Source: a phage
Length of the DNA stretch: 64,000 bases
Reading direction: 5' to 3' (one strand)
Sequence record: PX104378.1
The stretch's first letter is position 1, and every line of letters begins with the position of its first letter. The translations under genes were made by a program, and so were the position numbers. The notes below the pieces were generated by a model. That model saw only the letters and a list, made by a program, of their open reading frames with translations. It did not search any database and was not told where the DNA came from. Positions 1 through 64,000 of this stretch are shown here, in pieces.

Positions 1-2235
1 GATGATGTTATCGTTACGCCTAAAAAGTTAAATGATTGTGTTGCTACCGAAGCCCGTCGTGGTGTGATGGAAATTGCAACTCAACATGAAACCAACGAAG
101 GTTTAGACGATACTCGCGCAATAACTCCTAAGAAGTTAGAAGAACGTCGCGCGTCCGAGGATCTTGCTGGTATTGCTGAAATTGTTCAGGTAGGCGGTAA
201 TGCTGCCGCTCGAAGGGGTGAAGCTGGCACGGGGATCTATAACATAAACGACCACGCTAAAATCGTTACTCCGCAAAACATCAACGAAGTCAAGGCGACA
301 GAAACTTCCCGTGGTGTTGGCTATCTGGCAACTGACGCGGAAGTGCAAGGGGCTACAGAATCAACCCCGCAAGATGCTTTACTAATCACGACTCGCACGC
401 TAACGAAACGTACTGCTACAGAATCGCGTACTGGTATCGCTGAAATTGCAACTCAGGAAGAAACAAACTTAGGTCAGAGTGATAACCATATCATCACGCC
501 TAAAAAGCTGCATACTCGCCGCGCAACGGAAACTTTACATGGTTTAGCAGAAATTGCAACTCAGCCGGAATTTGACGCAGGTCGTGACGATGCTCGCATT
601 TCTACCCCATTGAAGATTAAAACCTTCTTTGAGAATGCACAGCGTTTGAAAGTAGATCCGACTCAGGGGCTTAACCTTACTGGTGATTTGTGGCAAGGTA
701 TCATGATCAGCGGTCTGGATGCAACCGAAGACACAAAAGGTGTCGCTAAAGTTGCTACTACTCAGCTTACGGATGCTGGTCAAGATGATACTACAATCAT
801 TACTCCTAAAAAGCTGCAAGGCAAAAAGGCCACCGAAGGTAAAGAAGGTATTATCCGAGTTGGTACTCAAGCCGAAACCGTGGCTGGTGTACTGGCTAAT
901 GTAGCAATTTCTCCGAAGAACTTCAAATATGTTGTTCAGACAGAGGATACATGGAAAGCAACCGAAGCGCGTCGTGGTTTCTTGAAAGTTGCTACTCAGG
1001 AAAACTGTTTTGTTGGTGATAATCTGCAAGGTTCTACTCAAGAACTAGGAAACTACCAGCATGACGGAATTGCTGTTACCCCGAAAGGATTAAACTACGC
1101 ACTTGCTAATTTCTTACCTAAGATGGCAACCGCTCAGAATAGTTTGAAATTGGGTAACGTAGAGGCCGCTAAATGGGCGCGTAGAGACATTGACCAGACC
1201 ATTGAGAGCAATTACACGTTTAATAAAAACGTTAACGTGAAGGGCGATTTAGAGTGCTTAAAATCTGGTTCCTTTGAAACTCTGTTTGTGACTAAGAACT
1301 CGACTGATGATCCGAGTAATGGTCATCTGGTGTTGGGTGAGCGTGGAGTTGACGGTCACACCGGAATTACTCTGCACGGCACAACCGCATCGGAAGGTAT
1401 GGAAAACTCATGGTCTATTATCGTTGGTGGTACTGGAACAGCGCAAGTTGTTGATAGTGACGCTATCGCTTTCGGTAAAATCAATGATGGTGGATTCGTC
1501 GAGCATTACGCCTTTGCTATGGAACACAATGGCGACGCGGCAGCATATAGAGACTTTATTGCAGGTCGTAACCTGTATGCGAAACAAGGCGGTTTATACA
1601 TTGTTGACCAGTCTAATCCGGCAATGACTCGTTCCCCAGATGGTATGCTGAATATCGGTCACGGTGGAAGTGTTAATATCAAGGCAGGTTATCAAACGTT
1701 AACTACAGAGATCGCCGGACAGAAATATCAGATCGTACACGCAGGAAACGCAGACGAAGTTCTTAACCGTCAGTTTGTTAAGAATGCTGGCGATACAATG
1801 GTCGGTAAGCTGATTATGGATAATGCGCCTATTGTTTCTGTTAAGCATGAAGCTAGCGCGGCAACCGCTCCGGCAATCGGTAACATCGGTTTCTGGAATA
1901 TGCGCGTTACTACCCAGAACATCAAAGAAACTTATCCAGAGAAGAAAAACGGTACTCTGATGCAATGGGGTACTGACGAGGACGGGCTTACCCAGCTTTG
2001 GTCCCCTGATGGTACTCATAAACATTATATCCGTTCCGGTACTGGTGGTCAATGGACCGCATGGGGTGAAATTTACACCAAACAGAATAAGCCTACCGCT
2101 CAGGAAATCGGGGCAGTAGTTGCAGAAGGTGGTTTAATGAACTCTATGACGGTTCGTGATTGGATCAAAGTTGGTAATGTTAAAATCATCGCCAATAATC
2201 TGACTCGTACCGTAGACTTTATCTGGGAAGACTAA
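1..2235 (+). CDS. 34: Proximal long tail fibre subunit gp34 (5'-truncated by window edge)
   Basis: Frame-1 ORF open from nt 1 (>=744 aa, no start in window). Tandem ~45-aa repeats (ITPKKL..ATE..G[IL]AEIATQ), fibre motif YTKQNKPTAQEIGA; lies upstream of 35-36-37-t as in T4. Confidence 0.6.
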   Translation, partial: DDVIVTPKKLNDCVATEARRGVMEIATQHETNEGLDDTRAITPKKLEERRASEDLAGIAEIVQVGGNAAARRGEAGTGIYNINDHAKIVTPQNINEVKATETSRGVGYLATDAEVQGATESTPQDALLITTRTLTKRTATESRTGIAEIATQEETNLGQSDNHIITPKKLHTRRATETLHGLAEIATQPEFDAGRDDARISTPLKIKTFFENAQRLKVDPTQGLNLTGDLWQGIMISGLDATEDTKGVAKVATTQLTDAGQDDTTIITPKKLQGKKATEGKEGIIRVGTQAETVAGVLANVAISPKNFKYVVQTEDTWKATEARRGFLKVATQENCFVGDNLQGSTQELGNYQHDGIAVTPKGLNYALANFLPKMATAQNSLKLGNVEAAKWARRDIDQTIESNYTFNKNVNVKGDLECLKSGSFETLFVTKNSTDDPSNGHLVLGERGVDGHTGITLHGTTASEGMENSWSIIVGGTGTAQVVDSDAIAFGKINDGGFVEHYAFAMEHNGDAAAYRDFIAGRNLYAKQGGLYIVDQSNPAMTRSPDGMLNIGHGGSVNIKAGYQTLTTEIAGQKYQIVHAGNADEVLNRQFVKNAGDTMVGKLIMDNAPIVSVKHEASAATAPAIGNIGFWNMRVTTQNIKETYPEKKNGTLMQWGTDEDGLTQLWSPDGTHKHYIRSGTGGQWTAWGEIYTKQNKPTAQEIGAVVAEGGLMNSMTVRDWIKVGNVKIIANNLTRTVDFIWED

Positions 2236-2240
2236 TTAAA

Positions 2241-2257
2241 GGGGGGCGAAAGCCCCC
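2241..2257 (+). other. GC-rich stem-loop with GAAA tetraloop between 34 and 35
   Basis: GGGGGC-GAAA-GCCCCC directly after the 34 stop; no T-run. Confidence 0.4.
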
Positions 2258-2269
2258 TATGGGGTTATT

Positions 2270-3409
2270 ATGACACAAGAGATAGAATTACGCAATACTG
2301 GAATTAAGTTTGCGCATTTCGACGAAGACTCTGCGACATTTACCAGCATTTCAGAAAATAACTCTGTAATGTATAAACTTGAGGTTAGAGGATCTAATGC
2401 GGATTCTACCAAACCAGCAAGGATTAGATTTAATGGAGTGGAGATCGTTGGCACTGGCTATGAAAATGGCCTAAATTTTAAAGTTCTTACTCCAACTGGA
2501 CAATTACACGAAGAAAAGGTATTCTATGGTCGCGGTGCTGTTTTGGCAATGCGTGATTATCTTTCTTTGCTGAAAGGTGATTATATCATTGCGATGGCAA
2601 CGCATGGAGAATTGTTTGCAGATCCGGTAAGTGATGATGTATTCTCTAAGCTGGGATCTGTATCATTCCCGAATCACATTTTGTTACAGCAAATGCCTCG
2701 TGTATCATATGCAGCAATTTATTCTACGAAAATGGGTAAAATTGTTTGTGAGGGTATGCAAGCGACCCACGGGGAAGGGCAAGATTCATCTATACAAATT
2801 GAGAAAGTCTATGATACTATAGATGATCTTGCTATAACAGGAACACCACAACGATTTTTAGATTATCCGGTTGAGTATGTTAGCGAAGATGCCGAACATT
2901 TCGAGCTAATACAATGGCCTCATGATGAGATCAGCGCACCACTTGAAGATTTTAACATAAAGACAGGTGACAAACTATCAATATCTTTTGAATTGTTCCG
3001 TGATAGTGCCGCAGCCGCAGCCAACGTAACAGCGCGTTTCTATCACAACTACTTCACCGATGGACAATATAAAACTGGTGTTCGATACAATGCCAGCAAA
3101 AAAGATCAATGGGAAAAGTTTGAAGCCGTCTATACCGTACCGGAAGGAGTTGATAGTGTTACCACTGGTTGCGTTAGATATCCAACCAACTCAAATGAAG
3201 GTATTGTTAAAGTTAGAAACATACTAATAACGCCGATCAGTGGAGTTGTCAAAACGACTGGTCCTACTTCCTTTGGTGTTAACGGTGTTAGAACAACTCA
3301 CATTCAGGATAACGGTGATTTTACTAACCCTGTAATGAGTCTTCTTAAACTACCCAGAGACAATAAACATATCACATCCAACAACTTTAAAGAGTTCGAT
3401 GTTGATTAA
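2270..3409 (+). CDS. 35: Long tail fibre hinge protein gp35
   Basis: 379 aa (T4 gp35 372 aa); position between 34 and 36; followed by hairpin+T-run terminator. Confidence 0.55.
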   Translation: MTQEIELRNTGIKFAHFDEDSATFTSISENNSVMYKLEVRGSNADSTKPARIRFNGVEIVGTGYENGLNFKVLTPTGQLHEEKVFYGRGAVLAMRDYLSLLKGDYIIAMATHGELFADPVSDDVFSKLGSVSFPNHILLQQMPRVSYAAIYSTKMGKIVCEGMQATHGEGQDSSIQIEKVYDTIDDLAITGTPQRFLDYPVEYVSEDAEHFELIQWPHDEISAPLEDFNIKTGDKLSISFELFRDSAAAAANVTARFYHNYFTDGQYKTGVRYNASKKDQWEKFEAVYTVPEGVDSVTTGCVRYPTNSNEGIVKVRNILITPISGVVKTTGPTSFGVNGVRTTHIQDNGDFTNPVMSLLKLPRDNKHITSNNFKEFDVD

Positions 3410-3419
3410 CATTTTTAAC

Positions 3420-3450
3420 AAGCCGATCCATGTGGTCGGCTTTATTTTTA
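3420..3450 (+). terminator. Rho-independent terminator after gene 35
   Basis: AAGCCGA-tccatgtgg-TCGGCTT hairpin followed by TATTTTTAT. Confidence 0.65.
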
Positions 3451-3569
3451 TACAGTTGGTTAAAATGTAACCAAAACGAAGAAAGATCTTTAGAATATAG
3501 AAAATTTGTTTCGGTTAAAAATTAGTCAGTGCCTCCGGCACGTCGCGAAGCGATATTTTGTTAACATTC

Positions 3570-3577
3570 TATAAATA
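3570..3577 (+). promoter_or_regulatory. T4-type late promoter (TATAAATA) upstream of gene 36
   Basis: Exact TATAAATA ~35 nt upstream of the gene 36 ATG. Confidence 0.6.
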
Positions 3578-3610
3578 CTCGGAACTATAACTAATTTTTG
3601 AGGTTACTTT

Positions 3611-5101
3611 ATGGCAGATTTGAAACATGGATCTACTGTAGGTGGATCTCCCATTTGGACGCAAGGAAACTTGACGATCCAGCCAGCGGGGGACCAGCTT
3701 TTCTACAAAGGTCATAAAATCTATACCGCTTTTGATAGACCTTCGGCTACCGATTTTGATGCTGTTAGTGCATCCGAAGGTGGCACATTTCAAAAGCAAG
3801 TTCATTTCGAGGAAGGTTTAAGCGTAGGTAGCGCATCGGCTGGAGAAACCAAAAAGAACGGTATCTTTAAAGGCCAGAGCGATGCCGCTAATTTTGACGG
3901 CGTAAGCTGGGGTTTGCATTCATGGAAGTCAATCGGCTTTGTTAATGCCCGTGATGGCGTTATAATGGCGTATATTGACACCACAACGGGCGAATTTAAG
4001 TCTAAAGGGACTATCGAAGGGACAACCATTAAAGACACTGGTCAACGCGTCTATAGCCCTGTTAATAAACCAACGAATAATGATTTGGATTTAGTTTCCC
4101 GTCGCGGTGATACTCTCACAGGAACATATAATTTAAACACTGTCACTGTTAAACTATCGGTTGATTCGAAATTAATTGCAAGGGAACGTGATTTAATTAA
4201 TTTTGATGCGACTAAGATCTATTATGGTAACGTTCTTGACACGTTGGTCTTCCGAAGTAAAGATGAGCCTACCATTTTTGTTAATGGCAAAGAAGGTCGT
4301 TTTTATCACACCAACAATAAACCAACTAAAGCCGATGTTGGACTAGGCAATGTCACCAATGATGCACAGGTTAAACGTGCTGGTGATATTATGGAAGGTA
4401 ACTTGCAAGCGCCTAGAATGTTGGCGACAAACGATCCTGCTGGTCCTAATGAATTGGTTCGTTTGAGCTACTTTGAGAAAAAATCAATGGTAGCAAATCC
4501 AACAATCATTGGAAACGTTGATTGGAACACTCTTATTAATCGCGGTATCTATCGTGTGGAAAATGCTGGATCAGGTACTAATAAACCGTCTGATAGCTAT
4601 TATAACGGCGTTTTGATGGTATATCGCCCAGAAGATGCGGTCGGTACTCGTCGAATTGTTCAGGTTTATTATCCTGAATCTATTGACCATCCGATGTGCT
4701 GGCGTTCGTGTTCTAATGAATCATGGACTGCATGGAACTATGTAGATCACCGTAAATTAGCCGATATTCGCTATGTTAACGTAACTGGCGATACCATGAC
4801 AGGACCGTTAACTGTTCCTGCTGCAAATGGCGTTAGAACAGCTAAAACTAACTATAACGGGGATAACTGTTATGCGGCGTTAAGCGGTGCTGATGGCACT
4901 GCTATGATTCACCGCATTAGTGATATTAAAGGGACCGAAAAGCTGGGGATCACCCACGACTCAAAGGTCGTGTTTTTCCGTTCTAGAAACAATACTCAAA
5001 CCGTGGACCGCTATCAGCTTTATCATGAAGGCAATAAACCTACTCCGGCTGATGTTGGAGCAGTTCCACTTAATGCGGTGATTGATTTTGGTACTTTCTA
5101 A
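3611..5101 (+). CDS. 36: Long tail fibre distal connector gp36
   Basis: N-terminus MADLKHGSTVGGSPIWTQGN matches T4 gp36 N-terminus; TATAAATA late promoter and GAGG RBS upstream; KPTxADVGA fibre motifs. Confidence 0.7.
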   Translation: MADLKHGSTVGGSPIWTQGNLTIQPAGDQLFYKGHKIYTAFDRPSATDFDAVSASEGGTFQKQVHFEEGLSVGSASAGETKKNGIFKGQSDAANFDGVSWGLHSWKSIGFVNARDGVIMAYIDTTTGEFKSKGTIEGTTIKDTGQRVYSPVNKPTNNDLDLVSRRGDTLTGTYNLNTVTVKLSVDSKLIARERDLINFDATKIYYGNVLDTLVFRSKDEPTIFVNGKEGRFYHTNNKPTKADVGLGNVTNDAQVKRAGDIMEGNLQAPRMLATNDPAGPNELVRLSYFEKKSMVANPTIIGNVDWNTLINRGIYRVENAGSGTNKPSDSYYNGVLMVYRPEDAVGTRRIVQVYYPESIDHPMCWRSCSNESWTAWNYVDHRKLADIRYVNVTGDTMTGPLTVPAANGVRTAKTNYNGDNCYAALSGADGTAMIHRISDIKGTEKLGITHDSKVVFFRSRNNTQTVDRYQLYHEGNKPTPADVGAVPLNAVIDFGTF

Positions 5102-5105
5102 TTTT

Positions 5106-5130
5106 AGCGGGGATTATCTCCCCGCTTTTC
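5106..5130 (+). terminator. Rho-independent terminator after gene 36
   Basis: AGCGGGGA-ttatc-TCCCCGCT followed by TTTTC. Confidence 0.6.
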
Positions 5131-5171
5131 TAAATAATATTATTCTAATAACCGTTTAAGGATTTTATAAA

Positions 5172-7940
5172 ATGGCAGATTTAAGCAGAATCCAATTTAA
5201 ACGCACTAGCACTAAAGGTCGTCGACCTGATGCTGGTACGATGAATCCGGGTGAGTTGGCGATCAACTTAGCCGACCAATATTTGCTTACTAAAAACGAC
5301 TCAGGTGCTATTATCAATTTAAGTTGTCCTCCGGTGTATGACCGCGATGTTACAATGGCTGGTAAAGTTAAAGGTAATAATTATATCTTAAGTAAAACCG
5401 CTAACTATCTGGAAGATCAGACAGCGCGAGATCTTAACTACTTTGGTGCTTTCCGTACCAATGGTCTTGATGGTTTTCTAGAACTAACGCTAAACGTTCC
5501 TCATTCTTCTGGTGTTCAGCATGGTCGAGGATTTACTTTCCAGTATGGTCACACTGGATCGCGAGTAGAAACCTATGGCTATAATAGAGAAGGTCAAAAA
5601 GCATTCAGCTATAAAATGTATCACGAAGGTGATAAACCAACTCCAGGAGAATTGAACGTTTATAGCAAACAAGAAGTAGATAGAATGTTTGTTAAGAACG
5701 TTAAACTTGCTACAGTTCCTGGTGATACAGTTGAAGGCTATTTTAAATTAGCAACTGCAATGATTCCACAAAATGGTCGTAGTGTATTTTTCCGTATTCA
5801 TGGTGGTAACGGATATAACGTTACTGCATACGATCAAGTTGATATTGTAGAAATTGTTATTCGCAGTGGAAATAATCGCCCTAAAGGTGTTAACGTTATT
5901 GCATATCGCCGAAATACAAACAAATCATTTGATGTTTTGGCTGTTAATACTTCTGGTGATAACTATGATATCTATGTGAAATATCAGCGTTACACTGATA
6001 ACGTTATTGTTGAATTTGGTAAAAGTGTTGATGTTAATCTGGTAGTTCATGACGTTCCAGATTTTGTTGCTGAACGTCCTGCTGGTGATAATGTTATTGG
6101 CGGTCGCGCGGTAACTCTTTTCAACACCGAAAATAAACGTGGTGTGTTGAGTTTTGACGATAACACACAAAATAGCTATGATATTGTTCACTTGAGTAAT
6201 GATAAAGGTACTGGACGAAAATATATTCGTAAATTCCGTAGCAACTATAATGAAATGATCTGGCATGAGACTGTTCAAGGTTCCAGTTATCGTCTGGCTA
6301 CTGGTAGCACTGATGCTCAGGAAATTATGACTATTGAATCTAGTAGCTCAATTGCTGGAACTCATAAAGGTAATATTATTTCTGGTCGTATGCTGTTAAA
6401 TGGCGGATCTAATGCCATTACACTACGCCGACCTGCTGGTCAATCTAATCATATTGCGTTTCAAGATAATCGTACTGGAGATATTACCCGTCAAGGATGG
6501 ATCGGTTATGCAAACGCCGATACTGACGTTTTTGAATGGTATAGTGATGTAGGTGGCAGTTCTATTCGTCAACATATCGACGGACAGATCGAATTTCAGA
6601 CAGGTAACATGAAGCGAGTTTATACCAACGGTCAATTCATTTCTTTATATGCTGATGGCTTCCGTACTGTATATGGTAACTATGGATCATGGTGGCGAAA
6701 TGACGGTAGTAACGTTTATCTGATGAGCACAAAATCAGGCGACGCTATGGGTCCGTGGAATACCTTTAGGCCGTTCATATACAGTCTCGCCAATGGAAAC
6801 GTTACTCTAGGTGGTAGCGATGCTGGCAATCATTTAATGCGTCTCAATAATGAAAATCGTCAAGTAGAAATAAATGCAACAACACATTTAGGGTCTCGAT
6901 TATATTGGGAACGTAGCGAAGGATCGGCATCTAGATTTTTTATTAAGAATTGGGGTAATGGAACTTCTCGCGCTCAAGTGTGGGAACTTGCTGACGAGAC
7001 AGGTTATCATGTATATTCTCAGCGAAACGACGCGGGTGTTCTTCAATTCCGTACTGCTGGTAATTTTGAGACTGGTGGTGATGCTCAAGTAAACGGGACT
7101 TTACGTGTCACCAATGTTCTTCGAACAGATAACCAAATTCAGATTTATCGCGATAACAACAAAGAACTCTGGTTTAAGGATGCTAATGGTACTAACCGTG
7201 GTGTTATCTGGGGTGATAGCACAGGTCAAATGCGCATTCGAAACTATAACAGCGGAGAATTTGACCATGTTTTCCAGACTGGTATGATTCGCTTAGAACG
7301 TGGGTATGCAAACGGTAGCGACCGTGGTTTGATTCGCGGAGAAGTACAAGGTGGTGCTTGGTCAGAATGGAAAACTCGCGCTGCTGGCTTATTGGTTGAC
7401 TGTCCAGCTGCTCAAACTTCCGCATATAACGTATGGAAAGCGACCAAATGGGGTTTAGACCACATCGCGGCAATGGGCGTTCATGTTCCTAGTGGTGTTA
7501 TTACTAATGCTATGGCACGTCTTCATATTCATACCACAAACTTTGACTTTAACGCATCTGGTGATTTCCAAGCTGGTCGCAATGGTAACTTTAACGATGT
7601 TTACATTCGCTCTGATGCTCGCCTGAAAATCAATAAGGAAGAGTATAAGGAGAATGCCACCGATAAAGTTAATCGCTTGACGGTATACACCTATGACAAG
7701 GTTAAATCTTTAACCGACCGTACTGTCATTGCTCATGAAGTCGGTATTATTGCTCAGGATCTTGAAAAAGAATTGCCGGAAGCAGTAACAACTTCTAAGG
7801 TCGGCGATCCTGATAAGCCAGAAGAGATCTTAACAATTTCTAACTCTGCTGTCAACGCTCTTTTAATTAAGGCGTTTCAGGAAATGAGCGAAGAATTGAA
7901 AGTCGTTAAAGCTGAACTAGCGGAACTTAAAAAGAATTAA
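5172..7940 (+). CDS. 37: Distal long tail fibre gp37 with C-terminal intramolecular chaperone (S74-type) domain
   Basis: N-terminus MADLSRIQFKR..GELAINL matches T4 gp37; C-terminal ~110 aa carry the SDxxxK autoproteolysis motif (YIRSDARLKINKEEY) typical of endosialidase/T5 pb1 chaperone domains. Confidence 0.8.
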   Translation: MADLSRIQFKRTSTKGRRPDAGTMNPGELAINLADQYLLTKNDSGAIINLSCPPVYDRDVTMAGKVKGNNYILSKTANYLEDQTARDLNYFGAFRTNGLDGFLELTLNVPHSSGVQHGRGFTFQYGHTGSRVETYGYNREGQKAFSYKMYHEGDKPTPGELNVYSKQEVDRMFVKNVKLATVPGDTVEGYFKLATAMIPQNGRSVFFRIHGGNGYNVTAYDQVDIVEIVIRSGNNRPKGVNVIAYRRNTNKSFDVLAVNTSGDNYDIYVKYQRYTDNVIVEFGKSVDVNLVVHDVPDFVAERPAGDNVIGGRAVTLFNTENKRGVLSFDDNTQNSYDIVHLSNDKGTGRKYIRKFRSNYNEMIWHETVQGSSYRLATGSTDAQEIMTIESSSSIAGTHKGNIISGRMLLNGGSNAITLRRPAGQSNHIAFQDNRTGDITRQGWIGYANADTDVFEWYSDVGGSSIRQHIDGQIEFQTGNMKRVYTNGQFISLYADGFRTVYGNYGSWWRNDGSNVYLMSTKSGDAMGPWNTFRPFIYSLANGNVTLGGSDAGNHLMRLNNENRQVEINATTHLGSRLYWERSEGSASRFFIKNWGNGTSRAQVWELADETGYHVYSQRNDAGVLQFRTAGNFETGGDAQVNGTLRVTNVLRTDNQIQIYRDNNKELWFKDANGTNRGVIWGDSTGQMRIRNYNSGEFDHVFQTGMIRLERGYANGSDRGLIRGEVQGGAWSEWKTRAAGLLVDCPAAQTSAYNVWKATKWGLDHIAAMGVHVPSGVITNAMARLHIHTTNFDFNASGDFQAGRNGNFNDVYIRSDARLKINKEEYKENATDKVNRLTVYTYDKVKSLTDRTVIAHEVGIIAQDLEKELPEAVTTSKVGDPDKPEEILTISNSAVNALLIKAFQEMSEELKVVKAELAELKKN

Positions 7941-7982
7941 GGAAAACTCCCAGGGAAGGGAAACTACTAAGGAGAAACGGCT

Positions 7983-8222
7983 ATGGTCTATAATATCGTC
8001 ATTGGTGCTTTGTCTAATTTCGGAATGAAACTATTGTCAAAGTTAATTAGTGAAAAGATGCTCACTAAAATTTTCTTCTACTGCGCTCGTCGTCTTGCGG
8101 CTTATACCAATACGCCAATTGATGATCGTTTCGTGGAAGAACTTTATAAGGAGTTTAATAAAGATCAGTCAGAAGATAGTAACGAGCAAGATAAACCTAG
8201 TGATAGTCAAGTACCTAAATAA
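7983..8222 (+). CDS. Hypothetical 79-aa protein between 37 and t
   Basis: Strong RBS AAGGAGAAACGGCT-ATG; hydrophobic N-terminus, acidic C-terminus; no recognisable homolog. Confidence 0.45.
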   Translation: MVYNIVIGALSNFGMKLLSKLISEKMLTKIFFYCARRLAAYTNTPIDDRFVEELYKEFNKDQSEDSNEQDKPSDSQVPK

Positions 8223-8255
8223 GAGTACACTGTCATAGTTATCTTAGGGCATTAT

Positions 8256-8912
8256 ATGCAAGTTTCTGAAAAAGAGAAAGACTTTGCTATCTCAAATGTC
8301 CTGCGCGCTATTTTCACAACTAAAAGCACGGAGTTGCTCGTACTTCGTGTTTTTGCTGCCGTCGTGTTGTCCATATTAGCATTTGTCGTTTATAGTAAAA
8401 ACGAGTTATTTGCGCTTTATAAAGAGACTCGTTATGAGACTTATGCTCACGTTCTCCAGGTAGAGAAAGACCGCAATTTTGATAATGCAGCACAGGAGCA
8501 GTTACAGATAGTTCATGTGTCGGCTGATGCCGATTTTTCTGCTGTTTTTAGTTTTCGTCCGAAAAACCTAAACTATTTTGTTGATTTGGTGGCATATGAA
8601 GGAAAGCTACCGCATACAATTGACGAAAAGAATTTAGGCGGATTCCCTATCAATAAAACGAGTGAAGAATATCGTAGGCATCTTTTAGGTAAATCCTATT
8701 TTACTGATAAAGATTTCCAGTATATTCCATCGAGGGAGAAAAAATTAGAGAATATCGATATAGGGTTTATGTATTCTTGTCCTATATTCAATCTCGATAA
8801 TGTCTATTCTGGTAGTATCGCCATTGCATGGAGGAATAAACCAGATATTGACATTGAGAATTTAGATACTCTTTGCAATCAATCTGCCAGAATCCTCGGA
8901 AGGATCAGATAA
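8256..8912 (+). CDS. t: Holin t
   Basis: 218 aa, identical length to T4 holin; conserved blocks LEQLQIVHVSADADFSAVFSFRPKNLNYFVDLVAYEGKLP and MYSCPIFNLDNVYSGSIAIAWRN; C-terminal RILGRIR. Confidence 0.9.
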   Translation: MQVSEKEKDFAISNVLRAIFTTKSTELLVLRVFAAVVLSILAFVVYSKNELFALYKETRYETYAHVLQVEKDRNFDNAAQEQLQIVHVSADADFSAVFSFRPKNLNYFVDLVAYEGKLPHTIDEKNLGGFPINKTSEEYRRHLLGKSYFTDKDFQYIPSREKKLENIDIGFMYSCPIFNLDNVYSGSIAIAWRNKPDIDIENLDTLCNQSARILGRIR

Positions 8913-8918
8913 CTTAAA

Positions 8919-8949
8919 GGGGAAGCCTTTCGGCCTCCCCTTCTTTTTT
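8919..8949 (+). terminator. Terminator at the convergence of t and the minus-strand block
   Basis: GGGGAAGCC-tttc-GGCCTCCCC followed by TTCTTTTTT. Confidence 0.65.
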
Positions 8950-9196
8950 ATTGGCGCATAGAAGCCCCTGAATCACATTTTGACGCTGTATGATGAAAAC
9001 ATGTAGCGTACCAGTCATCGGCTTGCTTGTCTTCGTCAGAGAACGCGTAATTTCGTTGTATACCGTTTTCTACTTTGACCAGTGCAATAGCTGTTTCTGG
9101 AAGATCAATCAATCGGACAAAATCACCATCTTCCCATTCTACACGAGCAATATCATAACCCATCTCAAAATAAACAATCGCTTGCTCTAATCTCAT
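8948..9196 (-). CDS. Hypothetical protein
   Basis: 82-aa ORF, first of the minus-strand block convergent with t; ATG start. Confidence 0.45.
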   Translation of the reverse strand: MRLEQAIVYFEMGYDIARVEWEDGDFVRLIDLPETAIALVKVENGIQRNYAFSDEDKQADDWYATCFHHTASKCDSGASMRQ

Positions 9197-9504
9197 TCTG
9201 GAAACTTCCCGTAAATGTTCTCTGCCAACATACGCGCATCGCTAATGATATCTTTCATGCTATGACCGTAGTGTTCAGCCATTGAGTTGACACAATCAAC
9301 AAAGAAATTATAACGGCGACGGTTTAAGATTTCTTCTCTGCTATAGTTTTCATATTTGACGGTCGAGTGTGCTTTCTCGATTGCCTTTATCGCTATATTG
9401 ACTTCATTGATAATGGTTTTAGCATTGTATGCACCACGACGGATCAGGATATTTGTCAATTCTCTTGCAATATCTTGCAATTCTTCATATTCATGTTCAA
9501 ACAT
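9193..9504 (-). CDS. Hypothetical protein
   Basis: ORF-track 9193..9525 trimmed to the ATG preceded by GAGAGG RBS (MFEHEYEEL...). Confidence 0.45.
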   Translation of the reverse strand: MFEHEYEELQDIARELTNILIRRGAYNAKTIINEVNIAIKAIEKAHSTVKYENYSREEILNRRRYNFFVDCVNSMAEHYGHSMKDIISDARMLAENIYGKFPE

Positions 9505-9529
9505 AATCAACCTCTCAAAATACAATCCC

Positions 9530-9862
9530 TTACAGATGAAAACCTGTTACGATCACCGCATCGATCGTACCGCTAGGAATAAACGGTTCGCCCTCTTTTA
9601 TTTCAACTTTGAATTGATGCCATTTCGCTAATACTTCTTCCGGTACACCCAGCGATTCGGCGTCTGCTTTAGTTTCATCCATAATCCAACTAGGCTGCAT
9701 GAGAGCATAGTTTACATAGTCCATTTCTGGTGTCATGTCATCAATGTTAATATATTTGCAGTTGACGCGTTTCAGAATTTCAAATTCTTTATTGTCAACC
9801 TGTACCATGTATAATTCAGTAGTTTCTGGAATCAGTTCCCACACAATCAGTACATTTTTCAT
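9530..9862 (-). CDS. Hypothetical protein
   Basis: 110-aa ORF; ATG start preceded by GAGGTGA. Confidence 0.5.
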   Translation of the reverse strand: MKNVLIVWELIPETTELYMVQVDNKEFEILKRVNCKYINIDDMTPEMDYVNYALMQPSWIMDETKADAESLGVPEEVLAKWHQFKVEIKEGEPFIPSGTIDAVIVTGFHL

Positions 9863-9870
9863 AGTTCACC

Positions 9871-10239
9871 TCACTTAACAAAGATTTTCTTTAATGCTTT
9901 CAGGATCGTTGCTTCCGGCGCTTCTTCCGGTGGAGGAAGCAATTCTACCACTTCCTCTTCCAACTCGATATAGTCTACCAGATATTCTACATAGAATGCA
10001 AGTGCTTCCATGAAATTAGATGCTACATCCGATTCACCACAAGCTCCTACATGCATTGTATAAACATCACTGCGATCAAGTTTGTGGATGCTTCCCAGAT
10101 AGTTTCGGTTATACCAGACTTCCCACACTTTCAGCTTTCCGGTTTTGGTTGCTGTTTTATAATCGGTTTCGTAATGATGCAATTGACGTTGCAAATCATT
10201 GATAATAACACATTTTTCGTAATTGCTTTGAATTTCCAT
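9871..10239 (-). CDS. Hypothetical protein
   Basis: 122-aa ORF, acidic C-terminus; RBS GAGGATTA. Confidence 0.5.
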   Translation of the reverse strand: MEIQSNYEKCVIINDLQRQLHHYETDYKTATKTGKLKVWEVWYNRNYLGSIHKLDRSDVYTMHVGACGESDVASNFMEALAFYVEYLVDYIELEEEVVELLPPPEEAPEATILKALKKIFVK

Positions 10240-10249
10240 GATGTAATCC

Positions 10250-10441
10250 TCACTTATCGTTAAGAAGTTCTAAAACTTTCTGTCGTACTTTGTCAATATT
10301 AGTTGATTCAAAAACTGTACGGTATCCCCAGCGTTGACCGTATGAGCGCGAGCAATCCCCATATCCCCATTGTTCAACCTGATAGTATTCAAGGAATGGG
10401 TGTTGCCGAACTATGATACCATCACGGTTAAAAATTACCAT
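10250..10441 (-). CDS. Hypothetical protein
   Basis: 63-aa ORF; GAGGATTATATT-ATG initiation cassette immediately downstream of a TTGTTGACA box. Confidence 0.45.
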   Translation of the reverse strand: MVIFNRDGIIVRQHPFLEYYQVEQWGYGDCSRSYGQRWGYRTVFESTNIDKVRQKVLELLNDK

Positions 10442-10464
10442 AATATAATCCTCATGTCAACAAC

Positions 10465-10764
10465 TTATTTTCGGTTGTGGTCACGATATGTTTTAAAATA
10501 TCCCTCGTACCACGGTAAAACATCTGGATTTTTACCACTATACAGACCTTTAACCATCATGTCAATAAGACCGTCCGGTGTTTGATAATTACCAGCTTTT
10601 ATAAGCTCTCTGATTAAAATTTCCTTGTATATGTCTTTCGGATCTTCGTAATCAACTTGTATTGTGGTTGTTGTCCCGCTTAATTTGGTTTCTGGAGTAT
10701 CTTGCATCGCCTTCCACCAATCTTTTGTAATCTTCATGCTGTTGAATTTCATAATTATCTGCAC
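10465..10764 (-). CDS. Hypothetical protein
   Basis: 99-aa ORF; start uncertain. Confidence 0.4.
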   Translation of the reverse strand: MQIIMKFNSMKITKDWWKAMQDTPETKLSGTTTTIQVDYEDPKDIYKEILIRELIKAGNYQTPDGLIDMMVKGLYSGKNPDVLPWYEGYFKTYRDHNRK

Positions 10765-11522
10765 CCGTACTGGTCAACATAGGTTTTAGAGTGTCCTTGT
10801 TCGCGGACTTCTAAGCGAATGATATCGCTATCCTGTTCACGCCACACATAATACTTTTTATTTTCTTTCCAGCCGCTAAAAACGATCATTCCGTTGTCAT
10901 CAACTACTCGTTTTGTGTTTGCCTTATGAACATCATTATTGTCGATGTATGTAAAATGGATAATCTGACCATCTTTTACTTTCAGAGTCAATTCACCTGG
11001 ATTGTATTCTTTATAAAAAGGCTGTTCTTTCGGCTTAGTGTTTGCTCCGTCGATATTTTTCCATTTAAAGTGAGATTCACATTGCAAGGTAAACTCGCTG
11101 GTTTGTGGTTTCTTTTCTTTCTTCGGTTGCTCTACCACTTTTTCTTCCTGTTTCGGTTGTTCTTCTTCAACCTTCGCAGAAGTCTCTGAATCGCTTTCTG
11201 ACGCTGTTTCTTCTTTAGGTAATACATTCATCAAGTTTTGGATTTGAGCGTTATATACAGCCTCCAGTGGCTGAATCTGCCCGATATTGATCATTGTATC
11301 ACGAACGGTTTTATTCCAGTTGCGTTGCTCTTGTTTCAGAGACGGATCAATCTTAACAGCCTTAACATATACTTCATGGAGTTTAGAATCCAGTGCGGAG
11401 ATTGACTCATTAGCACAAATAAACTTCTCTGATTTGGTAGTGGCTTTAGCGCAATCGAAGGACGCAGCATTAGCACCGAATGCAGTAGCAGAAAGAACGA
11501 TAGCAGCGATAATGTTTTTCAT
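10755..11522 (-). CDS. Secreted protein with DUF1311 (LprI-like lysozyme-inhibitor) N-terminal domain
   Basis: Signal peptide MKNIIAAIVLSATAFGANA; motif C..A..T..E..IC...LD..L..Y...QRNW...RD typical of DUF1311; K/E-rich linker; GAGGAATATATT-ATG; promoter cassette upstream. Confidence 0.6.
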   Translation of the reverse strand: MKNIIAAIVLSATAFGANAASFDCAKATTKSEKFICANESISALDSKLHEVYVKAVKIDPSLKQEQRNWNKTVRDTMINIGQIQPLEAVYNAQIQNLMNVLPKEETASESDSETSAKVEEEQPKQEEKVVEQPKKEKKPQTSEFTLQCESHFKWKNIDGANTKPKEQPFYKEYNPGELTLKVKDGQIIHFTYIDNNDVHKANTKRVVDDNGMIVFSGWKENKKYYVWREQDSDIIRLEVREQGHSKTYVDQYGCR

Positions 11523-11556
11523 AATATATTCCTCAGTGTTTTGTCTTGATGTGAGT

Positions 11557-11585
11557 ATCTTACTACTCCCTTAATCCGGTGTCAA
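11557..11585 (-). promoter_or_regulatory. Early promoter cassette with spacer stem-loop (PeSL-like)
   Basis: Minus-strand TTGACA-17nt-TAAGAT; GGGAGTA..TACTCCC inverted repeat; upstream of ORF 10755..11522. Confidence 0.5.
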
Positions 11586-11592
11586 CTACTTT

Positions 11593-11748
11593 TTAAATTT
11601 CTTCTACAGTAAAGTCTTCAATGTTGTTGTGCTCGGCGAACGTTGCCAGACCAGCATTCCATGCATCATCCTCAGAGAAGAATACACCGTAACGTTCATA
11701 TCCCTTAGCGCCTTCAAATTTAACCAGTAATTTGTGAGTATGTTTCAT
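11593..11748 (-). CDS. Hypothetical small protein
   Basis: Track ORF 11593..11811 trimmed to the ATG preceded by AGGAGAATCAAA RBS; promoter cassette at ~11780-11808. Confidence 0.5.
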   Translation of the reverse strand: MKHTHKLLVKFEGAKGYERYGVFFSEDDAWNAGLATFAEHNNIEDFTVEEI

Positions 11749-11779
11749 TTTGATTCTCCTTCGTTGTCTTGATGAGTTC

Positions 11780-11808
11780 ATTGTAGGGGATCGCCGATCC
11801 CCTGTCAA
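11780..11808 (-). promoter_or_regulatory. Early promoter cassette with spacer stem-loop (PeSL-like)
   Basis: TTGACA-GGGGATCGGCGATCCCC-TACAAT; the 17-nt spacer is a near-perfect palindrome. Confidence 0.55.
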
Positions 11809-11818
11809 CAACTATTTT

Positions 11819-12031
11819 TTAATTTTTACCCGCTCGTGCATTAATACGCATTTTCTGAATAGCCATGATCTGGCTTACTGCTTCTTCTTTACGTTCTTGC
11901 GTGATAACGTGACCAGATTCCGCAAACTCTCCCGCAACTTCTTCTACGATCTCGCGAACTTGAGAACATCCAAAGATGCGGTTTCCTTCGTAGCTCATAA
12001 ATTCAGTCACTACTTGCTCAATAGATTTCAT
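11819..12031 (-). CDS. Hypothetical protein
   Basis: 70-aa ORF; RBS AGGAGAATCACATG; promoter cassette upstream. Confidence 0.5.
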   Translation of the reverse strand: MKSIEQVVTEFMSYEGNRIFGCSQVREIVEEVAGEFAESGHVITQERKEEAVSQIMAIQKMRINARAGKN

Positions 12032-12064
12032 GTGATTCTCCTTCTTTCGTTTCGGTATGGGAGT

Positions 12065-12093
12065 ATATTACTACTCCCGTTTCTTTACGTCAA
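12065..12093 (-). promoter_or_regulatory. Early promoter cassette with stem-loop (PeSL-like)
   Basis: TTGACG-17nt-TAATAT; GGGAGTA/TACTCCC inverted repeat flanking the -10. Confidence 0.5.
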
Positions 12094-12100
12094 CTGGTTT

Positions 12101-12343
12101 TTAGAAATTTTTCGCTTCTTCTTCGGTCATCATAACCGCGCATTCGTGCATAACTTTGAAAACCGGATCAATCATGTCAAATGCTTCACGGGACAGTTTA
12201 CGAGAAGCGATTTTGATTGCTTCTACGTCTTCTACTACAGGAACAAAAACAGTTTTCAGTTCGTCGAGGACGGCAGCTTCTTTTTCATTCAGGAAGATCC
12301 CAGCGTCGTACAGTGCAACTTCGATAACATTAACTTTAACCAT
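12101..12343 (-). CDS. Hypothetical protein
   Basis: Track ORF trimmed to the ATG preceded by GGAGGAAATAAAA; 80 aa. Confidence 0.5.
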   Translation of the reverse strand: MVKVNVIEVALYDAGIFLNEKEAAVLDELKTVFVPVVEDVEAIKIASRKLSREAFDMIDPVFKVMHECAVMMTEEEAKNF

Positions 12344-12377
12344 TTTTATTTCCTCCAGTTCGTTTCGGTATGGGAGT

Positions 12378-12406
12378 ATAATACTACCGATGACCTTTGG
12401 CGTCAA
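12378..12406 (-). promoter_or_regulatory. Early promoter cassette (PeSL-like)
   Basis: TTGACG-17nt-TATTAT; imperfect inverted repeat TCGGTA..TACCGA. Confidence 0.45.
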
Positions 12407-12608
12407 CTGCTTTTTTATTATTTTCGTGAAAATTTTTCGTCGCCTCATGTGCTTTTCGCTGGGCTTCTTGTTGTGCTTGCTGGCGTGCTGCCTCTTGCGA
12501 TGCCATAACGGAAGCATTTGCGGCAGTTACAGCCGCTACCATCGCTGCGGTATTGGCATTTACAGTACATGCGCTCGCCAACAAAGCAATTGCAATCATT
12601 TTCTTCAT
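12384..12608 (-). CDS. Small secreted protein / putative lipoprotein
   Basis: Signal peptide MKKMIAIALLASAC (lipobox-like ASAC), then Ala/Gln-rich helical region. Confidence 0.5.
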   Translation of the reverse strand: MKKMIAIALLASACTVNANTAAMVAAVTAANASVMASQEAARQQAQQEAQRKAHEATKNFHENNKKAVDAKGHR

Positions 12609-12775
12609 AATTTCCCCTTTAGGTTATCTTCGACCTTCATCCATTCCGCATATTCTTGCGCGGCTACTTTCGGAATTAGGCCGTCTTCGTACATTGCCTC
12701 AAGTAATTCTTCGTCGGTGGGCTTATACCCCAGATAAGCCGCAACCTGATTTTTCCAAATCTTATACCAGTTCAT
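12605..12775 (-). CDS. Hypothetical small protein
   Basis: Track ORF 12605..12844 trimmed to the ATG (MNWYKIW) preceded by GGTGA. Confidence 0.4.
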   Translation of the reverse strand: MNWYKIWKNQVAAYLGYKPTDEELLEAMYEDGLIPKVAAQEYAEWMKVEDNLKGKL

Positions 12776-12779
12776 ATTA

Positions 12780-13052
12780 TCACCAATCAAGAGCGCGTGT
12801 CTCTGCGTCTTCCCATGCTTGATCCATAACAGCCTTGAAAACATATTCTAAGGTATCATCTTTCGAGAATCCGAAGATCTTAGACGGAATATCTTCAATT
12901 GCTACTCCAGCAACTTCCGCATTACGTGCCTGGCAATAATGCAACTCTAAGTTATCGAGATAACGACCGCCTAATTTCTCCATATCGTCCCAGCATTTCC
13001 AGTAACCTACTTTATCGGCAATTGCTAACACTTTGCTGTTTTTGTTGCTCAT
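12780..13052 (-). CDS. Hypothetical protein
   Basis: Track ORF trimmed to the ATG preceded by AAGGAGAATCAAAG; conserved 5'UTR cassette upstream. Confidence 0.5.
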   Translation of the reverse strand: MSNKNSKVLAIADKVGYWKCWDDMEKLGGRYLDNLELHYCQARNAEVAGVAIEDIPSKIFGFSKDDTLEYVFKAVMDQAWEDAETRALDW

Positions 13053-13081
13053 CTTTGATTCTCCTTTTGTTTGGTATGTGT

Positions 13082-13112
13082 GTATTATGCAATGTTTGAT
13101 TATGGAAGTCAA
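13082..13112 (-). promoter_or_regulatory. Early promoter with conserved 5'UTR cassette
   Basis: TTGACT-~19nt-TAATAC followed by ACACACATACCAA..AGGAGAATCAAAG-ATG. Confidence 0.4.
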
Positions 13113-13120
13113 CAACTTTT

Positions 13121-13152
13121 CAAATAAAAAAGCCGACCACAAGGATCGGCTT
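13121..13152 (-). terminator. Rho-independent terminator after ORF 13162..13554
   Basis: Minus-strand AAGCCGATCC-ttgtgg-TCGGCTT followed by TTTTTATTT. Confidence 0.65.
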
Positions 13153-13161
13153 AATAATCAG

Positions 13162-13554
13162 TTACTTACTAAATTTCTTTTTGGCTTCGTCTACTGCATG
13201 AGATGCCAGTACCGCCGCCGCATGTGCGCTTTTATCTGTGTTACAGAGAACACCCAAATAAACATCACGCCAAAGTTTAATCATCTCATAGATCATATCA
13301 ATATCATTTTCTTGTTTGTTGGCGATGCTACTTGTCGTTATCTGGTAAGGCAACGGTTTAATCTGTACTGGATCTGCCATTGGGCTAATCGGTTTCGGTT
13401 CGGTCATAATAGGTGCTGTTGGTGATGTTTTCCATACGCTATCATGCCACGGTTTAATCGTTGTATCGTACAGTTTGTAAGGATTTTTATCTGGATTAAC
13501 CATCCATGCATGATGATTACCCAAACCATTTGAAGTGATGCGTCGTTCAGTCAT
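13162..13554 (-). CDS. Hypothetical protein
   Basis: 130-aa ORF downstream of gene 52; followed by hairpin terminator. Confidence 0.5.
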   Translation of the reverse strand: MTERRITSNGLGNHHAWMVNPDKNPYKLYDTTIKPWHDSVWKTSPTAPIMTEPKPISPMADPVQIKPLPYQITTSSIANKQENDIDMIYEMIKLWRDVYLGVLCNTDKSAHAAAVLASHAVDEAKKKFSK

Positions 13555-13557
13555 AAT

Positions 13558-13761
13558 TTATTTCCTCTCTGAAAACTCTTTCATCAAGTTGTCGATCTTT
13601 GCTCTGTGATCTGGCGTGTTTGTCATCTCTGCTAATTTGCTCAGAGATTCACTGGTGATCCGGTTGGATTCTTCCAGTGTTTCAACGACCATTGGCACAA
13701 TCTTTTTATTTTTGTACACAAATGCAATATAACCGCCTTCTGGATATTCTTTCATAATCAA
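13558..13761 (-). CDS. Hypothetical protein
   Basis: 67-aa ORF, ATGA-type coupling to gene 52 stop. Confidence 0.45.
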   Translation of the reverse strand: MIMKEYPEGGYIAFVYKNKKIVPMVVETLEESNRITSESLSKLAEMTNTPDHRAKIDNLMKEFSERK

Positions 13762-15104
13762 CCCTTCTTAAGTTCTTTAAGATCTTTCTTATATTCTTTC
13801 ATTGCGGTCGTCTTTGTCCAATACTCATATTCACTATGATGTTTATCGGCATCTTTGACCAGTCGATCATACTCTTCTTGAGTAACGCTATACAATGGCA
13901 TAGAAACGAGCTTATCGGCGTATGGACGCAGTTTTTCATGTCCATTGATGGATTGCATTACCTCGGCCTTTTTCTTGCCCTGTATCGCGATTTCGCCCTT
14001 AATTACGCGGTCGATAAATTCGGCTTTAGCCATTGCATAATTGTATGCTTCCAGTGTTTCCGCTTGCATCAATTCAATGCGTTTATCAACATACCCTAAG
14101 CGGATTTCGACGAATCGGCGAATCAGGTCGCTAGCTTTCTCGAATACTTCTACTAAACCACGTTCGTTAACTACTACGATATTCTGGGCTACTAACTGCG
14201 TTAGTTTAAAATCCTTCATGATTTGCTCATGTCGAGCGGATTCATCTTCGCTTTTGAAATAATCACGTTTCAGTGTTACCTCAAATCTGAATCCGTCCTT
14301 AGAGCAACGGTCATTATACGATACAATCAGATCTTTTTCTTCCAGTGCATCCAGTACCGCTACATATTCTTCACGGTCGAACTTATAAGGAACTTCTGAT
14401 ATTGTCAGTTTAGTCTTGCCGTTTAGTTCATATGTACCCTCAAGAATCACACCATCGCGATCATCTCGCGGGATAACTTTACCCGTGAATTTCGGGAATT
14501 GAACACTAGGTTCTTTATCCAGTTTTCCGGCAAGTGCTAGCTCTGTGCATTCAATAAGGCTTTCCAGTGAATGCGGTAAAATGTCAGTTTTATACCCTGT
14601 AGCAATACCACTAATACCATTAGCCAATACCATTGGCACAACTGGCAAGTAGAACGCTGGCGGGATGTGTTCCAGATCTTCGTGCTTAGGTGCGCAATTC
14701 ATATCTTTATAGATTTTAAAGAAGTTTTCATGCACACGAGCAAAGATATAACGTGCCGCACCTGCTTTCTGGACTAAACGCGATCCGAAGTTACCTTGAC
14801 CGTCAAGCAGTGGAGTATTATTGCTCCATGTATTTGCCATGAGTGATCCGGCTTCTACGGCATTAGTTTCCCCGTGGTGATACCCCAACTCAGCGACACC
14901 AGATCCAATATCTGCCATCTTACGGAATTTCTTACGGTCGCCTTTACTCTTTTGCAAAGCACATTCCATAACAAAGCGTTGCACTGGTTTAAGACCATCC
15001 ACTAATTGAGGAATCCCGCGTTCCTCGGCAGAATAGATCGCATATTCCTTAGCTTCATTATGTACAATGCTTTCAAGGCTACGGTAAGTAACTGATTTAT
15101 TCAT
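13758..15104 (-). CDS. 52: DNA topoisomerase II medium subunit gp52 (GyrA-like)
   Basis: Strong match to T4 gp52 (PVQRFV, GYHHGE, LDGQGNFGS, IPPAFYLP, TISEVPYK); start set to the ATG after GAGGTGA (MNKSVTY...), 448 aa vs T4 442 aa. Confidence 0.9.
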   Translation of the reverse strand: MNKSVTYRSLESIVHNEAKEYAIYSAEERGIPQLVDGLKPVQRFVMECALQKSKGDRKKFRKMADIGSGVAELGYHHGETNAVEAGSLMANTWSNNTPLLDGQGNFGSRLVQKAGAARYIFARVHENFFKIYKDMNCAPKHEDLEHIPPAFYLPVVPMVLANGISGIATGYKTDILPHSLESLIECTELALAGKLDKEPSVQFPKFTGKVIPRDDRDGVILEGTYELNGKTKLTISEVPYKFDREEYVAVLDALEEKDLIVSYNDRCSKDGFRFEVTLKRDYFKSEDESARHEQIMKDFKLTQLVAQNIVVVNERGLVEVFEKASDLIRRFVEIRLGYVDKRIELMQAETLEAYNYAMAKAEFIDRVIKGEIAIQGKKKAEVMQSINGHEKLRPYADKLVSMPLYSVTQEEYDRLVKDADKHHSEYEYWTKTTAMKEYKKDLKELKKG

Positions 15105-15111
15105 CTTCACC

Positions 15112-15474
15112 TCATACACGCTTACAAATCACATTCTTTACTTTATCAGATTTATCAGCCCAATCCAATAGCCATTTTAACGGAAGGATTGAAACAATAA
15201 ACGGGGCAGCAATCAAAGCAAACATGATACACCTGATAATCAGGAAAACGCAAGTGACAAAACTAGCGATAGTGATCCCGACAAAACAAAATACCATAGA
15301 AAACAGAGTAATGATATAGAAAGGCCAGAATACCCACTCCCGCATCTTAACGCCTTTGTATTCTCTGAATTGCTTAAAATCTACAAACAACTCTCGGATA
15401 GACGCGTACAGGACTGAAAAATCATCTTTCATTGCTCTGAATGAGCAATCTTCTATTTTAGAATGACCTAGCAT
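15112..15474 (-). CDS. Hypothetical membrane protein
   Basis: 120 aa with two or three hydrophobic helices (WVFWPFYIITLFSMVFCFVGITIASFVTCVFLII...). Confidence 0.5.
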   Translation of the reverse strand: MLGHSKIEDCSFRAMKDDFSVLYASIRELFVDFKQFREYKGVKMREWVFWPFYIITLFSMVFCFVGITIASFVTCVFLIIRCIMFALIAAPFIVSILPLKWLLDWADKSDKVKNVICKRV

Positions 15475-15476
15475 TA

Positions 15477-15770
15477 TTAACCGCCTTTAACCATTGATAC
15501 CGGAATTGTTTTCTGATTTGTGTATAACTGGCCTACTTCAATTTTTTCTTGAATCACCACGACGTTACAATATCCACTGTCTTTAAGTTTTCTGATAATG
15601 ACTCGCTTTTGTTCGTCGGTGATAGGATTGACTGTTCTCACCAATTCACCACAAATAATAGCACCATCTTTACAATTACCAGTAACTTTCATGCTACGAC
15701 CGTGAACAACAACCACGTCACCGTAAATCACATTTTCGTCGTCGTATTTGGTAATAATCGTGACCGTCAT
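15477..15770 (-). CDS. Hypothetical protein
   Basis: 97-aa ORF; RBS AGAGGGAATAACATT-ATG just downstream of a hairpin. Confidence 0.5.
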   Translation of the reverse strand: MTVTIITKYDDENVIYGDVVVVHGRSMKVTGNCKDGAIICGELVRTVNPITDEQKRVIIRKLKDSGYCNVVVIQEKIEVGQLYTNQKTIPVSMVKGG

Positions 15771-15780
15771 AATGTTATTC

Positions 15781-15809
15781 CCTCTAAGAAAGGCCGCGCA
15801 AAGCGGCCT
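15781..15809 (-). terminator. Hairpin (possible terminator/attenuator) upstream of ORF 15477..15770 RBS
   Basis: Minus-strand AGGCCGC-tttgc-GCGGCCT followed by TTCTT; weak U-run. Confidence 0.4.
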
Positions 15810-15816
15810 ATGTTTA

Positions 15817-16143
15817 TTATTGTTCTACAGTATAGCCGTTGTTTTCAAGCCATGCAATAACAATCTTTTCGCCAATTTCATCGAGCATTTCATCAGCGCC
15901 ATATTCTTTAATGAAAGTCGATGGATCATTATTGCTTACTACGTGCTGGATCACAACATGTTCAGGAATTGCGTCTAGCAGTTCACTATGATCATACTCA
16001 TTAACGATATCTTCAACACTAACATTATTAACCAAATCAACATCATCCATAGTCACAGTAACGCGACCGGACGGACGCAATGAATATTGGCTACTTTCAA
16101 CTTCAACATGTGCACTTTCGCAAGTAACTTTAATATCAATCAT
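15817..16143 (-). CDS. Hypothetical acidic protein
   Basis: 108-aa ORF directly downstream of rIIB; RBS GAGGAATTAATT-ATG. Confidence 0.5.
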   Translation of the reverse strand: MIDIKVTCESAHVEVESSQYSLRPSGRVTVTMDDVDLVNNVSVEDIVNEYDHSELLDAIPEHVVIQHVVSNNDPSTFIKEYGADEMLDEIGEKIVIAWLENNGYTVEQ

Positions 16144-16157
16144 AATTAATTCCTCTA

Positions 16158-17150
16158 TTAGTAATGGCTAAAACCTTCGGTTACATCTTCAACCACATAG
16201 TAACGATGACAGCGCATTTTGGCATTCGCATAATCTTTCGGGATACTTACAACGTGACGCGGATCAACTTTGCATTTAATGATTCGGCCTCGCCCACCGC
16301 CATAGTGCGGAATATAGTGTTTCGCTGCAACGTGGAGGCCATTAGAGCAAGTGCGATCATCATCTGGGTCCACGTCTTTACGTTTCATTTTAACCGTGCG
16401 CCCTGGGCTATTATCAAACGTATGCGTAAAGAAATCTTTATAATCAACATCAACACGTTTCCATGCATAGAAACAACCATCTTCCCCGATCTCAATGTCG
16501 TTGTGCTCTAAGAAGTCAAACAGACGATCTACCGCCTTACGGCTAGGATTCTTCTTGCACTTCTCAAAGAAGTTCAGATAGTGCGTATATGGCTTATTCT
16601 CTTTAATCGACTCCACAACTCGACGAGTCAGATTATTATCAAGAACAATATTATGATAATACACAATGCCATTTTCGATACGGAAAGCGCCGTGATAATA
16701 TACTTCAACCGCTTTCTTAATGTCAATCAGCGTAATAGCTTTGATGAAATCATTCTGTTTAATCGCTTCCAGTGCTTCATTAAAGTTAACATGTGATGGA
16801 TCAGCAGTATAAACAATGTCACCACATGTAATAGTAATGAATTTAGATGAGGCTATTGCTACGATTTTTGAGGAAGTAGTTACGGGCTTTTTTGCGCGTT
16901 CACCGCCTTTTCCTTTACTGGTTTTACGGCGTGCTTTACGTTTTTCTAGTGCCTTGCGACCTTCCGCTACTGCGTCTTTCTGAATCAGTAATACACGGGA
17001 GGCAGTGCGACGAGATACACCAAATGCTGCCGCAAGTGCTTCGCGGGTAGTAAACTTACCTTCACCCCACTGTTTAGCCAGTTTGATTTGTTTTGCAGAG
17101 TCCAGACATTGAACGTTACGGTCAGAGACGGTGATTTTTGCTTTAGTCAT
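16158..17150 (-). CDS. rIIB: rIIB protein
   Basis: C-terminal half closely matches T4 rIIB (AVDRLFDFL..DIEI.EDG.FYAWK; TFDNSPG; CSNGLHV; VVSIP.DY.NAKMR; YVVEDVTE); start taken at second ATG (MTKAK) with better RBS spacing. Confidence 0.9.
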   Translation of the reverse strand: MTKAKITVSDRNVQCLDSAKQIKLAKQWGEGKFTTREALAAAFGVSRRTASRVLLIQKDAVAEGRKALEKRKARRKTSKGKGGERAKKPVTTSSKIVAIASSKFITITCGDIVYTADPSHVNFNEALEAIKQNDFIKAITLIDIKKAVEVYYHGAFRIENGIVYYHNIVLDNNLTRRVVESIKENKPYTHYLNFFEKCKKNPSRKAVDRLFDFLEHNDIEIGEDGCFYAWKRVDVDYKDFFTHTFDNSPGRTVKMKRKDVDPDDDRTCSNGLHVAAKHYIPHYGGGRGRIIKCKVDPRHVVSIPKDYANAKMRCHRYYVVEDVTEGFSHY

Positions 17151-17212
17151 ATTATTCATTCCTCTATTAGTTGGGCGACTCTCGCCGCCCGATTCACATC
17201 ATTATACCAGAA

Positions 17213-17344
17213 TTATTTTGCTTCTACAACCTTGCGGATTGTGCGGTCTGATACATTATAGATTCGTGCCAGTTCGCCTTTAGTCAAGCCGCGAGCGTAT
17301 TGTTTACGGATGGTTTCTTTCTGGATAGCGGTCAGTTTAGTCAT
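17213..17344 (-). CDS. 43-aa stand-alone HTH protein resembling the rIIB N-terminus
   Basis: Not in ORF track (<60 aa). ATG preceded by GAGGTGA; MTKLTAIQKETIRKQYARGLTKGELARIYNVSDRTIRKVVEAK; similar to the rIIB N-terminal HTH segment. Confidence 0.5.
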   Translation of the reverse strand: MTKLTAIQKETIRKQYARGLTKGELARIYNVSDRTIRKVVEAK

Positions 17345-17355
17345 AATATCACCTC

Positions 17356-19464
17356 TTAAAATTTAACATTCTTAACCAGTTTCATAAAGTCTTGTGCGCG
17401 TTTGTCGTTATGCAGAATACGATACCAGTTATCTACAATATCATACAGTAACGGGCTATTCTCTTTAAACTTCGCACAAACTGCTTTAATTCGTTCGTTT
17501 GCTGCCGTGAATTTTTCATCACAAATCTTTTTAGTTTCTTCGTCCATAATCCAACGAGTACGAAGGAGTAACTTGGAAACCTCTTTATTATAATGACGAC
17601 CGTACAGTCTGTCAATAAATTCTGGAATACAGCGTTCTAATTCATCGTCATGAAACAACATAGTGATCACACCCAGATATTCGCCATACCCCAGATGATT
17701 GGTCTTAACCTTCTTAGCCAGACCAGCCAGCTTACCGCGAACAAATTCTAGCGCACATTCCAATTGTTCGTCAACGAGATATTTTTGTGTCTCATTACGG
17801 GTAATAATATACTTTGTTACCCCGAAGTAGTCAAGCGCTGTGTGTAATGTATTTTCACTATAGATCGATTGACGGCTACGGCTTTCGAATGCATCACCCA
17901 CGCGGAACATGTGCAAGCCTGATAACTCGCGAATCTCTGCCGCTTTCATGTGATGGCTGGTTTTATGCCAACTGTCACCAATCTTTTCCATGATATACAC
18001 GTTAGGCAGCTTAGGAGTAGCTTCACGCTGTACACGTTCGGCCTTCTCCGGCTTAACTGCTTTAGCACGCAGATCATCGGCCTCGGACACTTTAATCACG
18101 GTCATTTCCGATTCATCATAATACTGTTTGATGTACTCGAAAGTCTCCATATGTTTTTCGTTTCTCTGACGGAACACCAGTACCTTTTTATTGATGCCGT
18201 ATTCTTGGACCATGCCGTTAAGAGTCAGTGCACGTAGTTTCGGTTTATCGGTATCATCAATTACACACAGAATATCTTCTTTATGCATCCATACAAAATG
18301 CGTAATGTTGTATTGACTGCTAACGAAAGCAGGGCGCAATTTACTGATTGTGTGACGAGTACGATACAGAGTATACACCTGTCCTTCTACGTCATTTGGC
18401 GAATCTTTACCCGCATTCACAAACTTATTATAGATTGCTACCGGATCATCCCACTGTCCGATCTTACCCATTTTGCTAATAATATTGCGTTGAGTCGATG
18501 AATACTCGCTCATAAATTGCGCAAGTTTACGCTCTGTTTCAATGCTGGCGATCTTTTCTTTAACCTTTTCCAACATCATTTCATTGATTTCTGCAATGCG
18601 TTTTTCGATGTTCGCTTTAGTCTCAATTGACAAGTGAACTTCTTCACGCGATGGCATCAGGTCCAGATCACCTAACTCGAAATTGATGTAAATGGTCTGG
18701 TGCTGGCGGTTTACAGCTTCTAACCATGTTCCGCGAACATATTCATACGGGATCGGATACTGGATCTTACCCATGATTGCATATACCACATAGGAATCGT
18801 TATCACGTCCATTACACACATAATAATTATCAAAGCTAGGGAAATAATTAATTTCGATGGCATTGATATTAGGTTTGTGTTCCCCAAAATGACGCAGTAC
18901 AAATTGTGCTTCTCGATGCCATGTCTGAATATCTTTTTCCTTCACCGGAATAGTGATTTTCAGACCGTTGTCTTCATAGGTCGGTTCGTCGAAAATCTGC
19001 ACCATTTTCGGCATAGAGTTTTGCACGAATGCAGTAAAGCCATAAGCGCGACCATTGTAGTAGTTTACGATTGTAAAGGTGTCGGTGTAGCTATAAGCAG
19101 ATTTCGCACCTAAACCAAAAGATCCGATATAATCATTAGTCTGGTCTTTGGTTGATTCAAAGTAAACAGTAAACAGTTGTTCTAATTCTTTCTTAGACGG
19201 AATACCCGTACCATAATCACGCACAGAGAAATACGGTTCGATTGCAGTCGGTAAATGAATATCAAACGGACGATCTAAGGTTCCGGCTTCTTTGTGAGTG
19301 TCGGTAGCATTACATGAATACTCACGGACGCAAGCACGCTCACAATATTGATAAGTGTTCTTAGAAAGCACCATAAAAGCCTTGCTACTTGCTTTCAGAG
19401 AAAAATCAACCGCACCGCTCAGGTCACTACCAAATACTTCTTCATTATCAATATGCATTTTCAT
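17356..19464 (-). CDS. rIIA: rIIA protein
   Basis: 702 aa (T4 725 aa); GHKL-ATPase-like N-terminal blocks (YIGSFGLGAKSAYSYTDTFTIVNYY), ..DYFP.FD.YY.., PSREE; GAGGATTATATT-ATG. Confidence 0.9.
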   Translation of the reverse strand: MKMHIDNEEVFGSDLSGAVDFSLKASSKAFMVLSKNTYQYCERACVREYSCNATDTHKEAGTLDRPFDIHLPTAIEPYFSVRDYGTGIPSKKELEQLFTVYFESTKDQTNDYIGSFGLGAKSAYSYTDTFTIVNYYNGRAYGFTAFVQNSMPKMVQIFDEPTYEDNGLKITIPVKEKDIQTWHREAQFVLRHFGEHKPNINAIEINYFPSFDNYYVCNGRDNDSYVVYAIMGKIQYPIPYEYVRGTWLEAVNRQHQTIYINFELGDLDLMPSREEVHLSIETKANIEKRIAEINEMMLEKVKEKIASIETERKLAQFMSEYSSTQRNIISKMGKIGQWDDPVAIYNKFVNAGKDSPNDVEGQVYTLYRTRHTISKLRPAFVSSQYNITHFVWMHKEDILCVIDDTDKPKLRALTLNGMVQEYGINKKVLVFRQRNEKHMETFEYIKQYYDESEMTVIKVSEADDLRAKAVKPEKAERVQREATPKLPNVYIMEKIGDSWHKTSHHMKAAEIRELSGLHMFRVGDAFESRSRQSIYSENTLHTALDYFGVTKYIITRNETQKYLVDEQLECALEFVRGKLAGLAKKVKTNHLGYGEYLGVITMLFHDDELERCIPEFIDRLYGRHYNKEVSKLLLRTRWIMDEETKKICDEKFTAANERIKAVCAKFKENSPLLYDIVDNWYRILHNDKRAQDFMKLVKNVKF

Positions 19465-19478
19465 AATATAATCCTCAC

Positions 19479-19736
19479 TTAATTAAAATCTTCTTTGTCC
19501 ATCTCTGCGTAGATTACATCCCACGCCCATAAATCAATAAACGCATTATATGTCACGGTGCAATCGTTGTCAATCACTTCTTTCGCATATTTCTTGATGT
19601 TTTCGTAGGAAACTTGCGGATCAATTTTGTTCTTCCGAAGGTGCGCATATTCATACCTCAAACATTTCATAAACAGGTCCATCGATTTCTTTTCTCGATG
19701 ACACTTGGCGAACATAAAATCAAAACTTCGACTCAT
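19479..19736 (-). CDS. Hypothetical protein
   Basis: 85-aa ORF; RBS AAGGAGTAGAAA-ATG. Confidence 0.5.
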   Translation of the reverse strand: MSRSFDFMFAKCHREKKSMDLFMKCLRYEYAHLRKNKIDPQVSYENIKKYAKEVIDNDCTVTYNAFIDLWAWDVIYAEMDKEDFN

Positions 19737-19746
19737 TTTCTACTCC

Positions 19747-19941
19747 TTACACATTTTCAATCACCCATTGCAGATGGGCTTCTGCGTCAACCAGTTCAGC
19801 GCGGCTTTTCTCTAAGCACTTGCTGTATTCTTTACGTTCCCAATCAGCAATTTCGTTTTTCAGGACTTCTTCATAGTAAGCAATTACGCCTTTCAGATCG
19901 GAAACTCTACGGCTTGCCAGTTCGATGTAATGGTTACGCAT
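19747..19941 (-). CDS. Hypothetical protein
   Basis: 64-aa ORF; RBS AGGAGAATCAAA-ATG. Confidence 0.5.
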   Translation of the reverse strand: MRNHYIELASRRVSDLKGVIAYYEEVLKNEIADWERKEYSKCLEKSRAELVDAEAHLQWVIENV

Positions 19942-20128
19942 TTTGATTCTCCTTTGTTACTAGATAACGAATTTGGTCTTGCATTGCGATCAGTTCCCAG
20001 CGTGCTACTTTCATCATGGAAACTGACTCTTTGAACATAATATTAGCTTTTTCCTTTTCCCCTGTCAAGTAGATTTCTGAAATTTTTTCACAAAATTTTT
20101 GAGTTTCTTCATTCTTAAACGGTTTCAT
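19934..20128 (-). CDS. Hypothetical protein
   Basis: Track ORF 19934..20182 trimmed to the ATG (MKPFKNE...); promoter cassette at ~20159-20187. Confidence 0.45.
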   Translation of the reverse strand: MKPFKNEETQKFCEKISEIYLTGEKEKANIMFKESVSMMKVARWELIAMQDQIRYLVTKENQNA

Positions 20129-20158
20129 ATAAGTCAACCTTTTGTTTTCGATGGGGAT

Positions 20159-20187
20159 ATTATGATATATCCCCGATCTCATGTCAA
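20159..20187 (-). promoter_or_regulatory. Early promoter cassette with stem-loop (PeSL-like)
   Basis: TTGACA-17nt-CATAAT; GGGGATAT..ATATCCCC inverted repeat with -10 in loop. Confidence 0.45.
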
Positions 20188-20194
20188 CAACTTT

Positions 20195-20494
20195 TTAATC
20201 TTTTTTCAGTGCATCCATTACTCGCGCTGCGATCAGTTCTCGTAAGCACTGATAACCATGATATTTGATGGCAATGTCACGCAGATCATTAACCAGTTCC
20301 CGTACTTCATGGTCTTTCAAATCGTCTCTGTATTTCGATTTAACCGTGTCTTTAGGTGGATTGCGGATAACCTGAAAACCTTGTTCTGCAATCACTGCGG
20401 CTTCGCGCTGGCGTTCATGTTGTACTGTATTTTTGATCAGGTCTGCTTCCATGAACTTTGCCATACTCATCATCATGTTATTCTTTTTGCTCAT
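20195..20494 (-). CDS. Hypothetical protein
   Basis: Track ORF trimmed to the ATG after GAGGATTTAACG (MSKKNNMMM...); promoter cassette overlapping the topo II stop. Confidence 0.5.
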   Translation of the reverse strand: MSKKNNMMMSMAKFMEADLIKNTVQHERQREAAVIAEQGFQVIRNPPKDTVKSKYRDDLKDHEVRELVNDLRDIAIKYHGYQCLRELIAARVMDALKKD

Positions 20495-20528
20495 CGTTAA
20501 ATCCTCATAAAAGAAAAGGGAGACTCCC

Positions 20529-20556
20529 ATTATAGAGAATCTCCCTTGTATGTCAA
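20529..20556 (-). promoter_or_regulatory. Early promoter cassette (PeSL-like) overlapping the topo II stop
   Basis: TTGACA-16nt-TATAAT then GGGAG-T-CTCCC hairpin. Confidence 0.5.
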
Positions 20557-20559
20557 GTG

Positions 20560-22383
20560 TTATGATTGCATCCAAATTTTGCGTTGATCTGCATCTTCAC
20601 TATAGAGCAAATCGAATAGCTCTTTATAGTTTTCCGGCAACGTGATGATCTCCATTACAGGATCGTTGATCACGCGATGATAGTCTGATTCTGTGAGCGA
20701 TGCTAAACCTTTGATATATCGAATGTTGTAACCTTTGATATTATCGCGATCGTTCTCAAAATCTTCTAGGTCATAATACCATCGAACATCATCACCTTTC
20801 TTTGGTTCCGCAATGATAATAGGTGTTTTGATAAACCGGATTCGACCATCTTCGAACAATTCAGGCCAACGTGCAAAGAAAGAGATCAGACTAGGCTTAA
20901 TAGACCCGATCCCGTCAGTATCAGCGTCTGTCATAATCGCAATATTTTTGTATTGCATAACTTCCAATGCATCAACACCAAATTGCAGACCAGTGATCGC
21001 CATGATGTTAAAAATTTCGGCGTTCTTAACGATCTTTGCCTCCGGTTGTTCCCACGTTGTAAGAGTTTTGCCTCGCAACGGGAAACCGCCATGTAAATCT
21101 TGATCACGTACAGAGATCAGATAGTTGATCGCGGAATCACCTTCCGTCAAAAACAGGGTAGTTTCTGCGTCAGTTCCAATAAGGTTAGCTTTAACGTGTT
21201 TTGCTACCTTAGCCCGTTTCGCTGCCTTTGCTGCCTTAGTCGCTGCCGCTTTATCTGCTGCCTCTTTGCGTGCCAGGACTACAGCAATAATAGGCATGAT
21301 AATGTTTTCTTTCTTCGCAATGACTTTAGCCAGTTTTTTAAAATCCAGATCAATGTGTCGCTTGATATCACCAGTTGGATTAGTCAAGCGTTCTTTTGTC
21401 TGTGAATCAAAACGAAGATTAGGCAATTCACGAACAATAAGAATACAGGTCAATCCAGACTTAACCGCAGCTTTAGTAACATCAACCTTATATTCTTTCT
21501 TGATTCGTTTTACAATCTCTTCACAAAGATCATCTGTCACGTAGTCTACGTGCGTTCCCCCGTTTTTGGTAAACAGACCATTAGCAAAGGATACTGATTT
21601 AAAACCTTCTCCCTCGACCGCAGGAACTAGGGCAAGTGAAAAGTTTTTATCTTCAATGACAAACGGATCATCATTGTATAGTTTAGCATAATCCTTGAAC
21701 TTACTAACAATACGTTTACCATTAAACTTAAACGTGATCTTAGGAAAGATTACGCTCAATGATTGCAGACGATCATGAACAATATCTAAAACAGAGTTGT
21801 CCATCATATAACCTTCGAAGTGGTCGAAGTCTGGGCAAAATGTAACCTTCGTTCCCTTCAATTTTGATGGTTTCGACGACCATGTGATATTTTCAGCACC
21901 GTTTGTGCATTGAACGGTCATTTCTGTTTCACCGTCACAGGTCACACCAGTAAACCAATCGCTAAAGAAGTTTGACAACGACGATCCTACGCCGTTCATC
22001 CCTTGCGTTAGTCGATTTGTATCATCAAAGTTAGACCCTGCTTTTGTTCGTGTCCATGCGGCTACAGGTTGCGGAATCTGCGTACCCTCTGGGGTAGTAA
22101 CCATATGTTGAGGAATACCGCGACCATTGTCTGTTACCGTAACAATATTGTTTTGGATATCGACGCTAATCACATTGGCAAATTCAAAGTTAGTGCGGAT
22201 CGCCTCGTCTACAGAGTTGTCGATGATCTCATCAATGATTTTAACCAGTCCAGGAACGTATGAAATTTTTGTCCATTTACCGAACAGGAAACGTTGATGT
22301 TCTTCGTAAGTTGTTGATCCTATATACATTCCTGCACGCTTAAGGACATGTTCACGATCAGATAAAATGCGGAACTCACTCAT
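20560..22383 (-). CDS. 39: DNA topoisomerase II large subunit (GyrB-like; T4 gp39 and gp60 equivalents as one ORF)
   Basis: 607-aa uninterrupted ORF with GyrB ATPase and TOPRIM features (VDNSVDEA, GKGIP, LTEGDSA, IMTDADTDG). Confidence 0.9.
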   Translation of the reverse strand: MSEFRILSDREHVLKRAGMYIGSTTYEEHQRFLFGKWTKISYVPGLVKIIDEIIDNSVDEAIRTNFEFANVISVDIQNNIVTVTDNGRGIPQHMVTTPEGTQIPQPVAAWTRTKAGSNFDDTNRLTQGMNGVGSSLSNFFSDWFTGVTCDGETEMTVQCTNGAENITWSSKPSKLKGTKVTFCPDFDHFEGYMMDNSVLDIVHDRLQSLSVIFPKITFKFNGKRIVSKFKDYAKLYNDDPFVIEDKNFSLALVPAVEGEGFKSVSFANGLFTKNGGTHVDYVTDDLCEEIVKRIKKEYKVDVTKAAVKSGLTCILIVRELPNLRFDSQTKERLTNPTGDIKRHIDLDFKKLAKVIAKKENIIMPIIAVVLARKEAADKAAATKAAKAAKRAKVAKHVKANLIGTDAETTLFLTEGDSAINYLISVRDQDLHGGFPLRGKTLTTWEQPEAKIVKNAEIFNIMAITGLQFGVDALEVMQYKNIAIMTDADTDGIGSIKPSLISFFARWPELFEDGRIRFIKTPIIIAEPKKGDDVRWYYDLEDFENDRDNIKGYNIRYIKGLASLTESDYHRVINDPVMEIITLPENYKELFDLLYSEDADQRKIWMQS

Positions 22384-22486
22384 TATTAAACCTCTTCATA
22401 ACATAACCATAACTTACTGCAACCGCCACAAAGACGGCTGCAACAATCATATTAAAAATTGAGTGATTGTCAAGTATATGACTCAT
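22376..22486 (-). CDS. Putative 36-aa hydrophobic peptide
   Basis: Not in track. ATG overlaps the Zn-ribbon gene stop (TCATGA); its stop overlaps the topo II start; MSHILDNHSIFNMIVAAVFVAVAVSYGYVMKRFNNE. No clear SD. Confidence 0.3.
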   Translation of the reverse strand: MSHILDNHSIFNMIVAAVFVAVAVSYGYVMKRFNNE

Positions 22487-22656
22487 GACACGCGCACATT
22501 TTTATCGTAATACCCGCCATTAATCCCGCGCGGGGCAGTCAATCCCTGTTTGCATTCTTTACCACATTCAGGGCATTCTGCCTTTTCACGCTCGGAAATT
22601 TTGCGGATTTTCTGAAATTGACCGTGTTCTTCACAAGAATAATCATATAATGGCAT
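22483..22656 (-). CDS. FmdB-like zinc-ribbon protein
   Basis: Track ORF trimmed to MPLYDYSCEEHG..CPECG (CxxC...CPxCG zinc ribbon); ATG directly follows the dexA stop. Confidence 0.55.
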   Translation of the reverse strand: MPLYDYSCEEHGQFQKIRKISEREKAECPECGKECKQGLTAPRGINGGYYDKNVRVS

Positions 22657-22657
22657 A

Positions 22658-23326
22658 TTATCCCCTTTGTTTCTTAACTGAATTTGGATCTGGATTTTCT
22701 GGTAGGTCTTCCAGACCCATAGCATAACGTTGTGCATAGATTAGCATAAGAATATCGCGAGCGCAATCATGAATTGCATCATGCGCGATAAATCCGTCTA
22801 GCGTACCCATTGGTAACGGACACTCACACATCCCGCGATGCATCAATGTACGCTCAATGGCGGTGCGAACATCTCGGATGTTCCAGAATCGCACAGGTTC
22901 AAGGCTGAACGTCTCTCGTGTATTGTGTGCACGGCGGATCATATCAACTAGTAACGGAATATCAAACGCATTACCGCGTGACCACATTACTGATTTAACC
23001 GGATCTACTCCTACAGATTCACAGAATGCGTTAAAACGCGCTAAACCTTCTTTAGTTGATACTTCCGTACCATTTGTAATTAATTGCTTTCTCATGCCTT
23101 CTGAGGCGGTATTCTTCCACCATTCAACCACACCATGATCAAAGATCCTTACACCTTTCTGGGAAGGAATATCAAATTTTACCAGAAAGGAATTGTCAAC
23201 CAGTTCTTTAAAAGTCGGTGGATTATGTGGGTCTTCTTTAAATCCGATTGCCGCCATATTGATCACCGCCCCATCAGGCGGATAACCTAAACTTTCAAAG
23301 TCAATCATTAAATCCATTGGAAGCAT
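22658..23326 (-). CDS. dexA: Exonuclease A (DEDD 3'-5' exonuclease)
   Basis: DnaQ-like motifs (MIDFESLG; WSRGNAFDIPLL; HDAIHDCARD); 222 aa vs T4 DexA 227 aa; syntenic between dda and topo II. Confidence 0.8.
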   Translation of the reverse strand: MLPMDLMIDFESLGYPPDGAVINMAAIGFKEDPHNPPTFKELVDNSFLVKFDIPSQKGVRIFDHGVVEWWKNTASEGMRKQLITNGTEVSTKEGLARFNAFCESVGVDPVKSVMWSRGNAFDIPLLVDMIRRAHNTRETFSLEPVRFWNIRDVRTAIERTLMHRGMCECPLPMGTLDGFIAHDAIHDCARDILMLIYAQRYAMGLEDLPENPDPNSVKKQRG

Positions 23327-23327
23327 T

Positions 23328-23570
23328 TTAAATATCCTCCGCGATGTGTCGGAATAACTCCAGATCGTTTTTATCCAGAATGAAACCGCTACAATCAATA
23401 ATTCCTTTACCGTAATTATCGGTTAATAGTCGGTCCGTTGCCATGTATGCGCGTACCTTGTGGTTAAAATTCATTACATGTTGTGTATAGTCACAATGAA
23501 TCTTTTGACGGTTCCACGCGACAATTGATTCAAGATGAATTACCTTAGAGATATCGTTAATAACAACCAT
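23328..23570 (-). CDS. Hypothetical protein
   Basis: 80-aa ORF between dda and dexA. Confidence 0.5.
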   Translation of the reverse strand: MVVINDISKVIHLESIVAWNRQKIHCDYTQHVMNFNHKVRAYMATDRLLTDNYGKGIIDCSGFILDKNDLELFRHIAEDI

Positions 23571-23571
23571 A

Positions 23572-23739
23572 TCAAAAACCTCGCTTAGTGAAATGTTCGA
23601 TCATTTTATTGATACATGCAGCTTCACTATCGCCGGACACGTTCCAGCCGTACAGACCCCATCTAAAGCACATGGTAACAGTTCCATTGTGACGGCTTAC
23701 CGTCACATCATTAAATTCTGGGATACTTCGCATAATCAT
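23572..23739 (-). CDS. Hypothetical small protein
   Basis: Not in track (<60 aa); ATG preceded by GAGGAAATTATT; 55 aa; stop 1 nt before next ATG. Confidence 0.4.
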   Translation of the reverse strand: MIMRSIPEFNDVTVSRHNGTVTMCFRWGLYGWNVSGDSEAACINKMIEHFTKRGF

Positions 23740-23749
23740 AATAATTTCC

Positions 23750-25141
23750 TCAAATATAGTCTACTCGATACCGCGCACGGGTAACACCCACATATAATAA
23801 CTGCATTGCCAATTCAAAGTCAACATTGTCTGTACACATGCAAGGAGTATACAGGAACACGCGGTCTACGCTGATCCCTTGTGACTTATGAATGGTGCAA
23901 GCTGGTAATGCTTTTACATTCAAGAACATACGTTTCATCGTCCAGAAGGAATCCCAATCTGGTTTAAATTTTGGATTCTCTTTCTTCATTTCGCGATATT
24001 GTCCGGCGACCGTATTCAGATAGATAGAGAAAATGTTCTTCTGACGTTGTTCTGTCAGAATGTTGATTTCTACTAAATCCGGTTTATCTGTAGTGATTCC
24101 GACTGCATCTAAACCGACTTTCTGATTTAGGATTTCTTTGTCTTCGTCATCATCGACGCTTTCCACTTTCAGAGTATAGCCTAAAACTGGTTGCGGATCT
24201 ACCCCCGTGCAACGTAATGTAAATTCACGCGGGATGACCTCTTTAACTCGGATCATCTCACCATTGTTAAAAATAACATTGGGAATCTTCTTCCCGCGTT
24301 CATCTCGCATATATTCGATCAACGGTTCCTGAGTAACCAGAATTTCATCTACAATCACTGGTTCATCGGTGTTATAAACGCGCTTACGTACAATTTCATT
24401 TAGTTTTTCGACGCTCTTGTTAGTGTAAGCCAGAATACGGTTTTCTAGAAGGTCTTCCGGCGTTTTAACGGTTTCGAAATAATGCTTCATAAACTCCGGC
24501 AGAGTTGAGCTATGGAATACACCCTCGTTACCGCACTGCTTTTCGAATACCCATTTACCGTTACGGACAGCGGTCGCCACATCAATTATTGGCGCATTAG
24601 ATCGTTTAATCTCTGTAAGTTCTACATTCTGGAATCTTTCATCTGTGAAGAAAGGAGAGATCGACGTTGCACCGCTCGGATCAACTGGTCGTAACTGGTA
24701 CAGATCACCCACGGCAATAATAACAATTCGACCGTTGATACTCTTCATGAGAATATCAAATAGTTTCTTATCGACCATACTCGCTTCATCAACAATGATG
24801 ATCTGAACATCATCTAGTTTAGGAGTATCCTTTTGCTCAAATACTTGAGTATCTTCATAGTTGGTCGGGTTTAGTCGCAGTAGTGCATGTAAAGTAAATG
24901 CTTGACGACCTACCGCCTTACTCAAAACTTTTTTAGCCTGGTGGGTAGGCGTTGCCAAAACCACACCAGTTACACCACGGCGGACCATTTCCTGGACAAT
25001 GAATTTCATCATTGCGGTTTTACCAGTACCCGCCGCACCACGGACAGTTGTATGCTTCTTTTGTTCAATGCGTTTCATTAGAACATCAAAAGCATGTTTT
25101 TGTCCGTCTGTCAACATATCGAAAGTTAATACTCTGCTCAT
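23750..25141 (-). CDS. dda: Dda DNA helicase (SF1)
   Basis: Walker A GAAGTGKT, TPTHQAKK, IIVDEASM, EIKRSNAPIIDVATAVRNGKW, C-terminal LLYVGVTRARYRVDYI, all matching T4 Dda. Confidence 0.9.
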   Translation of the reverse strand: MSRVLTFDMLTDGQKHAFDVLMKRIEQKKHTTVRGAAGTGKTAMMKFIVQEMVRRGVTGVVLATPTHQAKKVLSKAVGRQAFTLHALLRLNPTNYEDTQVFEQKDTPKLDDVQIIIVDEASMVDKKLFDILMKSINGRIVIIAVGDLYQLRPVDPSGATSISPFFTDERFQNVELTEIKRSNAPIIDVATAVRNGKWVFEKQCGNEGVFHSSTLPEFMKHYFETVKTPEDLLENRILAYTNKSVEKLNEIVRKRVYNTDEPVIVDEILVTQEPLIEYMRDERGKKIPNVIFNNGEMIRVKEVIPREFTLRCTGVDPQPVLGYTLKVESVDDDEDKEILNQKVGLDAVGITTDKPDLVEINILTEQRQKNIFSIYLNTVAGQYREMKKENPKFKPDWDSFWTMKRMFLNVKALPACTIHKSQGISVDRVFLYTPCMCTDNVDFELAMQLLYVGVTRARYRVDYI

Positions 25142-25455
25142 TATCCTAAAATCCTCACCTTGCGAACACAGATAGTATTGAGTTCTCGCCGTACCCGTTC
25201 TTTTTCATATTCAGGAATTTTGTATTCTATACCATCCCGAACAATTTCAGAAGACCGGATTATACCAAATTTTCGTTTAGGCACAACCTTGTATTTCGGT
25301 TCACCTGCCAATAGACTCTCACAATAATCTATCTGATCACACATTGACGCTAACGCAGCATCATGAGTTTCGCAAGTTAGGACGCGACCTTTCGCGTCCA
25401 CTGAGTATTGAAAGAATCCGTCTTTATCACGATAACATACAGCAAATACATGCAT
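25141..25455 (-). CDS. Hypothetical protein (position of T4 dda.1)
   Basis: 104-aa ORF, Cys-rich N-terminal half. Confidence 0.5.
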   Translation of the reverse strand: MHVFAVCYRDKDGFFQYSVDAKGRVLTCETHDAALASMCDQIDYCESLLAGEPKYKVVPKRKFGIIRSSEIVRDGIEYKIPEYEKERVRRELNTICVRKVRILG

Positions 25456-26210
25456 TATAAACCTACCTTCGCTTTCATCAATTCAATCCACGACGCATCA
25501 ATCGGAAGCCCGTATTTCACGCGTTCTTTTTGTGCTGGCGTTAAGTTCTCATACTTAGAAAGAGATTCAATCAAAACGCTGGTATATTTTAGCACGATTT
25601 CGGTATTGTTTGCAATAGCCTTGAGTTTTTCCTCTTTCTTGTTGATTTCGCTAAGGGCTTGCTTGAGATCTGCAATTTTCTGATAACGTTCTTCCATACG
25701 GAAGAGAGTATTTTTAATCGCTCGCTCGGCTGCCTCTGCTTTCTCCGGTTCGTTGTGCTTTTTGTGGCGCTCGATTGCTAATTTCTTTTCTTCGATTGCC
25801 ATTTCCTGATTTTTGATGCGATTCTCGTTAAGTTCGATCCACTCGATGTACTTTGCACGTAGGGCGATCTCATCATCAGAAAGTTTACCGTTAGTTCCTA
25901 GTTCCTGGATCTCTTTAAGAGATTCGATAGTGTGATTGCCACGGAAAGAATTGTATTTCAGTTTAACCGGAATTACATTGCCATCAACATATCCCAGATT
26001 GCAATCAATGCGCTCTAAGGAGAGTCCGTCATCACCTTCACCGAAAGCCTCACCTGAATATGCGCAATGAGTCTGACGGTAAATGTTACGCACAGTGACT
26101 AAGCTCATAGAGAAGTCTTTGTTGCGACGTGAAGCGCCAGCCATGATAGAGTTCAGACGGAAAACAACCAGCGCCAATTCTTCGTTAGATTTAAAAGCAA
26201 ACAGTTTCAT
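25455..26210 (-). CDS. Hypothetical protein with C-terminal coiled coil (position of T4 srd)
   Basis: 251 aa; AGGAGAATCAATT-ATG with conserved 5'UTR cassette and promoter upstream. Assignment by position only. Confidence 0.5.
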   Translation of the reverse strand: MKLFAFKSNEELALVVFRLNSIMAGASRRNKDFSMSLVTVRNIYRQTHCAYSGEAFGEGDDGLSLERIDCNLGYVDGNVIPVKLKYNSFRGNHTIESLKEIQELGTNGKLSDDEIALRAKYIEWIELNENRIKNQEMAIEEKKLAIERHKKHNEPEKAEAAERAIKNTLFRMEERYQKIADLKQALSEINKKEEKLKAIANNTEIVLKYTSVLIESLSKYENLTPAQKERVKYGLPIDASWIELMKAKVGL

Positions 26211-26237
26211 AATTGATTCTCCTTAGTTGGTATGTGT

Positions 26238-26269
26238 GTATTATTGTCTATCTGGTTTGTGCTGTCAAC
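26238..26269 (-). promoter_or_regulatory. Early promoter with conserved 5'UTR cassette
   Basis: TTGACA-~20nt-TAATAC ACACATACCAACTAAGGAGAATCAATT-ATG. Confidence 0.4.
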
Positions 26270-26271
26270 AC

Positions 26272-26775
26272 TTAAATTAAAGAAAATTTGTAAATCTCTA
26301 TCAGGTCGCCGTTACATGCGTAAACTTCCTCGATCTCATCAAGGATCATGGTCGTCCCTGTCTTGTATATGCACTCGCGCTCATCCGCCAACATAGCATA
26401 CAAAGACAGTCGAGTAGTCGGATTGTCATACTCTTTAGACACCACTCGATCAATAGCATGTTCGTAATAATTCATGCAAGGCTTGGTAGGTTTTATTGCA
26501 ATAATCTTTCCTGTTGCATAAACATCGGTTGCAAAGTCCTCTGCTGTTGATTGCAGTGGCGTAAAGCTCATAGGACGCTCTACAACGAAAGAATCGCCTA
26601 CAATTAAGGTATCCAGCTTACGGCCTTCTCTTTTGCTCACACCGCGATACAAGGCTTCATGATGCACTAACCGTTCAGTCTTTTCAATCAATCCATTAAG
26701 GATCGACATATCGATATTTTCTTTAGAGTTCATCACTTCATCAATGATGTTAAGTTCTTCTGGTGTAAATTGCAT
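26272..26775 (-). CDS. Putative mono-ADP-ribosyltransferase (ModA/ModB-like)
   Basis: Candidate R-S-ExE triad (LYRGV ... SFTP ... ADERE); position matches T4 modA/modB; start at ATG (MQFTPEEL) after GGAGG. Confidence 0.5.
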   Translation of the reverse strand: MQFTPEELNIIDEVMNSKENIDMSILNGLIEKTERLVHHEALYRGVSKREGRKLDTLIVGDSFVVERPMSFTPLQSTAEDFATDVYATGKIIAIKPTKPCMNYYEHAIDRVVSKEYDNPTTRLSLYAMLADERECIYKTGTTMILDEIEEVYACNGDLIEIYKFSLI

Positions 26776-26807
26776 AATAAAAAGCCTCCAATCTTTCGAC
26801 GGGAGGC
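26776..26807 (-). terminator. Hairpin after gene 56 whose 3' arm contains the SD of the ART-like gene
   Basis: Minus-strand GCCTCC-cgtcgaaagatt-GGAGGC then TTTTTATT-ATG. Confidence 0.45.
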
Positions 26808-26843
26808 ATAATAAAACCATTATAGAGTAGTGTCAACTAATTT

Positions 26844-27368
26844 TTAGTAGCCGCGTTCTTGACGGGCGAAGTTTTCAGCATTTTTCAGATAGTACAGCTT
26901 GAAGATATCCTTAGCGGTTAAACCTAAGCCCAGCATTTTAATCAGCACAAAATGCCAGATATCGATCAATTCCATCGCAATTTCGGTTTTATCGTCATCT
27001 GACAGATCAGCAAATTTACGCGCTCGTGCTTCGCCGTGGTTCTTCTTCCACACTTTAGTAATTGCGCTTGCATCTTTGCCATTTGACATGCCACCCAGGG
27101 CAACATAAAGTTCTCGTGTCTCGTCGTCGATTGCGTCATCCCATAGCTTCATCCAATCAAGGATCTCCCCGCAAGTTTCCAGCTTATCAGGATGCGGCAC
27201 CCACTCAAATTTATCAGCTAGTGCGACCTGTAAGCCTTTTTGCATATCTAACATTACTTGCAGCGGATCTTTGCCGCTAGTGATTGCCTCGGAATACGCA
27301 ATACCAGCTTTAGACATAGTTTCGTCGCTAACCAGACCAGCACAAGAATTAAATTCTGACATATTCAC
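26844..27368 (-). CDS. 56: dCTP pyrophosphatase gp56 (MazG-like)
   Basis: 174 aa; KDPLQVMLDMQ, HPDKLET, ELIDIWHFVL, IFKLYYLKNAENFARQERGY closely match T4 gp56. Confidence 0.9.
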   Translation of the reverse strand: MNMSEFNSCAGLVSDETMSKAGIAYSEAITSGKDPLQVMLDMQKGLQVALADKFEWVPHPDKLETCGEILDWMKLWDDAIDDETRELYVALGGMSNGKDASAITKVWKKNHGEARARKFADLSDDDKTEIAMELIDIWHFVLIKMLGLGLTAKDIFKLYYLKNAENFARQERGY

Positions 27369-27376
27369 CTCATTAA

Positions 27377-28405
27377 TTAAAATTTACAATATTTCATAAA
27401 CCGCATTTTAGCCATCAGACCTTGTACGGTGTTCTCTTTGATATATTCCATGATCTGGTCGCGTGTAGCGCCCTCGTCCTGAATCATGGCGTTAACGTCT
27501 TTAGAATGCCACGGACAACGATCCCACAAAACAATCTTTTCCCCTGCATTGATAAACTTTTCCAGTCGGTGCATTGTATCGGCTGACCGTGGTTCCGCAT
27601 CAAGTACAAACACTCGCTGGTCTGGGAAAGGGATTTCATCTAATCCCAAAGTACCGCCAGTAATTGCACACCCGTTATCAATAAACAATGAATCGATCGG
27701 ACCTTCTAAGAAATACACTGGCTTGCTCGGATCGGCGCGTTCAAGACCATAGACCTTACTCGCTAACTCGTGAGTTTTAATCGTCATATATTTGGTCTTT
27801 CCGTAATCCTTTCTCAATGCTCGCCCCTGAATGGATTCTATCTTGTTCTCACGGTTAAAGATAGGAATCACTAAACGCGGTTCAGGTTGCGGATTCTTAA
27901 AAGTATCAGCCTTAATGTGATTTGCTACCTTTTGCCATTCTCTCGTGAAATACAGAAGATCCCATTTATCGTGGGGAATGCAACGATCACTGACATACTT
28001 TATTATAGGATGATTAGCCGGAAGAGTATCTAATCTCTCGCAGAAAGGCAATGTTTGCACTTTCTTAATCTCCGGCTTTTCTACCTTTTTCAGTGGCTTG
28101 ACCGTGGTGTTCTTGTGGTCGCCTTGTTCCTTCCGTCTCTCCATAAGCCATTCCCTGAATAGGTCCGGCTTATACTGTTTGAGAAATTCACCTAACGGCT
28201 GATTGTAGTTACAGTTGAAACATCCGGCTCGCAAACTATCTTTATAGGTATAGATACGGAATCGCGCTTGAGTATGATTTTTCTTTGAGTCACCGCAGAT
28301 CGGACAACTACAGACCAGCGTAAATGAGCTAGTATGCAACCGTTTAAAATTTCGTTCGCCGTATATGGCTTTTTCCGCTATTTCATAATCTGCGTAGTAA
28401 ATCAT
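27377..28405 (-). CDS. 61: DNA primase gp61
   Basis: 342 aa (same as T4 gp61); zinc motif CPICGDSKKN...CFNCNY; TOPRIM block EGPIDSLF; C-terminal QGLMAKMRFMKY. Confidence 0.9.
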   Translation of the reverse strand: MIYYADYEIAEKAIYGERNFKRLHTSSFTLVCSCPICGDSKKNHTQARFRIYTYKDSLRAGCFNCNYNQPLGEFLKQYKPDLFREWLMERRKEQGDHKNTTVKPLKKVEKPEIKKVQTLPFCERLDTLPANHPIIKYVSDRCIPHDKWDLLYFTREWQKVANHIKADTFKNPQPEPRLVIPIFNRENKIESIQGRALRKDYGKTKYMTIKTHELASKVYGLERADPSKPVYFLEGPIDSLFIDNGCAITGGTLGLDEIPFPDQRVFVLDAEPRSADTMHRLEKFINAGEKIVLWDRCPWHSKDVNAMIQDEGATRDQIMEYIKENTVQGLMAKMRFMKYCKF

Positions 28406-28414
28406 ATTAACCTC

Positions 28415-28618
28415 TTATAGCTCAAATTTCATGAAAGTTCCCACACTTTCATTTTCATTCTCTCCGTTTTCATCTAAGCCAAATTTATAGACACTACCAT
28501 CTGGCGATGTGTAAGAGAATACACGAAAACGGCCTACCGGATCAAGTTCTGTAAATTCATATTCTTTTCCGGCTTCAAAAAGTGCATATGTGCTTTTAAG
28601 ACATTTCATCGTAATCAT
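28415..28618 (-). CDS. Hypothetical protein
   Basis: 67-aa ORF. Confidence 0.45.
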   Translation of the reverse strand: MITMKCLKSTYALFEAGKEYEFTELDPVGRFRVFSYTSPDGSVYKFGLDENGENENESVGTFMKFEL

Positions 28619-28806
28619 TTAAGCGCCACCGACAACAGAATGAGAACTACACCAACATACATTGTGATCTCGGATAACTTTTCTGTTTTTGTTTTGTGTC
28701 CAGATAATCCGAAAACAACAACACCGATAATAGCGGACAGCAAGCCAACGATAAACATGATGATACTAAGCACCGTCTTTCTCCTTCTTGCGTTTTTCTT
28801 TACCAA
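28615..28806 (-). CDS. Hypothetical small membrane protein
   Basis: 63 aa with two hydrophobic helices. Confidence 0.45.
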   Translation of the reverse strand: MVKKNARRRKTVLSIIMFIVGLLSAIIGVVVFGLSGHKTKTEKLSEITMYVGVVLILLSVALK

Positions 28807-28938
28807 CTATACTAGGTCCACGATTGGTAATAGATCCGCTCGTTTCCCCTGCTGCGATCTTCTCAGGATTGCCGCCAGCATCGCCAGCGGTCATATCTTC
28901 TTTGAGTTTATTTTCTTCAACAAACTGTTTAAAGCCAA

Positions 28939-29313
28939 TCATAGAATAATCTCTTTTAGTAAGTCAACAATCTGGTCTTTCGTCAGTTTATCCTGATTCT
29001 CTACAATCTTGATAACACAAGCGTTAACATCTTTGCGAGTCACGCGGGAGATCGTTTTAATACGATGAAACGGTTCGTAGAAATATACTGCTTCATTATA
29101 GAGCGCAGCAATTTTTCGACGCATTTGATCTTTATCAGCCAGAAAAACAATTGCAGTTTTCGGATCTACACCAGCCACATCATAAAGTTCGGCGACTCCC
29201 CAGCGTCCTTCCGGTTCAACCATACCAGCATGTTTACCGTTAATAAAGATAAGAATGTCTCCGTTATTTGCGGTTTTAAATGCTACATCTTCCGGTGTAA
29301 TCATATTTTTCAT
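28939..29313 (-). CDS. Hypothetical protein
   Basis: 124-aa ORF; RBS AAGGAGACTATATT-ATG. Confidence 0.5.
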   Translation of the reverse strand: MKNMITPEDVAFKTANNGDILIFINGKHAGMVEPEGRWGVAELYDVAGVDPKTAIVFLADKDQMRRKIAALYNEAVYFYEPFHRIKTISRVTRKDVNACVIKIVENQDKLTKDQIVDLLKEIIL

Positions 29314-29332
29314 AATATAGTCTCCTTATAGG

Positions 29333-29968
29333 TCAAGCGAACGTAGAAAGCAAATGTTTTGTTTCTTTCAGTTGTCGTTCAAGATCTTTGCGTTTCTCTT
29401 TAAGTTGCATTTTAGCATTGTTTCGCTGTTTTTCAACATCTTTATCGATGTGCTTAGTCCAATTATCAATATCAGAATAAGTTGGCATACCCAATTCTAA
29501 ACCTAATGCGGTTGGATACAGGGTAACAGTCCATAAACCGCTAATCTTCTTAAATAGGTCATGGTGTAGTGTACTACCTACATCTTCCGGTGTCAACTCT
29601 TTTTCTTCTTTCAGTGGTGGGATCTCGTCATATGGTTCCAGTGCATTTACTTTAATATCAGATACCTCATCAAAGAATCCGCGTACATCCGCAGGAAATA
29701 CACAAGCAATTTCCCAACCGTGATCACGCAGAGAAGTAATATTTTTCACTCCCCCACCATGTGTGATGATTGATGTGACATTGCCATCAAGGTCCACCGA
29801 ATTTACGAGAAATGGCTTATCGTCTGTCAGATCATTATAAAACTGTGCTTCGGCTGTAGTCATCTCCAGAAACAGATCTCGGATCGGACGACCATCAGGT
29901 GCGTTACCTTCCTTGAGAGTATAAAAGCGACTTACGATCCATTTTGGCGGTAAAGCATTAGCGATCAT
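29333..29968 (-). CDS. Hypothetical protein
   Basis: 211-aa ORF between 41 and 61; C-terminal K/E-rich coiled coil. Confidence 0.5.
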   Translation of the reverse strand: MIANALPPKWIVSRFYTLKEGNAPDGRPIRDLFLEMTTAEAQFYNDLTDDKPFLVNSVDLDGNVTSIITHGGGVKNITSLRDHGWEIACVFPADVRGFFDEVSDIKVNALEPYDEIPPLKEEKELTPEDVGSTLHHDLFKKISGLWTVTLYPTALGLELGMPTYSDIDNWTKHIDKDVEKQRNNAKMQLKEKRKDLERQLKETKHLLSTFA

Positions 29969-30018
29969 GTTATATCTCCTATCAAATCATTCACCAGCGC
30001 CCCGTAGGGCGCATTTTA

Positions 30019-31431
30019 TTAGAAAGTCATGTTATTTGCTAGCTCGTCGAGTTTTTCGCGTTTCTCGGCTTGCTGTGCGCTTTGTGGTTTAACTTGTGCA
30101 TTCTCCTGATCGGCGATCTGGTTTGGAACTTCATACCAACGCTGATTTCCTTTTTTCACACCAACATTAAACCGTGAATAGTAGTTCTTATCACCGTAAC
30201 GAGATTTAATCTGCTTGAGTAGTTGAACACCCATTTTTGCAAGGTCTTCGGTTTCAATTACACCCAACATAAAATCGGCTGTAGCCGGAAGACCTGCTGA
30301 TTCAGCGGTATCACTCATGTTAAGGTCGGAAGCATCCCAACCAGCACGGGTAGTCTGTGCCGCAGTCCAACCAACAACATCCCACTTAACAAAAAATCCT
30401 CGCAGTTCTTCCGCAATCGCCTTAACTAGTGTGTAACTATTTTCAGAGTATACACGCAAGCGAGACGATGCGCAAATCCCCAGATAGTCAACAATCACAA
30501 CATCAGGTTTAAACTGTTTCTTGAGTCGCAATTCATTCATTAACGCCTCAAAGTGATTGGAGTTCGCGCCACCAGTCGGATACTGCTTGATCATCAATTT
30601 TCCAACCGGACGATCTCCGATCTTCTTATTCTTAACACGCTTCATACGTGCGGAATATTCCGCAAAAGAAACATTACCATTATCCAATTCATCTAATGTA
30701 AGGTCAAGCAAGTTTGCGTCAATACGTTTGGCTACGACATGCTCTGCCATCTCCATTGAGATATACAATACATCATAACCACATTCCATATAATCCGCAG
30801 CAAGAGAACACAATCCAAGCGATTTACCAACGTTTACACCAGCAAGCAACACATTTAGCGTTTTTCTTTCCGCCCCTCCTTTCGTGATTTTGTTCAACAT
30901 CGGCAGTTTAAACGGGATCTTATTCGCTTTAGTCTGATATAGCAAGAATCGTTTTTCGAAGTCATTAAACCAGTCATGACCTACATCAGAATCAAACGTA
31001 ATGGATAGTGCTTCCTGCATGATCTCAGGAATAGCTCCCTCGCCAGGCAATTTCTTATTCTGTTTCTCTTTTGGTAGTTGTGCGTTCGCTTGAATCTCTA
31101 GCGCCCGTGACATTGCATTATACATGGCACGGTCACGAATAAATTTTTCGGTTTCCTTCATTAACCAATCAAGGTCTTCCGGTGTATTCTCAAGCGAATC
31201 AAGAAGAGTTTTAGCCCCTTCATATGTTGTCTGATTGCCTCTCTCCTTGTCTAAAGCAATCTGTAATGCAGTTGGCGTAGGAATATTGGAATATTCGTCT
31301 ACGTGCTTTTTAATCAGCTTATAAATCAGTTTTTCTTCGTCTTCGGTGAAGTAGTCCGCTTTAAGGTGAGGCCATACATTCGTAAAGAATGCGCCATTGT
31401 AAATCAACTGTGAAAAGATAGTTTTAATCAT
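30019..31431 (-). CDS. 41: Replicative DNA helicase gp41 (DnaB-like)
   Basis: 470 aa (T4 475 aa); Walker A LLAGVNVGKSLGL; RecA-like helicase core. Confidence 0.9.
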   Translation of the reverse strand: MIKTIFSQLIYNGAFFTNVWPHLKADYFTEDEEKLIYKLIKKHVDEYSNIPTPTALQIALDKERGNQTTYEGAKTLLDSLENTPEDLDWLMKETEKFIRDRAMYNAMSRALEIQANAQLPKEKQNKKLPGEGAIPEIMQEALSITFDSDVGHDWFNDFEKRFLLYQTKANKIPFKLPMLNKITKGGAERKTLNVLLAGVNVGKSLGLCSLAADYMECGYDVLYISMEMAEHVVAKRIDANLLDLTLDELDNGNVSFAEYSARMKRVKNKKIGDRPVGKLMIKQYPTGGANSNHFEALMNELRLKKQFKPDVVIVDYLGICASSRLRVYSENSYTLVKAIAEELRGFFVKWDVVGWTAAQTTRAGWDASDLNMSDTAESAGLPATADFMLGVIETEDLAKMGVQLLKQIKSRYGDKNYYSRFNVGVKKGNQRWYEVPNQIADQENAQVKPQSAQQAEKREKLDELANNMTF

Positions 31432-31745
31432 ACATAGCCCCCAACTACACGCATAACAAAGGTCTTGAGTTTATACCAGAAAGTTTCTTTTTTCAACTTT
31501 TCTTCTGCTTCTTTGATCTGCGCTGTTAACGCCTTAATGACGTGAGGATATACCACATCACGATCTGACGGCGTGGAGTAGTCGACCACAATACCTTTAG
31601 TGTCTGGATCGTATTCAACATTATGAATATAGACAATATGATGCTCTCCCTCTTCATCAACAATTATCAGTTCCTGAATAACTGTCTTCATTGCTTCTTG
31701 AATCAAGCCGTGTGCTTCTTCTAAACTTGTTGGTTTCTTATCCAT
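31428..31745 (-). CDS. 40: Hypothetical protein (position of T4 gene 40)
   Basis: 105 aa, hydrophobic C-terminus, between uvsX and 41 as T4 gene 40; positional assignment only. Confidence 0.4.
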   Translation of the reverse strand: MDKKPTSLEEAHGLIQEAMKTVIQELIIVDEEGEHHIVYIHNVEYDPDTKGIVVDYSTPSDRDVVYPHVIKALTAQIKEAEEKLKKETFWYKLKTFVMRVVGGYV

Positions 31746-31800
31746 AATATAATCCTCTCTAGATATGAAAAAGGGGCACGTAGCCCCTTTACTACCATTG

Positions 31801-32871
31801 TTATGCTAACATATCTTCGATTTCTTTGTCAACTGCTTCGTCGCTGATCACTTGCCCCAGCTTATAATGATCGTTGATTGCTTCGTTAAACTTATCGTTT
31901 GTCAGAAGTGGTTTCCAGAACTCAATGCTATTGGTTTCTTTAGCACGGAACTTGCGTTCTTCGGTTTCCATCTCTCCGGTCTCAGTATTCAGGATTGAAC
32001 GAGAATACCAGCCGTTTGACGGTTTCACTACCCAGCCTAACTCTACAGCCAACTCCAGCAAACCGGAATAAGGATCGATGCCACCGCTAAATGTTACGCT
32101 AATCGGGAACTTAGATTTTTCTTTAACGGTTCGTGATTTTTCCGCATTCAGGATAAAATCATAACCAGTAATTTCGGTTCCTTCTTTCTGCTGACGACGA
32201 CCAATAATGAAAACTTCATTGGCTGAATACATCGCGCCCGTACCGCCGGACATAACGGTCTTACTAAACATTTCTTGCGTTTCGTAAGTGTGGTTAATAG
32301 CGATGCACGGGATATCATTCATAGTCAGATATGGCGTCACCATACGGAACAAGCCTTTAAGTGCTTTAGCTCGCGTCATATCCTGTGCGGATTTCTCATT
32401 AATCGCGTCTTCAACTTCTTTTTTACTTGCTAAGTTACCGATTGAGTCAATAAAGATGATCACTTTATCTTCACGGGTAATTTGCTCAAGCTGGTTCATG
32501 ATTTCAAATTTAAGTTCTTCGATGTTCTTGATTGGAACATGCACCACGCGATCAGGATCTACACCCATAGATTCCAGATATGCGGAAGTAATACCGAACT
32601 CAGAATCAAAGAACAAACAAGCCGCATCGGGATTCTGTTTCATGTATGCACTAACACAAGTTAATCCCATGTTTGATTTAAAGTGCTTAGACGGACCAGC
32701 AAAGAAAATCAGACCAGATTGAAAGCCTTTTTTAAGATCACCGGAAAACGCAATATTCAGCATCGGGATCTTAGTGCGAGTATTTGTTTTTTCGTTAAAG
32801 AAGCTGGATTTAGACAGTACCGCAGTAGTTTTCAGGGTAGAGTTCTTTTTCAGTTTTTCCAATACAGACAT
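31801..32871 (-). CDS. uvsX: UvsX recombinase (RecA-like)
   Basis: Blocks TKIPMLNIAFSGDL, GPSKHFKSN, IPCIAINHTYETQEMFSKTVM, KSRTVKEKSKF match T4 UvsX. Confidence 0.9.
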   Translation of the reverse strand: MSVLEKLKKNSTLKTTAVLSKSSFFNEKTNTRTKIPMLNIAFSGDLKKGFQSGLIFFAGPSKHFKSNMGLTCVSAYMKQNPDAACLFFDSEFGITSAYLESMGVDPDRVVHVPIKNIEELKFEIMNQLEQITREDKVIIFIDSIGNLASKKEVEDAINEKSAQDMTRAKALKGLFRMVTPYLTMNDIPCIAINHTYETQEMFSKTVMSGGTGAMYSANEVFIIGRRQQKEGTEITGYDFILNAEKSRTVKEKSKFPISVTFSGGIDPYSGLLELAVELGWVVKPSNGWYSRSILNTETGEMETEERKFRAKETNSIEFWKPLLTNDKFNEAINDHYKLGQVISDEAVDKEIEDMLA

Positions 32872-32882
32872 TATTAATACCT

Positions 32883-33110
32883 CTATTCAGTTAATCCGTA
32901 ATACTTTAATTGCTTCATTGTTATTCGATCTTTGTAGTGCTCTTGAATTAACTTTTTCATCGCACCAACATCGATCGTCACAAATACTTCGTTGCTGTGA
33001 TTTCCGTGAACTTTCTTGAAATGCTCTATGCCTTCCTCACGTTCACGTTTAATCTTTTCAATGTCTCTCATAGTATATTTCTCACGTTGGCGGGTATCGT
33101 CACCCAACAC
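32883..33110 (-). CDS. Hypothetical protein
   Basis: 75-aa ORF, the only gene between uvsX and 43. Confidence 0.45.
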   Translation of the reverse strand: MLGDDTRQREKYTMRDIEKIKREREEGIEHFKKVHGNHSNEVFVTIDVGAMKKLIQEHYKDRITMKQLKYYGLTE

Positions 33111-33132
33111 CCGCCATTATACACACTTTATC

Positions 33133-35811
33133 TTAAATGTCAAACAGGTCTGTAAGAGATGCCACTTTTTCATATTGCAGCTTTGCAGCCGTGGTAATGT
33201 TCTCCAGTGGTTTGACGAAAGTCTTATTAAACAACAAAGGCCAGTCTAACCACTTTAACACCTCTGATTCAATTTCCGGCGGAATGCGAGTACCAGACAA
33301 CCAACCAAAACAGATTTCTCCAAACGGATTTCGATCTTTAAGCGGTACGATCATAACCTTCTCGCCTTCACGAATCGGATCTAGTCCGAATTTTCGAGCA
33401 TTACGATTATAACACAATACACTCTTAACCGCATATGGACAACCTTTGATCGGATACCCGTTTGAATCGCTGTATTTCTGTAGGTTGTTTGCAGATGATA
33501 CCGCAGCAACCTCAAGATAGTCAAGTTTTCTAAATTCTTGCTCAAAAATACCGTAGTATTCCTGCAATGACTCTTCACCTTCCTGCAACATACGGCGAAT
33601 ACATTCTTTCAGTGATTTCTGACATGCTTTAGGGGTAGAGCTACGTTGCGTTTCCAAGCCCATGATTTTTAGCTTAGGTTCAGCAAATCGCGTTCCTTCC
33701 ATATCCCAAACATTAAGAGCATAACGCTTTTTACCAGTCCAGAATCCACCGATACCCGCAGATTTCAACGGAGGACCAGCAATTGCCTCACGGTCCATAA
33801 ACATCAAGTGCTCATAGTTGTTCATGTACTCGCATAACTCGCGATATCCCTTGTCGATAATAGGTTCCATTCTATGCTTACCGAAATTATCAAGGAAGTC
33901 AACAAGTTTTTCGGTATCGTCGAAACGGTCTTCCCCGCCAACCTTATCAACAACATTGTTAACCAGCACATAAACGGAGTCAGTATCACAATAACGAACA
34001 TATGCAAAATCAGTTGTTCCGCAAAGCTCGTTTAAGTATTCGTTAATCTTACGCTCAATCCACTGAATTGCAAGCTGACCGAACAGTGTGATCGCACTAG
34101 CGTTACGGAGATCATAAAAACGGAATTTAGGATTCCCCAACGCACCATAAAGGGAGTTGATCAAAACTTTTCGAGAAAGCTGGTTTGTATTGCACAAGAT
34201 CGACTCGTCTTTACATTCTTCCAGCAATTTCTCTAAGGCATCTTTGCTCAATTCAGAAAGCATCGATTTAAACGCTTCATCGAAGTCGTGACGCACTTCA
34301 ACGCTATAGCTAATGGTTCCCCCATAAACATGATTTTCATCGTGTAGAATCGCTTTACATAGTTCAGCATTGCGATCACATGCCAACATCATGTTTTTGT
34401 ACTGCTTACGCTGATCGAATACCTTTTTAATCTCAATCGGTACGATACCATGAATATCTTTTCGATACATCCATCCGTTAGGCGAGCAAGAATACTCATC
34501 ACTAGGACGCGGGGCAGTTTTATTGATGTACTCGTGCATTGGTGCAGCATCAAAAGATCCAGCGATTGTTTCCGGCGAAATGTTAACCTGTCGAATAATA
34601 GATGGATACAGACTTGTTAAGTCAAAGCTCATCATCCAGCGATAAGCATTAGGTACTGGCTCTTTTACAAATGCGCCCGGATATGTCTGCTTAGGCTGTA
34701 TCTTATTTTCCGGTACTACTTTACCCTCAGCTTTCAGAGATCCGAAGATAATAGCATCCCATACTTTCATCGGGTTATAAACATGGTTAAATTTAATCTT
34801 TGCATAGAAACATAGACTATACACAAGATCGATAAATCCACGCTTTTTATCAATCGCCAGTACACGATCAACGTCGCCGATGTTATAATCGATGTAAAGT
34901 TGATGGTTGTCATCACGCAATTTCTTTAACGGACCATCATAATCAACCTTACCGATTCCTGTCTCGTATTCAGCAACATAATCTAATGCATATGTTGGTT
35001 GAGTCGTAAAGCTAAATTTCTTGTATAAGTCAATGTAGTCAAGGCTTTCGATCCCCATGATCGTAAATGCTTCACGCTCGTTGCCAAAATCATCCTGTGA
35101 GATTCGGGATTTAATCTTACCGCACGGGCTTAGACGGTTAGCGGTTCTACTTCCGAACTTATTACTGATACGTTTAATGATATATGGAATATCGAATGTT
35201 TCTGTGTTCCAGCCAGTGAAACCAACGGGTCGGTTTTCCTCAAAGAATCGGATGTATTCTAACAGCAATTCATCTTCTGTATCATAGACGTTATAAACAA
35301 CACGTTCTACAATATCTGGGCGAAGAATAGACTTGCTTGCTTCCCAAGATTCACCGTTTTTTCCTTTCAAATCAAATACAAAGAAACGATCATGTACGGA
35401 ATCATAATGCGTAATTGCATCGATAGGATATTTCGCTTCTTCTGGTTTAGGAAATTCTGGGGCAGTGACCTCAATATCAACCCATGCTACACGGATTTTA
35501 TTTCGGTCATATCGAATCTCTCCTTTATACGTATCGGACAGATAGGAGATGATAAAATCATCCATCCCTAGTGCCTCTTGCCCCATTTCCCCCATCTTTT
35601 TACGCCATTTGTTGGCCTCGTTCATAGATGGGAATTTTTTAGCAATGCAAGGCTTGCCATAGATATCTTTATAATTTGTAATCATGCCAGGCGCGGCATG
35701 ATGAAATAAAGTTGGCGTATATTCAACGTAACGCTCTTGTTCTTGTCCAGCATCATCAATATAACGCTCGTAGATCTTATCACCTACTCGCTCACATGAC
35801 AGAAAATACAT
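33133..35811 (-). CDS. 43: DNA polymerase gp43 (family B)
   Basis: Strong match to T4 gp43 (YGKPCIAKKFPSM, exo motifs, SLYPSIIRQVNISPETI, DTDSVYV, KKRYALNV); start set to ATG after AAGGAG (MYFLS...), 892 aa. Confidence 0.95.
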   Translation of the reverse strand: MYFLSCERVGDKIYERYIDDAGQEQERYVEYTPTLFHHAAPGMITNYKDIYGKPCIAKKFPSMNEANKWRKKMGEMGQEALGMDDFIISYLSDTYKGEIRYDRNKIRVAWVDIEVTAPEFPKPEEAKYPIDAITHYDSVHDRFFVFDLKGKNGESWEASKSILRPDIVERVVYNVYDTEDELLLEYIRFFEENRPVGFTGWNTETFDIPYIIKRISNKFGSRTANRLSPCGKIKSRISQDDFGNEREAFTIMGIESLDYIDLYKKFSFTTQPTYALDYVAEYETGIGKVDYDGPLKKLRDDNHQLYIDYNIGDVDRVLAIDKKRGFIDLVYSLCFYAKIKFNHVYNPMKVWDAIIFGSLKAEGKVVPENKIQPKQTYPGAFVKEPVPNAYRWMMSFDLTSLYPSIIRQVNISPETIAGSFDAAPMHEYINKTAPRPSDEYSCSPNGWMYRKDIHGIVPIEIKKVFDQRKQYKNMMLACDRNAELCKAILHDENHVYGGTISYSVEVRHDFDEAFKSMLSELSKDALEKLLEECKDESILCNTNQLSRKVLINSLYGALGNPKFRFYDLRNASAITLFGQLAIQWIERKINEYLNELCGTTDFAYVRYCDTDSVYVLVNNVVDKVGGEDRFDDTEKLVDFLDNFGKHRMEPIIDKGYRELCEYMNNYEHLMFMDREAIAGPPLKSAGIGGFWTGKKRYALNVWDMEGTRFAEPKLKIMGLETQRSSTPKACQKSLKECIRRMLQEGEESLQEYYGIFEQEFRKLDYLEVAAVSSANNLQKYSDSNGYPIKGCPYAVKSVLCYNRNARKFGLDPIREGEKVMIVPLKDRNPFGEICFGWLSGTRIPPEIESEVLKWLDWPLLFNKTFVKPLENITTAAKLQYEKVASLTDLFDI

Positions 35812-35843
35812 AATATAAACTCCTTCACTTACGAAAGACACTC

Positions 35844-35872
35844 ATTATAGGGGAATCGACTTAGTTTGTCAA
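35844..35872 (-). promoter_or_regulatory. Early promoter cassette upstream of gene 43
   Basis: TTGACA-17nt-TATAAT; flanking inverted repeat ATAGGGG..CCCCTAT. Confidence 0.55.
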
Positions 35873-35893
35873 TACCCCTATCCCATCAGTATC

Positions 35894-36256
35894 TTATCGC
35901 CCGATCTGATATTTCTCGATCAGCGTCCACTCTTCTTTCTGTTTAAAAGACAGTACACGGAAATTATTAACTTCTGTAGTTTCAAAATCACTATCAATCA
36001 GGGTGCATAGATTCCACTGCGCAAGAAGTTTTGCAATATTATTACGGCGCAATTCATCTTCCCACGTCATCTTAACACTACGACCATCTAATTTCAACAA
36101 CTCCTTGAAATGAACGATGTAATAGCGCCCCTTCTTCTGGAGAATATGACAAGACTGATACAGTGTCTTGTCTCGATTGTTGGCAATGCCGCAGCGGGTT
36201 AAAGTCTCCTTAATTTTAAGGAAGTTTTCAGGATTAATCAAATTAATTTCAATCAT
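35894..36256 (-). CDS. regA: Translational repressor RegA
   Basis: 120 aa; KETLTRCGIANNRDKTLYQSCHILQKKGRYYIVHFKE near-identical to T4 RegA. Confidence 0.95.
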   Translation of the reverse strand: MIEINLINPENFLKIKETLTRCGIANNRDKTLYQSCHILQKKGRYYIVHFKELLKLDGRSVKMTWEDELRRNNIAKLLAQWNLCTLIDSDFETTEVNNFRVLSFKQKEEWTLIEKYQIGR

Positions 36257-36257
36257 T

Positions 36258-36836
36258 TTACCACCTTTCTATAATCTTTTTAAGTCGTTTCCTTTCTGTC
36301 TGATTCTTAGTAACACCCGCCAAAAGTTCATCGGTCGCATACGGTTTAATGTGCTTCAATAACTTGTCCATATATCCCTTTTCATTAGCCAAATCGAGAT
36401 AAAATCGGGCGTCATCCATATTTACACAATATGCTTTCGCCGCTGCCATTAAAACCAATTTTTGGTCTAATTCTTCTGTTAGTTTAGCCCATTTACCGTA
36501 TCGTTTCCCCTTAGAAATACTCTGTAAGAGATAATCAAAATGCATTTGATCTGGGAGGCCATGACCGATTAAATTCATCACATACGCGCTATATAGGCAA
36601 TCTGCGTGCTGGGAAAGAGCGGTATTAATCCATCTCTGATTGTATGCAGAATTGTTCCCAACATTAACGCGCTGTTTATCTAAGGTGATATGATCCATCA
36701 GAGCAAATAATGCATTATCGGTTTTCTCGGTGAATGTGTCAGCTAATTCAGACACTTTTTCCCAATCACGAGAGCGCCATGCAATTTCATGCTCGTTTAA
36801 TTGTGTATCATCTTCACCGAAAAATTGACCTAACAT
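36258..36836 (-). CDS. 62: Clamp loader small subunit gp62
   Basis: 192 aa; LNEHEIAW, KGKRYGKWAKL match T4 gp62. Confidence 0.85.
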   Translation of the reverse strand: MLGQFFGEDDTQLNEHEIAWRSRDWEKVSELADTFTEKTDNALFALMDHITLDKQRVNVGNNSAYNQRWINTALSQHADCLYSAYVMNLIGHGLPDQMHFDYLLQSISKGKRYGKWAKLTEELDQKLVLMAAAKAYCVNMDDARFYLDLANEKGYMDKLLKHIKPYATDELLAGVTKNQTERKRLKKIIERW

Positions 36837-37810
36837 TATACGAACTCCAATTCAACCATTAATTGCATTAACAAAAAGACAATGTGAATCTCTTTATCAG
36901 CCGCGTGTGCAAACATCTGATTATTTTCACCGATAATCTCGGTCAGACGAATAATCGACGCTGGCTTAACTTGAGTATACAACTCATTATAAAGTTTCTT
37001 GACAAATTGAGCGTATGTATTGGTATATCGCGGTGCAAGTTTACGCACATTAGCAAACTGTTTAGTTTTAAGTGCTTCCACCACATCAGTTACTTCGGTA
37101 TTGCTACTTTCGATAACCATGCTCAATACGCCAGCATCAATTTTACCATGTTTAGCGTAGCGGTCCAAAAGTTTCATTACGCGTCGGAAGTCTGGGAAGT
37201 TCTGCTTAACCAGTTCCGCTAATACGCGCATTTCTTCTACTGGCACACCTTCTTTATCAAGAATTGCTTTACACCGGACGATCATTTCTTTCATCATGCG
37301 AAGCTGATCATCTTTAGTCGGAGATCCAAACGTGATGGGGTCAAATCGAGATCGTAACGCCGGGATAATACCTTCTAGATCGTTTGCTGTGATGATGAAT
37401 GTCACGTTGTTTGAGTATGCCTCAGAGAAACTACGCAAGTGTCTTTGAGCATCAGCCAGCCCCGCTCGGTCATACTCATCGATAATAACAACTTTGCCTT
37501 TTTCTCGTTTTTCTTCATCAAGTGATACACTCTGCGCAAAGCGTGTAATCTCATCGCGGATAAAATCAATCTTACAATCTGCGCCGTTAACGAACAGATA
37601 ATCAACACCCACATCTTCGCAAAGCGCCTTAGCAACGGTTGTTTTACCAGTACCAGGCGATGGGCTATGCAGAATCATTGAAGGGATTCGGCCTTGCTTA
37701 ACAATCTGCGCGAAGATCTTTTTATCTGCTTCCGGCAGAATACATTCAGAAATTGATTTCGGACGGTATTTCTGTTCCCACTGAAACTCATTTTCATTAA
37801 CACTCAGCAT
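36836..37810 (-). CDS. 44: Clamp loader large subunit gp44 (AAA+)
   Basis: LHSPSPGTGKTTVAKALC Walker A, IIDEYDR, SRF; start set to ATG after GAGAGGTGA (MLSVNENEF...). Confidence 0.9.
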   Translation of the reverse strand: MLSVNENEFQWEQKYRPKSISECILPEADKKIFAQIVKQGRIPSMILHSPSPGTGKTTVAKALCEDVGVDYLFVNGADCKIDFIRDEITRFAQSVSLDEEKREKGKVVIIDEYDRAGLADAQRHLRSFSEAYSNNVTFIITANDLEGIIPALRSRFDPITFGSPTKDDQLRMMKEMIVRCKAILDKEGVPVEEMRVLAELVKQNFPDFRRVMKLLDRYAKHGKIDAGVLSMVIESSNTEVTDVVEALKTKQFANVRKLAPRYTNTYAQFVKKLYNELYTQVKPASIIRLTEIIGENNQMFAHAADKEIHIVFLLMQLMVELEFV

Positions 37811-37837
37811 ATAATCACCTCTCACAAATTACATCAT

Positions 37838-37863
37838 TAAAATGGGGAGTATTTACACTCCCC
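37838..37863 (-). other. Stem-loop in the 45-44 intergenic region
   Basis: Minus-strand GGGGAGT-gtaaat-ACTCCCC followed by ATTTTAAT. Confidence 0.4.
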
Positions 37864-37875
37864 GCAAATATTATA

Positions 37876-38562
37876 TTAGTCGGTGTAGCTGGAGTCAAGG
37901 TCACACGCGATCATATAAGATACGGTTTCACTTGCCAGCCATACAGCCTTACGGCGAGTGAAGCTCAGTTTGTAATCGCCGAAGTCGGTAGCAACCAGTT
38001 TCATGTTATCTTTACGAATAAAGAAATGGAAGTCTGCGGTTCCGGCATATTCGCCCATATCAAGACAAAACATCTCATTAGGATTATTTTTGTCAATCTC
38101 TTCCCAACCTTTGATCATCAGACGACCATCAATCGGAAGAAATTCAAGGCGGTCCACTTTAAGCTGATTGCTCATTTTCATAAGCTGTTTCAGATCGTCG
38201 TTGCTCAGTTCGTAATCTACATCGCTTGCAGGTGGAGTAACTCGGCCTTTCGGTGATACGATAGCGGCAGCACTAGCACCAGGATAATTAATTTTCAGAC
38301 GATCGTTAGACACACGAATGTTTCCGGTGCGGTCATCAACCGTAATATCTGCTTCATCACCTACCAGATTCAGAATACCCAGGAAAGAGTTAAGATCATA
38401 GATCCCGATTTCGTGTTCCAGTTCTTGATTCAGAGTCGCTTCACCATATACAACGTTTGTCATGTTTTTGGTGATCAGGACGTTTCCTTTTTTCAGGATG
38501 ATACCTGGGTTAATAGCGGAAAAATTTTTCAGAGTTGCAATAGTTTCTTTAGTCAGTTTCAT
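37876..38562 (-). CDS. 45: Sliding clamp gp45
   Basis: MKLTKETIATLKNFSAINPGI matches T4 gp45 N-terminus; track's first codon is TTG, so start set to the following ATG. Confidence 0.9.
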   Translation of the reverse strand: MKLTKETIATLKNFSAINPGIILKKGNVLITKNMTNVVYGEATLNQELEHEIGIYDLNSFLGILNLVGDEADITVDDRTGNIRVSNDRLKINYPGASAAAIVSPKGRVTPPASDVDYELSNDDLKQLMKMSNQLKVDRLEFLPIDGRLMIKGWEEIDKNNPNEMFCLDMGEYAGTADFHFFIRKDNMKLVATDFGDYKLSFTRRKAVWLASETVSYMIACDLDSSYTD

Positions 38563-38592
38563 CAAATCACCTTTATCATGTTAATCAATTAA

Positions 38593-38991
38593 TTACGGGT
38601 TTACTTCGTGTTCGTTACGAATCTTGAGCATTTTGTTTTGGAAGTTTTCCGCAGCTTTCTCATCAATAGTATGAGTATATCTGAATCCAATGTATGCTGT
38701 CAAGTATTGTTGCAGAGCATAGACAGTAACAGGATTCTTTGCGGTCTTCTTGCCTTCGAGATATACCAGATCACCGCAAGGTTCAAAAGCAAGTTTACGA
38801 CGAATCACATTATCAACAAACTCATCAACAACAAAATGCCAAATGTTGCTATCGGTTCCAATATCAAAATTAACCACACTGCCACGTTTGACATAATCAA
38901 ACGGTATCGGGAATAGTTTATAGTCAAGTTCGATAAACATTAATTGTTCTTTTAAGCTCATACGTTTCATTCTATCACTTCCCACCAGCAA
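38593..38991 (-). CDS. Hypothetical protein (position of T4 rpbA)
   Basis: 132-aa ORF immediately upstream of 45; start uncertain. Confidence 0.45.
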   Translation of the reverse strand: MLVGSDRMKRMSLKEQLMFIELDYKLFPIPFDYVKRGSVVNFDIGTDSNIWHFVVDEFVDNVIRRKLAFEPCGDLVYLEGKKTAKNPVTVYALQQYLTAYIGFRYTHTIDEKAAENFQNKMLKIRNEHEVNP

Positions 38992-39367
38992 TTGCGATCA
39001 GACGAGTTACTACTACGCTAGCGGCTTCAATCAGCAGTTCATCAGTGTCAATCTGATAACCCTTTTCGAGAATATCTTTACCTCGAATAGTTTTAGCGCC
39101 TTTAGCAATTGAATCATCGTAATACTTGCGCATTGCCGCGATCCATTCTTTTTGCACCATATCATCAATATGTGCGTACAGTTCAAAGCGTGCTTGCTGC
39201 GGGATAACCTTCATTTTAGCTTTCTCACTTTCCGGCATTTGTAGTACCCACGCTTTACGGATCTTGTTCATTGCTCGGTCAAATTCGAGGCTGGTTTTCT
39301 TGTTCTGAATGTCTGCTACAGTAATTTTAGCCAGGTTTGCGGAATTAGTCATAATATTAATCTCCAA
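38975..39367 (-). CDS. Hypothetical protein
   Basis: 130-aa ORF between 46 and 45. Confidence 0.5.
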   Translation of the reverse strand: MEINIMTNSANLAKITVADIQNKKTSLEFDRAMNKIRKAWVLQMPESEKAKMKVIPQQARFELYAHIDDMVQKEWIAAMRKYYDDSIAKGAKTIRGKDILEKGYQIDTDELLIEAASVVVTRLIAIAGGK

Positions 39368-39382
39368 AATAAAATCAGTATA

Positions 39383-39613
39383 TCACGTTCTAAAGTTTGT
39401 TGCAACCCCAGCATCAGGGTAATCAAGTTTATCAAAGTTGGGGACCAGCATGAACTCATGATGGCGACAAGACAACATTTTTGTTATGTCTTCATCGCTG
39501 TATATGCTGTTTTTCATATCCCCCATACTAACTACATATTCTTCACCGGAATATAGATTGATTAATGTATACAATTCTAACTCCGGCTGCGTTACTCTGT
39601 CAAATGTTAACAT
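39383..39613 (-). CDS. Hypothetical protein
   Basis: 76-aa ORF adjacent to 46. Confidence 0.45.
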   Translation of the reverse strand: MLTFDRVTQPELELYTLINLYSGEEYVVSMGDMKNSIYSDEDITKMLSCRHHEFMLVPNFDKLDYPDAGVATNFRT

Positions 39614-41282
39614 TCATTTCAGTGAATCGCCCACGTTTAACCATCTTGAGATGACGGCTAAAATCATCAGGGTTATGGTCACGATGGCTGATAATATACA
39701 CGTTATCATCTAACTTGTCAATGATGGAATCTAGTGCTTTTACGCCTTGAACGTCGGTCGCGCCATCATAGATTTCATCGAGTACCAACAAAGAAATATT
39801 AGTACCAGATACTTTACCAGCAACATCACGCCATGTAAAGAGCATCGCAAGATCAATACGTGCTTTTTCGCCTTGACTGAATGATGTATACGAAAACGAT
39901 TCACGCCCCCGTGATTTTATTGTTTCGTTAAACTCTTCATCTAGCGTAAAGATATAATCCGCTTCCATGATATCAAGATAATACGCAATCCGATCATTGA
40001 AATATGGAATATATTTCTTGACGATAGACGCCTTAACACCGGAATCTTTCAACATTTCTGTTACAAATCCGCGATGATATTTTTCAAGAACTAGCTTTGA
40101 TTTTTCATTGGTAATCTCTACCAGTTCGTGTTCCAGTTTAGCAAGTTCTTCGGAATTGTCAACCCTTTCTTTTTGTAATTCCTGAATTGCTTTCTGGATC
40201 TGTTTGGCACGACCTACAGATGCCGTTAAATTCGCTCTCTGTGACTCTATAGCGCGTTTAATTTCCAAGACCTTAGTTTGTGCTGTCTGGAAAGAATTGG
40301 CTTTCTCTGCGTATTCTACGCGTTTCTCGTCAATAAGAGACAGTTTATGTTCCGCTTGTGCTTTTTGTTCGCGTACAGCCTGATCATTACCCTGAATGAT
40401 CGGTTGTGTGCACGTCGGGCAGACCCCGCCTTTCTCGTGCATATGGATAACACGGTCAAAGTTCTGGATCTGCGCACCAATCTGTGCGATAGCCGTATTA
40501 ATTTTAGCCAATGCCGCGCTAGGATCTTCCGGCATAACAACAGCCAATAGCTCATCGGTCAAGCGCGTCTCTTCGGCTTTAAATGCTTTAGCCGATTCTA
40601 CCTCTTTATCATACATATTCTGTAAACGCTGGAGATTCTCGGCACTCGCCTTGCTAGCGTCTTCTATGTACTTTTTATGAGTGTTGATTTGTTGCTGAAC
40701 GTGATTAGCTTTCATTTCCTGCATTTGGATATTCTGGGTTATCTCGCGCACATACGCTTTATTCAGTTTATCCATTTCGCCTAGCGTAGCAATATCAAGC
40801 AAATCCTCGACCAGTTTACGGCGACCCGCTGCCGGAAGACTCATAAACGGAACATAACCAGCAGTGCCTAAAACAACGATCTGTTTAAAGCTGGCTAGGT
40901 TCATGCCTATGATACCTTCAAAATATTCCTGAAAGTCTTTGGTGCTTGCGCTCTCGTCGATCTTTTGACCGTCGCGATGCACTTCGAATACTTCCGGTTT
41001 TTGACCACGTTTGATATAAAACTCTTTCCCGTCCAGTTCAAACCAGACTTCGACTAACAGTTTCTTTTTGTTGACGCTGTTAATCAATTGGCCTTTCTTG
41101 ATACTACGAAACGGTTTACCGAACAACACAAAGCAAAGCGCCTCGATCATGGTCGATTTACCAGCACCGTTAACACCAGTGATTAGTGTCTTTTTGAATC
41201 CGTCTAGCTGAATCTCAACAGGTTCAGCACCTACGCTCATTATATTTTGATAGCGCAAGGTTTTAAAATTTAACTTTGCCAT
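39600..41282 (-). CDS. 46: Recombination nuclease subunit gp46 (Rad50/SbcC-like)
   Basis: Walker A GVNGAGKST, coiled-coil middle, CPTC zinc hook, signature/Walker B LLVLDEI; start at ATG after GGAGTGGA gives 560 aa, as T4 gp46. Confidence 0.9.
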   Translation of the reverse strand: MAKLNFKTLRYQNIMSVGAEPVEIQLDGFKKTLITGVNGAGKSTMIEALCFVLFGKPFRSIKKGQLINSVNKKKLLVEVWFELDGKEFYIKRGQKPEVFEVHRDGQKIDESASTKDFQEYFEGIIGMNLASFKQIVVLGTAGYVPFMSLPAAGRRKLVEDLLDIATLGEMDKLNKAYVREITQNIQMQEMKANHVQQQINTHKKYIEDASKASAENLQRLQNMYDKEVESAKAFKAEETRLTDELLAVVMPEDPSAALAKINTAIAQIGAQIQNFDRVIHMHEKGGVCPTCTQPIIQGNDQAVREQKAQAEHKLSLIDEKRVEYAEKANSFQTAQTKVLEIKRAIESQRANLTASVGRAKQIQKAIQELQKERVDNSEELAKLEHELVEITNEKSKLVLEKYHRGFVTEMLKDSGVKASIVKKYIPYFNDRIAYYLDIMEADYIFTLDEEFNETIKSRGRESFSYTSFSQGEKARIDLAMLFTWRDVAGKVSGTNISLLVLDEIYDGATDVQGVKALDSIIDKLDDNVYIISHRDHNPDDFSRHLKMVKRGRFTEMNVNI

Positions 41283-41526
41283 TAATCCACTCCGCAATCA
41301 CACATTCCATAATATTAAATGCTAACACATCTTCATCAATGTTGTAAACACTTGCCGCCTTCACTTTAACTAATGTGTCTCTGCGATCTGGCAACATGAT
41401 AACATAATCCAGTGTCGCCGGATCATATGTCATAAAGGGATCAATGTAAATCCCTTTATTCAATGCCAGATATTCGCGAAGACCTTCTATAACCCTGTGT
41501 CTAAGGTAGGTCATCGATAGAATCAT
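41263..41526 (-). CDS. Hypothetical protein
   Basis: 87-aa ORF upstream of 46. Confidence 0.45.
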   Translation of the reverse strand: MILSMTYLRHRVIEGLREYLALNKGIYIDPFMTYDPATLDYVIMLPDRRDTLVKVKAASVYNIDEDVLAFNIMECVIAEWINGKVKF

Positions 41527-42119
41527 TTTAGTTTATGTTCCTCTAAAAATTCTTCAATTTCACCTTGCAGGTCTTCCGCTTGCTGTTCCAGAATATCGCG
41601 AAATTCACCTACAGTCAAGCGGTAATCACATTTCACCAGTCGATGCGGGAGAATATACCCTTTATACATTGTCTCTGACGCTTCCAGGAATACCCCGCTA
41701 TGCATGACAGAGACCCAACCTGTTAGCGTCAATGGGGTATTCGGAAAATAATACTTGCTGGATTGTTTCCACTGGACGAAAGCACCATATACAATCGGAT
41801 TATATTCACCAACCACACTCTTAATAATGGATTCTACTTTGTCTTTTACAAAGTCGCCAATGCCCATAGTCACCATCAACTCTTGTGGGTGAATCACTTT
41901 AAGGTAACGACGGTAGCCGTCATCATACCACAGCTTAACCACTGGCTGACCCCACATTTTAGCAATGCGCGCTTTCAGATAACCATAGATCGGATTCTTG
42001 TAATATGATTGTTTTAGTGTGTATGCGTGCACCAATTCAATAAAATATTCCACTGCTATCGAATCAGGATCAGCCGCGACCATAGTCGTATTCATAATAT
42101 GTTCCTCGTTCAATTTCAT
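41523..42119 (-). CDS. Hypothetical protein
   Basis: 198-aa ORF between 47 and 46. Confidence 0.5.
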   Translation of the reverse strand: MKLNEEHIMNTTMVAADPDSIAVEYFIELVHAYTLKQSYYKNPIYGYLKARIAKMWGQPVVKLWYDDGYRRYLKVIHPQELMVTMGIGDFVKDKVESIIKSVVGEYNPIVYGAFVQWKQSSKYYFPNTPLTLTGWVSVMHSGVFLEASETMYKGYILPHRLVKCDYRLTVGEFRDILEQQAEDLQGEIEEFLEEHKLK

Positions 42120-42387
42120 ATTGTTTCAGGTCTTCTAAAAGTTCATCCACTGCTTGTTTCAGCACATGACGTAGCGTAAAATAATAGCTTTCATCAAATT
42201 CTATTTCCGCGCGAGGAATAGAGCGAAACTTACACTTAACGGTAGTATCAGTGAGTCGCTTTTCGACCATCATCCGAACTTCTTCATGCTCTTTAGAATA
42301 CCATACATCAACGGAGATCCCCTTGCGTCGAGCAAACATAGGCAATGCCGCATTAAATTCCATTACCTTTTGTGCAAGTGTTTTCAT
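42070..42387 (-). CDS. Hypothetical protein
   Basis: 105-aa ORF; start uncertain. Confidence 0.4.
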   Translation of the reverse strand: MKTLAQKVMEFNAALPMFARRKGISVDVWYSKEHEEVRMMVEKRLTDTTVKCKFRSIPRAEIEFDESYYFTLRHVLKQAVDELLEDLKQYEIERGTYYEYDYGRG

Positions 42388-42635
42388 CGTACAGACTCCA
42401 TAGATCCACGGGCAATTACATTCTGGGTAATATCAGCAACCTTACGGGATATGATGTTTGTTAGCCCCTCTTTGGTGATATTTTCACGATCAAATGGGAT
42501 TTCGTCATGAGTCCATAAACCATAGTTAGACCGAAATGATAGCATATACTGACCATCTCGCACAACCTCAAATACATGGATCTTAGTGAATTTCGATAAA
42601 CCTTCGTTGATTTCTTTCAGTGCATTAGTAATCAT
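42384..42635 (-). CDS. Hypothetical protein
   Basis: Track ORF trimmed to ATG after GGAGG (MITNALKEI...); promoter cassette at ~42662-42689. Confidence 0.5.
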   Translation of the reverse strand: MITNALKEINEGLSKFTKIHVFEVVRDGQYMLSFRSNYGLWTHDEIPFDRENITKEGLTNIISRKVADITQNVIARGSMESVR

Positions 42636-42661
42636 AACAACCTCCAATCAATTTTTAGAGA

Positions 42662-42689
42662 GTATAACGGGGATTTCTCCCCGCGTCAA
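42662..42689 (-). promoter_or_regulatory. Early promoter cassette with spacer stem-loop (PeSL-like)
   Basis: TTGACG-c-GGGGAGAAATCCCC-g-TTATAC; just downstream of the gene 47 stop. Confidence 0.5.
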
Positions 42690-43724
42690 CTAACTTTTTG
42701 CGCTATTTACTTCGGCTAAAAGTTCATCAGAAATACGCTTGACCGCCGCAAGTTCATCCGGTTCTAGGTTTTGTTCTTCCAGATATTCGTAAACCATTTG
42801 AATAGTGCTTTTAACCTCAATAACACCAGTTTCCTGTGATGCGCTACTCTCCAGCTTATGGACCACTTTTAGCTTGTGTACAACGGCCTCTAACGCGCTT
42901 TCTAACTTAGTTAACCCATTATCAGCGACCGTTGCGATAAGACGCACACTAAGCCCCTTATAGCGTTCTACATCGATTTTATCATCTGACGGGTAAGTGA
43001 TACGCACATGATAAGTTTTGTCATTCTGGATAAACTCTTTTTTGTGTGTATCGGTATCGAATACCCAAAAACCACGCGGATCGTTTTCGTCACCAGCCGT
43101 TAGTGTGTATGGTGTACCGATATACGTTACGTTACCGCCATCGCTGATAGTATGAAAGTGACCAGAAAACACTTCACGATATTTCTTGAGGAAGTCCGCG
43201 CTATAACCTTCGGATTTTAGCCCTTTATAGAAATAGTAACCAGACAATTCCCAATGGCCTACACAATATTCGCTGAATGAGTTTTGAATAAACTCTAAAA
43301 TCTCTGATTTATTGTCATCACAAAACCACGGGAACAGATCAAATGATACACCATCAAAGGTGACTGTTTCCGGTTTATCAATAACCTTAATGCAATCATA
43401 CTGGCTTAACACTTCACGCGGTGCGTTAGGCTGGATCTTGTTTCGTTTAAACATATCATGATTCCCGACCGTGGTATAACAAGTAATACCAGCCTCTTCC
43501 AGTAGCGGGATAATTTTCGTTCTATTAAAACGCATAGTTGCATGTGTGATTGCTTTTCGGCAATCAAACCAGTCCCCTGTCTGAATCCATGCCTTAATAT
43601 TATGTTTTTTTGAATAATCGACTGCCTTTTTAATAGTATCAAGAATATACTCATGTATCCACGGATCATCGTTGCCGATACCAGTATGCAGATCACCTAA
43701 AAGCAAAATTTTCATATTATACAT
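42690..43724 (-). CDS. 47: Recombination nuclease subunit gp47 (Mre11/SbcD-like)
   Basis: Phosphoesterase motifs (LLLGDLHTG, GDWFD, GNHD, GHFH) and long blocks matching T4 gp47. Confidence 0.9.
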   Translation of the reverse strand: MYNMKILLLGDLHTGIGNDDPWIHEYILDTIKKAVDYSKKHNIKAWIQTGDWFDCRKAITHATMRFNRTKIIPLLEEAGITCYTTVGNHDMFKRNKIQPNAPREVLSQYDCIKVIDKPETVTFDGVSFDLFPWFCDDNKSEILEFIQNSFSEYCVGHWELSGYYFYKGLKSEGYSADFLKKYREVFSGHFHTISDGGNVTYIGTPYTLTAGDENDPRGFWVFDTDTHKKEFIQNDKTYHVRITYPSDDKIDVERYKGLSVRLIATVADNGLTKLESALEAVVHKLKVVHKLESSASQETGVIEVKSTIQMVYEYLEEQNLEPDELAAVKRISDELLAEVNSAKS

Positions 43725-43730
43725 AATCTC

Positions 43731-44285
43731 CTAAAAATTTTTAACACCATATTCACCAAAATAAAGATCAACCGCTTTGTCATAAGCTCTAGCCGCATCT
43801 TCTTCGTTGACATAATACCCAAGAGATATTAGTTTATCATTATTTCGTATTCTTGCAACCCATTTCTTCGTATGTTTATGCCAGCTAACTCCTTTATACT
43901 TGCTTGCTTTATTCTTGTACTTTCCAACGTTACAAGCATTTTTCTTTGCGTCGGACTCTCTAAGATTGCGCGGTGCGTTGTTTAAAGGATTTCGGTCTAT
44001 ATGATCTATAATTTCTGGTTGTGTTCCATGCTCAAGAAACCATACAACACGATGTACATATGGCTTTAAAACCCTCCCATTATCCATAACGATTGCAATT
44101 TGGAGATGATCCTGACTTTTAAAAGTTTTTACTTTATCTCCTGCCTTATAAAACTTTCCTTCGTAATTCTTTCCTCCGGCTCGGCTATTCTTTAAATGAT
44201 AAAGAATACCCTCATCGTCATGTCTATATCTTTCTCTTATAATTCGTTGCGTTTCTTCATCCCACAATTTGGAACGTCTACTCAT
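43731..44285 (-). CDS. HNH homing endonuclease with AP2 DNA-binding domain
   Basis: HNH core HRVVWFLEHG..IDHIDRNPLNNAPRNLR followed by AP2-like YKGVSWHKHTKKWVARI...LGYY..EEDAARAYD. Confidence 0.8.
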   Translation of the reverse strand: MSRRSKLWDEETQRIIRERYRHDDEGILYHLKNSRAGGKNYEGKFYKAGDKVKTFKSQDHLQIAIVMDNGRVLKPYVHRVVWFLEHGTQPEIIDHIDRNPLNNAPRNLRESDAKKNACNVGKYKNKASKYKGVSWHKHTKKWVARIRNNDKLISLGYYVNEEDAARAYDKAVDLYFGEYGVKNF

Positions 44286-44376
44286 AGTCTCTTCCTCTCT
44301 TCGTTTTCGATGCTCTCACTATATCACAGAAAAATAAAAAGGGAAACCCCTTTCAGAGTCTCCCTTATAAAAGCCA

Positions 44377-44664
44377 TTACAGCATACTTAATACCGTTTG
44401 CCGTGTACTAACCCACATAGCAGAAAGCAGTTCTGGCGTGTGTGGCTGTTTGTAGATATCACGCAATTTTCCGATAGCGTAGATATACGCATCACGGTTA
44501 TCATCGATGATAGCTTGTTCAGCCCACCGCTTAAGGCGTGCAATCTCTCGCGAGTTCTTACGCAAGATCTTTTCCGCTTTCTTAGCGGCTTTCGCCTCTA
44601 GTTCTGCTTGTACTTTGTCTACTTCATTCACTACAATCTTGTCATGTTGTTCATCGTAAGTCAT
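44377..44664 (-). CDS. Hypothetical protein
   Basis: 95-aa ORF between 55 and the HNH gene. Confidence 0.5.
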   Translation of the reverse strand: MTYDEQHDKIVVNEVDKVQAELEAKAAKKAEKILRKNSREIARLKRWAEQAIIDDNRDAYIYAIGKLRDIYKQPHTPELLSAMWVSTRQTVLSML

Positions 44665-44665
44665 A

Positions 44666-44899
44666 TTATTTTCCTTCTGGGATATAGTCGATGATTAAAG
44701 AAAACTCATCTTCTGATACATTATAGCTATGTGAGATTGTACCCGTCAAGACCTCAAGATCCGGTGATTTGATATTGCACGGATCGATAATCACCGGAAC
44801 GCCGCAATCTCTCAAAAATAATTTGGCGAAATACGGCACAAGGTCAGTTTCAAACTCTGCTTCTTCCAGCAAACGGGAAATGTTAATTTTCAATCTCAT
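44666..44899 (-). CDS. Hypothetical protein
   Basis: 77-aa ORF immediately downstream of 55. Confidence 0.5.
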
Positions 44900-45416
44900 A
44901 AAATTGGTCCAGGCTAGGCAATTCCTCGGTCAATACATCTTCAACCTTTGGCGCTTTCGGTTTATTGACCGATTCCTCGTAGTTGTTGATCTTATCGTAA
45001 ATGTCCTGTATGAATGCCTCATCAGCAATCTGGCACATATCAGCGTCGCGTTCGTCATATACATGATGCACAAAATATTTGTATTTTGCGGCTGTCGCTG
45101 TTCTCTCTTTTTTAATGCGCTGTACAAAAGCATTAAAGCACGCTTGCGTGATGTAAGCATGAGGATTTTTATACTTTGTCTCGTCAAAATTAATCAAACC
45201 CTTGACCGCCGCTTCGATTCCATCGTCGATCATTTCTTCGCGCCATGTTTGACTATAGCCAGAAAAGTTAAAACGCCGTGATAGATTTTTAGAGATTTGC
45301 ATAATTGCTAGGCCGATTTGGTTGCTCATAGGCACTTGTCGACCTTCGGCTGCAATTCGTTGTTTCCAACGACAAATTTCTTCGTAAAGCTCTTTATTGT
45401 TTACATAATCAGACAC
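44883..45416 (-). CDS. 55: Late sigma factor gp55
   Basis: YVNNKEL; [61 protein letters not shown] near-identical to T4 gp55. Confidence 0.95.
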
Positions 45417-45456
45417 TTCGCACCCTCGCTATTATTTAGGAAATAACCCTTTCGGG

Positions 45457-46926
45457 CTATTCCCCATTGCCATTATACTTTCTTTGCTTAGTTATCCACA
45501 CTCTAACCATCTCTACTGATTCACCGTCAGACGGATCAAGAGTTTTTCCTTTTTTCTTCATGCGGTACTTAAATCCGTTAAATCTTGCATTCTCTTGCTC
45601 GTTAAAGTCGAACATCTTTTTAAATGATTTTCGCCCTTTACGCTCACCACATTCTAGCGGAATCATTCGGTCTGTTATTACATTGGCATTAGGTAGAAAC
45701 GTTTTTAGATAATCTACCAACGCCCAATCAGGAACATATAGATTAACATTCTCCTTGCTCTCGTTGTCTCTCAGGTTACAACGCAAACATAATTGAAATG
45801 CTGGTTCCAGATAATCAGACACATGACGCGCTTTCAAAAACTCATTTGTCGGGAGATCACAACTATTAGCAAGACCTTTTAAAATATCAATCTCCCATCG
45901 TTGAGGGTTAAAGCTGAACATCACCGCAACATTTTTATGATGAATGTAAGAGTTAAGACCATAAGACCCGTAAGGTATCCGCTCACCAATACCATTTGTA
46001 CACGCTTCACGGTCCCGATTCACGGTATAAATGAAGTCATCACCACATTCATTTTTAACCATATCAACAAGACGTTCAAAGGTATTGTTTGTTTCTGACT
46101 GGTGACGCGACCAGCGTTCGGAGTCCGTCATAAGGATGATATTAACTCTATCTGTATTTTTATACTCTTTGAAATATAGTCTGGATTCTAGCGCACTCGG
46201 AACAAAATCGCAATTTGCATAGTATCGTAGATACTTCCCGCTATATGTATCAAAGAGATTTGCACATGCTATCGTAACCTTTTTAAAGTCTCCCCACGTA
46301 CCGTGTTTGTTATCGTTCAAGAAAACAATTTTCGACCCATTCTTCCGGTGTCCTTCGTTATGTTTTACCATAACGTTGATTTTCTTCTCTAATAACGCCT
46401 CATAAAGCCCTCTAAGAGAAGAATCGATCATATCAGTACCATCCTTTGCACTTTCTATCTTTTCTTTGATAGCGGCCTTCTCAGAGTCTTTTAGAACTAG
46501 GTTCTGTAGGCATTCCGATTCGTCGGCGATTGGTTCGCAATGCTTCGTGATAAGTTCAAGATTAGACTTAAACGGATACTCATTAAATTCAACCAGTTGA
46601 GGAACTTCATCAATGTAAAGAGCATATTCACTAAACATTTTTGAACGCTCCATATTAGATAACGCTGTATGTGTGATGAATATCACATCAGCACCATCTT
46701 TAACTGATTGCATTATCGACGCTTGCACTGTCTTAAGGCTTCTTAGTCTGGTGCTATCAATCAAGACAGCACGACCGCCCATTCTTTTAAACTTATTGTA
46801 AGATTGTTCACTTAAAACACGAGATGGCGAAGCAATAACCGCTTTTTCTTTTGTCTCTAGGACGTGGGAAAGTATAGCATCAGTTTTCCCCGCCGCTGGC
46901 AATGCGATTAATGTTTCAATCTTCAT
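45457..46926 (-). CDS. P-loop NTPase of unknown function
   Basis: 489 aa; N-terminal Walker A-like ALPAAGKTD, SF2 motif-Ia-like ASPSRVL, Walker B-like LYIDEV; large C-terminal region without recognised motifs. Confidence 0.6.
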   Translation of the reverse strand: MKIETLIALPAAGKTDAILSHVLETKEKAVIASPSRVLSEQSYNKFKRMGGRAVLIDSTRLRSLKTVQASIMQSVKDGADVIFITHTALSNMERSKMFSEYALYIDEVPQLVEFNEYPFKSNLELITKHCEPIADESECLQNLVLKDSEKAAIKEKIESAKDGTDMIDSSLRGLYEALLEKKINVMVKHNEGHRKNGSKIVFLNDNKHGTWGDFKKVTIACANLFDTYSGKYLRYYANCDFVPSALESRLYFKEYKNTDRVNIILMTDSERWSRHQSETNNTFERLVDMVKNECGDDFIYTVNRDREACTNGIGERIPYGSYGLNSYIHHKNVAVMFSFNPQRWEIDILKGLANSCDLPTNEFLKARHVSDYLEPAFQLCLRCNLRDNESKENVNLYVPDWALVDYLKTFLPNANVITDRMIPLECGERKGRKSFKKMFDFNEQENARFNGFKYRMKKKGKTLDPSDGESVEMVRVWITKQRKYNGNGE

Positions 46927-47213
46927 TAGAAACCCTTACGTCGTGCTTTCTGGCATTTCTTGATCATTTTATCAGAAATTTCGCGCTTAGGTGCAATCTC
47001 TTTCACACCGAAAGCACTAATGCCAAATTCAGAGAGAATATATTCAACCAACAATTCACGCACACGCGCTTTACCGATATTCACGCCGTTATTTTTCAGA
47101 TATGTCTGGCCTTCGACTTGCATCAGATCTAAATCCGCGTCGGTAATATTGATTTCTTCCATGCGCCCAAATCGAGAATAAACCATGTGTGCGATTGCAT
47201 TGTGTACTAACAT
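46926..47213 (-). CDS. Hypothetical protein
   Basis: Track ORF starts at TTG; trimmed to ATG after GAGGAATATATT. Confidence 0.45.
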   Translation of the reverse strand: MLVHNAIAHMVYSRFGRMEEINITDADLDLMQVEGQTYLKNNGVNIGKARVRELLVEYILSEFGISAFGVKEIAPKREISDKMIKKCQKARRKGF

Positions 47214-47234
47214 AATATATTCCTCACTCAAGAA

Positions 47235-47393
47235 TTACTTAATGATACTGACTTTACCAGATCCGTGACAATGAGCGCAACACCCATCACCACGCAATCC
47301 TGTTCCGTTACAGTGTTTACACTTCTTCAACGGTAAAGTCATTATAGCAAATAAAGCAATAATGAACACCGAAACTAAATTCTCAATAATCAT
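47235..47393 (-). CDS. 52-aa membrane-anchored protein with two CxxCxGxG zinc-finger repeats
   Basis: Not in track. ATG preceded by GAGGG; MIIENLVSVFIIALFAIMTLPLKKCKHCNGTGLRGDGCCAHCHGSGKVSIIK. Confidence 0.5.
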   Translation of the reverse strand: MIIENLVSVFIIALFAIMTLPLKKCKHCNGTGLRGDGCCAHCHGSGKVSIIK

Positions 47394-47652
47394 AAATCGC
47401 CCTCAGTTCTTTATAGCCTCCAATGTGCTCGTTGTCAATGAATATCTGGGGGTATACAAACCGGAGGCTCTTTGAGTTTAGCCTCCCCGCCAGTTCTTCA
47501 ATCATATCACGGTCGGGAATAATGTCAACCCCGACCTGCTTGAATACTGGTTTAAGTGTATACGGAATACCCAGATCATCCAGTAGCTTCATTGCACTAA
47601 TACAACCATAACAATGATAAGCCTCTTTCGGTATACCGTATATCTCGATCAT
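47383..47652 (-). CDS. nrdH: Glutaredoxin-like protein (NrdH-like)
   Basis: 89 aa; CxxC active site CYGC near N-terminus; glutaredoxin motif VYPQIFIDNEHIGGYKEL; adjacent to nrd genes. Confidence 0.7.
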   Translation of the reverse strand: MIEIYGIPKEAYHCYGCISAMKLLDDLGIPYTLKPVFKQVGVDIIPDRDMIEELAGRLNSKSLRFVYPQIFIDNEHIGGYKELRAIYDY

Positions 47653-48146
47653 TTCTCAGCCTTTAATCTTTCTAGTTCTTCTTCCAGTTCCTTGATCCGT
47701 TGGTCACGTTCAAAGTCACGCTGTAACTTAGTGGCGAATACTCGTTTAAACTGATTGTAATCATCGATTTTAAACACTTCTTCTTCGCCATAGCGACGCA
47801 CAGAAACTTCGTAGTTGTTGAAAAATTGTTCCAACATTGCATCAGTAGTCAGTTCTGACGACACCACTTTAAAATAACGTTCTTCTGATTGCAAAAACCA
47901 GTTGTGCGCGTATTCCCGTACATCATCAACATCTCGACAGGTGTATGTTTTTCCATCAATTTCAATCGCAGAAACATATTCGATATCTGACGCAATTTTT
48001 TCAAAAGCGATAACTTTAAATGTACGGTCACCGATAAAGTCTGCTATTGCATCATTTGCAACACTGGTTGCAAAGGCTTTCCGCGCTCGCTCGTTTTTCC
48101 ACTGATAGGTCATACCAACAACAAACATATTACCATCAACAAACAT
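47649..48146 (-). CDS. Paralog-family protein (WEVGKTY / DGxTY / ERxYF modules)
   Basis: Shares GMTYQWKNERARKAF, IDGKTYTCRDVDD, EERYFKVV and C-terminal coiled coil with neighbours; start set to ATG adjacent to upstream stop. Confidence 0.5.
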   Translation of the reverse strand: MFVDGNMFVVGMTYQWKNERARKAFATSVANDAIADFIGDRTFKVIAFEKIASDIEYVSAIEIDGKTYTCRDVDDVREYAHNWFLQSEERYFKVVSSELTTDAMLEQFFNNYEVSVRRYGEEEVFKIDDYNQFKRVFATKLQRDFERDQRIKELEEELERLKAEK

Positions 48147-48147
48147 A

Positions 48148-48981
48148 TTACCAACCTCGCTCTTTACCAATCAAAAATTCAACTTCACGACGTTTAATGT
48201 CTTCTTGAAGGTCTTTAATCTTCTGGCGATCTTGCATGATTTCATCCATCTTGTCAAGTGCCGCAATGAAATCATCGAAACGTTCAAAGGTTTTACCTTC
48301 ATTTGCTTCGCCAAATTTAACCATTGTCAGGCCATAACGACTACTAAAAAGACGCTTCAACTGTCCAACGACCTTAGAATCATCGTTCACCTTTTCTTCT
48401 GGTTCTTTCACGGTTTCAACTTCACGAAAATATTTTCGTTCAAGCCCAACAAACCACACAGCATCAACATCATCATCAACACCCGCCGAATGAGGATTAA
48501 ATGTTCCACAAACATTATCATTATTGATGTCGATCATAGTAACGAAACCAACAGAATCAACGGAAGATACCGTAAAAGTCTCATCTCCTATCCAATCAGC
48601 AATTTTACGGTTGATATTAGAACAGTGAGAAAACGTCACTTTTGCGTTTACATCCTTCCAAATATAAGTTTTACCAACTTCCCATTTAGGAGGAACTTCT
48701 TCAACTTCACGAAAGAATTTTATATCAAATGGACTAAACAAATATGTTGACGTCCAAATGTCTTTTCCTGTAGCCGTTTTCGCCGTATGATAAACACCGT
48801 CTAGCTCTATTACATTAATCCAACCATCACCTTCGTTCTCGATGATGGTAAATGGCTTGTCACCAATAGCTGCACTGATATCGCTGTTAAGTGGAGAAAG
48901 AACACCTTCTCCGTTAGTAATAAACTCAGTTTTAGCGTTTTCATCTTTCCAAGTGTAAGTTTTACCAATTTCCCATTTCAT
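48148..48981 (-). CDS. Paralog-family protein (internally duplicated)
   Basis: MKWEIGKTYTWKDENAKTEF and internal repeat WEVGKTYIWKDVNAKVTF; FFREVE / YFREVE motifs. Confidence 0.55.
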   Translation of the reverse strand: MKWEIGKTYTWKDENAKTEFITNGEGVLSPLNSDISAAIGDKPFTIIENEGDGWINVIELDGVYHTAKTATGKDIWTSTYLFSPFDIKFFREVEEVPPKWEVGKTYIWKDVNAKVTFSHCSNINRKIADWIGDETFTVSSVDSVGFVTMIDINNDNVCGTFNPHSAGVDDDVDAVWFVGLERKYFREVETVKEPEEKVNDDSKVVGQLKRLFSSRYGLTMVKFGEANEGKTFERFDDFIAALDKMDEIMQDRQKIKDLQEDIKRREVEFLIGKERGW

Positions 48982-48993
48982 AATATATTCCCC

Positions 48994-49461
48994 TTAACCG
49001 ATTTTATCAAGTTCGTTTAATGCTTTCTCAGCTTCCTGTATAGCTTGCACTCTTTCCGGCATTTTGTCAAGAAAATCTTTCAACTCTTCAAAACTGGAGA
49101 TATGACGCAAGGCGTTAGCACCGATAGCCGCATGTGATTTGCATTCAAAGCGGATTTTATAATTATCCATCGCCAACTTGAGAAGATCAATTAATTTAGA
49201 TTCTTCTGGAATAATAATTTCTTCAAATCTGCTACGGTCATGATCCAGAAACCAACAATATAGACCTACATCGGTTGAACTCATATAAGTTCCATCATGA
49301 AGATAAACAGACCGCACGTATCCTTTTTTCGCATCAACCGACGCAACTTTAAACGGTAATCTCAGATATTTCAAATAATCAACATCATACCATTTTAAAA
49401 AATGGTCTGCATCTTTTACATCTTTCCAGGCATAGGTCTTACCAACTTCCCATTTCAACAT
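48994..49461 (-). CDS. Paralog-family protein
   Basis: MLKWEVGKTYAWKDVKDADHF; helical C-terminal module. Confidence 0.55.
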   Translation of the reverse strand: MLKWEVGKTYAWKDVKDADHFLKWYDVDYLKYLRLPFKVASVDAKKGYVRSVYLHDGTYMSSTDVGLYCWFLDHDRSRFEEIIIPEESKLIDLLKLAMDNYKIRFECKSHAAIGANALRHISSFEELKDFLDKMPERVQAIQEAEKALNELDKIG

Positions 49462-49465
49462 AATA

Positions 49466-50020
49466 TCACCTTTCGTTTTTGATACGTGATTCTAATTGGA
49501 TCATACGGTCGCGCGTTTGTTTGTATTCTCGGATAGCACCGATCCGGCTAGGCATACCATCCAGTACGCTCTTAATACCTTCTAGGGTAGTGATTTTAGC
49601 AATGCTATTATGTAACCCCATCTTATCGATCAACTGAATGTCGTAGGCTTCCATAAGCAGACCCAGACGTTCTAATGTTAAATCCGGTTCTTGTTCTTTA
49701 TCTTCTTCCTTTTCTTCCGGTTCTGGGATTTCTTTGTCAATAGTAGCTTCGGTAAAGAAACGACGCTCACCAGCCCAAAACCACACACCGTAACAGTTAA
49801 TAGGGGATTCTTTTAAAGTCATGGAGTCGAAATCACTACCAATAATAGTAATTTCTCTAACATCACCATCGTCATCAATGTCTTCTACCTTAAACGGGCG
49901 ACCAGCCAACAAGTCCACAATACATCCGTTAATACCCGACGAAAATTTAGTCAGTTCAGCTTTCGACGCTTCGCATTTAATATTGTAGATTTTACCTACT
50001 TCCCATTCCATAATAATCAC
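49466..50020 (-). CDS. Paralog-family protein
   Basis: MEWEVGKIYNIKCEASKAELTKF; ERRFFTEA; helical C-terminal module. Confidence 0.55.
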   Translation of the reverse strand: MIIMEWEVGKIYNIKCEASKAELTKFSSGINGCIVDLLAGRPFKVEDIDDDGDVREITIIGSDFDSMTLKESPINCYGVWFWAGERRFFTEATIDKEIPEPEEKEEDKEQEPDLTLERLGLLMEAYDIQLIDKMGLHNSIAKITTLEGIKSVLDGMPSRIGAIREYKQTRDRMIQLESRIKNER

Positions 50021-50021
50021 C

Positions 50022-50531
50022 TCAAATAATTTTCACTGGAATACTATTAACAATCTTGTATTGTACTTGATTGTCAGACCCCCGCCACGGCTTCTTCGTT
50101 GGCATATCTTTAATATAACGCCCATCGATGAACATGTCAACCGATTCTACAATTTTTCTTTGCTCATCATTCAATTGGTCAAGGGTATAACCAGACCATA
50201 GCCAAATATCTTTATTTGGCATCCATGATTTTACTTCATCGATGATCCGCTGTACACCCTTTAAATTGCGTTTATACAATGGATCGCCACCTAAGAATGT
50301 TAGCCCCTGAATAAAATCAGGTCTAAGCAGATCCAGAATCAACCCCATTGTATCATCGGTGAATGGTTCCCCGTTCTTAGGATTGAGTAGGCTAGCATTA
50401 AAGCAACCATCACATGCGTGTGAACATCCGGTAACGTAAAGGGAGACTCTCACTCCCTCACCGTTAACCATATCACAATCTTTAATATCGGCATAGCGTA
50501 GTTTGCCGTATGTATCAGAACTCATATTCAA
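50022..50531 (-). CDS. nrdG: Anaerobic ribonucleotide reductase activating protein NrdG (radical SAM)
   Basis: 169 aa; cysteine cluster CSHACDGC. Confidence 0.85.
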   Translation of the reverse strand: MNMSSDTYGKLRYADIKDCDMVNGEGVRVSLYVTGCSHACDGCFNASLLNPKNGEPFTDDTMGLILDLLRPDFIQGLTFLGGDPLYKRNLKGVQRIIDEVKSWMPNKDIWLWSGYTLDQLNDEQRKIVESVDMFIDGRYIKDMPTKKPWRGSDNQVQYKIVNSIPVKII

Positions 50532-50667
50532 TTACCCCGAACTCGTTTACAATCTGCGCTTTATAGTAACCACCGCGAGATGCCAATAGATAAGCTGGGC
50601 TTAGGTATTCGTATTCACGGATTTCTACTTGTGCGTTTTCAGTTTCCCAAATCAGTAAAGTCCACAT
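50515..50667 (-). CDS. Hypothetical small protein
   Basis: Track ORF trimmed to ATG after AGGAGAATCAAAT; promoter cassette upstream. Confidence 0.45.
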   Translation of the reverse strand: MWTLLIWETENAQVEIREYEYLSPAYLLASRGGYYKAQIVNEFGVIEYEF

Positions 50668-50709
50668 ATTTGATTCTCCTGTAAAGTTGTATCTCGTCTT
50701 GATGAATAT

Positions 50710-50738
50710 AGTATAGGGGATCTCGCGATCCCCGTCAA
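50710..50738 (-). promoter_or_regulatory. Early promoter cassette with spacer stem-loop (PeSL-like)
   Basis: TTGACG-GGGGATCGCGAGATCCCC-TATACT; spacer palindrome contains GATC. Confidence 0.55.
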
Positions 50739-50742
50739 GCAT

Positions 50743-51291
50743 TTATTTTAAATTTTTTCGAATGTATTCAGACCATTCCTTCCCTGTCAGTTCGGTCCCA
50801 TTCTGGAAACTGAAATATTCATACGGCATCGAGTCAAGATAAAACAGGATCATACATCGCGCCATATAATACCAATCACGATTAAAGTAAACTACGTTAT
50901 CACCAGTACCATCAGCACCTTTATCATAACCATCGCGGGTACGGGCGACCCATTGAATGGTATCATTTTTCTCACGGATAGTAACAGGTTCCCAATATCC
51001 AGCACATCCAGCATGACCACACGAACAAGTAAGGAAATATTGACCTTTTGCTTTGTTGTCATCCCATTCACGATGAATTGGTTTGATTTCGTGAAACATT
51101 GCCAAACAATCATGATTATGCAACACTGGCTTACCATCAATCAATGCATGGAATGTATACAAACGACCCGTAGACAAATAGCTATCCTCACGCTCAACCA
51201 GTTCAATAGCAATCTTTTTAGCTCGTTCTTTGTGTCGTTGTGCTTTACGCTTACGGTTTAATGATTTCATATTCACCTCACACATTATCAA
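50743..51291 (-). CDS. Hypothetical Cys/His-rich protein
   Basis: 182 aa; HNHDC...CSCGHAGCAGYW cluster suggests metal binding. Confidence 0.5.
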   Translation of the reverse strand: MIMCEVNMKSLNRKRKAQRHKERAKKIAIELVEREDSYLSTGRLYTFHALIDGKPVLHNHDCLAMFHEIKPIHREWDDNKAKGQYFLTCSCGHAGCAGYWEPVTIREKNDTIQWVARTRDGYDKGADGTGDNVVYFNRDWYYMARCMILFYLDSMPYEYFSFQNGTELTGKEWSEYIRKNLK

Positions 51292-51827
51292 AGGTCGCGA
51301 TATAGTACATTATGAAAATGAGAACTTGCATTACCAATATTGTAGATAATAAATTCTTCATCCGGCGCTTGCGCTACAAATTGAGTATGAGCAACCGCCA
51401 CAACCTTAAAAATACGATCCGTGATCTTGTGTTTAATTTCTGCCCCTACTTCCATAGGAACATATTCATTTGTTTCTGTTTCAGTCGCAAAACAGCCATC
51501 TTCTTCATAAGCACGAACAAATCGGTCGCACTCAGTACGCTTAACAAATTCAAGAGTATACAATTCTCGTGAATTGTCGGTATAGACCAATACAGAATTA
51601 TTATGATAGCGAATCACATACAGGTTATTATCATCGTCAATTACGCAAAAGCTACGGATTCCTTCGCCTATACTCCAGCAGATATTAACCACGGTTCCTC
51701 TAATAAAAAAACTTTCCTTTAAATTAAAACTAGTCAATGTGCTAGCGTGCATTTTAACAACAACACCATCGCCAATTTCCAGTTTACGAAGTTTAACTTC
51801 TTTGCTCAGTACACAAAACATCATCAT
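51288..51827 (-). CDS. Hypothetical protein
   Basis: 179-aa ORF between nrdD and nrdG. Confidence 0.5.
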   Translation of the reverse strand: MMMFCVLSKEVKLRKLEIGDGVVVKMHASTLTSFNLKESFFIRGTVVNICWSIGEGIRSFCVIDDDNNLYVIRYHNNSVLVYTDNSRELYTLEFVKRTECDRFVRAYEEDGCFATETETNEYVPMEVGAEIKHKITDRIFKVVAVAHTQFVAQAPDEEFIIYNIGNASSHFHNVLYRDL

Positions 51828-51927
51828 GTTGTCCTCTCGTTGTTTTCGATGTGAGCATTATACATTAGCCAATCATGTTGTCAACACCCCAAAACGAAAA
51901 AGCCGACCCTTTCGGATCGGCTGAAAA

Positions 51928-53790
51928 TTACATATGCTTAACGCGGTTTACCATCTCAGAGTGTTTCCCGTGGTTAAATGGACGCAGATCAACAGATCCA
52001 AGATATCCACTAACGCGACGGATAACATTCATTTTTTCCAGATTATCATTACCGCAATCAGGACAAACAAAACCAAACTCGGTCGCTCTCATTTCCTTAG
52101 TAGATCCGCATACATGACACACATCAGAAGGGGTATTAACACCGAAGTAGTGCAATTTATCCATTGCATAGTCTACTACAGTTTCAAGACCTTTCAGGTT
52201 GTTTTTCATGTCTGGGAACTCAACATAAGAGATCATGCCACCGGACGCCAGCCAGTGATAATCTTTCTCAAAGTCGATTTTCTCAAATGGAGTGACTTTC
52301 CGGTCTACGTCAAGGTGGAATGAGTTGGTGTACCAGTCTTTATCGGTAGCACCCTTAACAATACCAAATTGCTCTCGGTCCAGTCGATTAAATCGATAGC
52401 AAAGGCTCTCGGCTGGCGTACCGTAAAGACTAAACCCAAGTCCGGTTTCGTCCTTCCATTTTTCAGTATAATGACGCAAGATCTTAAGAATATGTTTACC
52501 GTATCGCTGCGCATCTTCCGAATCAAACGGATGAACACCAAACAGGACGCTCAATACCTCATGTAAACCAATATATCCAAGAGAGATACTAGCGCGACCA
52601 TCTTTCAACACTTCCAAAATTTCATCGTTTTGATGAATACGGAAAAATGCACCTTCTGTATACAGCACCGGAGCAACATTGGCTTTAGCCCCTTTTAAAG
52701 CGTCTACGCGACTCATGAGCGCATCAAAGCAAATAGGCATACGATTGGCTAGCTCTTGTTCGAATAGCTCAATTCTGCGCATTACAGACGCTTTACCAGC
52801 ACGACGCGCGGCAATAAGGGCAATACGCGGAAGATTCAGAGTCACAACACCTAAGTTATTACGTCCGTCTAATACTTCTTCGCCTTTCTCATTATGCCAA
52901 ACACCCAGGAAGCTACGACAACCCATCGGGCTAACCGGAACACTAGATCCAGTGATACTACGGTTATTCTTCGCAGAGATATAATCAGGGTAAAGACGCT
53001 TACTAGAACATTCCAATGCAAGTTGCTTAATGTCGTAGTTCGGATCTTCCGGTTTAAGGTTTAATCCTTCTTCTAAGAACATCACCAGCTTAGGAAACAC
53101 CGGAGTGATACCATCTTTACCTAAACCTTTAGTTCGAACGTTCAGGATCGCTTTCTGAATCAGTTTTTCTTCCCAGCTAGTACCCATACCAAAGGTTAAA
53201 GTCACAAAAGGCGTTTGACCATTGGTAGAGAACAAAGTGTTGATCTCATATTCCAACGCCTGATATCCGTCTAACGTTTCTTTTTCTGTCTTCTCTTGTG
53301 CATAGAGAGTATCAGCTTTGATTCCGTAGGTTTCGGCATCAGCAAGGTGTTTATGATATGTTTTCTCAACGTATGGCGCTAAAACCTGATCAATGTTTGC
53401 TATGGTAGTTCCGCCATATTGATGACTTGCCACCTGTGCGATAATTTGAGCGGTTACAGCACATGCAACACCGATTGATTTCGGACTTTCGATTTGTGCA
53501 CTACCCAATTTAAAACCATTCTCTAACATGTCTTTGAGATTAACAAGACAGCAGTTAGTAAACGGCATAGCGGGTGCATAATCCATATCATGATAATGAA
53601 TATCACCGTCTACATGCGCTTTATAGATGTGCTCAGGTAACACGGTTTTAGCAATCTGTTTAGACACAGCGCCAGCAATCAGATCTCGACGTGTCGGGAA
53701 TGTTCGCGCGTCTTTGTTCGCGTTCTCTTTGCTTACTTCGTTTTCTTTACCCGTTGCGATCTCTGTAATGTCTTTGATTAGTTTTTCCAT
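51928..53790 (-). CDS. nrdD: Anaerobic ribonucleoside-triphosphate reductase NrdD
   Basis: 620 aa; C-terminal zinc ribbon CHVCG...CPDCG and glycyl-radical region RVSGYLG; uninterrupted ORF. Confidence 0.9.
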   Translation of the reverse strand: MEKLIKDITEIATGKENEVSKENANKDARTFPTRRDLIAGAVSKQIAKTVLPEHIYKAHVDGDIHYHDMDYAPAMPFTNCCLVNLKDMLENGFKLGSAQIESPKSIGVACAVTAQIIAQVASHQYGGTTIANIDQVLAPYVEKTYHKHLADAETYGIKADTLYAQEKTEKETLDGYQALEYEINTLFSTNGQTPFVTLTFGMGTSWEEKLIQKAILNVRTKGLGKDGITPVFPKLVMFLEEGLNLKPEDPNYDIKQLALECSSKRLYPDYISAKNNRSITGSSVPVSPMGCRSFLGVWHNEKGEEVLDGRNNLGVVTLNLPRIALIAARRAGKASVMRRIELFEQELANRMPICFDALMSRVDALKGAKANVAPVLYTEGAFFRIHQNDEILEVLKDGRASISLGYIGLHEVLSVLFGVHPFDSEDAQRYGKHILKILRHYTEKWKDETGLGFSLYGTPAESLCYRFNRLDREQFGIVKGATDKDWYTNSFHLDVDRKVTPFEKIDFEKDYHWLASGGMISYVEFPDMKNNLKGLETVVDYAMDKLHYFGVNTPSDVCHVCGSTKEMRATEFGFVCPDCGNDNLEKMNVIRRVSGYLGSVDLRPFNHGKHSEMVNRVKHM

Positions 53791-53834
53791 TGTATCACCT
53801 ATGAAAAAGCGGGATTTCTCCCGCTCGTTGATAG

Positions 53835-54329
53835 TTATTTTACCAGTTCTGCTAATTCTTTTTCCGCCGCTTCCAGTTCAGCTTTCAGTTGTTTAATCTC
53901 TTGTCGCTTCTTATTAGCGGCTTCCTGCTTACTATTTCGGATAACCTGATCTAGATATGAATCCCACTCATGAATATTTTTGATAATGTAACCGTCAACG
54001 TTCAGAACTTTAATATTAAGAACTTCTTCCAGCTTACTTAAAGAACGTTGTGTTTCGGGGAAGAAATAGTCATATTCACCTCGGTCAAACCAGTAGCGTA
54101 TGCCAGCTTTATCTAAACGACGATGCAATTCATCAAAATCTCTACCATCTTCGACGATGAGTTTGTCTACATCGCCATTACAGTTAACAGAGACTTTGAA
54201 TCTAATATTATCAACCCCACCAAAAACATCAATAAGGATAGTTCCTATCGTGTTATCCGCGCTTCCAGTATCCATAAAAGATTCTAGTTTTTCTTGATTA
54301 GTAACGTACCAAACATCTTGTTTCCACAT
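53835..54329 (-). CDS. Hypothetical protein with C-terminal coiled coil
   Basis: 164 aa; GAGGATTATATT-ATG; promoter cassette at ~54360-54387. Confidence 0.5.
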   Translation of the reverse strand: MWKQDVWYVTNQEKLESFMDTGSADNTIGTILIDVFGGVDNIRFKVSVNCNGDVDKLIVEDGRDFDELHRRLDKAGIRYWFDRGEYDYFFPETQRSLSKLEEVLNIKVLNVDGYIIKNIHEWDSYLDQVIRNSKQEAANKKRQEIKQLKAELEAAEKELAELVK

Positions 54330-54359
54330 AATATAATCCTCTCGTTGTTAAGTGGGAGT

Positions 54360-54387
54360 ATTATAGCATACTCCCTTCGCATGTCAA
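54360..54387 (-). promoter_or_regulatory. Early promoter cassette with stem-loop (PeSL-like)
   Basis: TTGACA-16nt-TATAAT; GGGAGTAT..ATACTCCC inverted repeat encloses the -10. Confidence 0.55.
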
Positions 54388-55562
54388 GCACTAACTTTTT
54401 TCTTTACTGCTTTCACCTTCTGGCGAATTGCTCGAATCTCTTCGATCTCTTTTTCAGTCTCTTTAACAATTTCTTTGCGATTCTGAATATCTGTATCGAG
54501 ATTATCATCAAGTTTAGGCAGCATGTCAATCAAGAACTTTTTAAAGTCTTTCAGGTTTCTGATAACAGCACCTTCACCCATTACCGCCACCCCTACACCA
54601 TCCGGCAGATCGCCAAACAGTTTAACCAGTTCAGACAGATGATCATGATCTTCTAGTGCTTCTTCCGGTTCAGATGGCAGTTCAACAAAGTTATAACGTT
54701 CATCATTGCTGATCAGGTGATACCAGCAAAGCCCGAATGATTTCGGTGTATATTCTACACCATCAATTTCAACCGAGTCAACACTTCCATAATCATCTAC
54801 TTTAGTTACCTTAAATCCTTGTCCCAGCTTTTGAACAATTTCAACAACATGACTTGATACAGTTTCAGCGGTAAACCAATATGGCAAATTATGCTGATTT
54901 GGCTTGTAGCGTTCACCTACTTTAAATCTCTGACCAGCCGCTTGCATAGCATGAAATTGTTGTTTCGTGATTTCCGCGAAGTATTCAAATTCGCCACCAT
55001 CAAACACACAAGCCCATTGTTCACAAAAACGATCTGCCTTAACAGTTTCACCTTTCGCGGTGATCATGGTAGCCGACCCGTGAAATTCTTCTTCAACTAA
55101 AAAGCCATATTCGACAAAATCAACAAGTTTCATGGCTTCTTTGTGCTCTGGATCATGCTCTCCCCAGAATCGCTTAAATTCTTGCAAACCTTCCGGGGTA
55201 AACGAATAGCACTTACCTTTTTCAAAGTAAGTAGGCATTGCATCGTCTTTCTTGTTCATCGCTTCGTATGCCTCTTTTGAGATGCGTTTAAAGTATTTGC
55301 GCTCATTGTGCATAATCATAGTAGCCCAATAATCCACAATATCATTAGCGGAATAAACTACATCTCCAGCTTCAATAGTAATAACATGACCGTGGTCATC
55401 TTTTTCTAATACTTTAAAGCCCTTTTCTACGATTCCAGCAACCCGAATATGACCACGGCGCGAAGCATCGGTCAGAATAATTGAATAGCGAGAAAAGTCT
55501 AGAAACTCATCTTTACCGCCTTCACGGAATGCATAGTAATGCCCTTCAAAGAATTTAGCCAT
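54384..55562 (-). CDS. Paralog-family protein (GFKVL / NERKYFKRI modules)
   Basis: 392 aa; HNERKYFKRISKEAYEAM and IDGVEYTPKSFG shared with 55619..56203 and 56200..56472. Confidence 0.55.
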   Translation of the reverse strand: MAKFFEGHYYAFREGGKDEFLDFSRYSIILTDASRRGHIRVAGIVEKGFKVLEKDDHGHVITIEAGDVVYSANDIVDYWATMIMHNERKYFKRISKEAYEAMNKKDDAMPTYFEKGKCYSFTPEGLQEFKRFWGEHDPEHKEAMKLVDFVEYGFLVEEEFHGSATMITAKGETVKADRFCEQWACVFDGGEFEYFAEITKQQFHAMQAAGQRFKVGERYKPNQHNLPYWFTAETVSSHVVEIVQKLGQGFKVTKVDDYGSVDSVEIDGVEYTPKSFGLCWYHLISNDERYNFVELPSEPEEALEDHDHLSELVKLFGDLPDGVGVAVMGEGAVIRNLKDFKKFLIDMLPKLDDNLDTDIQNRKEIVKETEKEIEEIRAIRQKVKAVKKKVSA

Positions 55563-55593
55563 AATATAATCCTCTCGTTGTTTAGATGGGAGT

Positions 55594-55622
55594 ATCTTAC
55601 TACTCCCGTTTCATCATGTCAA
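55594..55622 (-). promoter_or_regulatory. Early promoter cassette with stem-loop (PeSL-like)
   Basis: TTGACA-17nt-TAAGAT; GGGAGTA..TACTCCC. Confidence 0.55.
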
Positions 55623-56203
55623 GCGTTAAATGACTTTTTAATCTCTTTCAGTTCTTCCACTTTCTCGGCGCTGAATTTAGCGTAGGTATCATGTCGAATA
55701 ATTTCACTTTCAAGAAAGGTTTCCAGTCGAGATCTATTTTCAATAAGGAACTCTTTCAGGTCTTCCGCGTTCTTGACAAAGATTTTATTGTCGGTAATGT
55801 CATCTTCAATCGCAAAGGAGATAGAGCGAACTTTACCAAACAAGTTAATCAGATCTTCCAGAGATTCTTCTTTCTTAACTGGTTTCATTTCTTCAAACTG
55901 CTTTTTAGTGATGCGTTTAAAGTATTTGCGCTCGTTTGCAGCAATCAGAACAGATGCACCTTCATACCCATGAGTTTCTACCAGATACACACGCCCCATC
56001 GCATCAACAGTGAGAACTTTAAAGCCGTTACAAAGCACGTCATACAAGAACTTATTATGTTGCGGACATCGTTTGATAAATTCTGCGGCTGTTTCTGCAC
56101 TACGGAAAGTATAGTAACGACCTCGTTCAAAAACAGCATCATTTGAAGACTTAGCCGGATACAATTTATACGTTTTCTGTACCATAATATAATCCTCTAT
56201 CAT
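55619..56203 (-). CDS. Paralog-family protein
   Basis: 194 aa; NGFKVLTVDAMGRVY, ANERKYFKRITKKQFEEM. Confidence 0.55.
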   Translation of the reverse strand: MIEDYIMVQKTYKLYPAKSSNDAVFERGRYYTFRSAETAAEFIKRCPQHNKFLYDVLCNGFKVLTVDAMGRVYLVETHGYEGASVLIAANERKYFKRITKKQFEEMKPVKKEESLEDLINLFGKVRSISFAIEDDITDNKIFVKNAEDLKEFLIENRSRLETFLESEIIRHDTYAKFSAEKVEELKEIKKSFNA

Positions 56204-56472
56204 TTCACTAATTGAACAGCACGGAACAGAATGCGCTCACACGGAAGCAGCATAAATTCCCAACGCGGATCAAAGTCTTTAGCGGTGTATGTTTTCCCAT
56301 CAACCGAGATTTCACTTACATAACCAACAGGTGACACTTTAAGAACAGTAAACCCATTCTTGATGACTTCGTAGGTATCTTTCACCCCTTCGTATTCATC
56401 ATCTAAGAAGTCTTTATGTGCTTGCTCAGATTTAAAAACATAGGCCACACCGGATTTAAACATCTTACGCAT
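56200..56472 (-). CDS. Paralog-family protein (single module)
   Basis: Track ORF trimmed to ATG after AAGGAGAATCAACA; NGFTVLKVSPVGYV, VDGKTYTAKDFD. Confidence 0.5.
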   Translation of the reverse strand: MRKMFKSGVAYVFKSEQAHKDFLDDEYEGVKDTYEVIKNGFTVLKVSPVGYVSEISVDGKTYTAKDFDPRWEFMLLPCERILFRAVQLVK

Positions 56473-56503
56473 TGTTGATTCTCCTTCTTGATTAGATGGG
56501 AGT

Positions 56504-56532
56504 ATTTTACTACTCCCATTTCTTATTGTCAA
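56504..56532 (-). promoter_or_regulatory. Early promoter cassette with stem-loop (PeSL-like)
   Basis: TTGACA-17nt-TAAAAT; GGGAGTA..TACTCCC. Confidence 0.55.
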
Positions 56533-56535
56533 CTA

Positions 56536-57024
56536 CTATCTTAATCTTTGTATAAATTGTTTCTTATACTTCTTCGTGATCTCTTCTCTTGTATCAGCGT
56601 CGCAGTAATCGAAACATTCCGCGTCCATAATAGCAACCATCTCCGCGCGTGTCAAGCGTGAAAATCGTTTTACTTTATCAACAGCATACTGAGGATGTAA
56701 ATGATTGTTGGTGTAGTCTCCTTTGATGTAATTAACATAGTTTGTAGCCCAAACAACGAAATCAGCACCTAAAGCACCAACACCAAACCGTTTAAAGTCT
56801 CCGGTCAACGATCCTTCTAGGCGGTTGCAACACGAATGAAGCAATCCCCTTACGCGGCCTTGCCCTTTACCATCTAGATCGTGGTCGTGGTCAAGATGGT
56901 TTTTGCTCATATCCTCAAAAAGTGGCAATTGACAAAGGGGGCAAATGCCCCCCTGTTTTTCGAATAGTTCTTGTTTGTACTCTTTAGCACTCTTAGCAGT
57001 CAGTAACATAAATTCACCCTCCAA
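56536..57024 (-). CDS. 49: Endonuclease VII (Holliday junction resolvase) gp49
   Basis: HLDHDHDLDGKGQGRVRGLL, NHLHPQY, FSRLTRAEM match T4 Endo VII; Cys cluster CPLCQ. Confidence 0.9.
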   Translation of the reverse strand: MEGEFMLLTAKSAKEYKQELFEKQGGICPLCQLPLFEDMSKNHLDHDHDLDGKGQGRVRGLLHSCCNRLEGSLTGDFKRFGVGALGADFVVWATNYVNYIKGDYTNNHLHPQYAVDKVKRFSRLTRAEMVAIMDAECFDYCDADTREEITKKYKKQFIQRLR

Positions 57025-57033
57025 AGAAGGTAT

Positions 57034-57327
57034 TTAACCATTAATCTTGTTTTTGACTACAAAGGATCGGAACTCATCAAAGCCACCAATATAATCACCA
57101 TTATAGAAAATCTGCGGCATGGTGGCAATAACTTCTACCCCTGCGCGATCCTGAATGTCGGCAATGATAGAATCAATCTTTACCGGACGACCGTTTTCGT
57201 CTACACCATCATTAACCGGAATGTAGATGTAAGGGATCTTACGCGATTCACAAAGGCGCTTTGCATTCTGGCAATACTTACAGTTGTAACCTTCAAAACC
57301 AAAAATTTCTACCATGTTATACCTCAA
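57034..57327 (-). CDS. nrdC: Thioredoxin/glutaredoxin NrdC
   Basis: 97 aa; active site CKYCQNAKRL (T4 CVYCDNAKRL); MPQIFYNGDYIGGFDEF. Confidence 0.85.
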   Translation of the reverse strand: MRYNMVEIFGFEGYNCKYCQNAKRLCESRKIPYIYIPVNDGVDENGRPVKIDSIIADIQDRAGVEVIATMPQIFYNGDYIGGFDEFRSFVVKNKING

Positions 57328-58136
57328 TCTACGTTAGTTACATAAACTTCTTGCGTATCAGAAGACTTACCACCTGAACGATCTAGGCAATAGGTCTTAT
57401 TCAACAGGACGCAGTTTAAATCATTCCGCTTGATAAAGTCAAGGAGATGATCATTTACCTTTCCCTTATGATGTGTGACATTACTGATACCAAACTGAAA
57501 ACCACGCGCCATAATAGATTCTACCCACTGATAGAATTTAATCTCTTCCTCGTCACTCCAAAACTTATTATATTCCGCAGAAGTGATAAGGTATGGAGGG
57601 TCCAAATAAACGAAATCACCCGGCAAGATCTCGATCTCGTCATATCGTCCAGAAGTAAAATTGATTCGACCGTCTTTGTTTTCTTCCTTAAAATTCAGGA
57701 CACGCTCTACCGCGTTTTCGTTAAAAGTCCGGCGACCAAAATTAGCATTAAATTCGCCCTTCCGGTTATGGCGGTTAATGTTGCTAAAACTATGTTGAAT
57801 CAACACAAACAGAGATAGCGGATCTGGATTCTCGTTATACTTCTTGCGGAATGCCATGTAAGCATCTTTATCATCACGAGACAAACCATTTTCGGCAATA
57901 ATCCGCTTGATCGTAGAAACCGGATCAGGACACTCGTCAATCGCTTTGTACGCTTCAATTAAGCGGTGATCATAGTCATTAGCCAGCACATCCCCTTCGA
58001 CGTACAGAGACACGCTCAAGCCGCCACAAAAGGCATCAACAAAGCGGTTATAGTGCTTAGGGAAATACTTACTAACACCCGGCAATAACTTTTCCTTATT
58101 GCCAGTATAGGGAATTAAACCTAATGCTTTCTTCAT
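57324..58136 (-). CDS. dam: DNA adenine methyltransferase Dam
   Basis: YTGNKEKLLP, FVDAFCGGLSVSL (motif I), LPGDFVYLDPPYLITSAEYNKFWSDEEE (motif IV DPPY) match T4 Dam. Confidence 0.9.
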   Translation of the reverse strand: MKKALGLIPYTGNKEKLLPGVSKYFPKHYNRFVDAFCGGLSVSLYVEGDVLANDYDHRLIEAYKAIDECPDPVSTIKRIIAENGLSRDDKDAYMAFRKKYNENPDPLSLFVLIQHSFSNINRHNRKGEFNANFGRRTFNENAVERVLNFKEENKDGRINFTSGRYDEIEILPGDFVYLDPPYLITSAEYNKFWSDEEEIKFYQWVESIMARGFQFGISNVTHHKGKVNDHLLDFIKRNDLNCVLLNKTYCLDRSGGKSSDTQEVYVTNVD

Positions 58137-58567
58137 TATCCCTTCCTCAAATAAGTTCGCTCAATCTCTACCAGTTCGAAAAATTCTTGCCAGTCGCAAG
58201 GAAAATTGCAGTTTCCAAAATGATCCTCTTTGTAAAGTTCTTTACCGGATGACAGCTTAATATCTGTTACGCTGTAGTATCCGCAACAATCGCAATCACC
58301 CTCTGTATATTCTGTTTTGGTAGGAATATCCATCATTGCCAGATACAAAGGTACATCGTCTTGCTCAAAGTTCATGTAACCTTCATGGTCGAATGAAACA
58401 AAGTTATCATCGCCACCGAAAGGGATATAATGGTCATAATCGGTTACAGGTTGACCGTGTAATTCCCATTCTACAATTTTAACATTACCGCTAAACTTGA
58501 TACCCATAATTTCAACAAGAAAATGAGTATCGTCAATGTAAATCTTACTAGGAGTTGGATAAACCAT
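58136..58567 (-). CDS. Hypothetical Cys-rich protein
   Basis: 143-aa ORF; ATGA-overlap with dam. Confidence 0.5.
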   Translation of the reverse strand: MVYPTPSKIYIDDTHFLVEIMGIKFSGNVKIVEWELHGQPVTDYDHYIPFGGDDNFVSFDHEGYMNFEQDDVPLYLAMMDIPTKTEYTEGDCDCCGYYSVTDIKLSSGKELYKEDHFGNCNFPCDWQEFFELVEIERTYLRKG

Positions 58568-58577
58568 TATATAATCC

Positions 58578-58874
58578 TCATATCTCAGAGAATAGAATCT
58601 CTGTTAGCTTCACTGACTGCTCTCTGAATGTTAGCGTATACTCGAAAGGAAAGTCAACACCTAATTTCAGAAGAGAATAGCCTACCGCCTCTTTATGCTT
58701 ATCGGTTAGGGCGATCCTAACCAATTCCCGTTGAATCTCTTTAGGCGGTGAATGGATAGTAACACGGGTATCGTGTAATGTCCAGTCACCATTACGAATC
58801 AAGATTAACGGTTTATCGTCATTAAAGATCACCGACCCCTTTCCGGTCGGTGAGTGTTTTATACTAATCATCAA
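58578..58874 (-). CDS. Hypothetical protein
   Basis: 98-aa ORF. Confidence 0.45.
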   Translation of the reverse strand: MMISIKHSPTGKGSVIFNDDKPLILIRNGDWTLHDTRVTIHSPPKEIQRELVRIALTDKHKEAVGYSLLKLGVDFPFEYTLTFREQSVKLTEILFSEI

Positions 58875-59085
58875 ATTCTAAGAAATATTCTGGAACGATA
58901 TAACCGTTAAAGTCATTGCACTTATAAAAATGTGGTGCATTTAATGCTGGATGAGCATTAGTAAAGAGTTTACCCTCTAGAAACAGAATGTAATTAATAG
59001 GTCTAATACCGACAGAATCAGGATCTAAACCTTTTTCTTTCAGTTCAGCCAGCGTTAAAACTCGTCCAGATCGTAACTTAGCCAT
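58864..59085 (-). CDS. Hypothetical protein
   Basis: 73-aa ORF. Confidence 0.45.
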   Translation of the reverse strand: MAKLRSGRVLTLAELKEKGLDPDSVGIRPINYILFLEGKLFTNAHPALNAPHFYKCNDFNGYIVPEYFLEFDD

Positions 59086-59371
59086 GATTTACCCCCAATT
59101 CATCAAGATTATGTCGCAGCATTTCAGAGTATTTTTCTACTTCCTTGATCTTAGTGTGGATCTCCACGATCTCATCTTCACTATCAGAAAGTTTAATGGC
59201 AATTGCTAGCGTGCTTTTACCAGCTTTCATAGTCTCTTTCCGTTCAACCAATAGATCCGCGTGTTTCAGTAGCAGTTCTTCACGTCGAACATAAGCGACG
59301 GTCAAAGCCTCATCAGCGATTTCTAAAGCATTTTCAGCAACACCAACAACCATTTTACGAGTAGACAGCAT
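59078..59371 (-). CDS. Hypothetical protein
   Basis: 97-aa ORF. Confidence 0.45.
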   Translation of the reverse strand: MLSTRKMVVGVAENALEIADEALTVAYVRREELLLKHADLLVERKETMKAGKSTLAIAIKLSDSEDEIVEIHTKIKEVEKYSEMLRHNLDELGVNHG

Positions 59372-59385
59372 AAATTCACCTCACA

Positions 59386-59694
59386 TTATTTCACGTTAAC
59401 GCCGTCATCAATCCAGCCGACGCTATTTTGTTTAACAGTTTTACCATAGGATGCATACTTAATCAAGCATGGTTTAACATCATTATCAAATCTTCCTAAA
59501 CGTACTCCCAAATCAGGAATATCCATGTATGCGGCTTTATATCCCCATGTGCCGTATTCAGAATCAATCTCAACCGGACGGCCTTTAAAAGCATACACTA
59601 CACCGTGACGGTCAACGATAACATAGCGATAGCCAGCCGGAAGATACACAGTTTCGCCGTAAACTTTAACTGGAGTAGCAGAAGAGATAAACAT
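59386..59694 (-). CDS. Hypothetical protein
   Basis: Track ORF trimmed to ATG after GAGGATTATATT; promoter cassette at ~59729-59757. Confidence 0.5.
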   Translation of the reverse strand: MFISSATPVKVYGETVYLPAGYRYVIVDRHGVVYAFKGRPVEIDSEYGTWGYKAAYMDIPDLGVRLGRFDNDVKPCLIKYASYGKTVKQNSVGWIDDGVNVK

Positions 59695-59728
59695 AATATA
59701 ATCCTCACATCGTTCATTTGATGCGGTC

Positions 59729-59757
59729 ATTATATGATAACCGCATTTTCATGTCAA
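59729..59757 (-). promoter_or_regulatory. Early promoter cassette (PeSL-like)
   Basis: TTGACA-17nt-TATAAT; imperfect inverted repeat GCGGT..ACCGC around the -10. Confidence 0.5.
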
Positions 59758-59763
59758 CAGTTT

Positions 59764-60138
59764 TTAAAAATCTTCTTCCGGTTTATATCGACCGTCATCG
59801 ACTGGTTTTGGACTGAATCCGGTATGTTTGCGCGGCTTCGCTTCCGGTTTCCCCGCGATCGATAGTCCAAGCCATTTAAGAAGTTTGTATGAGTAAGCGA
59901 TGGTCACAACTACCCACGTTAAAGGCCATACAATAGAACAAATGGCATATGCTCCGGTATCGACCTCTTTGGTGTCCTTATCGAATCTGGCATACAAGCA
60001 AATTATAAGATAGGTGATCATTGCACCAGTAGGCCAGATATAAAGAACATTAACAATATCTTGTGTTGTCACGTTATCCTCCTTACATGTCTTGCAGTGC
60101 ATAAAAGCATTTTTCTTCGTAGTCATAGAAAATGTCAA
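59764..60138 (-). CDS. Hypothetical membrane protein
   Basis: 124 aa with two predicted TM helices and basic C-terminal tail. Confidence 0.5.
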   Translation of the reverse strand: MTFSMTTKKNAFMHCKTCKEDNVTTQDIVNVLYIWPTGAMITYLIICLYARFDKDTKEVDTGAYAICSIVWPLTWVVVTIAYSYKLLKWLGLSIAGKPEAKPRKHTGFSPKPVDDGRYKPEEDF

Positions 60139-60361
60139 AGTATGCTTTTTCTACATACTCGCCATTGATCCAAGCGGCAGTAACAATCAGAGTGGTCCAG
60201 TTAGATCCGCTCTCAACCGTAAAGGTTTTAATACCCAGCTTCGCTGCTAAGTCGAACGCAAACCGGACGCAACCACGGCAGGAAGTGATATTGGAAGTTT
60301 TGATTTTGATGCCACCGCGAGTTTTAGAAATTTCTACTTTAGCGAAAGACAGGTTGCTCAT
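60083..60361 (-). CDS. Hypothetical protein
   Basis: 92 aa; AGGAGAATCAAA-ATG; promoter cassette at ~60404-60432. Confidence 0.5.
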   Translation of the reverse strand: MSNLSFAKVEISKTRGGIKIKTSNITSCRGCVRFAFDLAAKLGIKTFTVESGSNWTTLIVTAAWINGEYVEKAYFDIFYDYEEKCFYALQDM

Positions 60362-60403
60362 TTTGATTCTCCTTAAGAAAGTGTGTTTCGTTTTGATGTG
60401 TGT

Positions 60404-60432
60404 AGTATAGGGGATACGTGATCCCCTGTCAA
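60404..60432 (-). promoter_or_regulatory. Early promoter cassette with spacer stem-loop (PeSL-like)
   Basis: TTGACA-GGGGATCACGTATCCCC-TATACT; conserved 5'UTR to AGGAGAATCAAA-ATG. Confidence 0.55.
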
Positions 60433-60440
60433 CAACTTTT

Positions 60441-60770
60441 TTATGATTTTAGTGAATTAACTACTACATCAAAATGATGTACAGAGCACACCTTACGAAA
60501 CACGTATTCATCATGTTTAGGAATCTCCCCTAACCTCTCTATTTCGCTCGCTAACACGATAAACCGTTTATCCGGTACATTTACCTTATATGCTTCAACA
60601 ACGCACGGAAAACGCGTTTTAGCGAGTTCGGGATAGTTTTCTGACTCCATCAGGACAATGAATACTCTGTTACATTGATTGTAGAATCCTGTTTTTGATT
60701 TCATTAAGTTTTCTTCTCTGTGCAATTCGTGCAATCTTCCTTTCATGATTTCGTTGGTTCTTGTCTTCAC
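60441..60770 (-). CDS. Hypothetical protein (start uncertain)
   Basis: Track ORF begins at GTG and overlaps the upstream ORF by ~100 nt; true start probably an internal ATG. Confidence 0.35.
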   Translation of the reverse strand: MKTRTNEIMKGRLHELHREENLMKSKTGFYNQCNRVFIVLMESENYPELAKTRFPCVVEAYKVNVPDKRFIVLASEIERLGEIPKHDEYVFRKVCSVHHFDVVVNSLKS

Positions 60771-61011
60771 AGTTTACCCATTCAACAAGATCTTTACCTA
60801 ACTCGAAAGCCCATTCTCGGTCTTGCTTTACGTTTTGTAGGTATGGACTTTCCGACACTCTACGAAGTGATGTTGTCGTAACAAGAATGATCCCAGGAAT
60901 GGTCGGATGTTCCTTTCCATATACAATAGGACGCGAGTCACTATCAATACCCTGTAAGAAAGTGTATCCTGAATCACTTAGAATCATATACATTTTCATT
61001 TCACACATCAC
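60670..61011 (-). CDS. Hypothetical protein
   Basis: 113-aa ORF. Confidence 0.4.
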   Translation of the reverse strand: MMCEMKMYMILSDSGYTFLQGIDSDSRPIVYGKEHPTIPGIILVTTTSLRRVSESPYLQNVKQDREWAFELGKDLVEWVNCEDKNQRNHERKIARIAQRRKLNEIKNRILQSM

Positions 61012-61265
61012 AGCTTCCTCAACCAGTTATTAAAGCGAGCAAACCATGATGCTTTTCGTGCTTCTTTTACTTTATGTGCACGAAAACCACTGAAACACCA
61101 TTCATAATCATCACCGAAACATGATTCAACAGGAACACCCGCATTTCGTAGTTCTCTGGTCTTTATCATGAATCCTTGACATAAGGGGCGACCTTCAACA
61201 ATGATAGGAAGTTTAACTTTTTCCATGAAAGTATACCCAGCACGGTCAATAATTTCAATCTTCAT
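61008..61265 (-). CDS. Paralog-family protein (KIEIID...FM..VKLPIIVEG)
   Basis: 85 aa; N-terminus shared with 61284..61481 and 63607..63828. Confidence 0.5.
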   Translation of the reverse strand: MKIEIIDRAGYTFMEKVKLPIIVEGRPLCQGFMIKTRELRNAGVPVESCFGDDYEWCFSGFRAHKVKEARKASWFARFNNWLRKL

Positions 61266-61283
61266 AATATAATCCTCAATTAG

Positions 61284-61481
61284 TTATACTGCCCATGCTT
61301 CATTTGCACGAAAACACCATTCATACTCAGGAAAATAACCTTTAATTGGTACGCCAGCTTTTTGTAGTTCCTGCGTTTCTACAAGATAATCAAGCCCATA
61401 TCGACGACCTTCCACAATAATAGGAAGTTTAACGCCATTCATGAAAGAAAATCCACCATCATCAATAATTTCAATTTTCAT
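61284..61481 (-). CDS. Paralog-family protein (KIEIID...FM..VKLPIIVEG)
   Basis: 65 aa; MKIEIIDDGGFSFMNGVKLPIIVEGR. Confidence 0.5.
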   Translation of the reverse strand: MKIEIIDDGGFSFMNGVKLPIIVEGRRYGLDYLVETQELQKAGVPIKGYFPEYEWCFRANEAWAV

Positions 61482-61725
61482 TTACATTATCTCCATAGAT
61501 CTTTCCATCAATATCAATTTCACCAGCGCGAACATCTAGGATAAGATGTGGTAGGTGAATGCAGTTTTCCCAACCTACTCGCTTCATTTCTGCTACAGTA
61601 ACGTAAGCCCATCCGTTCGCTGTAATAAAGTCTACTTCAACCTTGAGAGGAAAGCAAGACTTTTCTATGTCTTCGAATCCGACAATGTGTTTTGTTGTTG
61701 AATATGGAATATATCCGGTGATCAT
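61471..61725 (-). CDS. Hypothetical protein
   Basis: 84-aa ORF. Confidence 0.45.
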   Translation of the reverse strand: MITGYIPYSTTKHIVGFEDIEKSCFPLKVEVDFITANGWAYVTVAEMKRVGWENCIHLPHLILDVRAGEIDIDGKIYGDNVNEN

Positions 61726-62183
61726 TTTGTGATCTCCTTATACTCAACACGCCATAAACGGGTCGCCCATGATAAACGCTCATAACGCTGGCAGAAATCA
61801 GACCATAGATATTGTGTACCGTCTTGCATAGTTGAAATATGCGTTTTCTCTCCTACTTTCACGAATGAAGTATTCGATTTTGTGATCTCGACCGGAGTAT
61901 ATCCGAAAGCTGGTTCCAAGTCAACATCTGAACTAAATGCCAATTTAACAGAATTTGTTTTTTTGACCGCTGTCCGGTTTCCTTCTGGGTATAGCACAGC
62001 AGGTTTAGCGCCTAAGCGGATAAACTCAGTGTTTTTAATGAACAGAATATCATGATAACCGTCATATTCCGACACTTCCATAGTAACAGGAAAATCGACA
62101 TGTTCTAAACCTGGTAGATCTCGCATATCATGAAATGTAGCCATCAACTTTTTCATCTTGTATTCCTCACTCTTCTGTTTCAT
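61722..62183 (-). CDS. Hypothetical protein
   Basis: 153-aa ORF. Confidence 0.5.
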   Translation of the reverse strand: MKQKSEEYKMKKLMATFHDMRDLPGLEHVDFPVTMEVSEYDGYHDILFIKNTEFIRLGAKPAVLYPEGNRTAVKKTNSVKLAFSSDVDLEPAFGYTPVEITKSNTSFVKVGEKTHISTMQDGTQYLWSDFCQRYERLSWATRLWRVEYKEITK

Positions 62184-62403
62184 TTCTTTTATATGGTACT
62201 ATAACAGGATTAATACAGCAAGCACCAATTACGTTATGAGCACCACAATTTAAGCATTTATAGTCATGGAACTTATTAAGGAATCGACCAAACTCATAAC
62301 CGACTAGCGCCGCATGTACTTGAGTCTCGATCTCATCCATATCAGCCAATGTTTTAACCTTCATAGTATAATCCTCAAATGGTAGTTTTGCGAAGATGGT
62401 CAT
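62167..62403 (-). CDS. Hypothetical Cys-containing protein
   Basis: 78 aa; CLNCGAHNVIGACC cluster. Confidence 0.45.
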   Translation of the reverse strand: MTIFAKLPFEDYTMKVKTLADMDEIETQVHAALVGYEFGRFLNKFHDYKCLNCGAHNVIGACCINPVIVPYKRNETEE

Positions 62404-62665
62404 TACATGCTTTTAATGCATCAGTCGCGGTGTCATAGCGAGTATTATCATAGCACCAGTAACCATCTGTCAACTGATAAATCAATCCATCCCTTTTAGC
62501 TTCGATGAAAGATAACTCTTTGAAAGTTTCTACTTTCTTTGCTGATACTCCACGGTCACGGCGCTTATAGAGTTTAGCTAAAATGCGTTCAGCTTGTTCC
62601 TCTTTATCACCAGACAGATCCCAAATAATGTTGCGGATATGTTTGATTAATTGTTCAGTGGTCAT
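62375..62665 (-). CDS. Hypothetical protein
   Basis: 96 aa; AAGGAGAATCAAAG-ATG with conserved 5'UTR cassette and promoter. Confidence 0.5.
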   Translation of the reverse strand: MTTEQLIKHIRNIIWDLSGDKEEQAERILAKLYKRRDRGVSAKKVETFKELSFIEAKRDGLIYQLTDGYWCYDNTRYDTATDALKACNDHLRKTTI

Positions 62666-62694
62666 CTTTGATTCTCCTTAGTTGGTATGTGTGC

Positions 62695-62722
62695 ATTATA
62701 GCACTATGATTTTCATTGTCAA
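62695..62722 (-). promoter_or_regulatory. Early promoter with conserved 5'UTR cassette
   Basis: TTGACA-16nt-TATAAT GCACACATACCAACTAAGGAGAATCAAAG-ATG. Confidence 0.5.
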
Positions 62723-62726
62723 CAAC

Positions 62727-62760
62727 TAAAAACAAAAAAGGCTATCCAGAAGGATAGCCC
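62727..62760 (-). terminator. Rho-independent terminator after the glycine-rich gene
   Basis: Minus-strand GGCTATCC-ttct-GGATAGCC followed by TTTTTTGTTTTT. Confidence 0.65.
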
Positions 62761-62766
62761 ATAAAA

Positions 62767-63552
62767 TTACACGCGAGCACCGTAGATCGTGCCTACTTTA
62801 TCCCAGCGTGGAGCATTACCAGTAACAGCCTTACCAGCCGCACCACCAGAGTGAACAGTTCCTCCAGTACCACCTTGAATATATGAAGATTTGCCAGCAG
62901 ATCCCAAATCTCCACCATTTCCTCCATAGTGAACCCCAGAAACAGTGCCTTTACCTGGGGCAGAAATTGTACCAGCAGATGCTGCCGCTGCGCCGCCTCC
63001 TGCCTTACCAGCCGCACCAAATGGACGGCCTCCGCCGCCGCCAAATATCATATCCATTTGAGGGAAAGGATGGTATCTAGCACCAGCACCGCCACCACCA
63101 CCACCACCAATAATACCATTATTGTTTATTCTTAAACGAGTTCCAATTCCGTTATTTATTGCATTTCCTCCTGCTCCGCCAGCAGAGTTACTTCCGCCAT
63201 TTCCTCCCCGACCTAATACATGAACACCAGAGTTAATAATGAGTGTTACATATTCGTTTGTTAGTGAGCTAGGGAAATCAAGACAAGGAACGCCAGTAGA
63301 ATGGGAAACAATATTACCGGTGATAGTAATTACTACCGGAGTAGATCCTTGTGCTTTCATCCAGTTAATAAGAGTGTCTTTATTGTAAGAGTTACTAGCG
63401 CCAATGCTATAATGAATCTCTTTAGAACGTCCGACCATCGCTGACATATACGCCGGACGACCTAAGCGTACAGCTTGCATTGCGGCGCTCATCCACCGTT
63501 GACCAGTCTCAGCAACAGCCGATGATCCGACCCAACCTGCTTTAATTGCCAT
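62767..63552 (-). CDS. Glycine-rich repeat protein
   Basis: 261 aa; C-terminal ~150 aa dominated by GGxGG/GGNGG runs; followed by hairpin terminator. Confidence 0.55.
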   Translation of the reverse strand: MAIKAGWVGSSAVAETGQRWMSAAMQAVRLGRPAYMSAMVGRSKEIHYSIGASNSYNKDTLINWMKAQGSTPVVITITGNIVSHSTGVPCLDFPSSLTNEYVTLIINSGVHVLGRGGNGGSNSAGGAGGNAINNGIGTRLRINNNGIIGGGGGGGAGARYHPFPQMDMIFGGGGGRPFGAAGKAGGGAAAASAGTISAPGKGTVSGVHYGGNGGDLGSAGKSSYIQGGTGGTVHSGGAAGKAVTGNAPRWDKVGTIYGARV

Positions 63553-63606
63553 AAAGTTTCCTCACAAGAAAAGCCCCATTTAAGGGGCATTGATTAATAA
63601 TATTAC

Positions 63607-63828
63607 TTAGATGACCTCTGCTTCACCATTCAGGAAGAAAGACCATGTTTTGTTAGGACAGCGAAGCGCCCATGATTCAGCAGTTTTAACACCAGCTTCG
63701 AACAATTGACGGCTGGTTACTTTAGCCATACCATCTTCGATGGCAACGTTTTCAATAATCATCGGGTACTTAGCGCCACGCATGAAACCGAAGCCAGCGG
63801 AAGATTTGATAATTTTAACAGTTGCCAT
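63607..63828 (-). CDS. Paralog-family protein (KIEIID-type)
   Basis: 73 aa; MATVKIIKSSAGFGFMRGAKYPMIIENV resembles 61008..61265 and 61284..61481. Confidence 0.5.
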   Translation of the reverse strand: MATVKIIKSSAGFGFMRGAKYPMIIENVAIEDGMAKVTSRQLFEAGVKTAESWALRCPNKTWSFFLNGEAEVI

Positions 63829-63867
63829 TTTTGATTCTCCTAGAAAGTGTATCTCGTTTCGATGTGT

Positions 63868-63899
63868 GTATTATGCAATAACACCGGATCACTGTCAAC
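63868..63899 (-). promoter_or_regulatory. Early promoter with conserved 5'UTR cassette
   Basis: TTGACA-~20nt-TAATAC ACACATCGAAACGAGATACACTTTCTAGGAGAATCAAAA-ATG. Confidence 0.4.
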
Positions 63900-64000
63900 A
63901 CTTTCTAAGAAAAATTTTAAATTAATCGAATATAGCCCAGAATTTCAGCACCTTTAGCCAGTCCTAAAACTTCCCATTCAAGGTCGCCGTAGTCATAATT

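Follow-up and report, generated by a model that had tools for sequence, protein, structure and literature searches.

A free-standing HNH-AP2 gene, probably a homing endonuclease gene, inserted precisely at the gene 47 start codon of a Krischvirus genome

INTRODUCTION

Is the HNH-AP2 gene that lies immediately upstream of gene 47 in a T4-related phage a mobile homing element, and, if so, how could it have entered this position while leaving gene 47 translated? We addressed this question in a 64,000-nt stretch of phage DNA (sequence record PX104378.1; hereafter, the window), which belongs to Krischvirus, the RB49-like genus of T4 relatives. Across the segment from gene 47 to gene 55, identity to the window is 98.3% for phage JK32 and 97.9% for phages RB49 and MIZ4/5.

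The presence of an HNH-AP2 gene next to gene 47 is already known, because its RB49 counterpart, ORF040c, appears both in the literature of 2006 and 2010 and in the RB49 annotation. The endonuclease DNA of the window is 100% identical to RB49 positions 26380-26934 (ORF040c, RB49p040, NP_891611.1), and the RefSeq entry for NP_891611.1 carries the labels 'HNH endonuclease' and 'DNA-binding AP2 domain'. Nolan et al. 2006 listed RB49ORF040c among 'putative mobile DNA elements', with matches to AP2 and HNH, as an AP2-HNH homing endonuclease gene (PMC1524935), and the tally of HNH-AP2 homing endonuclease genes by Petrov et al. 2010 gave a single one for RB49, zero for phi-1 and two for JSE (PMC2993671). 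The HNH-AP2 proteins are a recognised homing endonuclease family (PMC10448857, PMC1524935).

The gene in the window does not itself differ from RB49 ORF040c, sharing its DNA, its protein and its place between a-gt.4 and gene 47, whereas the genome around it is another mosaic, with parts that are nearer to JK32 or MIZ4. The consequences for annotation are small, as the gene is already annotated in RB49 and papers have referred to it as a phage AP2-HNH element over the past two decades. What the present analysis adds is the exact junctions of the insertion, its takeover of the gene 47 translation start, a 70-nt candidate target/immunity region and a pair of competing alleles. Our literature search found no cleavage or inheritance data for this protein, or for any HNH-AP2 enzyme of a T4-like phage, and RB49 and Phi1 constitute a ready-made pair for the biochemical characterisation of such an enzyme.

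RESULTS

The gene encodes an HNH-AP2 protein with conserved catalytic residues

The original prediction, made from the sequence alone, described a 184-aa protein with an HNH catalytic core and an AP2 DNA-binding domain directly upstream of gene 47, and all of these features were recovered. The open reading frame is intact in the ORF list and begins with an ATG codon (Table 1). Residues 76-117 score 45.2 bits with the Pfam HNH_3 profile (PF13392), above its cut-off of 24.8, residues 128-171 score 41.0 bits with the Pfam AP2 profile, whose cut-off is 33.3, and the 184-aa protein matches PHROG_99, 'HNH endonuclease', with an E value of 2.5e-50.

Table 1. Coordinates of the features at the gene 47 locus, in window positions (nt, nucleotides of gene 47; aa, residues of the endonuclease).
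Feature	Position	Strand	Evidence
Gene 47, Mre11/SbcD-like recombination nuclease subunit	42690..43715 (or 43724)	(-)	Pfam Metallophos, PHROG_100
Block 2 of the divergent tract, nt 124-202	43514..43592	(-)	SNP tables
Block 1 of the divergent tract, nt 42-111, 16 fixed substitutions; candidate target/immunity region	43605..43674	(-)	SNP tables, 10-genome alignment
570-nt insertion relative to relatives lacking the gene; register ambiguous by 4 nt	43716..44285	(-)	Phi1 and 10-genome alignments
Replacement gene 47 initiation region carried in the insert, TAGGAGATTATGTATAAT, with the native ATG (43715) after it	43716..43733	(-)	sequence, alignment
HNH-AP2 homing endonuclease CDS (probable), 184 aa	43731..44285	(-)	ORF list, Pfam, PHROG, RB49 identity
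AP2 DNA-binding domain (predicted), aa 128-171	43773..43904	(-)	
HNH_3 nuclease core, aa 76-117	43935..44060	(-)	Pfam, homologue alignment
N-terminal region, mostly beta strands, aa 1-72	44070..44285	(-)	
Ancestral gene 47 Shine-Dalgarno region, GAGAGGAAGAG, now serving the endonuclease gene	44289..44299	(-)	alignments, sequence
Terminator-like hairpin and T-run, 3' of a-gt.4	44339..44366	(-)	scan, Phi1 alignment
a-gt.4 homologue (DUF2654), upstream neighbour	44377..44664	(-)	Pfam

We modelled the protein with AlphaFold2, using an alignment of 57 homologues as input, and obtained a model with a pLDDT of 92.4 and a pTM of 0.83. The predicted fold resembles both I-HmuI and the AP2 domains of plants. 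In the model, the N-terminal region and the HNH core superpose on I-HmuI, which is the closest solved nuclease by fold, and the core adopts the beta-beta-alpha-metal arrangement of this solved HNH_3/I-HmuI-like reference. The predicted AP2 domain combines its above-threshold profile match with a three-stranded sheet packed on a helix.

Across the 57 homologues, D94, H95 and N107 are invariant, while H78, N103, L108, R109, N116 and N119 are at least 90% conserved, and the alignment contains the catalytic histidine and the Asp/Asn metal ligands of an HNH nuclease. We take D94, H95 and N116 to be the would-be metal ligands and general base, and the roles of these residues are presumed by analogy with D74, H75 and N96 of I-HmuI. 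CxxC zinc-binding motifs are not apparent when the sequence is read by eye.

Overall, the nuclease of the HNH-AP2 protein looks intact. The reading frame is uninterrupted in all alleles of the gene, which fall into two haplotypes, one shared by the window and RB49 and the other shared by JK32 and MIZ4. The haplotypes differ by six synonymous and two non-synonymous codons, a pattern that suggests purifying selection, though with changes too few to amount to proof. The gene has a GC content of 36.0% and a GC3 of 27%, compared to a window mean GC of 40.6% (sd 2.3) and a GC3 of 37-44% in the neighbouring genes, and by these measures its composition appears foreign to the region. No paralogues of the endonuclease were found in the window; a weak tblastn match at 52789-53109, which falls within nrdD, was rejected as noise.

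The insertion displaces the translation start of gene 47

We mapped the insertion by alignment with Phi1, and with 10 genomes that lack the gene (Phi1 and nine others). ATGA stands at both junctions of the inserted segment, and for this reason the register of the 570 nt is ambiguous by 4 nt. Non-carriers read GGAAGAGACT-ATGA-AAATTTTG, which comprises the ribosome-binding site and the start of gene 47, whereas carriers read GGAAGAGACT-ATGA-GTAGA...TTTTAGGAGATTATGTATAAT-ATGA-AAATTTTG. It follows from these junctions that the ATG of the endonuclease gene lies on the ancestral gene 47 ATG and is served by the gene 47 ribosome-binding site. In carriers, gene 47 is nevertheless intact (341 aa) and equipped with a new ribosome-binding site, TAGGAG, as a precise insertion would leave it. 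The AGGAG of this site overlaps the endonuclease stop codon. Gene 47 has its first in-frame ATG 6 nt away from that stop codon and its native ATG 15 nt away; the corresponding spacings from AGGAG are 3 and 12 nt.

The two in-frame ATGs that the insert gives to gene 47 (window 43713-43724) would yield proteins beginning with either MYNMKIL or MKIL, and annotations vary between them, with the start placed at the native ATG (43715) in RB49 and at the upstream ATG (43724) in JK32 and MIZ4.

On the upstream side, the endonuclease gene is preceded by a-gt.4 and a-gt.5 homologues and by that of the late sigma factor gp55, and downstream the gene 47 product matches PHROG_100, 'SbcD-like', with an E value of 2e-125. 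The terminator-like hairpin is located ~50 nt 5' of the endonuclease ATG and is kept in both carriers and non-carriers; the corresponding hairpin is called a terminator in the annotation of Ec_Makalu_002. No T4-type late promoter (TATAAATA) was found near the endonuclease gene, and a scan for sigma-70 promoters gave nothing above chance. One sigma-70 match, at 43716-43744, was discarded as a useful promoter, being too near the gene 47 ATG. Presumably, the endonuclease gene rides on the transcription that serves gene 47. In the spacer between a-gt.4 and the terminator, a single-base indel (an extra A/T at window position 44369) is confined to the window and GoldenSnicker.

The insertion is sporadic and confined to one site

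Comparing the locus across related phages had been proposed as a check, and the comparison yields a clean insertion at the same nucleotide position in 5 of about 60 Krischvirus records. Specifically, endonuclease DNA is present in 5 of the 59 phage records that match the 47-55 region (two records of RB49, together with JK32, MIZ4 and MIZ5), or in 5 of 61 when phage phiS is included (~8%). The remaining records align over this region as two pieces without the endonuclease gene, while the slot in all five carrier records is the one between a-gt.4 and gene 47. An identical protein is also encoded on 23 public contigs, with the order a-gt.4, endonuclease, gene 47 in 10 of 10 among the matches listed. 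A scan of viral contigs for close relatives returned one distant match (42%) and no new carrier loci. The two distributional hallmarks of a homing gene, sporadic presence or absence at one site and fidelity to that site, were both observed, among records whose flanks at this locus are 96-98% identical.

It had also been argued that the slot differs from that of T4 and that this is consistent with a recent insertion. The first part is true, as T4 carries a-gt.3, a-gt.2, mobB, a-gt and 47.1 between a-gt.4 and gene 47, but the difference is weak evidence of insertion and says little on recency because T4 belongs to another genus with several other genes there; the comparison that counts is the one within the genus. 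The second part stands as far as insertion is concerned, while 'recent' applies in a relative sense only, with haplotypes that are 1.4% apart, which is about the background, and a protein that is spread over so many contigs.

A divergent gene 47 flank is linked to the insert

In the opening ~320 nt of gene 47, identity to the window is 98.5% or higher for all carriers and 84-94% for each non-carrier Krischvirus; the surrounding kilobases are 96-99% identical whatever the carrier status. Between the two groups, dxy reaches its maximum of 0.197 at nt 61-120, compared to a background of 0.015-0.05 that is regained after nt 240. The divergent tract falls into two blocks (Table 1), and all of the fixed differences are in block 1. 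The count for block 1 was obtained from 13 carrier loci and 5 non-carrier loci, and 13 of its sites stay fixed when the comparison is made with 10 non-carriers that include the divergent JSE and SSG23. These changes are mostly at the third positions of consecutive codons, and the amino-acid changes in the gp47 of carriers are G15N, V20I, E33D and E37K. In the fixed changes nearest the insert, CGGTGGCG becomes CGGCAACG at nt 39-46 and GGGTGC becomes GGATAC at nt 55-60. Each of these changes abolishes a GC-rich patch, and 12 of the 16 fixed changes lower GC. Block 2 is present in all carriers and also in the non-carriers Phi1 and GoldenSnicker, both without block 1, which looks like the recombination footprint of a loss or of a partial conversion.

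On the upstream, a-gt.4 side, the SNP tables contain no fixed differences between carriers and non-carriers, and a two-sided co-conversion tract is therefore not visible. Beyond nt ~204 of gene 47, and upstream of the insert, carriers differ among themselves and resemble various non-carriers; therefore, the gene and its ~200-nt flank reside in shuffled backgrounds. As expected when a donor flank travels with a homing gene, the ~200-nt tract accompanies the gene in 13 of 13 carrier loci, and we read it as a donor flank that was probably co-converted with the gene.

Perhaps the differences within the tract also provide immunity to self-cleavage. AP2 domains are reported to favour GC-rich DNA, according to a passage of PMC10448857 that cites Magnani 2004, and it is plausible that the nearest changes (CGGTGGCG to CGGCAACG) destroy a GCC-box-like element recognised by the AP2 domain. 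The loss of such an element is inseparable from the arrival of a plain AT-rich donor flank, because most of the fixed changes lower GC and the endonuclease gene is itself AT-rich; a flank from an AT-rich donor fits the data equally well as an escape from a GC-preferring AP2 domain. Alternatively, immunity could arise from the insertion itself, if it splits a site that spans the junction (intact junction GAGACTATGA/AAATTTTG). Linkage after a single ancestral import could also explain the association without a role in immunity, as the substitutions are just 40-200 nt from the insert.

Divergent mosaic patches without a nearby endonuclease gene exist elsewhere in Krischvirus. At window 41928-42670, which holds small ORFs between genes 46 and 47, Brandy is ~19% divergent and OZ035808 is ~14% divergent in part. 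Window 47671-48165 is a sharp mosaic block at the homologues of RB49p048/p049, with a divergence of 13-20% from RB49, Phi1, JK32 and most Krischvirus and of ~1% from MIZ4; no adjoining endonuclease gene was seen there.

A different endonuclease gene occupies the same insertion point in phiS

In phage phiS (PP449093 gp018; locus 1536-2090), exactly this insertion point is filled by another HNH-AP2 gene, which likewise encodes 184 aa. Its insert reads ATGA, then 574 nt, then ATGA, and includes its own GAGG ribosome-binding site for gene 47. As in the window type, the ancestral ribosome-binding site and ATG of gene 47 are used by the endonuclease gene. The phiS and window proteins are 47% identical overall, with 69% identity in the HNH core, 41% in the N-terminal region and 38% in the AP2 domain. 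Among 61 Krischvirus records, the phiS-type gene is found in phiS alone; it is also found on five metagenomic/SRA contigs, in the same slot in 3 of 3 among the matches listed. The gene 47 5' tract linked to it is a variant of its own that has Gly15Asn, G60A and several of the changes at nt 81-111 in common with the window type. The Gly15Asn substitution (GGTGGC to GGCAAC) is thereby common to two endonuclease lineages.

This comparison of alleles points to an older endonuclease lineage that would have resided upstream of gene 47 in unsampled, more AT-rich phages, with at least two imports into Krischvirus. The DNA-binding parts of the two alleles are far less alike (38-41%) than their nuclease cores (69%), and each allele comes with a gene 47 5' segment of its own type. 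An arms race over a single homing site could be read from this, whereby a newer endonuclease of changed specificity would cut and displace the genomes immunised by the first, and the Gly15Asn change in gp47 would be an escape change common to both; we think this reading rather unlikely. Two independent imports from an unsampled donor lineage fit the two-allele data equally.

DISCUSSION

Intronless homing as the proposed mechanism

Taken together, the locus very probably holds a free-standing HNH-AP2 homing endonuclease gene that was inserted precisely at the gene 47 start codon. The original prediction of a free-standing homing endonuclease draws support, at the level of sequence, from the domains, the site-specific and sporadic insertion and the linked flank, and intronless homing as with T4 MobE appears to be the best-supported reading. 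The insert takes over the ribosome-binding site and ATG of gene 47 and brings a replacement ribosome-binding site and spacer that keep gene 47 translated. When a carrier phage and a non-carrier Krischvirus co-infect one cell, we infer that the enzyme would nick or cut the non-carrier genome, probably near the 5' end of gene 47, in its first ~20-110 nt. Repair by recombination with the carrier template would then transfer the gene and, along with it, as much as ~200 nt of the donor gene 47 5' sequence, and inheritance would become biased. The carrier genome would be spared either through the substitutions in the tract or because the insertion splits the site.

Alternative explanations

Several other explanations would account for parts of these observations. 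The gene could once have served homing, have lost this ability and now be kept by linkage or by a benefit to the phage, for example by cutting co-infecting competitors without propagating itself, or through regulation of the 47-46 operon by the AP2 domain. Its place at the head of the gene 47 cistron, where it holds the ribosome-binding site of gene 47, and its low frequency among isolates would suit such a retained gene, and PhiPA3 offers a documented case of an intron endonuclease that serves phage competition (PMC11620839). We consider this explanation unlikely. The catalytic residues are conserved and the substitutions in the gene are mostly synonymous, the ~200-nt flank is constant in spite of the shuffled backgrounds, and competition and homing can coexist.

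Presence and absence alone give no direction, and the gene could be ancestral to Krischvirus and have been deleted in most lineages rather than inserted in a few. Phi1 and GoldenSnicker, which keep block 2 without the gene, have the appearance expected after a secondary loss or recombinational replacement. The junctions are difficult to reconcile with such a history: non-carriers have an exact, uninterrupted ribosome-binding site and ATG for gene 47, while in carriers this ribosome-binding site and ATGA precede the endonuclease gene, and a second, different ribosome-binding site with ATGA follows it. In addition, the GC3 is foreign to the region, the flank is ~20% divergent where the background is 2-4%, and a different allele is found at the same point. 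Ancestral presence followed by loss is thus very unlikely.

Finally, an HNH nuclease with another role and an incidental position by gene 47 is the least likely explanation. Such roles, including terminase-associated packaging and defence/anti-defence, are described for other phages (PMC5304195, PMC3592412), but here the gene is not near the terminase genes, ~90% of sibling phages do without it, the nearest solved nuclease by predicted fold is a homing endonuclease and zinc-binding motifs were not apparent.

Related systems

The closest parallel for intronless homing at the gene 47 start codon is T4 MobE, a free-standing HNH gene between nrdA and nrdB that is promoterless and relies on upstream transcription (PMC2790892). 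MobE nicks the 5' region of the adjoining nrdB in T2, and flanking markers are co-converted (PMC2790892). The layout is the same as the one we propose for the window gene, although the activity of MobE is demonstrated and that of the window protein is predicted. The two proteins also differ in class, as MobE belongs to the Mob class, with zinc-finger-type DNA binding and no AP2 domain, whereas the window protein has an AP2 domain. With T4 mobB located in the same interval, membership of the Mob type was considered for the window protein and rejected, as BLASTP with MobB gave no significant alignment (best E = 10).

I-HmuI, from phage SPO1 of Bacillus (PDB 1U3E), is the product of a gene inside a group I intron and ends in a helix-turn-helix domain, whereas the window protein is free-standing and has an AP2 domain. 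The plant AP2/ERF proteins TEM1 (7ET4), WRI1 (7WQ5) and AtERF1 (1GCC/2GCC) have the same fold as the C-terminal 58-64 residues of the window protein, with 36-42% identity, but they are transcription factors without a nuclease domain.

Homologues are found in more than 1000 phage records. The proteins '1' and '2' of RB16, that of Klebsiella phage Matisse, the JSE paralogues and the IPA-HNH of ICP1 have the same two-domain architecture as the window protein, yet the HNH-AP2 genes of other T4-like phages and ICP1 are at most ~50% identical to it and occupy other sites. The HNH domains of ICP1 IPA-HNH are too divergent to be recognised by the Pfam HNH_3 profile (PMC10448857). In RB16, two HNH-AP2 genes (locus 781-1311 and 2995-3570) flank gene 46, the partner of gene 47. 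The 46/47-55 neighbourhood of T4-like phages is a repeated host of endonuclease genes, and 46/47 is a recurrent home of the HNH-AP2 class.

Two further observations concern the same neighbourhood. T4 mobB (locus 2886-3680), which lies between a-gt and a-gt.2, is an unrelated HNH gene. In the window, the minus strand at 45457-46926 encodes a conserved protein of 489 aa, whose DEAD/P-loop match is weak (PHROG_2467, function unknown). It lies between genes 55 and 55.2, an interval that holds just small 55.x ORFs in T4; its gene shows ~15% divergence over a 200-nt stretch in some SRA contigs.

Follow-up and report, generated by a model that had tools for sequence, protein, structure and literature searches.

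A helicase-like gene beside gene 55 of a Krischvirus phage is predicted to encode a complete SF2 ATPase with primase-fused relatives

Introduction

T4-type phages provide a textbook system of replication in which three helicases are at work. What, then, is the role of a further large P-loop protein encoded beside the late sigma factor gene of a T4-type phage? We address this question in a 64,000-nucleotide stretch of phage DNA (sequence record PX104378.1), the whole of which is called the window here. An earlier note on this DNA had described a candidate helicase- or translocase-like enzyme, possibly active in anti-defence or nucleic-acid processing, and had remarked that T4 has only small 55.x ORFs at this position. 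The remark about T4 is correct, as the slot between 55.2 and 55 is filled there by 55.1 (87 aa) alone. T4 55.1 was also considered as a decayed remnant of the helicase gene and rejected, the two being unrelated (hhalign probability 0.1%).

Results

The reading frame and its selection

Positions 45457-46926 of the minus strand form one 489-aa ATG ORF, the coordinates including the stop codon. Its translation contains the stretches pointed out in the earlier note, ALPAAGKTD (residues 9-17), PSRVL (34-38) and LYIDEV (103-108), and no opposite-strand ORF within these limits is longer than 81 aa. The gene directly downstream does encode the late sigma factor, as had been stated. The gene and its surroundings are as follows:

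45457..46926, minus strand: helicase-like gene, orthologue of RB49 ORF044c (NP_891615), from the ORF, phrog_2467 and Pfam DEAD
44883..45416, minus strand: gene 55, late sigma factor, downstream neighbour (phrog_234, E 4.6e-63; RB49 annotation)
46926..47231, minus strand: gp55.2-like gene (DUF7570, 101 aa), upstream neighbour (Pfam DUF7570, E 1.4e-28)
47501..47528, minus strand: sigma-70-like promoter match, TTGACA-16-TATGAT with TG (11 of 12 consensus positions)

The window belongs to a Krischvirus of the RB49/Phi1/JSE/JK32 type. Around the helicase gene, some 6 kb are 96-98% identical to 59 Krischvirus genomes; Shigella phage JK32 encodes the same protein with 100% identity, and Phi1/JSE encode it with 99.6%. 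At the nucleotide level, the gene differs from its JK32 counterpart by 21 synonymous and no non-synonymous changes (21 of 21 synonymous), from that of RB49 by 13 synonymous and one non-synonymous, and from that of Ec_Makalu_002 by 21 and seven, respectively. Since the differences from close relatives are almost all synonymous, the 489-aa frame is under purifying selection. This bias, the end-to-end match to phrog_2467 (PHROGs, 'unknown function', E 2.6e-174), the presence of the gene in 244 phage records (see below) and the 66 residues that are invariant in an alignment of 25 homologues with 32-74% identity make the ORF more than a chance frame.

The locus

The helicase gene is located in a block of 46/47, 55 and nrd genes and is co-oriented with early/middle DNA-metabolism genes. 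The TAA stop of the gp55.2-like gene overlaps the helicase ATG (TAATG), as seen in TTCTAATGAAG, and because of this overlap the two genes are probably translationally coupled. The best sigma-70-like match upstream on the coding strand, a match to consensus at 47501..47528, lies inside an nrdH-like ORF and is a candidate early promoter for a 52-aa ORF, 55.2 and the helicase gene. A homing endonuclease is also encoded in this region of the window.

The helicase gene is immediately preceded by a 55.2-like gene in Krischvirus, Proteus PM2, Citrobacter Miller and two more phage contigs, so that the position adjoining 55.2 is kept in at least five lineages. An obligatory pairing with gp55.2 was nevertheless rejected, as T4 keeps 55.2 without the helicase though the genes adjoin in five lineages, and the adjacency is best read as synteny with translational coupling, which does not prove that the two act together. 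In Aeromonas phage 31, the overlapping upstream gene encodes instead a 187-aa 'DprA-like' protein, for which we found no Pfam match and no PDB sequence match. A functional pairing with this gene is not supported either: 1352 phage records carry it, independently of the helicase.

Two RecA-like domains, an insertion and a basic tail

The earlier note had left the C-terminal ~380 aa without any assignable motif. The 25-homologue alignment and an AlphaFold model built on it (mean pLDDT 87.4, pTM 0.75) give the following division of the protein:

46597..46926, minus strand: RecA-like domain 1, first part, residues 1-110 (invariant residues, model, Pfam DEAD)
46882-46899, minus strand: motif I, PAAGKT, residues 10-15 (invariant in the 25 homologues)
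46603-46620, minus strand: motif II, LYIDEV, within residues 1-110
46282..46596, minus strand: inserted domain, residues 111-215, between motifs II and III (model; hhalign)
46162..46281, minus strand: RecA-like domain 1, return, residues 216-255, with the motif III-like VTIACANL (alignment and model)
45637..46161, minus strand: RecA-like domain 2, residues 256-430, with the motif IV-like FIYTVN and V-like YGLNSY
45769-45795, minus strand: motif VI, QLCLRCNLR, in RecA-like domain 2
45460..45636, minus strand: basic helical tail, residues 431-489, two helices (model, pI, alignment)

The first 110 residues also hold motif Ia (ASPSRVLSEQS) and the Ib-like VIFITHTAL, and their invariant positions in the 25 homologues are P10, G13, K14, T15, S33, Q41, S42, F83, T85, H86, D106, E107 and P109; as a string, IDEVP (105-109) is also invariant. 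Pfam DEAD/DEAH (PF00270) matches residues 11-130 with 28.6 bits against a cut-off of 26. Across the alignment, the consensus blocks of the N-terminal part are PAAGKT, ASxSRxLSxQS, VIFITHxxL, LYIDEVP and VTIAxAN, and those of the C-terminal part are FIYTxNxxR, YxxxGLNxY, FSxNPxxW and EPxFQLCxRxxxR. In the model, the protein consists of two RecA-like alpha/beta domains, an insertion of about 105 residues in the first of them and a two-helix tail. The insertion is modelled with strands at 113-119, 186-189 and 198-204 and helices at 147-161 and 166-179. The chain then returns to the first domain with a strand at 216-221; T218 and G230 are invariant in residues 216-255, and N223 is nearly so. Motif VI contributes the invariant Q378, R382 and R386. 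The tail has a pI of 10.06, helices at 443-458 and 468-486 behind a low-confidence linker (426-432), and two residues that are invariant in the 25 homologues, E445 and W477.

The sequence thus combines Walker A and Walker B in one RecA-like domain with a second RecA-like domain that carries motifs IV-VI and their arginines, as in SF2. The ~380 residues set aside earlier hold invariant FIYTxN, HGLNxY and QLCxRxxxR (motifs IV-VI), so that what had seemed unassignable becomes an inserted domain followed by the second half of a standard SF2 core. On alignment and model, the 489-aa protein is predicted to be a complete SF2 helicase-type ATPase and not merely an N-terminal P-loop. Searches with the 489-aa protein in NCBIfam gave no match, and sequence searches of the PDB with the single sequence and with the 25-sequence profile gave nothing meaningful.

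Comparison with known helicases

The structure prediction and Foldseek search proposed with the earlier note gave a confident two-RecA-domain model for which XPD (2.4e-10), CasDinG (4e-10) and DinG (3.7e-9) ranked first in the PDB. The XPD/DinG matches align 315-355 residues, against at most 257 for other two-domain helicases. Together with the Pfam DEAD match and the two RecA-like domains, these structural matches bear out the description of the protein as a helicase/translocase-like P-loop enzyme. Like the protein studied here, XPD/Rad3, DinG and CasDinG (Csf4) have two RecA-like domains and a large insertion in the first after motif II, and the ~105-residue insertion corresponds to the XPD/DinG Arch domain in topological position, the correspondence being one of position only. 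The Ib-like VIFITHxxL and the IV-like FxYTxNSY are also, in our view, reminiscent of XPD/DinG family motifs.

The likeness has clear limits. Identity in the XPD/DinG structural matches is only 9-15%, with TM-scores of only 0.45-0.5, and Pfam DEAD_2 (PF06733) and Helicase_C_2 (PF13307) matched neither the protein (E <= 1) nor 40 relatives (E <= 0.1). Motif II is DEVP where XPD/DinG have DEAH, and at 489 aa the protein is much smaller. The four-cysteine cluster of the XPD family Fe-S domain is missing: C130 and C380 are the only cysteines invariant in the 25 homologues, the Ia-Ib segment is about 35 residues long and free of cysteine, and there is none between motifs Ia and II. Certain other members of the group, namely CasDinG and some DinG proteins such as that of S. 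aureus, are likewise not known to have an Fe-S cluster. One long-form relative (P0074) matches the CasDinG (Csf4) model by sequence, as a weak and single match (E 1.3e-6). In the model, then, the architecture is closest to XPD/Rad3, DinG and CasDinG, without the Fe-S cluster, whereas by sequence the protein belongs to an SF2 family separate from XPD/DinG.

The Pfam match to DEAD/DEAH and the position next to gene 55 could suggest an RNA helicase or an RNA-polymerase-associated translocase acting in transcription or mRNA metabolism. We consider this very unlikely. Compared with DEAD-box RNA helicases, motif II is DEVP instead of DEAD/DEAH and motif III is CAN/SAN instead of SAT, and the protein begins nine residues before the P-loop, which leaves no room for a Q motif. 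The best full-length matches are DNA helicases, relatives are fused to a DNA primase (see below), and the place beside gene 55 is not kept everywhere, since Citrobacter phage Miller has gp34 downstream of the helicase in place of gp55.

Nor is the protein one of the characterised T4-like core proteins, in keeping with the earlier note: it is orthologous neither to Dda (SF1B) nor to UvsW (SF2), nor to gp41. The UvsW structural match falls well below XPD/DinG, with only 161 residues aligned. A replacement for Dda was excluded, because RB49 encodes both dda and gene 41, annotated separately from the helicase gene; the protein is thus a helicase additional to gp41 and Dda and not a substitute for them. 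T4-type genomes also encode UvsW, and beside gp41, Dda and UvsW the protein would be the fourth helicase of this phage.

Distribution among T4-type phages

By tblastn, the gene was found in 244 phage records, and in 238 of these the match spans 80% or more of its length. The records carry the host names Aeromonas (77), Escherichia (54), Cronobacter (19), Enterobacter (18), Citrobacter (12), Klebsiella (9), Serratia (8), Proteus (7) and others, and all the helicase-bearing GenBank records annotate the product as a hypothetical protein. As a denominator, gp55 of the window finds 2001 phage records. The survey of T4-like genomes that had been suggested earlier thus places the helicase in 244 of about 2000 gp55-bearing records, approximately one T4-type in eight. 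Nearly all Aeromonas T4-types carry it (77 of 78). The gene is absent from T4 and likewise from Escherichia T4-type records outside Krischvirus and Pseudotevenvirus, and names frequent among the gp55 matches, such as Synechococcus (374), Acinetobacter (70), Cyanophage (61) and Vibrio (56), are not among the ten commonest for the helicase. Because about 88% of the gp55-bearing records lack it, T4-type phages in general can complete their life cycle without the helicase. A scan of bacterial genomes for the conserved peptide patterns returned only two loci, both resembling T4-type phage DNA within bacterial assemblies.

Primase-fused relatives

A profile search of 1.84 billion cluster representatives recovered 1347 proteins at E <= 0.001, 778 of them at E <= 1e-10. 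The best 150 of the 1347 fall into two size classes, of about 500 aa and about 750-900 aa. The T4-type proteins align with the long forms over the entire helicase module, the inserted domain included (hhalign probability 100%, E 2.1e-66, 430 columns), and the 489-aa protein matches phrog_31024 directly (E 8.2e-10). The coverage of the hhalign alignment stops at about residue 450, so that only the first part of the tail has a counterpart in the long helicase-primase relatives, namely their linker helix.

Beyond the helicase module, 61 of 62 long forms share a C-terminal extension with the blocks LDxDGG, RYRVFIP, GxDxSK and FYLPC. This extension matches PHROG families annotated as 'DNA primase', namely phrog_9765 in 12 of 20 members (best E 1e-12), phrog_2135 (6.5e-12) and phrog_17236, as well as phrog_3228 ('replicative helicase-primase'), and some members have PriCT_1 or PriCT_2 at its end (best E 4.9e-7). 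It is on account of the 'DNA primase' and PriCT matches that we assign it as primase-like; a profile of this domain found nothing that identifies it in Pfam or among PDB sequences. When one long form was modelled with AlphaFold (pLDDT 87.8), the helicase (1-430) led through a linker helix into an alpha/beta domain (490-710), and a four-helix bundle (725-794) came last. The phrog_31024-type fusions are thus homologous to the phage protein over the entire helicase module and continue into a primase-like domain and PriCT, whereas the phage protein stops after its tail of about 60 residues and lacks both.

The non-T4 relatives sit in phage-like contigs or in bacterial islands. In five of the seven non-phage-like contexts examined, a gene for a small serine recombinase (PF00239) is no more than 2.5 kb away from the relative, and two contexts include a tyrosine integrase. 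The islands often carry cargo in the form of type I restriction-modification, TIR or DUF4062 genes.

Two alternatives meet their evidence here. The first takes up the anti-defence function that had been raised as a possibility: the helicase would strip, decoy or outrun a host immune nuclease or helicase, or would shield unmodified cytosine DNA. The gene is indeed accessory and patchy (244 of about 2000 gp55-bearing records), it is missing from T4 and from the Escherichia T4-types outside Krischvirus/Pseudotevenvirus, which we take to be lineages with modified cytosine, and its bacterial relatives occur in islands with TIR, type I restriction-modification and DUF4062 genes. However, PADLOC gave only a chance-level match for the protein (E 0.0087, 13.6 bits); for six of nine relatives there was none at E <= 0.01, and the other three were weak, in the generic N-terminal helicase region, or chance-level. 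Within the islands, it is the recombinase, the core of mobility, that the helicase accompanies, and not the cargo of defence genes; the fusion to a primase argues for replication, and a literature search found no paper tying the family to defence. With no significant PADLOC match for the protein or its close bacterial relatives, and with fusions that point to replication, we did not retain the anti-defence suggestion, which now looks rather improbable.

The second alternative sees in the gene a selfish remnant, captured from the replication gene of a mobile element and of no present use to the phage. The relatives are typical of integrated mobile elements, and a homing endonuclease gene is also found in the region. 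Such a remnant would hardly be expected to keep all its catalytic residues invariant across genera at 32-74% identity, to change almost purely synonymously between close relatives, or to hold a stable locus in at least five lineages, and we regard this reading as extremely unlikely.

Published hints and the likeness to UL9

A helicase hint for this protein is not new, having been published in 2006 and, for what is probably the same family, in 2018. Nolan et al. 2006 listed RB49ORF044c with a weak Pfam DEAD match, E 0.069 (PMC1524935). Kazlauskas et al. 2018 described fusions in which All3500-type AEP primases are joined to remote SF2-like helicase domains, named as closest homologues uncharacterised proteins of 'some T4-like phages' (pVOG1685/9714) and predicted that viruses and plasmids encode a new family of helicases (PMC5862659). 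The phrog_31024-type family is probably the pVOG1685/9714 helicase family of that study. The domain order differs: their fusions have the primase first and the helicase after it (PMC5862659), whereas in the long forms found here the primase-like domain follows the helicase. Our literature search by locus tags, accession and PHROG id found no mention of the protein, and these two papers are the only earlier mentions that we came upon.

The same study noted UL9 similarity for pVOG9714, as a sister group (PMC5862659), which raises the question of whether the phage protein could be an origin-binding initiator, with a basic C-terminal tail that recognises a specific site and a motor that opens the DNA, as in UL9. 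Herpesvirus UL9 (PF02399) resembles it in that a DNA virus encodes it, that it is an SF2 helicase and that its DNA-binding part is C-terminal. Two of 40 relatives, both long forms, match Herpes_ori_bp weakly (E 0.0086), the HHV-3 origin-binding protein appears in a viral fold search (E 5e-6), the two-helix tail (pI ~10) could bind DNA, and the long forms look like the sole replication protein of their mobile elements. The likeness is nonetheless marginal, and much weaker than that to XPD/DinG (Foldseek TM-score 0.34, rank 36); the protein itself has no Pfam match to PF02399 (Herpes_ori_bp), and its tail is short and poorly conserved except for E445 and W477. An initiator function is therefore unlikely.

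Discussion

The combination of alignment, structure prediction and comparison with primase-fused relatives leads us to propose that the 489-aa protein is a stand-alone, catalytically intact SF2 DNA helicase or translocase with an accessory part in phage replication and recombination; we give this reading a probability of about 0.6. A role in replication is favoured because the domain fusions of the relatives, to a primase, point to DNA replication. The enzyme would move along single-stranded DNA at the expense of ATP. As an aid to the gp41-gp61 primosome, it may open or clear forks, D-loops, R-loops or bound proteins while the phage DNA is replicated, including by the recombination-dependent mode. 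Its polarity would probably be 5'-to-3', as suggested by the fold similarity to XPD/DinG, and such a polarity would put primase on the lagging-strand template. This polarity is the least secure part of the proposal: UL9 unwinds DNA 3'-to-5', and since there is weak similarity to UL9, the polarity could also be the opposite. What counts against the proposal is that the phage already has three helicases and a primase of its own.

A broader reading, which we offer tentatively and consider doubtful as a whole, joins three proposals: that the protein and its 1300-plus relatives form a family of Fe-S-free, XPD-like replicative helicases; that the long forms are a helicase-primase replicase of reversed domain order; and that a subset of T4-type phages captured the bare helicase module. 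On this reading, the helicase-then-primase replicase of mobile elements would team with a small serine recombinase, and the captured module, together with the phage's own primase, might run a second route of unwinding and priming that does not depend on gp41, recombination intermediates being one example of where it could act.

From a biological perspective, a conserved fourth helicase would show that part of DNA metabolism is run differently from T4 in Krischvirus, the Aeromonas T4-types, Pseudotevenvirus, Bragavirus and other genera. Phages and resolvase-bearing integrated elements appear to encode an unusual helicase-primase replicase of which this family is the helicase half. As it comprises more than 1300 sequence clusters, the characterisation of one soluble 489-aa member would allow many 'hypothetical' genes to be annotated, and it would put to the test whether an XPD-like fold can serve as a replicative motor when it has no Fe-S cluster.

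The helicase gene and its neighbours in the window

The 3′ end of the gene for the 489-aa SF2 helicase-like protein differs in Escherichia phage Ec_Makalu_002 (locus L018), where the TAG stop codon is replaced by TCG (site equivalent to window 45436-45459). Because of this substitution, the open reading frame is 7 codons longer and ends at a TAA codon; the CDS is annotated at 1491 nt. In the window, a small CCC-GAAA-GGG hairpin follows the helicase gene (45447-45456), and the Ec_Makalu_002 extension reads through it.

Other features near the helicase gene are as follows:

43731-44285, minus strand: homing-endonuclease gene, HNH (PF13392) and AP2 (PF00847), between gene 47 and a-gt.4
47235-47393, minus strand: 52-aa ORF, phrog_3931 (E 4.4e-10)
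47649-50020, minus strand: four consecutive paralogous ORFs of 173, 277, 155 and 184 aa, recognized by a common N-terminal motif and BLASTP

The 6-kb region harboring the homing-endonuclease gene shows coverage reduced to 86-96% in many Krischvirus genomes that are otherwise 96-98% identical, and the endonuclease gene is not listed in several of the records with reduced coverage. The drop, which concerns the 6-kb region as a whole, and the unlisted endonuclease fit a mobile gene that is present in some Krischvirus genomes and absent from others.

The N-terminus of the 52-aa ORF is hydrophobic, and the ORF also contains a zinc-ribbon-like CxxCxGxG...CxxCxGxG motif. Its Pfam matches are all weak; among them are the C-terminal part of the Gabija anti-defence protein Gad1 (E 0.16) and the DnaJ CXXCXGXG domain. 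An M(x)WE(V/I)GKTY(x)WKD-like motif stands at the start of each of the four paralogous ORFs. The unit is present in two copies in the 277-aa ORF, and comparison of the four with each other gave BLASTP E values of 1e-5 to 1e-11. These ORFs are a gene family amplified in tandem, located just upstream of the nrdH-like gene.

Relatives of the helicase in other genomes

Among loci filed under bacterial genomes, close homologues of the helicase were found only at L004, on a 43-kb contig of a Bacilli MAG, and L005, on a 178,077-bp contig of ‘Flagellimonas marina’ (NZ_JBHSCL010000010.1). Both are arranged as in T4-type phages, with a DUF7570 gene followed by the helicase gene; at L005 a 1219-aa ORF comes next, at the position that the gp34-like tail fibre gene occupies in Citrobacter phage Miller. 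These two loci are probably phage DNA wrongly assigned to bacterial assemblies.

The relative P0051 is encoded on a 146-kb phage-like contig (L011/L012), immediately downstream of the gene for a 495-aa CapR-domain protein (PF21817), with just one predicted 36-aa ORF overlapping the junction. Its gene also comes after an N6/N4 DNA methyltransferase gene, and an IS607-like resolvase and OrfB pair lies nearby.

In P0043 and about 60 other ~800-aa relatives (alignments A2 and A3), the helicase module is followed by a primase-like domain and then PriCT. This domain order is reversed compared with the usual primase-helicase proteins and opposite to that of the related fusions of Kazlauskas et al. 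2018 (PMC5862659). P0156 (1266 aa) carries a further ~400-residue region at its N-terminus.

Finally, a small serine recombinase (resolvase) was repeatedly encoded within 2.5 kb of a helicase relative in bacterial or metagenomic loci: P0074 (L006), P0054 (L009), P0053 (L013), P0058 (L014) and P0081 (L016). These relatives occur with or without the primase extension, and among the cargo encoded nearby are a TIR protein, a protein kinase, DUF4062 and type I restriction-modification. The helicase(-primase) and the resolvase look like the core of an integrated element of a class so far undescribed.

Follow-up and report, generated by a model that had tools for sequence, protein, structure and literature searches.

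Small early proteins that act in host takeover or against host defences include Arn, AsiA, Dmd and Stp of T4, Ocr of T7, and Gam, Kil and Ral of lambda. Small early ORFans account for a large share of T4-type phage genomes, and almost none of them has a known role. In the phages RB49 and phi1, promoter/stem-loop (PeSL) cassettes that are experimentally strong promoters and terminators are found in hyperplastic regions rich in non-essential ORFans (Arbiol et al. 2010, PMC2839356). The subject of that work is the regulatory and recombination cassettes and not the proteins considered here; ORF071c-076c and ORF080c are not mentioned in it, nor are these ORFs mentioned in a five-genome comparison of T4-like phages (PMC1524935).

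Here we report the analysis of a 64,000-nucleotide stretch of phage DNA (sequence record PX104378.1, hereafter the window), the source of which is a Krischvirus, an RB49-like T4-type coliphage. A sequence-only reading had pointed to a small paralog family of three genes, two adjacent and one more distant. We confirmed this family and found that in the window it very likely comprises seven genes, namely a contiguous tandem array of six (60441-62156) and a solo copy upstream of the gp38 adhesin gene; the same seven members were found in RB49 and GEC-3S. Seven 'hypothetical proteins' collapse in this way into one domain family with a confident predicted fold. The feature is of an ordinary kind, and its family is uncharacterised. 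The family genes, together with the gp38 gene enclosed between the solo paralog and the six-gene array, are:

60441..60704, minus strand: 87-aa divergent member, ORF071c type (HMM E = 3.6e-7; hhalign 94-96%)
60670..61008, minus strand: 112-aa divergent member, ORF072c type (HMM E = 6.4e-5 over the full domain; hhalign 95.4%)
61008..61265, minus strand: 85-aa member, ORF073c type, the domain plus a C-terminal tail (HMM E = 3.6e-25)
61284..61481, minus strand: 65-aa member, identical to RB49 ORF074c, the bare domain (family HMM E = 1.5e-25)
61471..61725, minus strand: 84-aa probable member, ORF075c type (HMM E = 1.7e-3 among 800 ORFs)
61722..62156, minus strand: 144-aa member, ORF076c type (HMM E = 1.9e-5; hhalign 92.8%)
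62767..63552, minus strand: gp38 tail-fibre adhesin, not a family member (Pfam GP38 E = 2.8e-70, Gp38_N E = 4.3e-18)
63607..63828, minus strand: 73-aa member, ORF080c type, solo and directly upstream of gp38 (HMM E = 1.4e-18)

The three original ORFs, which lie exactly where they had been placed (61008-61265, 85 aa; 61284-61481, 65 aa; 63607-63828, 73 aa; all on the minus strand), were joined into one family by pairwise BLASTP, with E-values of 3e-23 to 4e-6, and by matches of all three to PHROG 7345 (HMM E = 1.1e-38, 1.3e-35 and 3.1e-34, over profile positions 1-66 of 66). The 85- and 65-aa proteins share 53% identity over 66 residues (E = 3e-23), and the 73-aa protein aligns with them at E = 1e-6 and 4e-6, respectively. 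The sequence-only reading had described the similarity as an N-terminal block and a conserved C-terminus containing Trp and Cys. The similarity itself holds, but it does not fall into two separate blocks, as one whole domain of ~65 residues aligns; likewise, the Trp is conserved in all three ORFs (W55, together with F57, in the numbering of the 65-aa protein), whereas the Cys is present in the two adjacent genes only, the third having WSF.

Four further members (ORF071c, ORF072c, ORF076c and, most weakly, ORF075c) were added with a profile that included distant relatives. When 800 ORFs were scored with an extended superfamily HMM built from window proteins and distant representatives, exactly seven window ORFs were retrieved (E = 1.5e-25 to 1.7e-3), with noise from 0.38 upwards, and hhalign assigned the seven members probabilities of 77-99.6% as against at most 10% for 93 other minus-strand ORFs of 60-160 aa. 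Membership of ORF075c, the weakest assignment, is probable: only the central core motif aligns (hhalign 66-77% over 37-46 residues), and its homologue search returned Krischvirus sequences only. The start codon of the ORF071c-type gene was placed as in the RB49 annotation. ORF071c corresponds to PHROG 17411, which is also cross-hit by the second domain of a relative (P0030), and the orthologue of this gene in Makalu_003 (UniProt A0A6B9SQ26) is matched in Foldseek by the structural model of the 65-aa protein (TM 0.76).

The family consensus reads MK.K.L.dGGY.FM..V.FP..VEG......V...EL...G.......W.F., and the core motif of the superfamily is G[YF].[FM]..V.[FL]P..VE....V...EL...G....W.F; most conserved positions hold hydrophobic, aromatic or Gly/Pro residues and not basic ones. 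The domain of ~65 residues stands bare in the 65- and 73-aa members, and tails or further domains are appended to it in the members of 85, 87, 112 and 144 aa. In ORF073c the C-terminal tail consists of 19 basic and aromatic residues (KEARKASWFARFNNWLRKL; pI 11.7), and in the ORF072c type an acidic domain (pI 4.8) is followed by a basic C-terminal tail of 29 residues (pI 12.0). The N-terminal ~70 residues of ORF076c form a divergent family domain, and its C-terminal half matches PHROG 10407.

The HMM search that had been proposed as a check on the family returned relatives in diverse phages and prophages, and a functional annotation was found nowhere. The seven window proteins and ten distant relatives gave zero matches in Pfam; the sole match in NCBIfam scored 15.8 bits, far below its cut-off of 70 bits; no PADLOC-DB defence component was matched at E-values up to 1; and sequence-profile searches of the PDB with two alignments returned nothing, a single match at E = 1.1 being noise. 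More weakly, PHROG 13367 was matched by the three original proteins and PHROG 15322 by these except the 73-aa protein; distant relatives cross-hit PHROGs 5009, 8603, 9595 and 20482. All of these clusters (7345, 13367, 15322, 5009, 8603, 9595, 20482 and 17411) are labelled 'unknown function'; PHROGs are automatic clusters, without a name, structure or function. In the literature searched, by PHROG identifier, RB49 ORF name and sequence motif, the family genes were not mentioned, and no record was found of the link between these PHROGs and of the seven-member Krischvirus grouping. A term search of the EVADES anti-defence catalogue preprint turned up neither SH3 or barrel folds nor paralogs or tandem arrays.

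Structure prediction, also proposed as a check, yielded a confident fold without a PDB counterpart. In the AF2 model (pLDDT 96.3, pTM 0.81), the 65-aa protein is a small, beta-rich, barrel-like domain, and the RB49 protein, modelled independently in BFVD, superimposes on it with a TM score of 0.99. Many uncharacterised phage proteins match this model in Foldseek (TM 0.7-0.83), and no significant match was found in the PDB (to April 2026). The best PDB neighbours, which are non-significant, are the SH3 domains of CD2AP, JIP1, Src and Fyn (E = 0.7 to 5; TM 0.38-0.53, probability at most 0.41, rmsd 4-6 A, 6-17% identity), and Sm, Tudor and ribosomal SH3-like proteins appear further down the list. 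The domain resembles the small SH3-like beta-barrels (SH3, Sm, KOW, Tudor) in size and all-beta character, but it differs from them in that strands 3 and 4 are separated by an inserted alpha-helix (residues 36-41) and long loop, and it has no sequence relationship to them. DNA mimics of the Ocr, ArdA or Arn type were absent from the Foldseek PDB matches and from the PDB sequence-profile matches. The family at large is strongly acidic: across 149 family proteins the median pI is 4.5 and the net charge about -7, with 82% of the proteins below pI 6. In the window, only ORF074c (pI 4.7), ORF075c and the domain of ORF072c are acidic, and the 73-aa (pI 8.9) and 85-aa (pI 9.6) proteins are basic.

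A scan of the locus for regulatory elements identified the following features:

62760-62739, minus strand: stem-loop terminator, followed by the array-operon promoter
62722-62695, minus strand: perfect sigma70-type early promoter (TTGACA, 16 nt, TG-TATAAT) at the head of the six-gene array operon
63588-63573, minus strand: GC stem-loop with a T-run between the 73-aa gene and gp38, a putative terminator or attenuator
63898-63870, minus strand: sigma70-type early promoter ahead of the 73-aa gene (TTGACA, 17 nt, CATAAT)

The annotation of GEC-3S has equivalent promoters and terminators at corresponding positions, including the stem-loop at 63588-63573 as a terminator, and TATAAATA late promoters are absent from the paralog locus. 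The six array genes are translationally coupled and form one operon behind the strong predicted early promoter; the first 11 nt of the 65-aa gene lie within the end of the preceding ORF, the stop codon of the 85-aa gene and the ATG of the next gene overlap by 1 nt, and a Shine-Dalgarno sequence can be read before each of the three original genes. From the promoter scan and the GEC-3S annotation, the family members are predicted to be early-expressed genes. The locus has the form of PeSL cassettes with ORFans, ORF080c having a promoter and a stem-loop, and the head of the array operon a stem-loop and a promoter. The RB49/phi1 cassettes come from the same phage group and, as in the window, an early promoter and a GC stem-loop flank small ORFans (PMC2839356); there, as here, close relatives are distinguished by insertions, deletions and replacements (PMC2839356).

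Comparison with six other Krischvirus genomes gave dN/dS below 1 for the family genes. The 65-aa gene differs from its relatives by 6-8 synonymous and 0-1 non-synonymous changes, and the 73-aa ORF080c is nearly invariant in Krischvirus, its relatives differing by 1-2 non-synonymous changes only. These substitution patterns indicate that the family genes are real and under purifying selection. At the same time, copy number and allele vary between Krischvirus genomes in this hyperplastic region: of 59 Krischvirus records about 29 carry the 65-aa type, which about half of the genomes lack (Delraymugoa, JK32 and MIZ2/3/6 among them), the ORF073c allele of phage PHB13 has 76.5% DNA identity between flanks of ~92-96%, and chimeric genes occur (P0004, P0027 and P0029). 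Being variable between close relatives and dispensable, the family genes appear to be accessory. Host-range and defence tests could draw directly on natural isolates of Krischvirus, which differ in whether they carry the 65-aa gene and in their ORF073c alleles.

Beyond Krischvirus, the superfamily comprises ~200 clusters from diverse phages and prophages. Relatives occur in lambdoid prophages as well as in myo-, sipho- and podophages; their neighbours are invariably small accessory genes of the early class, and some are fused as tandem domains (natural two-domain fusions, e.g. P0030). In the early-left operon of lambdoid Morganella and Proteus prophages, RecT/YqaJ or Erf/SSB precede the member, and NinX, Dam and int follow it; a scan of 20 window ORFs (56.2-63.6 kb) found no homologue of NinX, the constant neighbour in prophages. 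A distant T4-like contig carries a syntenic array of four genes and six domains upstream of Mom-like, QueC-like and Dam genes, and in a T1-like phage the member adjoins a polynucleotide kinase gene. Such neighbourhoods typically house host-modulating and anti-restriction genes in lambda, P22 and T4. Several candidate relatives were rejected. T4 31.1, annotated as an SH3 beta-barrel, is unrelated (hhalign probability 0.1%), T4 Frd.1 (40% over 36 residues) was not accepted, and matches to the Cna_B/SpaA adhesins P0032, P0042 and P0045 were spurious, resulting from summed short repeat matches.

The reading that we tentatively favor, at somewhat less than even confidence, is that the family consists of early binders of host factors or defence proteins diversified by duplication. 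Its members would be non-enzymatic proteins made immediately after infection, each binding a host macromolecule stoichiometrically, most probably a host-takeover target or a component of anti-phage defence. Binding specificity may have diversified through tandem duplication, allele replacement and gene conversion, and the basic C-terminal tails of some copies could make a further contact with membrane, nucleic acid or protein. The strong acidity of the family and the natural tandem two-domain fusions speak for such binders, and the size of ~65 residues combined with the lack of matches in Pfam, NCBIfam and PADLOC gives no sign of an enzymatic or structural function. Like the family, the host-takeover proteins of T-even and lambdoid phages are small, early, non-essential and often acidic, and they are encoded among small genes behind host-type promoters; in lambdoid prophages, the early-left operon is the site of both. 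The family nevertheless has no sequence or structural similarity to the T4, T7 and lambda proteins named above, and the analogy suggests a probable mode of working, not membership. Against the binder reading, a homology link to any characterised inhibitor was not found, the window members are not uniformly acidic, and the 73-aa copy, being nearly invariant, is unlike an arms-race gene; guilt by association is also weak, since the early regions of phages are full of unrelated small genes.

Some of the neighbourhoods would also suit accessory factors in the phage's handling of its own DNA during recombination, replication or modification, such as small adaptors for its recombination or modification enzymes. 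In three prophages the gene stands between the recombination module and NinX with Dam, the arrays of the window and of the distant T4-like contig have genes for Dam, endonuclease VII and glutaredoxin within a few kb, and the member of phage Moon lies between gene 32 and frd. However, the partner genes differ in every context, and a copy number of 1 to 7 with a dispensable 65-aa copy would be unusual for a dedicated cofactor. Moreover, T4 has the same core machinery, and the family HMM found no member in the 119 kb of its genome that were scanned (1-62 kb and 112-169 kb), which indicates that the core T4-type programme can do without the family; we regard this explanation as unlikely. The fold raises another candidate, that of small SH3-like-barrel nucleic-acid binders (as in Sso7d, Sm/Hfq, KOW or Tudor-like proteins) acting as early regulators of transcription or translation. 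The identity of the nearest PDB neighbours, the strongly basic tails of the 85- and 112-aa members and the mildly basic 73-aa member agree with it, but no PDB match in Foldseek reached significance (E no lower than 0.7, TM about 0.5 at most), proteins across the family are for the most part strongly acidic, and the residues conserved in them are mostly non-basic; we consider this candidate improbable.

The position of ORF080c invites a further explanation, in which family members, or at least this one, are tail-fibre or adhesin accessories that assist the expression, folding or attachment of gp38 and are possibly co-transcribed with it. In Krischvirus, the nearly invariant ORF080c directly precedes gp38 in all cases, and the gp38 cassette is flanked by family members on both sides. 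As gp38 lacks a TATAAATA late promoter and only a short stem-loop separates it from ORF080c and the early promoter of ORF080c, read-through would be the simplest route to its transcription; the stem-loop, however, is annotated as a terminator and is terminator-like by consensus. Members also occur in podophages, siphophages and prophages with no gp38-type adhesin nearby, that of phage Moon is far from gp38, and in a natural variant that has lost gp38 from the locus, ORF080c is reduced to its first 46 residues, which are fused to ORF075c. Co-occurrence with gp38 is confined to ORF080c within Krischvirus and does not extend to the family; we consider this explanation quite improbable. Finally, the genes could be functionless or purely selfish ORFans that travel with the PeSL cassettes when these recombine and contribute nothing to infection. 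They lie in a hyperplastic region of the kind in which PeSL recombination adds and removes ORFans (PMC2839356), and they show presence/absence polymorphism and chimeras. Clear purifying selection, exemplified by the 65-aa gene, the retention of fold and motif across very distant phages, and the presence of Shine-Dalgarno sequences and translational coupling make this last explanation highly improbable.

If the early-binder reading that we favor proves true, inhibitors of host factors or immunity would gain a new scaffold for their catalogue; otherwise, this is one more uncharacterised accessory family. A bolder form of the proposal, possible although unlikely, is that the domain is a phage-specific binding scaffold, previously unrecognised and with its own fold, the arrays and fusions being a repertoire of inhibitors and the seven-gene array a diversifying counter-defence locus. 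The inhibitors would then be aimed at different immunity or housekeeping proteins of the host, and the paralogs flanking gp38 might, as a side effect, supply homology that mobilises or deletes the host-range cassette. In the variant contig with the ORF080c-ORF075c fusion, the deletion of gp38 occurred via a microhomology of 13-14 nt inside two paralog coding sequences and not at the PeSLs.

Megablast of window 60400-64000 matched 92 phage records, nearly all of them Krischvirus, the RB49-like T4-type coliphages, with phage Brandy as the closest (96.7% identity over the full query). The open reading frames at 61008-61265 (85 aa), 61284-61481 (65 aa), and 63607-63828 (73 aa) are present on the minus strand as the sequence-only reading described, and their RB49 counterparts, ORF073c, ORF074c, and ORF080c, are all annotated as hypothetical proteins. 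RB49 ORF074c and the 65-aa protein have identical sequences, as do the 85-aa protein and its counterpart in phage JSE; a collection of 15 billion proteins does not contain the exact 73-aa sequence. The proposed paralogy was borne out by BLASTP, in which the adjacent pair share 53% identity (E = 3e-23) and the third protein is related to both (E = 1e-6 and 4e-6), and each of the three aligns from one end to the other with the phage protein cluster PHROG 7345 (E = 1e-34 to 1e-38). The similarity had been described as a shared N-terminal block plus a C-terminal motif; it is not confined to these two blocks, as the whole domain of ~65 residues aligns. Within the C-terminal 'EWCF' motif, the Trp is conserved as claimed, and so is the Phe, whereas the Cys is missing from the third protein, which has WSF. 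The genes are real and under purifying selection, because dN/dS relative to six other Krischvirus loci is well below 1 (0-1 non-synonymous versus 6-8 synonymous differences for the 65-aa gene); each also has a Shine-Dalgarno sequence, and neighbours overlap by 1-35 nt.

With the three proteins as queries, a word-indexed search stayed among Krischvirus-like sequences and returned only 29 clusters. When 1.84 billion representatives were scanned exhaustively with HMMER, 38 matched at E below 1e-3. Among them are several tandem two-domain proteins and ~30 distant relatives, 65-77 aa long, that share the consensus MKVKLLNDGGY..M..V.FPVVVEG...V.GSEL.R.GA...Y.F...E.EVI.E; three large Cna_B/SpaA adhesins also matched but were rejected as artefacts of summed short matches. 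A superfamily HMM built from the window proteins and these distant relatives, run with all filters off against 800 stop-to-stop window ORFs, extended the family beyond three genes and matched the following seven ORFs (searched coordinates) and no others, the next best scoring E = 0.38:

61287-61481, minus strand, ORF074c (65 aa), E = 1.5e-25
61011-61283, minus strand, ORF073c (85 aa), E = 3.6e-25
63610-63870, minus strand, ORF080c (73 aa), E = 1.4e-18
60444-60773, minus strand, ORF071c, E = 3.6e-7
61725-62198, minus strand, ORF076c, E = 1.9e-5
60673-61026, minus strand, ORF072c, E = 6.4e-5
61474-61737, minus strand, ORF075c, E = 1.7e-3

Among 100 minus-strand ORFs of 60-160 aa, hhalign probabilities against the family were 77-99.6% for these seven and at most 10.1% for the rest. 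The matches therefore define an array of six contiguous genes (60441-62156) and a solo seventh copy (63607-63828), separated by the gp38 tail-fibre adhesin gene and two small genes unrelated to the family. In RB49 and GEC-3S, scores were again obtained for these seven ORFs but not for ORF081c-084c, which lie beyond the window. Predicted structures lend independent support to ORF071c, whose orthologue in Makalu_003 (QHJ73019.1, UniProt A0A6B9SQ26) has a BFVD model similar to that of the 65-aa protein (TM 0.76, probability 1.0); its cluster, PHROG 17411, is also cross-matched by the second domain of the relative P0030. ORF075c is the weakest member, with an hhalign probability of 66-77% over its central 37-46 residues only and no homologues found outside Krischvirus to deepen the profile.

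The domain shared by this seven-member family is confidently predicted to be small and beta-rich. The AlphaFold2 model of the 65-aa protein, based on a 16-sequence alignment (pLDDT 96.3, pTM 0.81), contains strands at 2-5, 21-28, 31-35, 54-57, and 62-64 and a short helix at 36-41, and agrees with an independent BFVD prediction for the RB49 protein (TM 0.99). Foldseek against the PDB (to April 2026) gave nothing with E below 0.7, the nearest structures being SH3 domains at a non-significant TM of just 0.38-0.53. Profile searches of PDB sequences found no match to the family, nor did the window members or distant relatives match Pfam, NCBIfam, or PADLOC, leaving no similarity to characterised proteins or solved structures in these four resources. 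In BFVD, the model is matched by ~25 uncharacterised proteins from other phages (TM 0.6-0.83), among them those of Citrobacter Merlin, Vibrio VpV262, Cronobacter CS01, Escherichia SRT8 and NBD2, and Klebsiella ZCKP1.

The family has a wide distribution: many phages carry members among their small early accessory genes. A broader profile search collected 199 clusters with no Pfam domain and no name except 'hypothetical protein', many on contigs of ~40-48 kb or 165-170 kb and a few in Morganella/Proteus chromosomes. By tblastn, a consensus-like relative matched 28 phage records, all hypothetical proteins, from Citrobacter, Proteus, Klebsiella, Morganella, Iodobacter, Salmonella, Vibrio, Pantoea, Aeromonas, and Escherichia hosts. 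In a Proteus podophage (two copies), Iodobacter phage PLPE, and T1-like Henu7, members are surrounded by small unnamed genes, and the Henu7 member adjoins polynucleotide kinase/phosphatase; Citrobacter phage Moon has a single copy between gene 32 and frd, and in T4 no member was detected in the regions scanned, 1-62 kb and 112-169 kb. A distant T4-like metagenomic contig carries a syntenic array of four genes and six domains (68, 142, 145, and 70 aa) upstream of Mom-like, QueC-like, Dam, and glutaredoxin genes, and the window array likewise lies upstream of dam and a glutaredoxin-like gene. In three lambdoid prophage contexts, the member belongs to a repressor-proximal early operon, after RecT/YqaJ or Erf/SSB, and overlaps the start of a NinX-like gene, followed by Dam (two of three) and integrase (all three). 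Across all four Morganella/Proteus-type prophage contexts inspected (L014, L015, L016, and L017), the NinX-like gene (PF10765) directly follows the member with an overlapping start, which points to a conserved two-gene unit; none of the window ORFs scanned is a NinX homologue.

The family genes in the window are served by early-type promoters, associated with the following elements:

62722-62695, minus strand, perfect sigma70-type promoter (TTGACA, 16 nt, TG-TATAAT) heading the array operon
62760-62739, minus strand, strong terminator just before that promoter
63898-63870, minus strand, second sigma70-type promoter, upstream of ORF080c
63588-63573, minus strand, GC stem-loop with T-run, downstream of ORF080c

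The operon behind the first promoter comprises ORF078c, ORF077c, and then the six-gene array, and the GEC-3S annotation carries the same promoters and terminators. This arrangement matches the 'PeSL' promoter/stem-loop layout of the RB49/phi1 hyperplastic regions, where lacZ fusions demonstrated strong promoters and effective terminators, and where non-essential ORFans flanked by PeSLs are gained and lost through recombination; these particular ORFs are not mentioned there (PMC2839356). The gp38 gene (62767-63552, considered together with 63553-63950) lies on the early-gene strand, enclosed by two stem-loop terminators and without an upstream T4-type late promoter. A single copy of the late promoter motif TATAAATA is present in the 64-kb window, at 3570-3577 (5.9 expected by chance), and allowing one mismatch gave none upstream of gp38, which may be transcribed by read-through from the early promoter of ORF080c. 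The ORF077c homologue (62167-62403, minus strand), in the early operon of the array, is a small Cys-rich protein (...YKCLNCGAHNVIGACCINP...) that matches PHROG 15013, of unknown function, and may be zinc-ribbon-like.

Purifying selection coexists with presence/absence and allele polymorphism. Among 59 Krischvirus records matched by tblastn with the 65-aa query, ~29 carry a gene of this type (at least 60% identity), and in ~30 the best match is only the ORF073c-type paralog (roughly 53%), indicating that ORF074c is absent from them, as was confirmed in Delraymugoa and JK32. The PHB13 allele of ORF073c has 76.5% DNA identity with gaps, versus ~92-96% for flanking genes, and metagenomic ORF073c/ORF074c alleles fall to 45-67% protein identity; unlike these two, ORF080c is nearly invariant. 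The relative P0004 is a chimera joining the N-terminus of an ORF074c variant to an ORF073c body. The 60-aa P0027 (L019 5001-5183, on the 163.7-kb metagenome contig k141_2129202, and L020) joins ORF080c residues 1-46 to the ORF075c C-terminus, corresponding to window positions 63690 and 61530. In this natural Krischvirus variant, the chimera arose by a deletion of ~2.2 kb that took gp38, ORF078c, 077c, 076c, and most of 075c out of the locus, with its junction at a shared GTTCG..GCTGGTG microhomology. An extra 72-85-aa gene lies between the ORF076c and ORF077c homologues of E26, PHB13, and Makalu_003 (L010 2066-2311, L012 2031-2288, and L018 2077-2295) and is missing from the window, RB49, and GEC-3S; it is another insertion/deletion polymorphism of the array operon.

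Family proteins are typically acidic (medians of 72 aa, pI 4.5, and net charge -7 among 149 proteins, 82% with pI below 6), as are the 65-aa protein, ORF075c, and the ORF072c domain in the window; the 85-aa and 112-aa proteins have basic C-terminal tails (pI 11.7 and 12.0). The basic, aromatic ORF073c-type tail (...WFARFNNWLRKL, window 61008-61064; ...ARKASWFARFNNWLRKL) is found again in P0036 (...FQRFNHFLKGL) and P0039 (...RVRHFFTGK), both distant relatives, suggesting that the tail is a functional amphipathic helix added to the domain.

In lambda, P22, and T-even phages, the products of early dispensable genes typically modulate host proteins or defences stoichiometrically. We infer that the domain is not an enzyme, as it is too small and too variable. 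Because it is also without membrane segments, usually acidic, and found in fusions with itself or with short tails, and because of its genomic company, we tentatively favour, at somewhat less than an even chance, a mechanism in which the proteins would act as early binders of host factors or defence proteins, diversified by duplication. As rival readings, the family proteins might be cofactors of phage DNA transactions, with RecT, Erf/SSB, Dam, or gene 32 nearby in other genomes, or nucleic-acid binders, a reading that the basic tails favour and the acidic majority does not. ORF080c, next to gp38, might serve as an accessory to that adhesin, and the whole family might be functionless cargo, for which the presence/absence polymorphism speaks and against which the low dN/dS speaks. 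The natural copy-number and allele variants offer a testable lead, and there is a small chance that the family is a new inhibitor scaffold. The genes themselves already stand in the databases and have been grouped into PHROG 7345 and its relatives, and in kind they are an ordinary T4-type hyperplastic-region feature, an uncharacterised accessory ORFan family; the sevenfold paralogy, superfamily links, and fold appear to be unrecorded in the literature and databases searched.

Two further features were observed in the window. ORF translations point to another, larger early-protein paralog family with repeated N-terminal 'WE(V/I)GKTY.WKD...' modules, two or three in some members:

47649-50020 and 54384-56532, minus strand, ORFs of this family, of 173, 277, 155, 184, 392, 194, and 110 aa

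Between gp47 and the gp55 region, a separate 184-aa ORF (43731-44285, minus strand) looks like an HNH/AP2-domain homing endonuclease; for the counterpart in RB49, ORF040c, PMC1524935 lists AP2 and HNH Pfam matches.

Follow-up and report, generated by a model that had tools for sequence, protein, structure and literature searches.

A mosaic gene for a probable gp38 tail-fibre adhesin, far from g37, in an RB49-like (Krischvirus) coliphage

The window, the whole stretch of 64,000 nucleotides of phage DNA analysed here (sequence record PX104378.1), carries a long-tail-fibre operon at its start and a gene for a glycine-rich protein, g38, close to its end (Table 1). The start codon of g38 is preceded by the Shine-Dalgarno sequence GAGGA (63563-63559). 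Glycine accounts for 8.8% of residues 1-113 of the product and for 33.8% of residues 114-261, in which alanine reaches 13.5%. The first-pass annotation had described an ordinary N-terminal region followed by a glycine-rich C-terminal one, and this description holds, with lengths of 113 aa and 148 aa. Twelve runs of at least two glycines are present, including G7 (149-155) and G5 (171-175). At the DNA level, the only array detected with TRF was a 29-nt GGN run (63081-63109), and the remaining repeats are dispersed copies of 12-21 nt. A tandem DNA repeat with slippage-type length variation was thereby ruled out. The alleles of g38 differ in length (258-263 aa) through indels in variable segments, with an unchanged number of repeat copies, and the repeat-length variation between isolates, suggested as a check in the first-pass annotation, was not found among them.

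Three antisense or alternative-frame ORFs overlap g38. In 500 shuffles of synonymous codons, a fraction of 0.16-0.83 reached the observed lengths, and these ORFs vary from relative to relative. An overlapping or antisense gene was ruled out by this null. The ORFs are by-products of GGN/GCN codons, in line with the first-pass annotation, which had taken the antisense ORF for an artefact of the repeat.

Small genes of the early type surround g38 in a block bounded by tk/rI and dam, and the gene order at this locus matches that of RB49, JSE, GEC-3S, and kaaroe. The 2 kb around g38 share 90-97% DNA identity with the near relatives (97% with Brandy). Three paralogous small genes of an uncharacterised family, PHROG 7345, are also found there, all on the minus strand (63607-63828, 61284-61481, and 61008-61265; blastp 5e-22 to 6e-5 between copies). 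One copy is located immediately 5′ of g38 and two are located 1.3-2.5 kb 3′ of it, and g38 and its downstream neighbours therefore lie within an array of paralogues.

The tail-fibre operon has the same order as in RB49 (g34-g37-t synteny). The distance from g38 to the end of g37 is 55.6 kb, and the slot next to g37 is taken by an unrelated 79-aa ORF, as described for RB49 (PMC3157838). A displaced g38 is a published trait of RB49-like phages and of the genus Krischvirus (PMC3157838; preprint 10.64898/2026.04.02.716166). Adjacency to g37 is typical of the T-evens and is no defining feature of the gp38 family.

Table 1. Positions of genes, domains and regulatory features in the window
Feature	Position	Strand	Details
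Long-tail-fibre operon (3′ part of g34 through holin t)	64-8912	+	Start of the window
g35	2270-3409	+	
g36	3611-5101	+	
g37	5172-7940	+	922 aa; Pfam Peptidase_S74 at aa 814-873, Gp34_trimer
79-aa ORF between g37 and holin t	7983-8222	+	PHROG 402, uncharacterised family; T-even g38 slot
Holin t	8256-8912	+	Pfam Phage_holin_T 1.7e-61
Perfect sigma-70 promoter TTGACA-16-TATAAT	62722-62695	-	12/12 matches; for downstream early genes
Intrinsic terminator, 6 nt after g38 stop	62729-62760 (hairpin 62760-62739)	-	9-bp stem and T-run, -15.5 kcal/mol
g38	62767-63552	-	ATG start, 261 aa
Glycine-rich motifs alternating with hypervariable segments, receptor-specificity domain (by homology)	62833-63213	-	aa 114-240
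Recombinant specificity cassette, T-even (RB18/AV115/Bas43) type in Krischvirus backbone	62849-63208	-	Gene nt 345-704, aa 115-235
Linker and N-terminal part of central beta-helix (by homology to S16 gp38)	63214-63432	-	aa 41-113
N-terminal attachment domain, docks on gp37 trimer tip (by homology)	63433-63552	-	aa 1-40; PF21721, alignment
Antisense/alternative-frame ORFs over g38	62883-63080, 62929-63135, 62793-63044		
Upstream hairpin GCCCC-TTAAAT-GGGGC, then TTTTCTT	63573-63588	-	20 nt before ATG, -11.2 kcal/mol
TCTAAGTAATATTATT, late-promoter-like octamer (two mismatches to TATAAATA) and 8 nt common to g37 upstream region	63596-63611	-	

The search against Pfam assigned the g38 product to GP38 (PF05268; 2.8e-70, 237 bits at a cutoff of 25), with the whole profile covered by aa 45-261, and to Gp38_N (PF21721; 4.3e-18, 65.5 bits at a cutoff of 25) at aa 1-40, and gave nothing beyond these two families at E up to 1. 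PHROG 2056, annotated as 'tail fiber protein; host specificity', matched at 1.8e-99. Among structures in the PDB, phmmer detected gp38 of Salmonella phage S16 (6F45_D; 2.8e-50, query 1-259 against 1-247 of the 249 residues of the chain), followed by a PP01 gp38 fusion (9v85; 2.6e-31). Homologues labelled as adhesin or receptor-recognising protein were found with tblastn in 810 phage records. The closest is gp38 of Enterobacteria phage Brandy (Brandy49, MZ504876), with 99.2% amino acid identity, and those of kaaroe, W115, MIZ2/3/6, and FL37/38 share ~96%. The near relatives, where looked up, belong to Krischvirus (RB49-like phages), and the phage of the window is an RB49-like coliphage of this genus.

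According to these matches, the product of g38 is almost certainly gp38, the monomeric adhesin which caps each long tail fibre of RB49-like coliphages. All features tested at the level of sequence for the adhesin-type gp38 family were present, and the protein is an ordinary, already known adhesin, with nothing new in kind. The first-pass annotation had mentioned fibre and beta-helix proteins among its leads, and PF05268, PF21721, 6F45_D, and PHROG 2056 confirm this one. It had also held that its reading of the gene would be refuted by a clear homologue among the known structural proteins of related phages, and the match to the gp38 family is of this type.

The partner protein gp37 is encoded in the window as well. 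Its C-terminus matches S16 gp37 (6F45_A, 1.6e-4), and its Peptidase_S74 domain is a self-cleaving chaperone domain, from which cleavage is predicted. Several homologues, including those of JSE, GEC-3S, RB18, and AV phages, are labelled 'distal long tail fiber assembly catalyst' or 'tail assembly protein', and PHROG 1121 matches the first 86 aa of the protein, as could be expected of a T4-type gp38, a non-structural chaperone for gp37 assembly which stays outside the virion. We consider this function very improbable, as the full-length match is instead to the adhesin-type gp38, bound to gp37 in the crystal 6F45, whereas T4 gp38 is very unlike the S16 type in sequence (PMC6851490). Moreover, the gp37 of the window has an intramolecular chaperone domain of its own, and host-range mutations of RB49 fall in this gene (PMC9569957). 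In some records, the 'assembly catalyst' label results from a wrong transfer of the name of T4 gp38.

The structure of the S16 tip provides the model for the adhesin. In S16, one gp38 caps the trimeric gp37 and docks with an N-terminal helical attachment domain via conserved tryptophans. This domain is joined by a short linker to a beta-helix of five rings, from which two long excursions emerge; in these, the glycine-rich motifs make up ten polyglycine-II helices, stacked in three layers as a 'polyglycine sandwich' (PMC6851490). The architecture of glycine-rich motifs and variable segments had been described before (PMC3157838), and receptor binding has been proposed to take place at the distal end, in the short hypervariable loops (PMC6851490, PMC3157838). 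In the attachment domain of the window gp38, W7 and W20 are conserved. At Tyr35 (63448-63450, minus strand), in the third helix, S16 and the T-evens have a Trp, and this one aromatic position, Tyr instead of Trp, was counted against the adhesin reading. From the alignment we infer which Trp residues of S16 correspond to the positions of W7, W20, and Tyr35. The presence of Tyr35 in Krischvirus gp38s may reflect co-adaptation to the Krischvirus gp37 tip.

The backbone of aa 41-113 is 89-100% identical across Krischvirus and T-even relatives. Alignments of eleven and of four gp38s show no variation in the glycine motifs, and the substitutions and indels are concentrated in the segments between these. 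The G7 run aligns with S16 151-GGGGGGGG-158, in helix 3. Since the glycine runs align with polyglycine-II motifs of S16, the glycine region would be a rigid scaffold and no flexible linker, and the motifs are predicted to pack as a polyglycine-II sandwich; this fold is derived from the 44-49% identity to S16 gp38. A glycine-rich toxin or bacteriocin-like protein, or a flexible linker or translocation protein unrelated to the virion, an analogy drawn in the first-pass annotation, has the composition in its favour (34% Gly in the C-terminal 148 aa) and is nevertheless hardly credible, considering that Pfam gives GP38 and Gp38_N only (E up to 1), that the runs align motif by motif with ordered helices forming a rigid sandwich in S16 gp38 (PMC6851490), and that strictly conserved motifs with variation between them are the reverse of a low-complexity linker.

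The mechanism proposed for the adhesin is based on the solved S16 homologue and on published work on T2, T6, and RB49. The gp37 chains would trimerise and then cleave off their own C-terminal chaperone domain, and the N-terminal helical domain of gp38 would dock onto the exposed gp37 tip. The middle part and the extreme C-terminus of gp38 would build a small beta-helix, from which the glycine-rich motifs (aa ~114-240) would pack as a rigid three-layer polyglycine-II sandwich. The distal hypervariable loops between the motifs would bind the outer-membrane receptor and set the host range. In most T-even-like phages gp38 is the main determinant of host range, and it is a target for the engineering of therapeutic phages.

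The gene is a clean mosaic, with Krischvirus-type ends and a T-even-type middle. We compared 131 informative sites, at which the four Krischvirus alleles agree, the three T-even alleles agree, and the two groups differ. The window allele is Krischvirus-type at 56 of the 58 sites in nt 8-323, T-even-type at 58 of the 61 sites in nt 345-704, and Krischvirus-type at all twelve sites in nt 745-783. In the sliding-window comparison, identity to all Krischviruses is 90-100% in the flanks, at codons about 10-97, and over the last 27 codons, whereas the region 63250-62860 shares only 36-78% with the alleles of GEC-3S, SFHK24, Cognac, and JSE. The same region is 91-100% identical to Mosigvirus AV115 and Tequatrovirus RB18 in most windows, and 82-87% in two. 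In the protein, aa 98-232 share 96% identity with Bas43 and AV115, compared to 62-73% with other Krischvirus alleles. One breakpoint lies in the first glycine-rich motif (aa 108-115) and the other in the last (aa 235-249), which corresponds to the expectation of a published model, in which specificity is swapped by recombination between conserved motifs (PMC3157838).

All Krischviruses examined carry g38 at the same site, and the detected exchange breaks inside the gene, away from the flanking hairpins. The start of g38 (63530-63590, minus strand; mainly codons 4-5 and just upstream) occurs in two variants, MAIKA in the window, Brandy, SFHK24, and RB49, and MAISS in kaaroe, GEC-3S, Cognac, and JSE. 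These variants are independent of the grouping by cassette, which indicates another small patch of recombination.

Published work on RB49-like phages relates gp38 to the receptor. RB49 uses OmpA, and its spontaneous host-range mutants carry gp38 E230K; Brandy49, with a 'much more divergent' gp38, does not use OmpA, infects an ompA mutant, and its receptor was reported as unidentified (PMC9569957). FL37/38, with a gp38 96% identical to that of the window, are named in PMC12032242, the text of which gives no receptor for them. In the part of the supplements of preprint 10.64898/2026.04.02.716166 that was available, RB18, Kha5h, kaaroe, and Brandy were not found. The supplementary table of the BASEL collection gives Bas43 with Tsx, in a column read as primary receptor. 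As the cassette of the window is 96% identical to that of the Tsx-dependent Bas43, the nucleoside channel Tsx is predicted, with moderate confidence, to be the receptor of the window allele and of Brandy49. The assignment relies on one characterised relative (Bas43), and our confidence is held at this level because single substitutions in a variable loop can switch the receptor, such as Q206L from OmpF to OmpW (preprint 10.64898/2026.04.02.716166). The Brandy49/kaaroe-type allele is a chimera with a cassette matching that of a Tsx-dependent T-even phage, and this offers a directly testable receptor for Brandy49.

Hairpins flank g38 on both sides, and the record of GEC-3S annotates both as terminators. 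The terminator 3′ of g38 is kept in the relatives; GEC-3S has one A-to-G change in the stem, where a wobble pair remains. Together with the sigma-70 promoter at 62722-62695, the hairpin at 62760-62739 forms a cassette of the PeSL (promoter-early stem-loop) type (PMC2839356, PMC4122927). A second unit of this design is present on the minus strand at ~51920-51850 (about 51884), with a 9-bp GC-rich stem, TTTTT(T/C)GTTTT, and TTGACA-16-TATAAT as in 62760-62695. The hairpin 5′ of g38 is terminator-like for the upstream 73-aa gene, which has a promoter at 63898-63870. The stem of this hairpin is invariant in JSE, GEC-3S, and RB49, and evidence from covariation is therefore absent. The search of both hairpins against Rfam gave no match at E up to 1. 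A switch like those of T4 lysozyme and soc, in which the upstream hairpin would sequester the ribosome-binding site, is not supported, as folding of 63530-63640 gave no greater stability than that of shuffled sequences (z -0.17); its centroid leaves the Shine-Dalgarno of g38 unpaired.

Neither a sigma-70 nor a canonical late promoter was found between the upstream hairpin and the ATG of g38, an interval without room for a sigma-70 promoter. The claim that g38 has its own terminated transcript is thus half supported: hairpins are present on both sides of the gene, and a promoter of its own was not found. The search for the late promoter TATAAATA with zero and one mismatch on the minus strand of 63553-64000 gave no match upstream of g38, where the best candidate is TCTAAGTA, with two mismatches. 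The only late promoter of RB49 predicted nearby (Nolan et al.) is located before rI, ~2.6 kb upstream of g38. With no late promoter of one mismatch or less upstream of g38 within the window, the late expression expected for a virion protein is left without explanation, which was also counted against the adhesin reading. The adhesin gene is a late structural gene amid early genes without a recognisable late promoter, and in this respect the transcription map of RB49-like phages is incomplete.

As another alternative, g38 could be a spare copy, displaced and either silent or poorly expressed, which serves as a reservoir of cassettes while the functional adhesin is encoded elsewhere. This reading would agree with the missing canonical late promoter, the terminator-like hairpin 20 nt 5′ of the ATG, and the distance of 55.6 kb to g37, and can nonetheless be given next to no credence, because tblastn gave one gp38 match per genome record among the records listed, the slot after g37 holds an unrelated 79-aa ORF, every Krischvirus examined has an intact g38 ORF preceded by a good Shine-Dalgarno, and the spontaneous host-range mutants of RB49 are changed in this very gene (PMC9569957).

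The 15-mer CTAA[A/G]TAATATTATT is common to the upstream regions of g38 (63610-63596) and g37 (5130-5144). The g37 copy reads TCTAAATA (5129) and is invariant in four Krischviruses; in RB49, TCTAAATA is part of a site which Nolan 2006 predicted to be a late promoter and which is also annotated in the record of this phage. The g38 copy (TCTAAGTA) has one more mismatch than the g37 copy, and g36 has TATAAATA at 3570, the only exact copy in the window. The 15-mer upstream of g38 may be a weak late promoter, in which case the 5′ end of the mRNA would contain the hairpin; this is a post hoc observation.

Several side observations concern these elements. A GC-rich hairpin and the shared 15-mer precede both g37 (5107-5146, plus strand) and g38 (63573-63611, minus strand) in opposite order, with the hairpin first before g37 and the motif first before g38. 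Between g36 and g37, the intergenic sequence hardly varies among four Krischviruses in which the coding DNA on either side shares only 81-88% identity with the window. In the window as a whole TATAAATA is depleted, with one copy observed compared to 5.9 +/- 2.3 expected, and with one mismatch 65 copies compared to 123 +/- 11 expected (100 of 100 shuffles had at least 65). This depletion is consistent with selection against stray late promoters. In AV115 and RB18, the g37-g38 intergenic region has a GC-rich hairpin, GAGGGC-TTCG-GCCCTC (-13.4 kcal/mol), directly before the ribosome-binding site of g38. Hairpins ahead of g38 may thus occur generally and perhaps serve to tune the gp37:gp38 ratio.

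A broader proposal, which we regard as speculative and rather doubtful, is that the Krischvirus adhesin gene acts as a semi-autonomous host-range cassette. The hairpin would block early read-through, and the degenerate late-promoter-like TCTAAGTAATATTATT would start a low-level late transcript with a 5′ hairpin, so that gp38 remains scarce compared with gp37. Cassettes would be exchangeable across genera by means of the hairpin/PeSL flanks and the conserved DNA of the glycine motifs, and the Brandy49-type allele would be a Tsx binder from T-even phages.

The best characterised counterpart of the adhesin is S16 gp38 (6F45 chain D), which can be aligned over the whole length and has the same three-part design of attachment domain, beta-helix, and glycine-rich motifs with variable loops. 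At 44-49% identity the two proteins differ in the variable segments, with a length difference of 7 aa in the last. Both phages also have gp37 partners of one kind, with the chaperone domain at the C-terminus. In S16 and the T-evens, g38 directly follows g37 (g37-g38-t in the T-evens), whereas in the window they are 55.6 kb apart. The arrangement directly 3′ of g38 (62760-62695) is that of the PeSL cassettes of RB49 and phi1 (Arbiol et al. 2010), in which a hairpin terminator is followed by a near-perfect sigma-70 promoter; unlike in these cassettes, the upstream hairpin of g38 has no promoter attached.

Among the T-even phages, RB18, AV115, and Bas43 TadeuszReichstein (Tequatrovirus/Mosigvirus) share the cassette, with 93-96% identity in protein (aa 98-232) and 91-100% in DNA windows. 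Their attachment domain (aa 1-40) is only 62% identical to that of the window and lacks a two-residue insertion, and the last 13 codons of the window gene are Krischvirus-type, unlike theirs. RB49, JSE, and Cognac49, with alleles binding OmpA or O-antigen, have the locus and flanks as in the window. Identity to the window gp38 is 90-100% over the first 97 aa and the C-terminal tail and only 62-64% in the specificity region, where the variable segments differ by two deletions (5 aa and 2 aa) and a 4-aa insertion. Brandy, kaaroe, W115, MIZ2/3/6, and FL37/38 have the locus, the neighbours, the hairpins, and the mosaic allele in common with the phage of the window, and the gp38 of Brandy differs from that of the window at two amino acids, A14S and H84Q.
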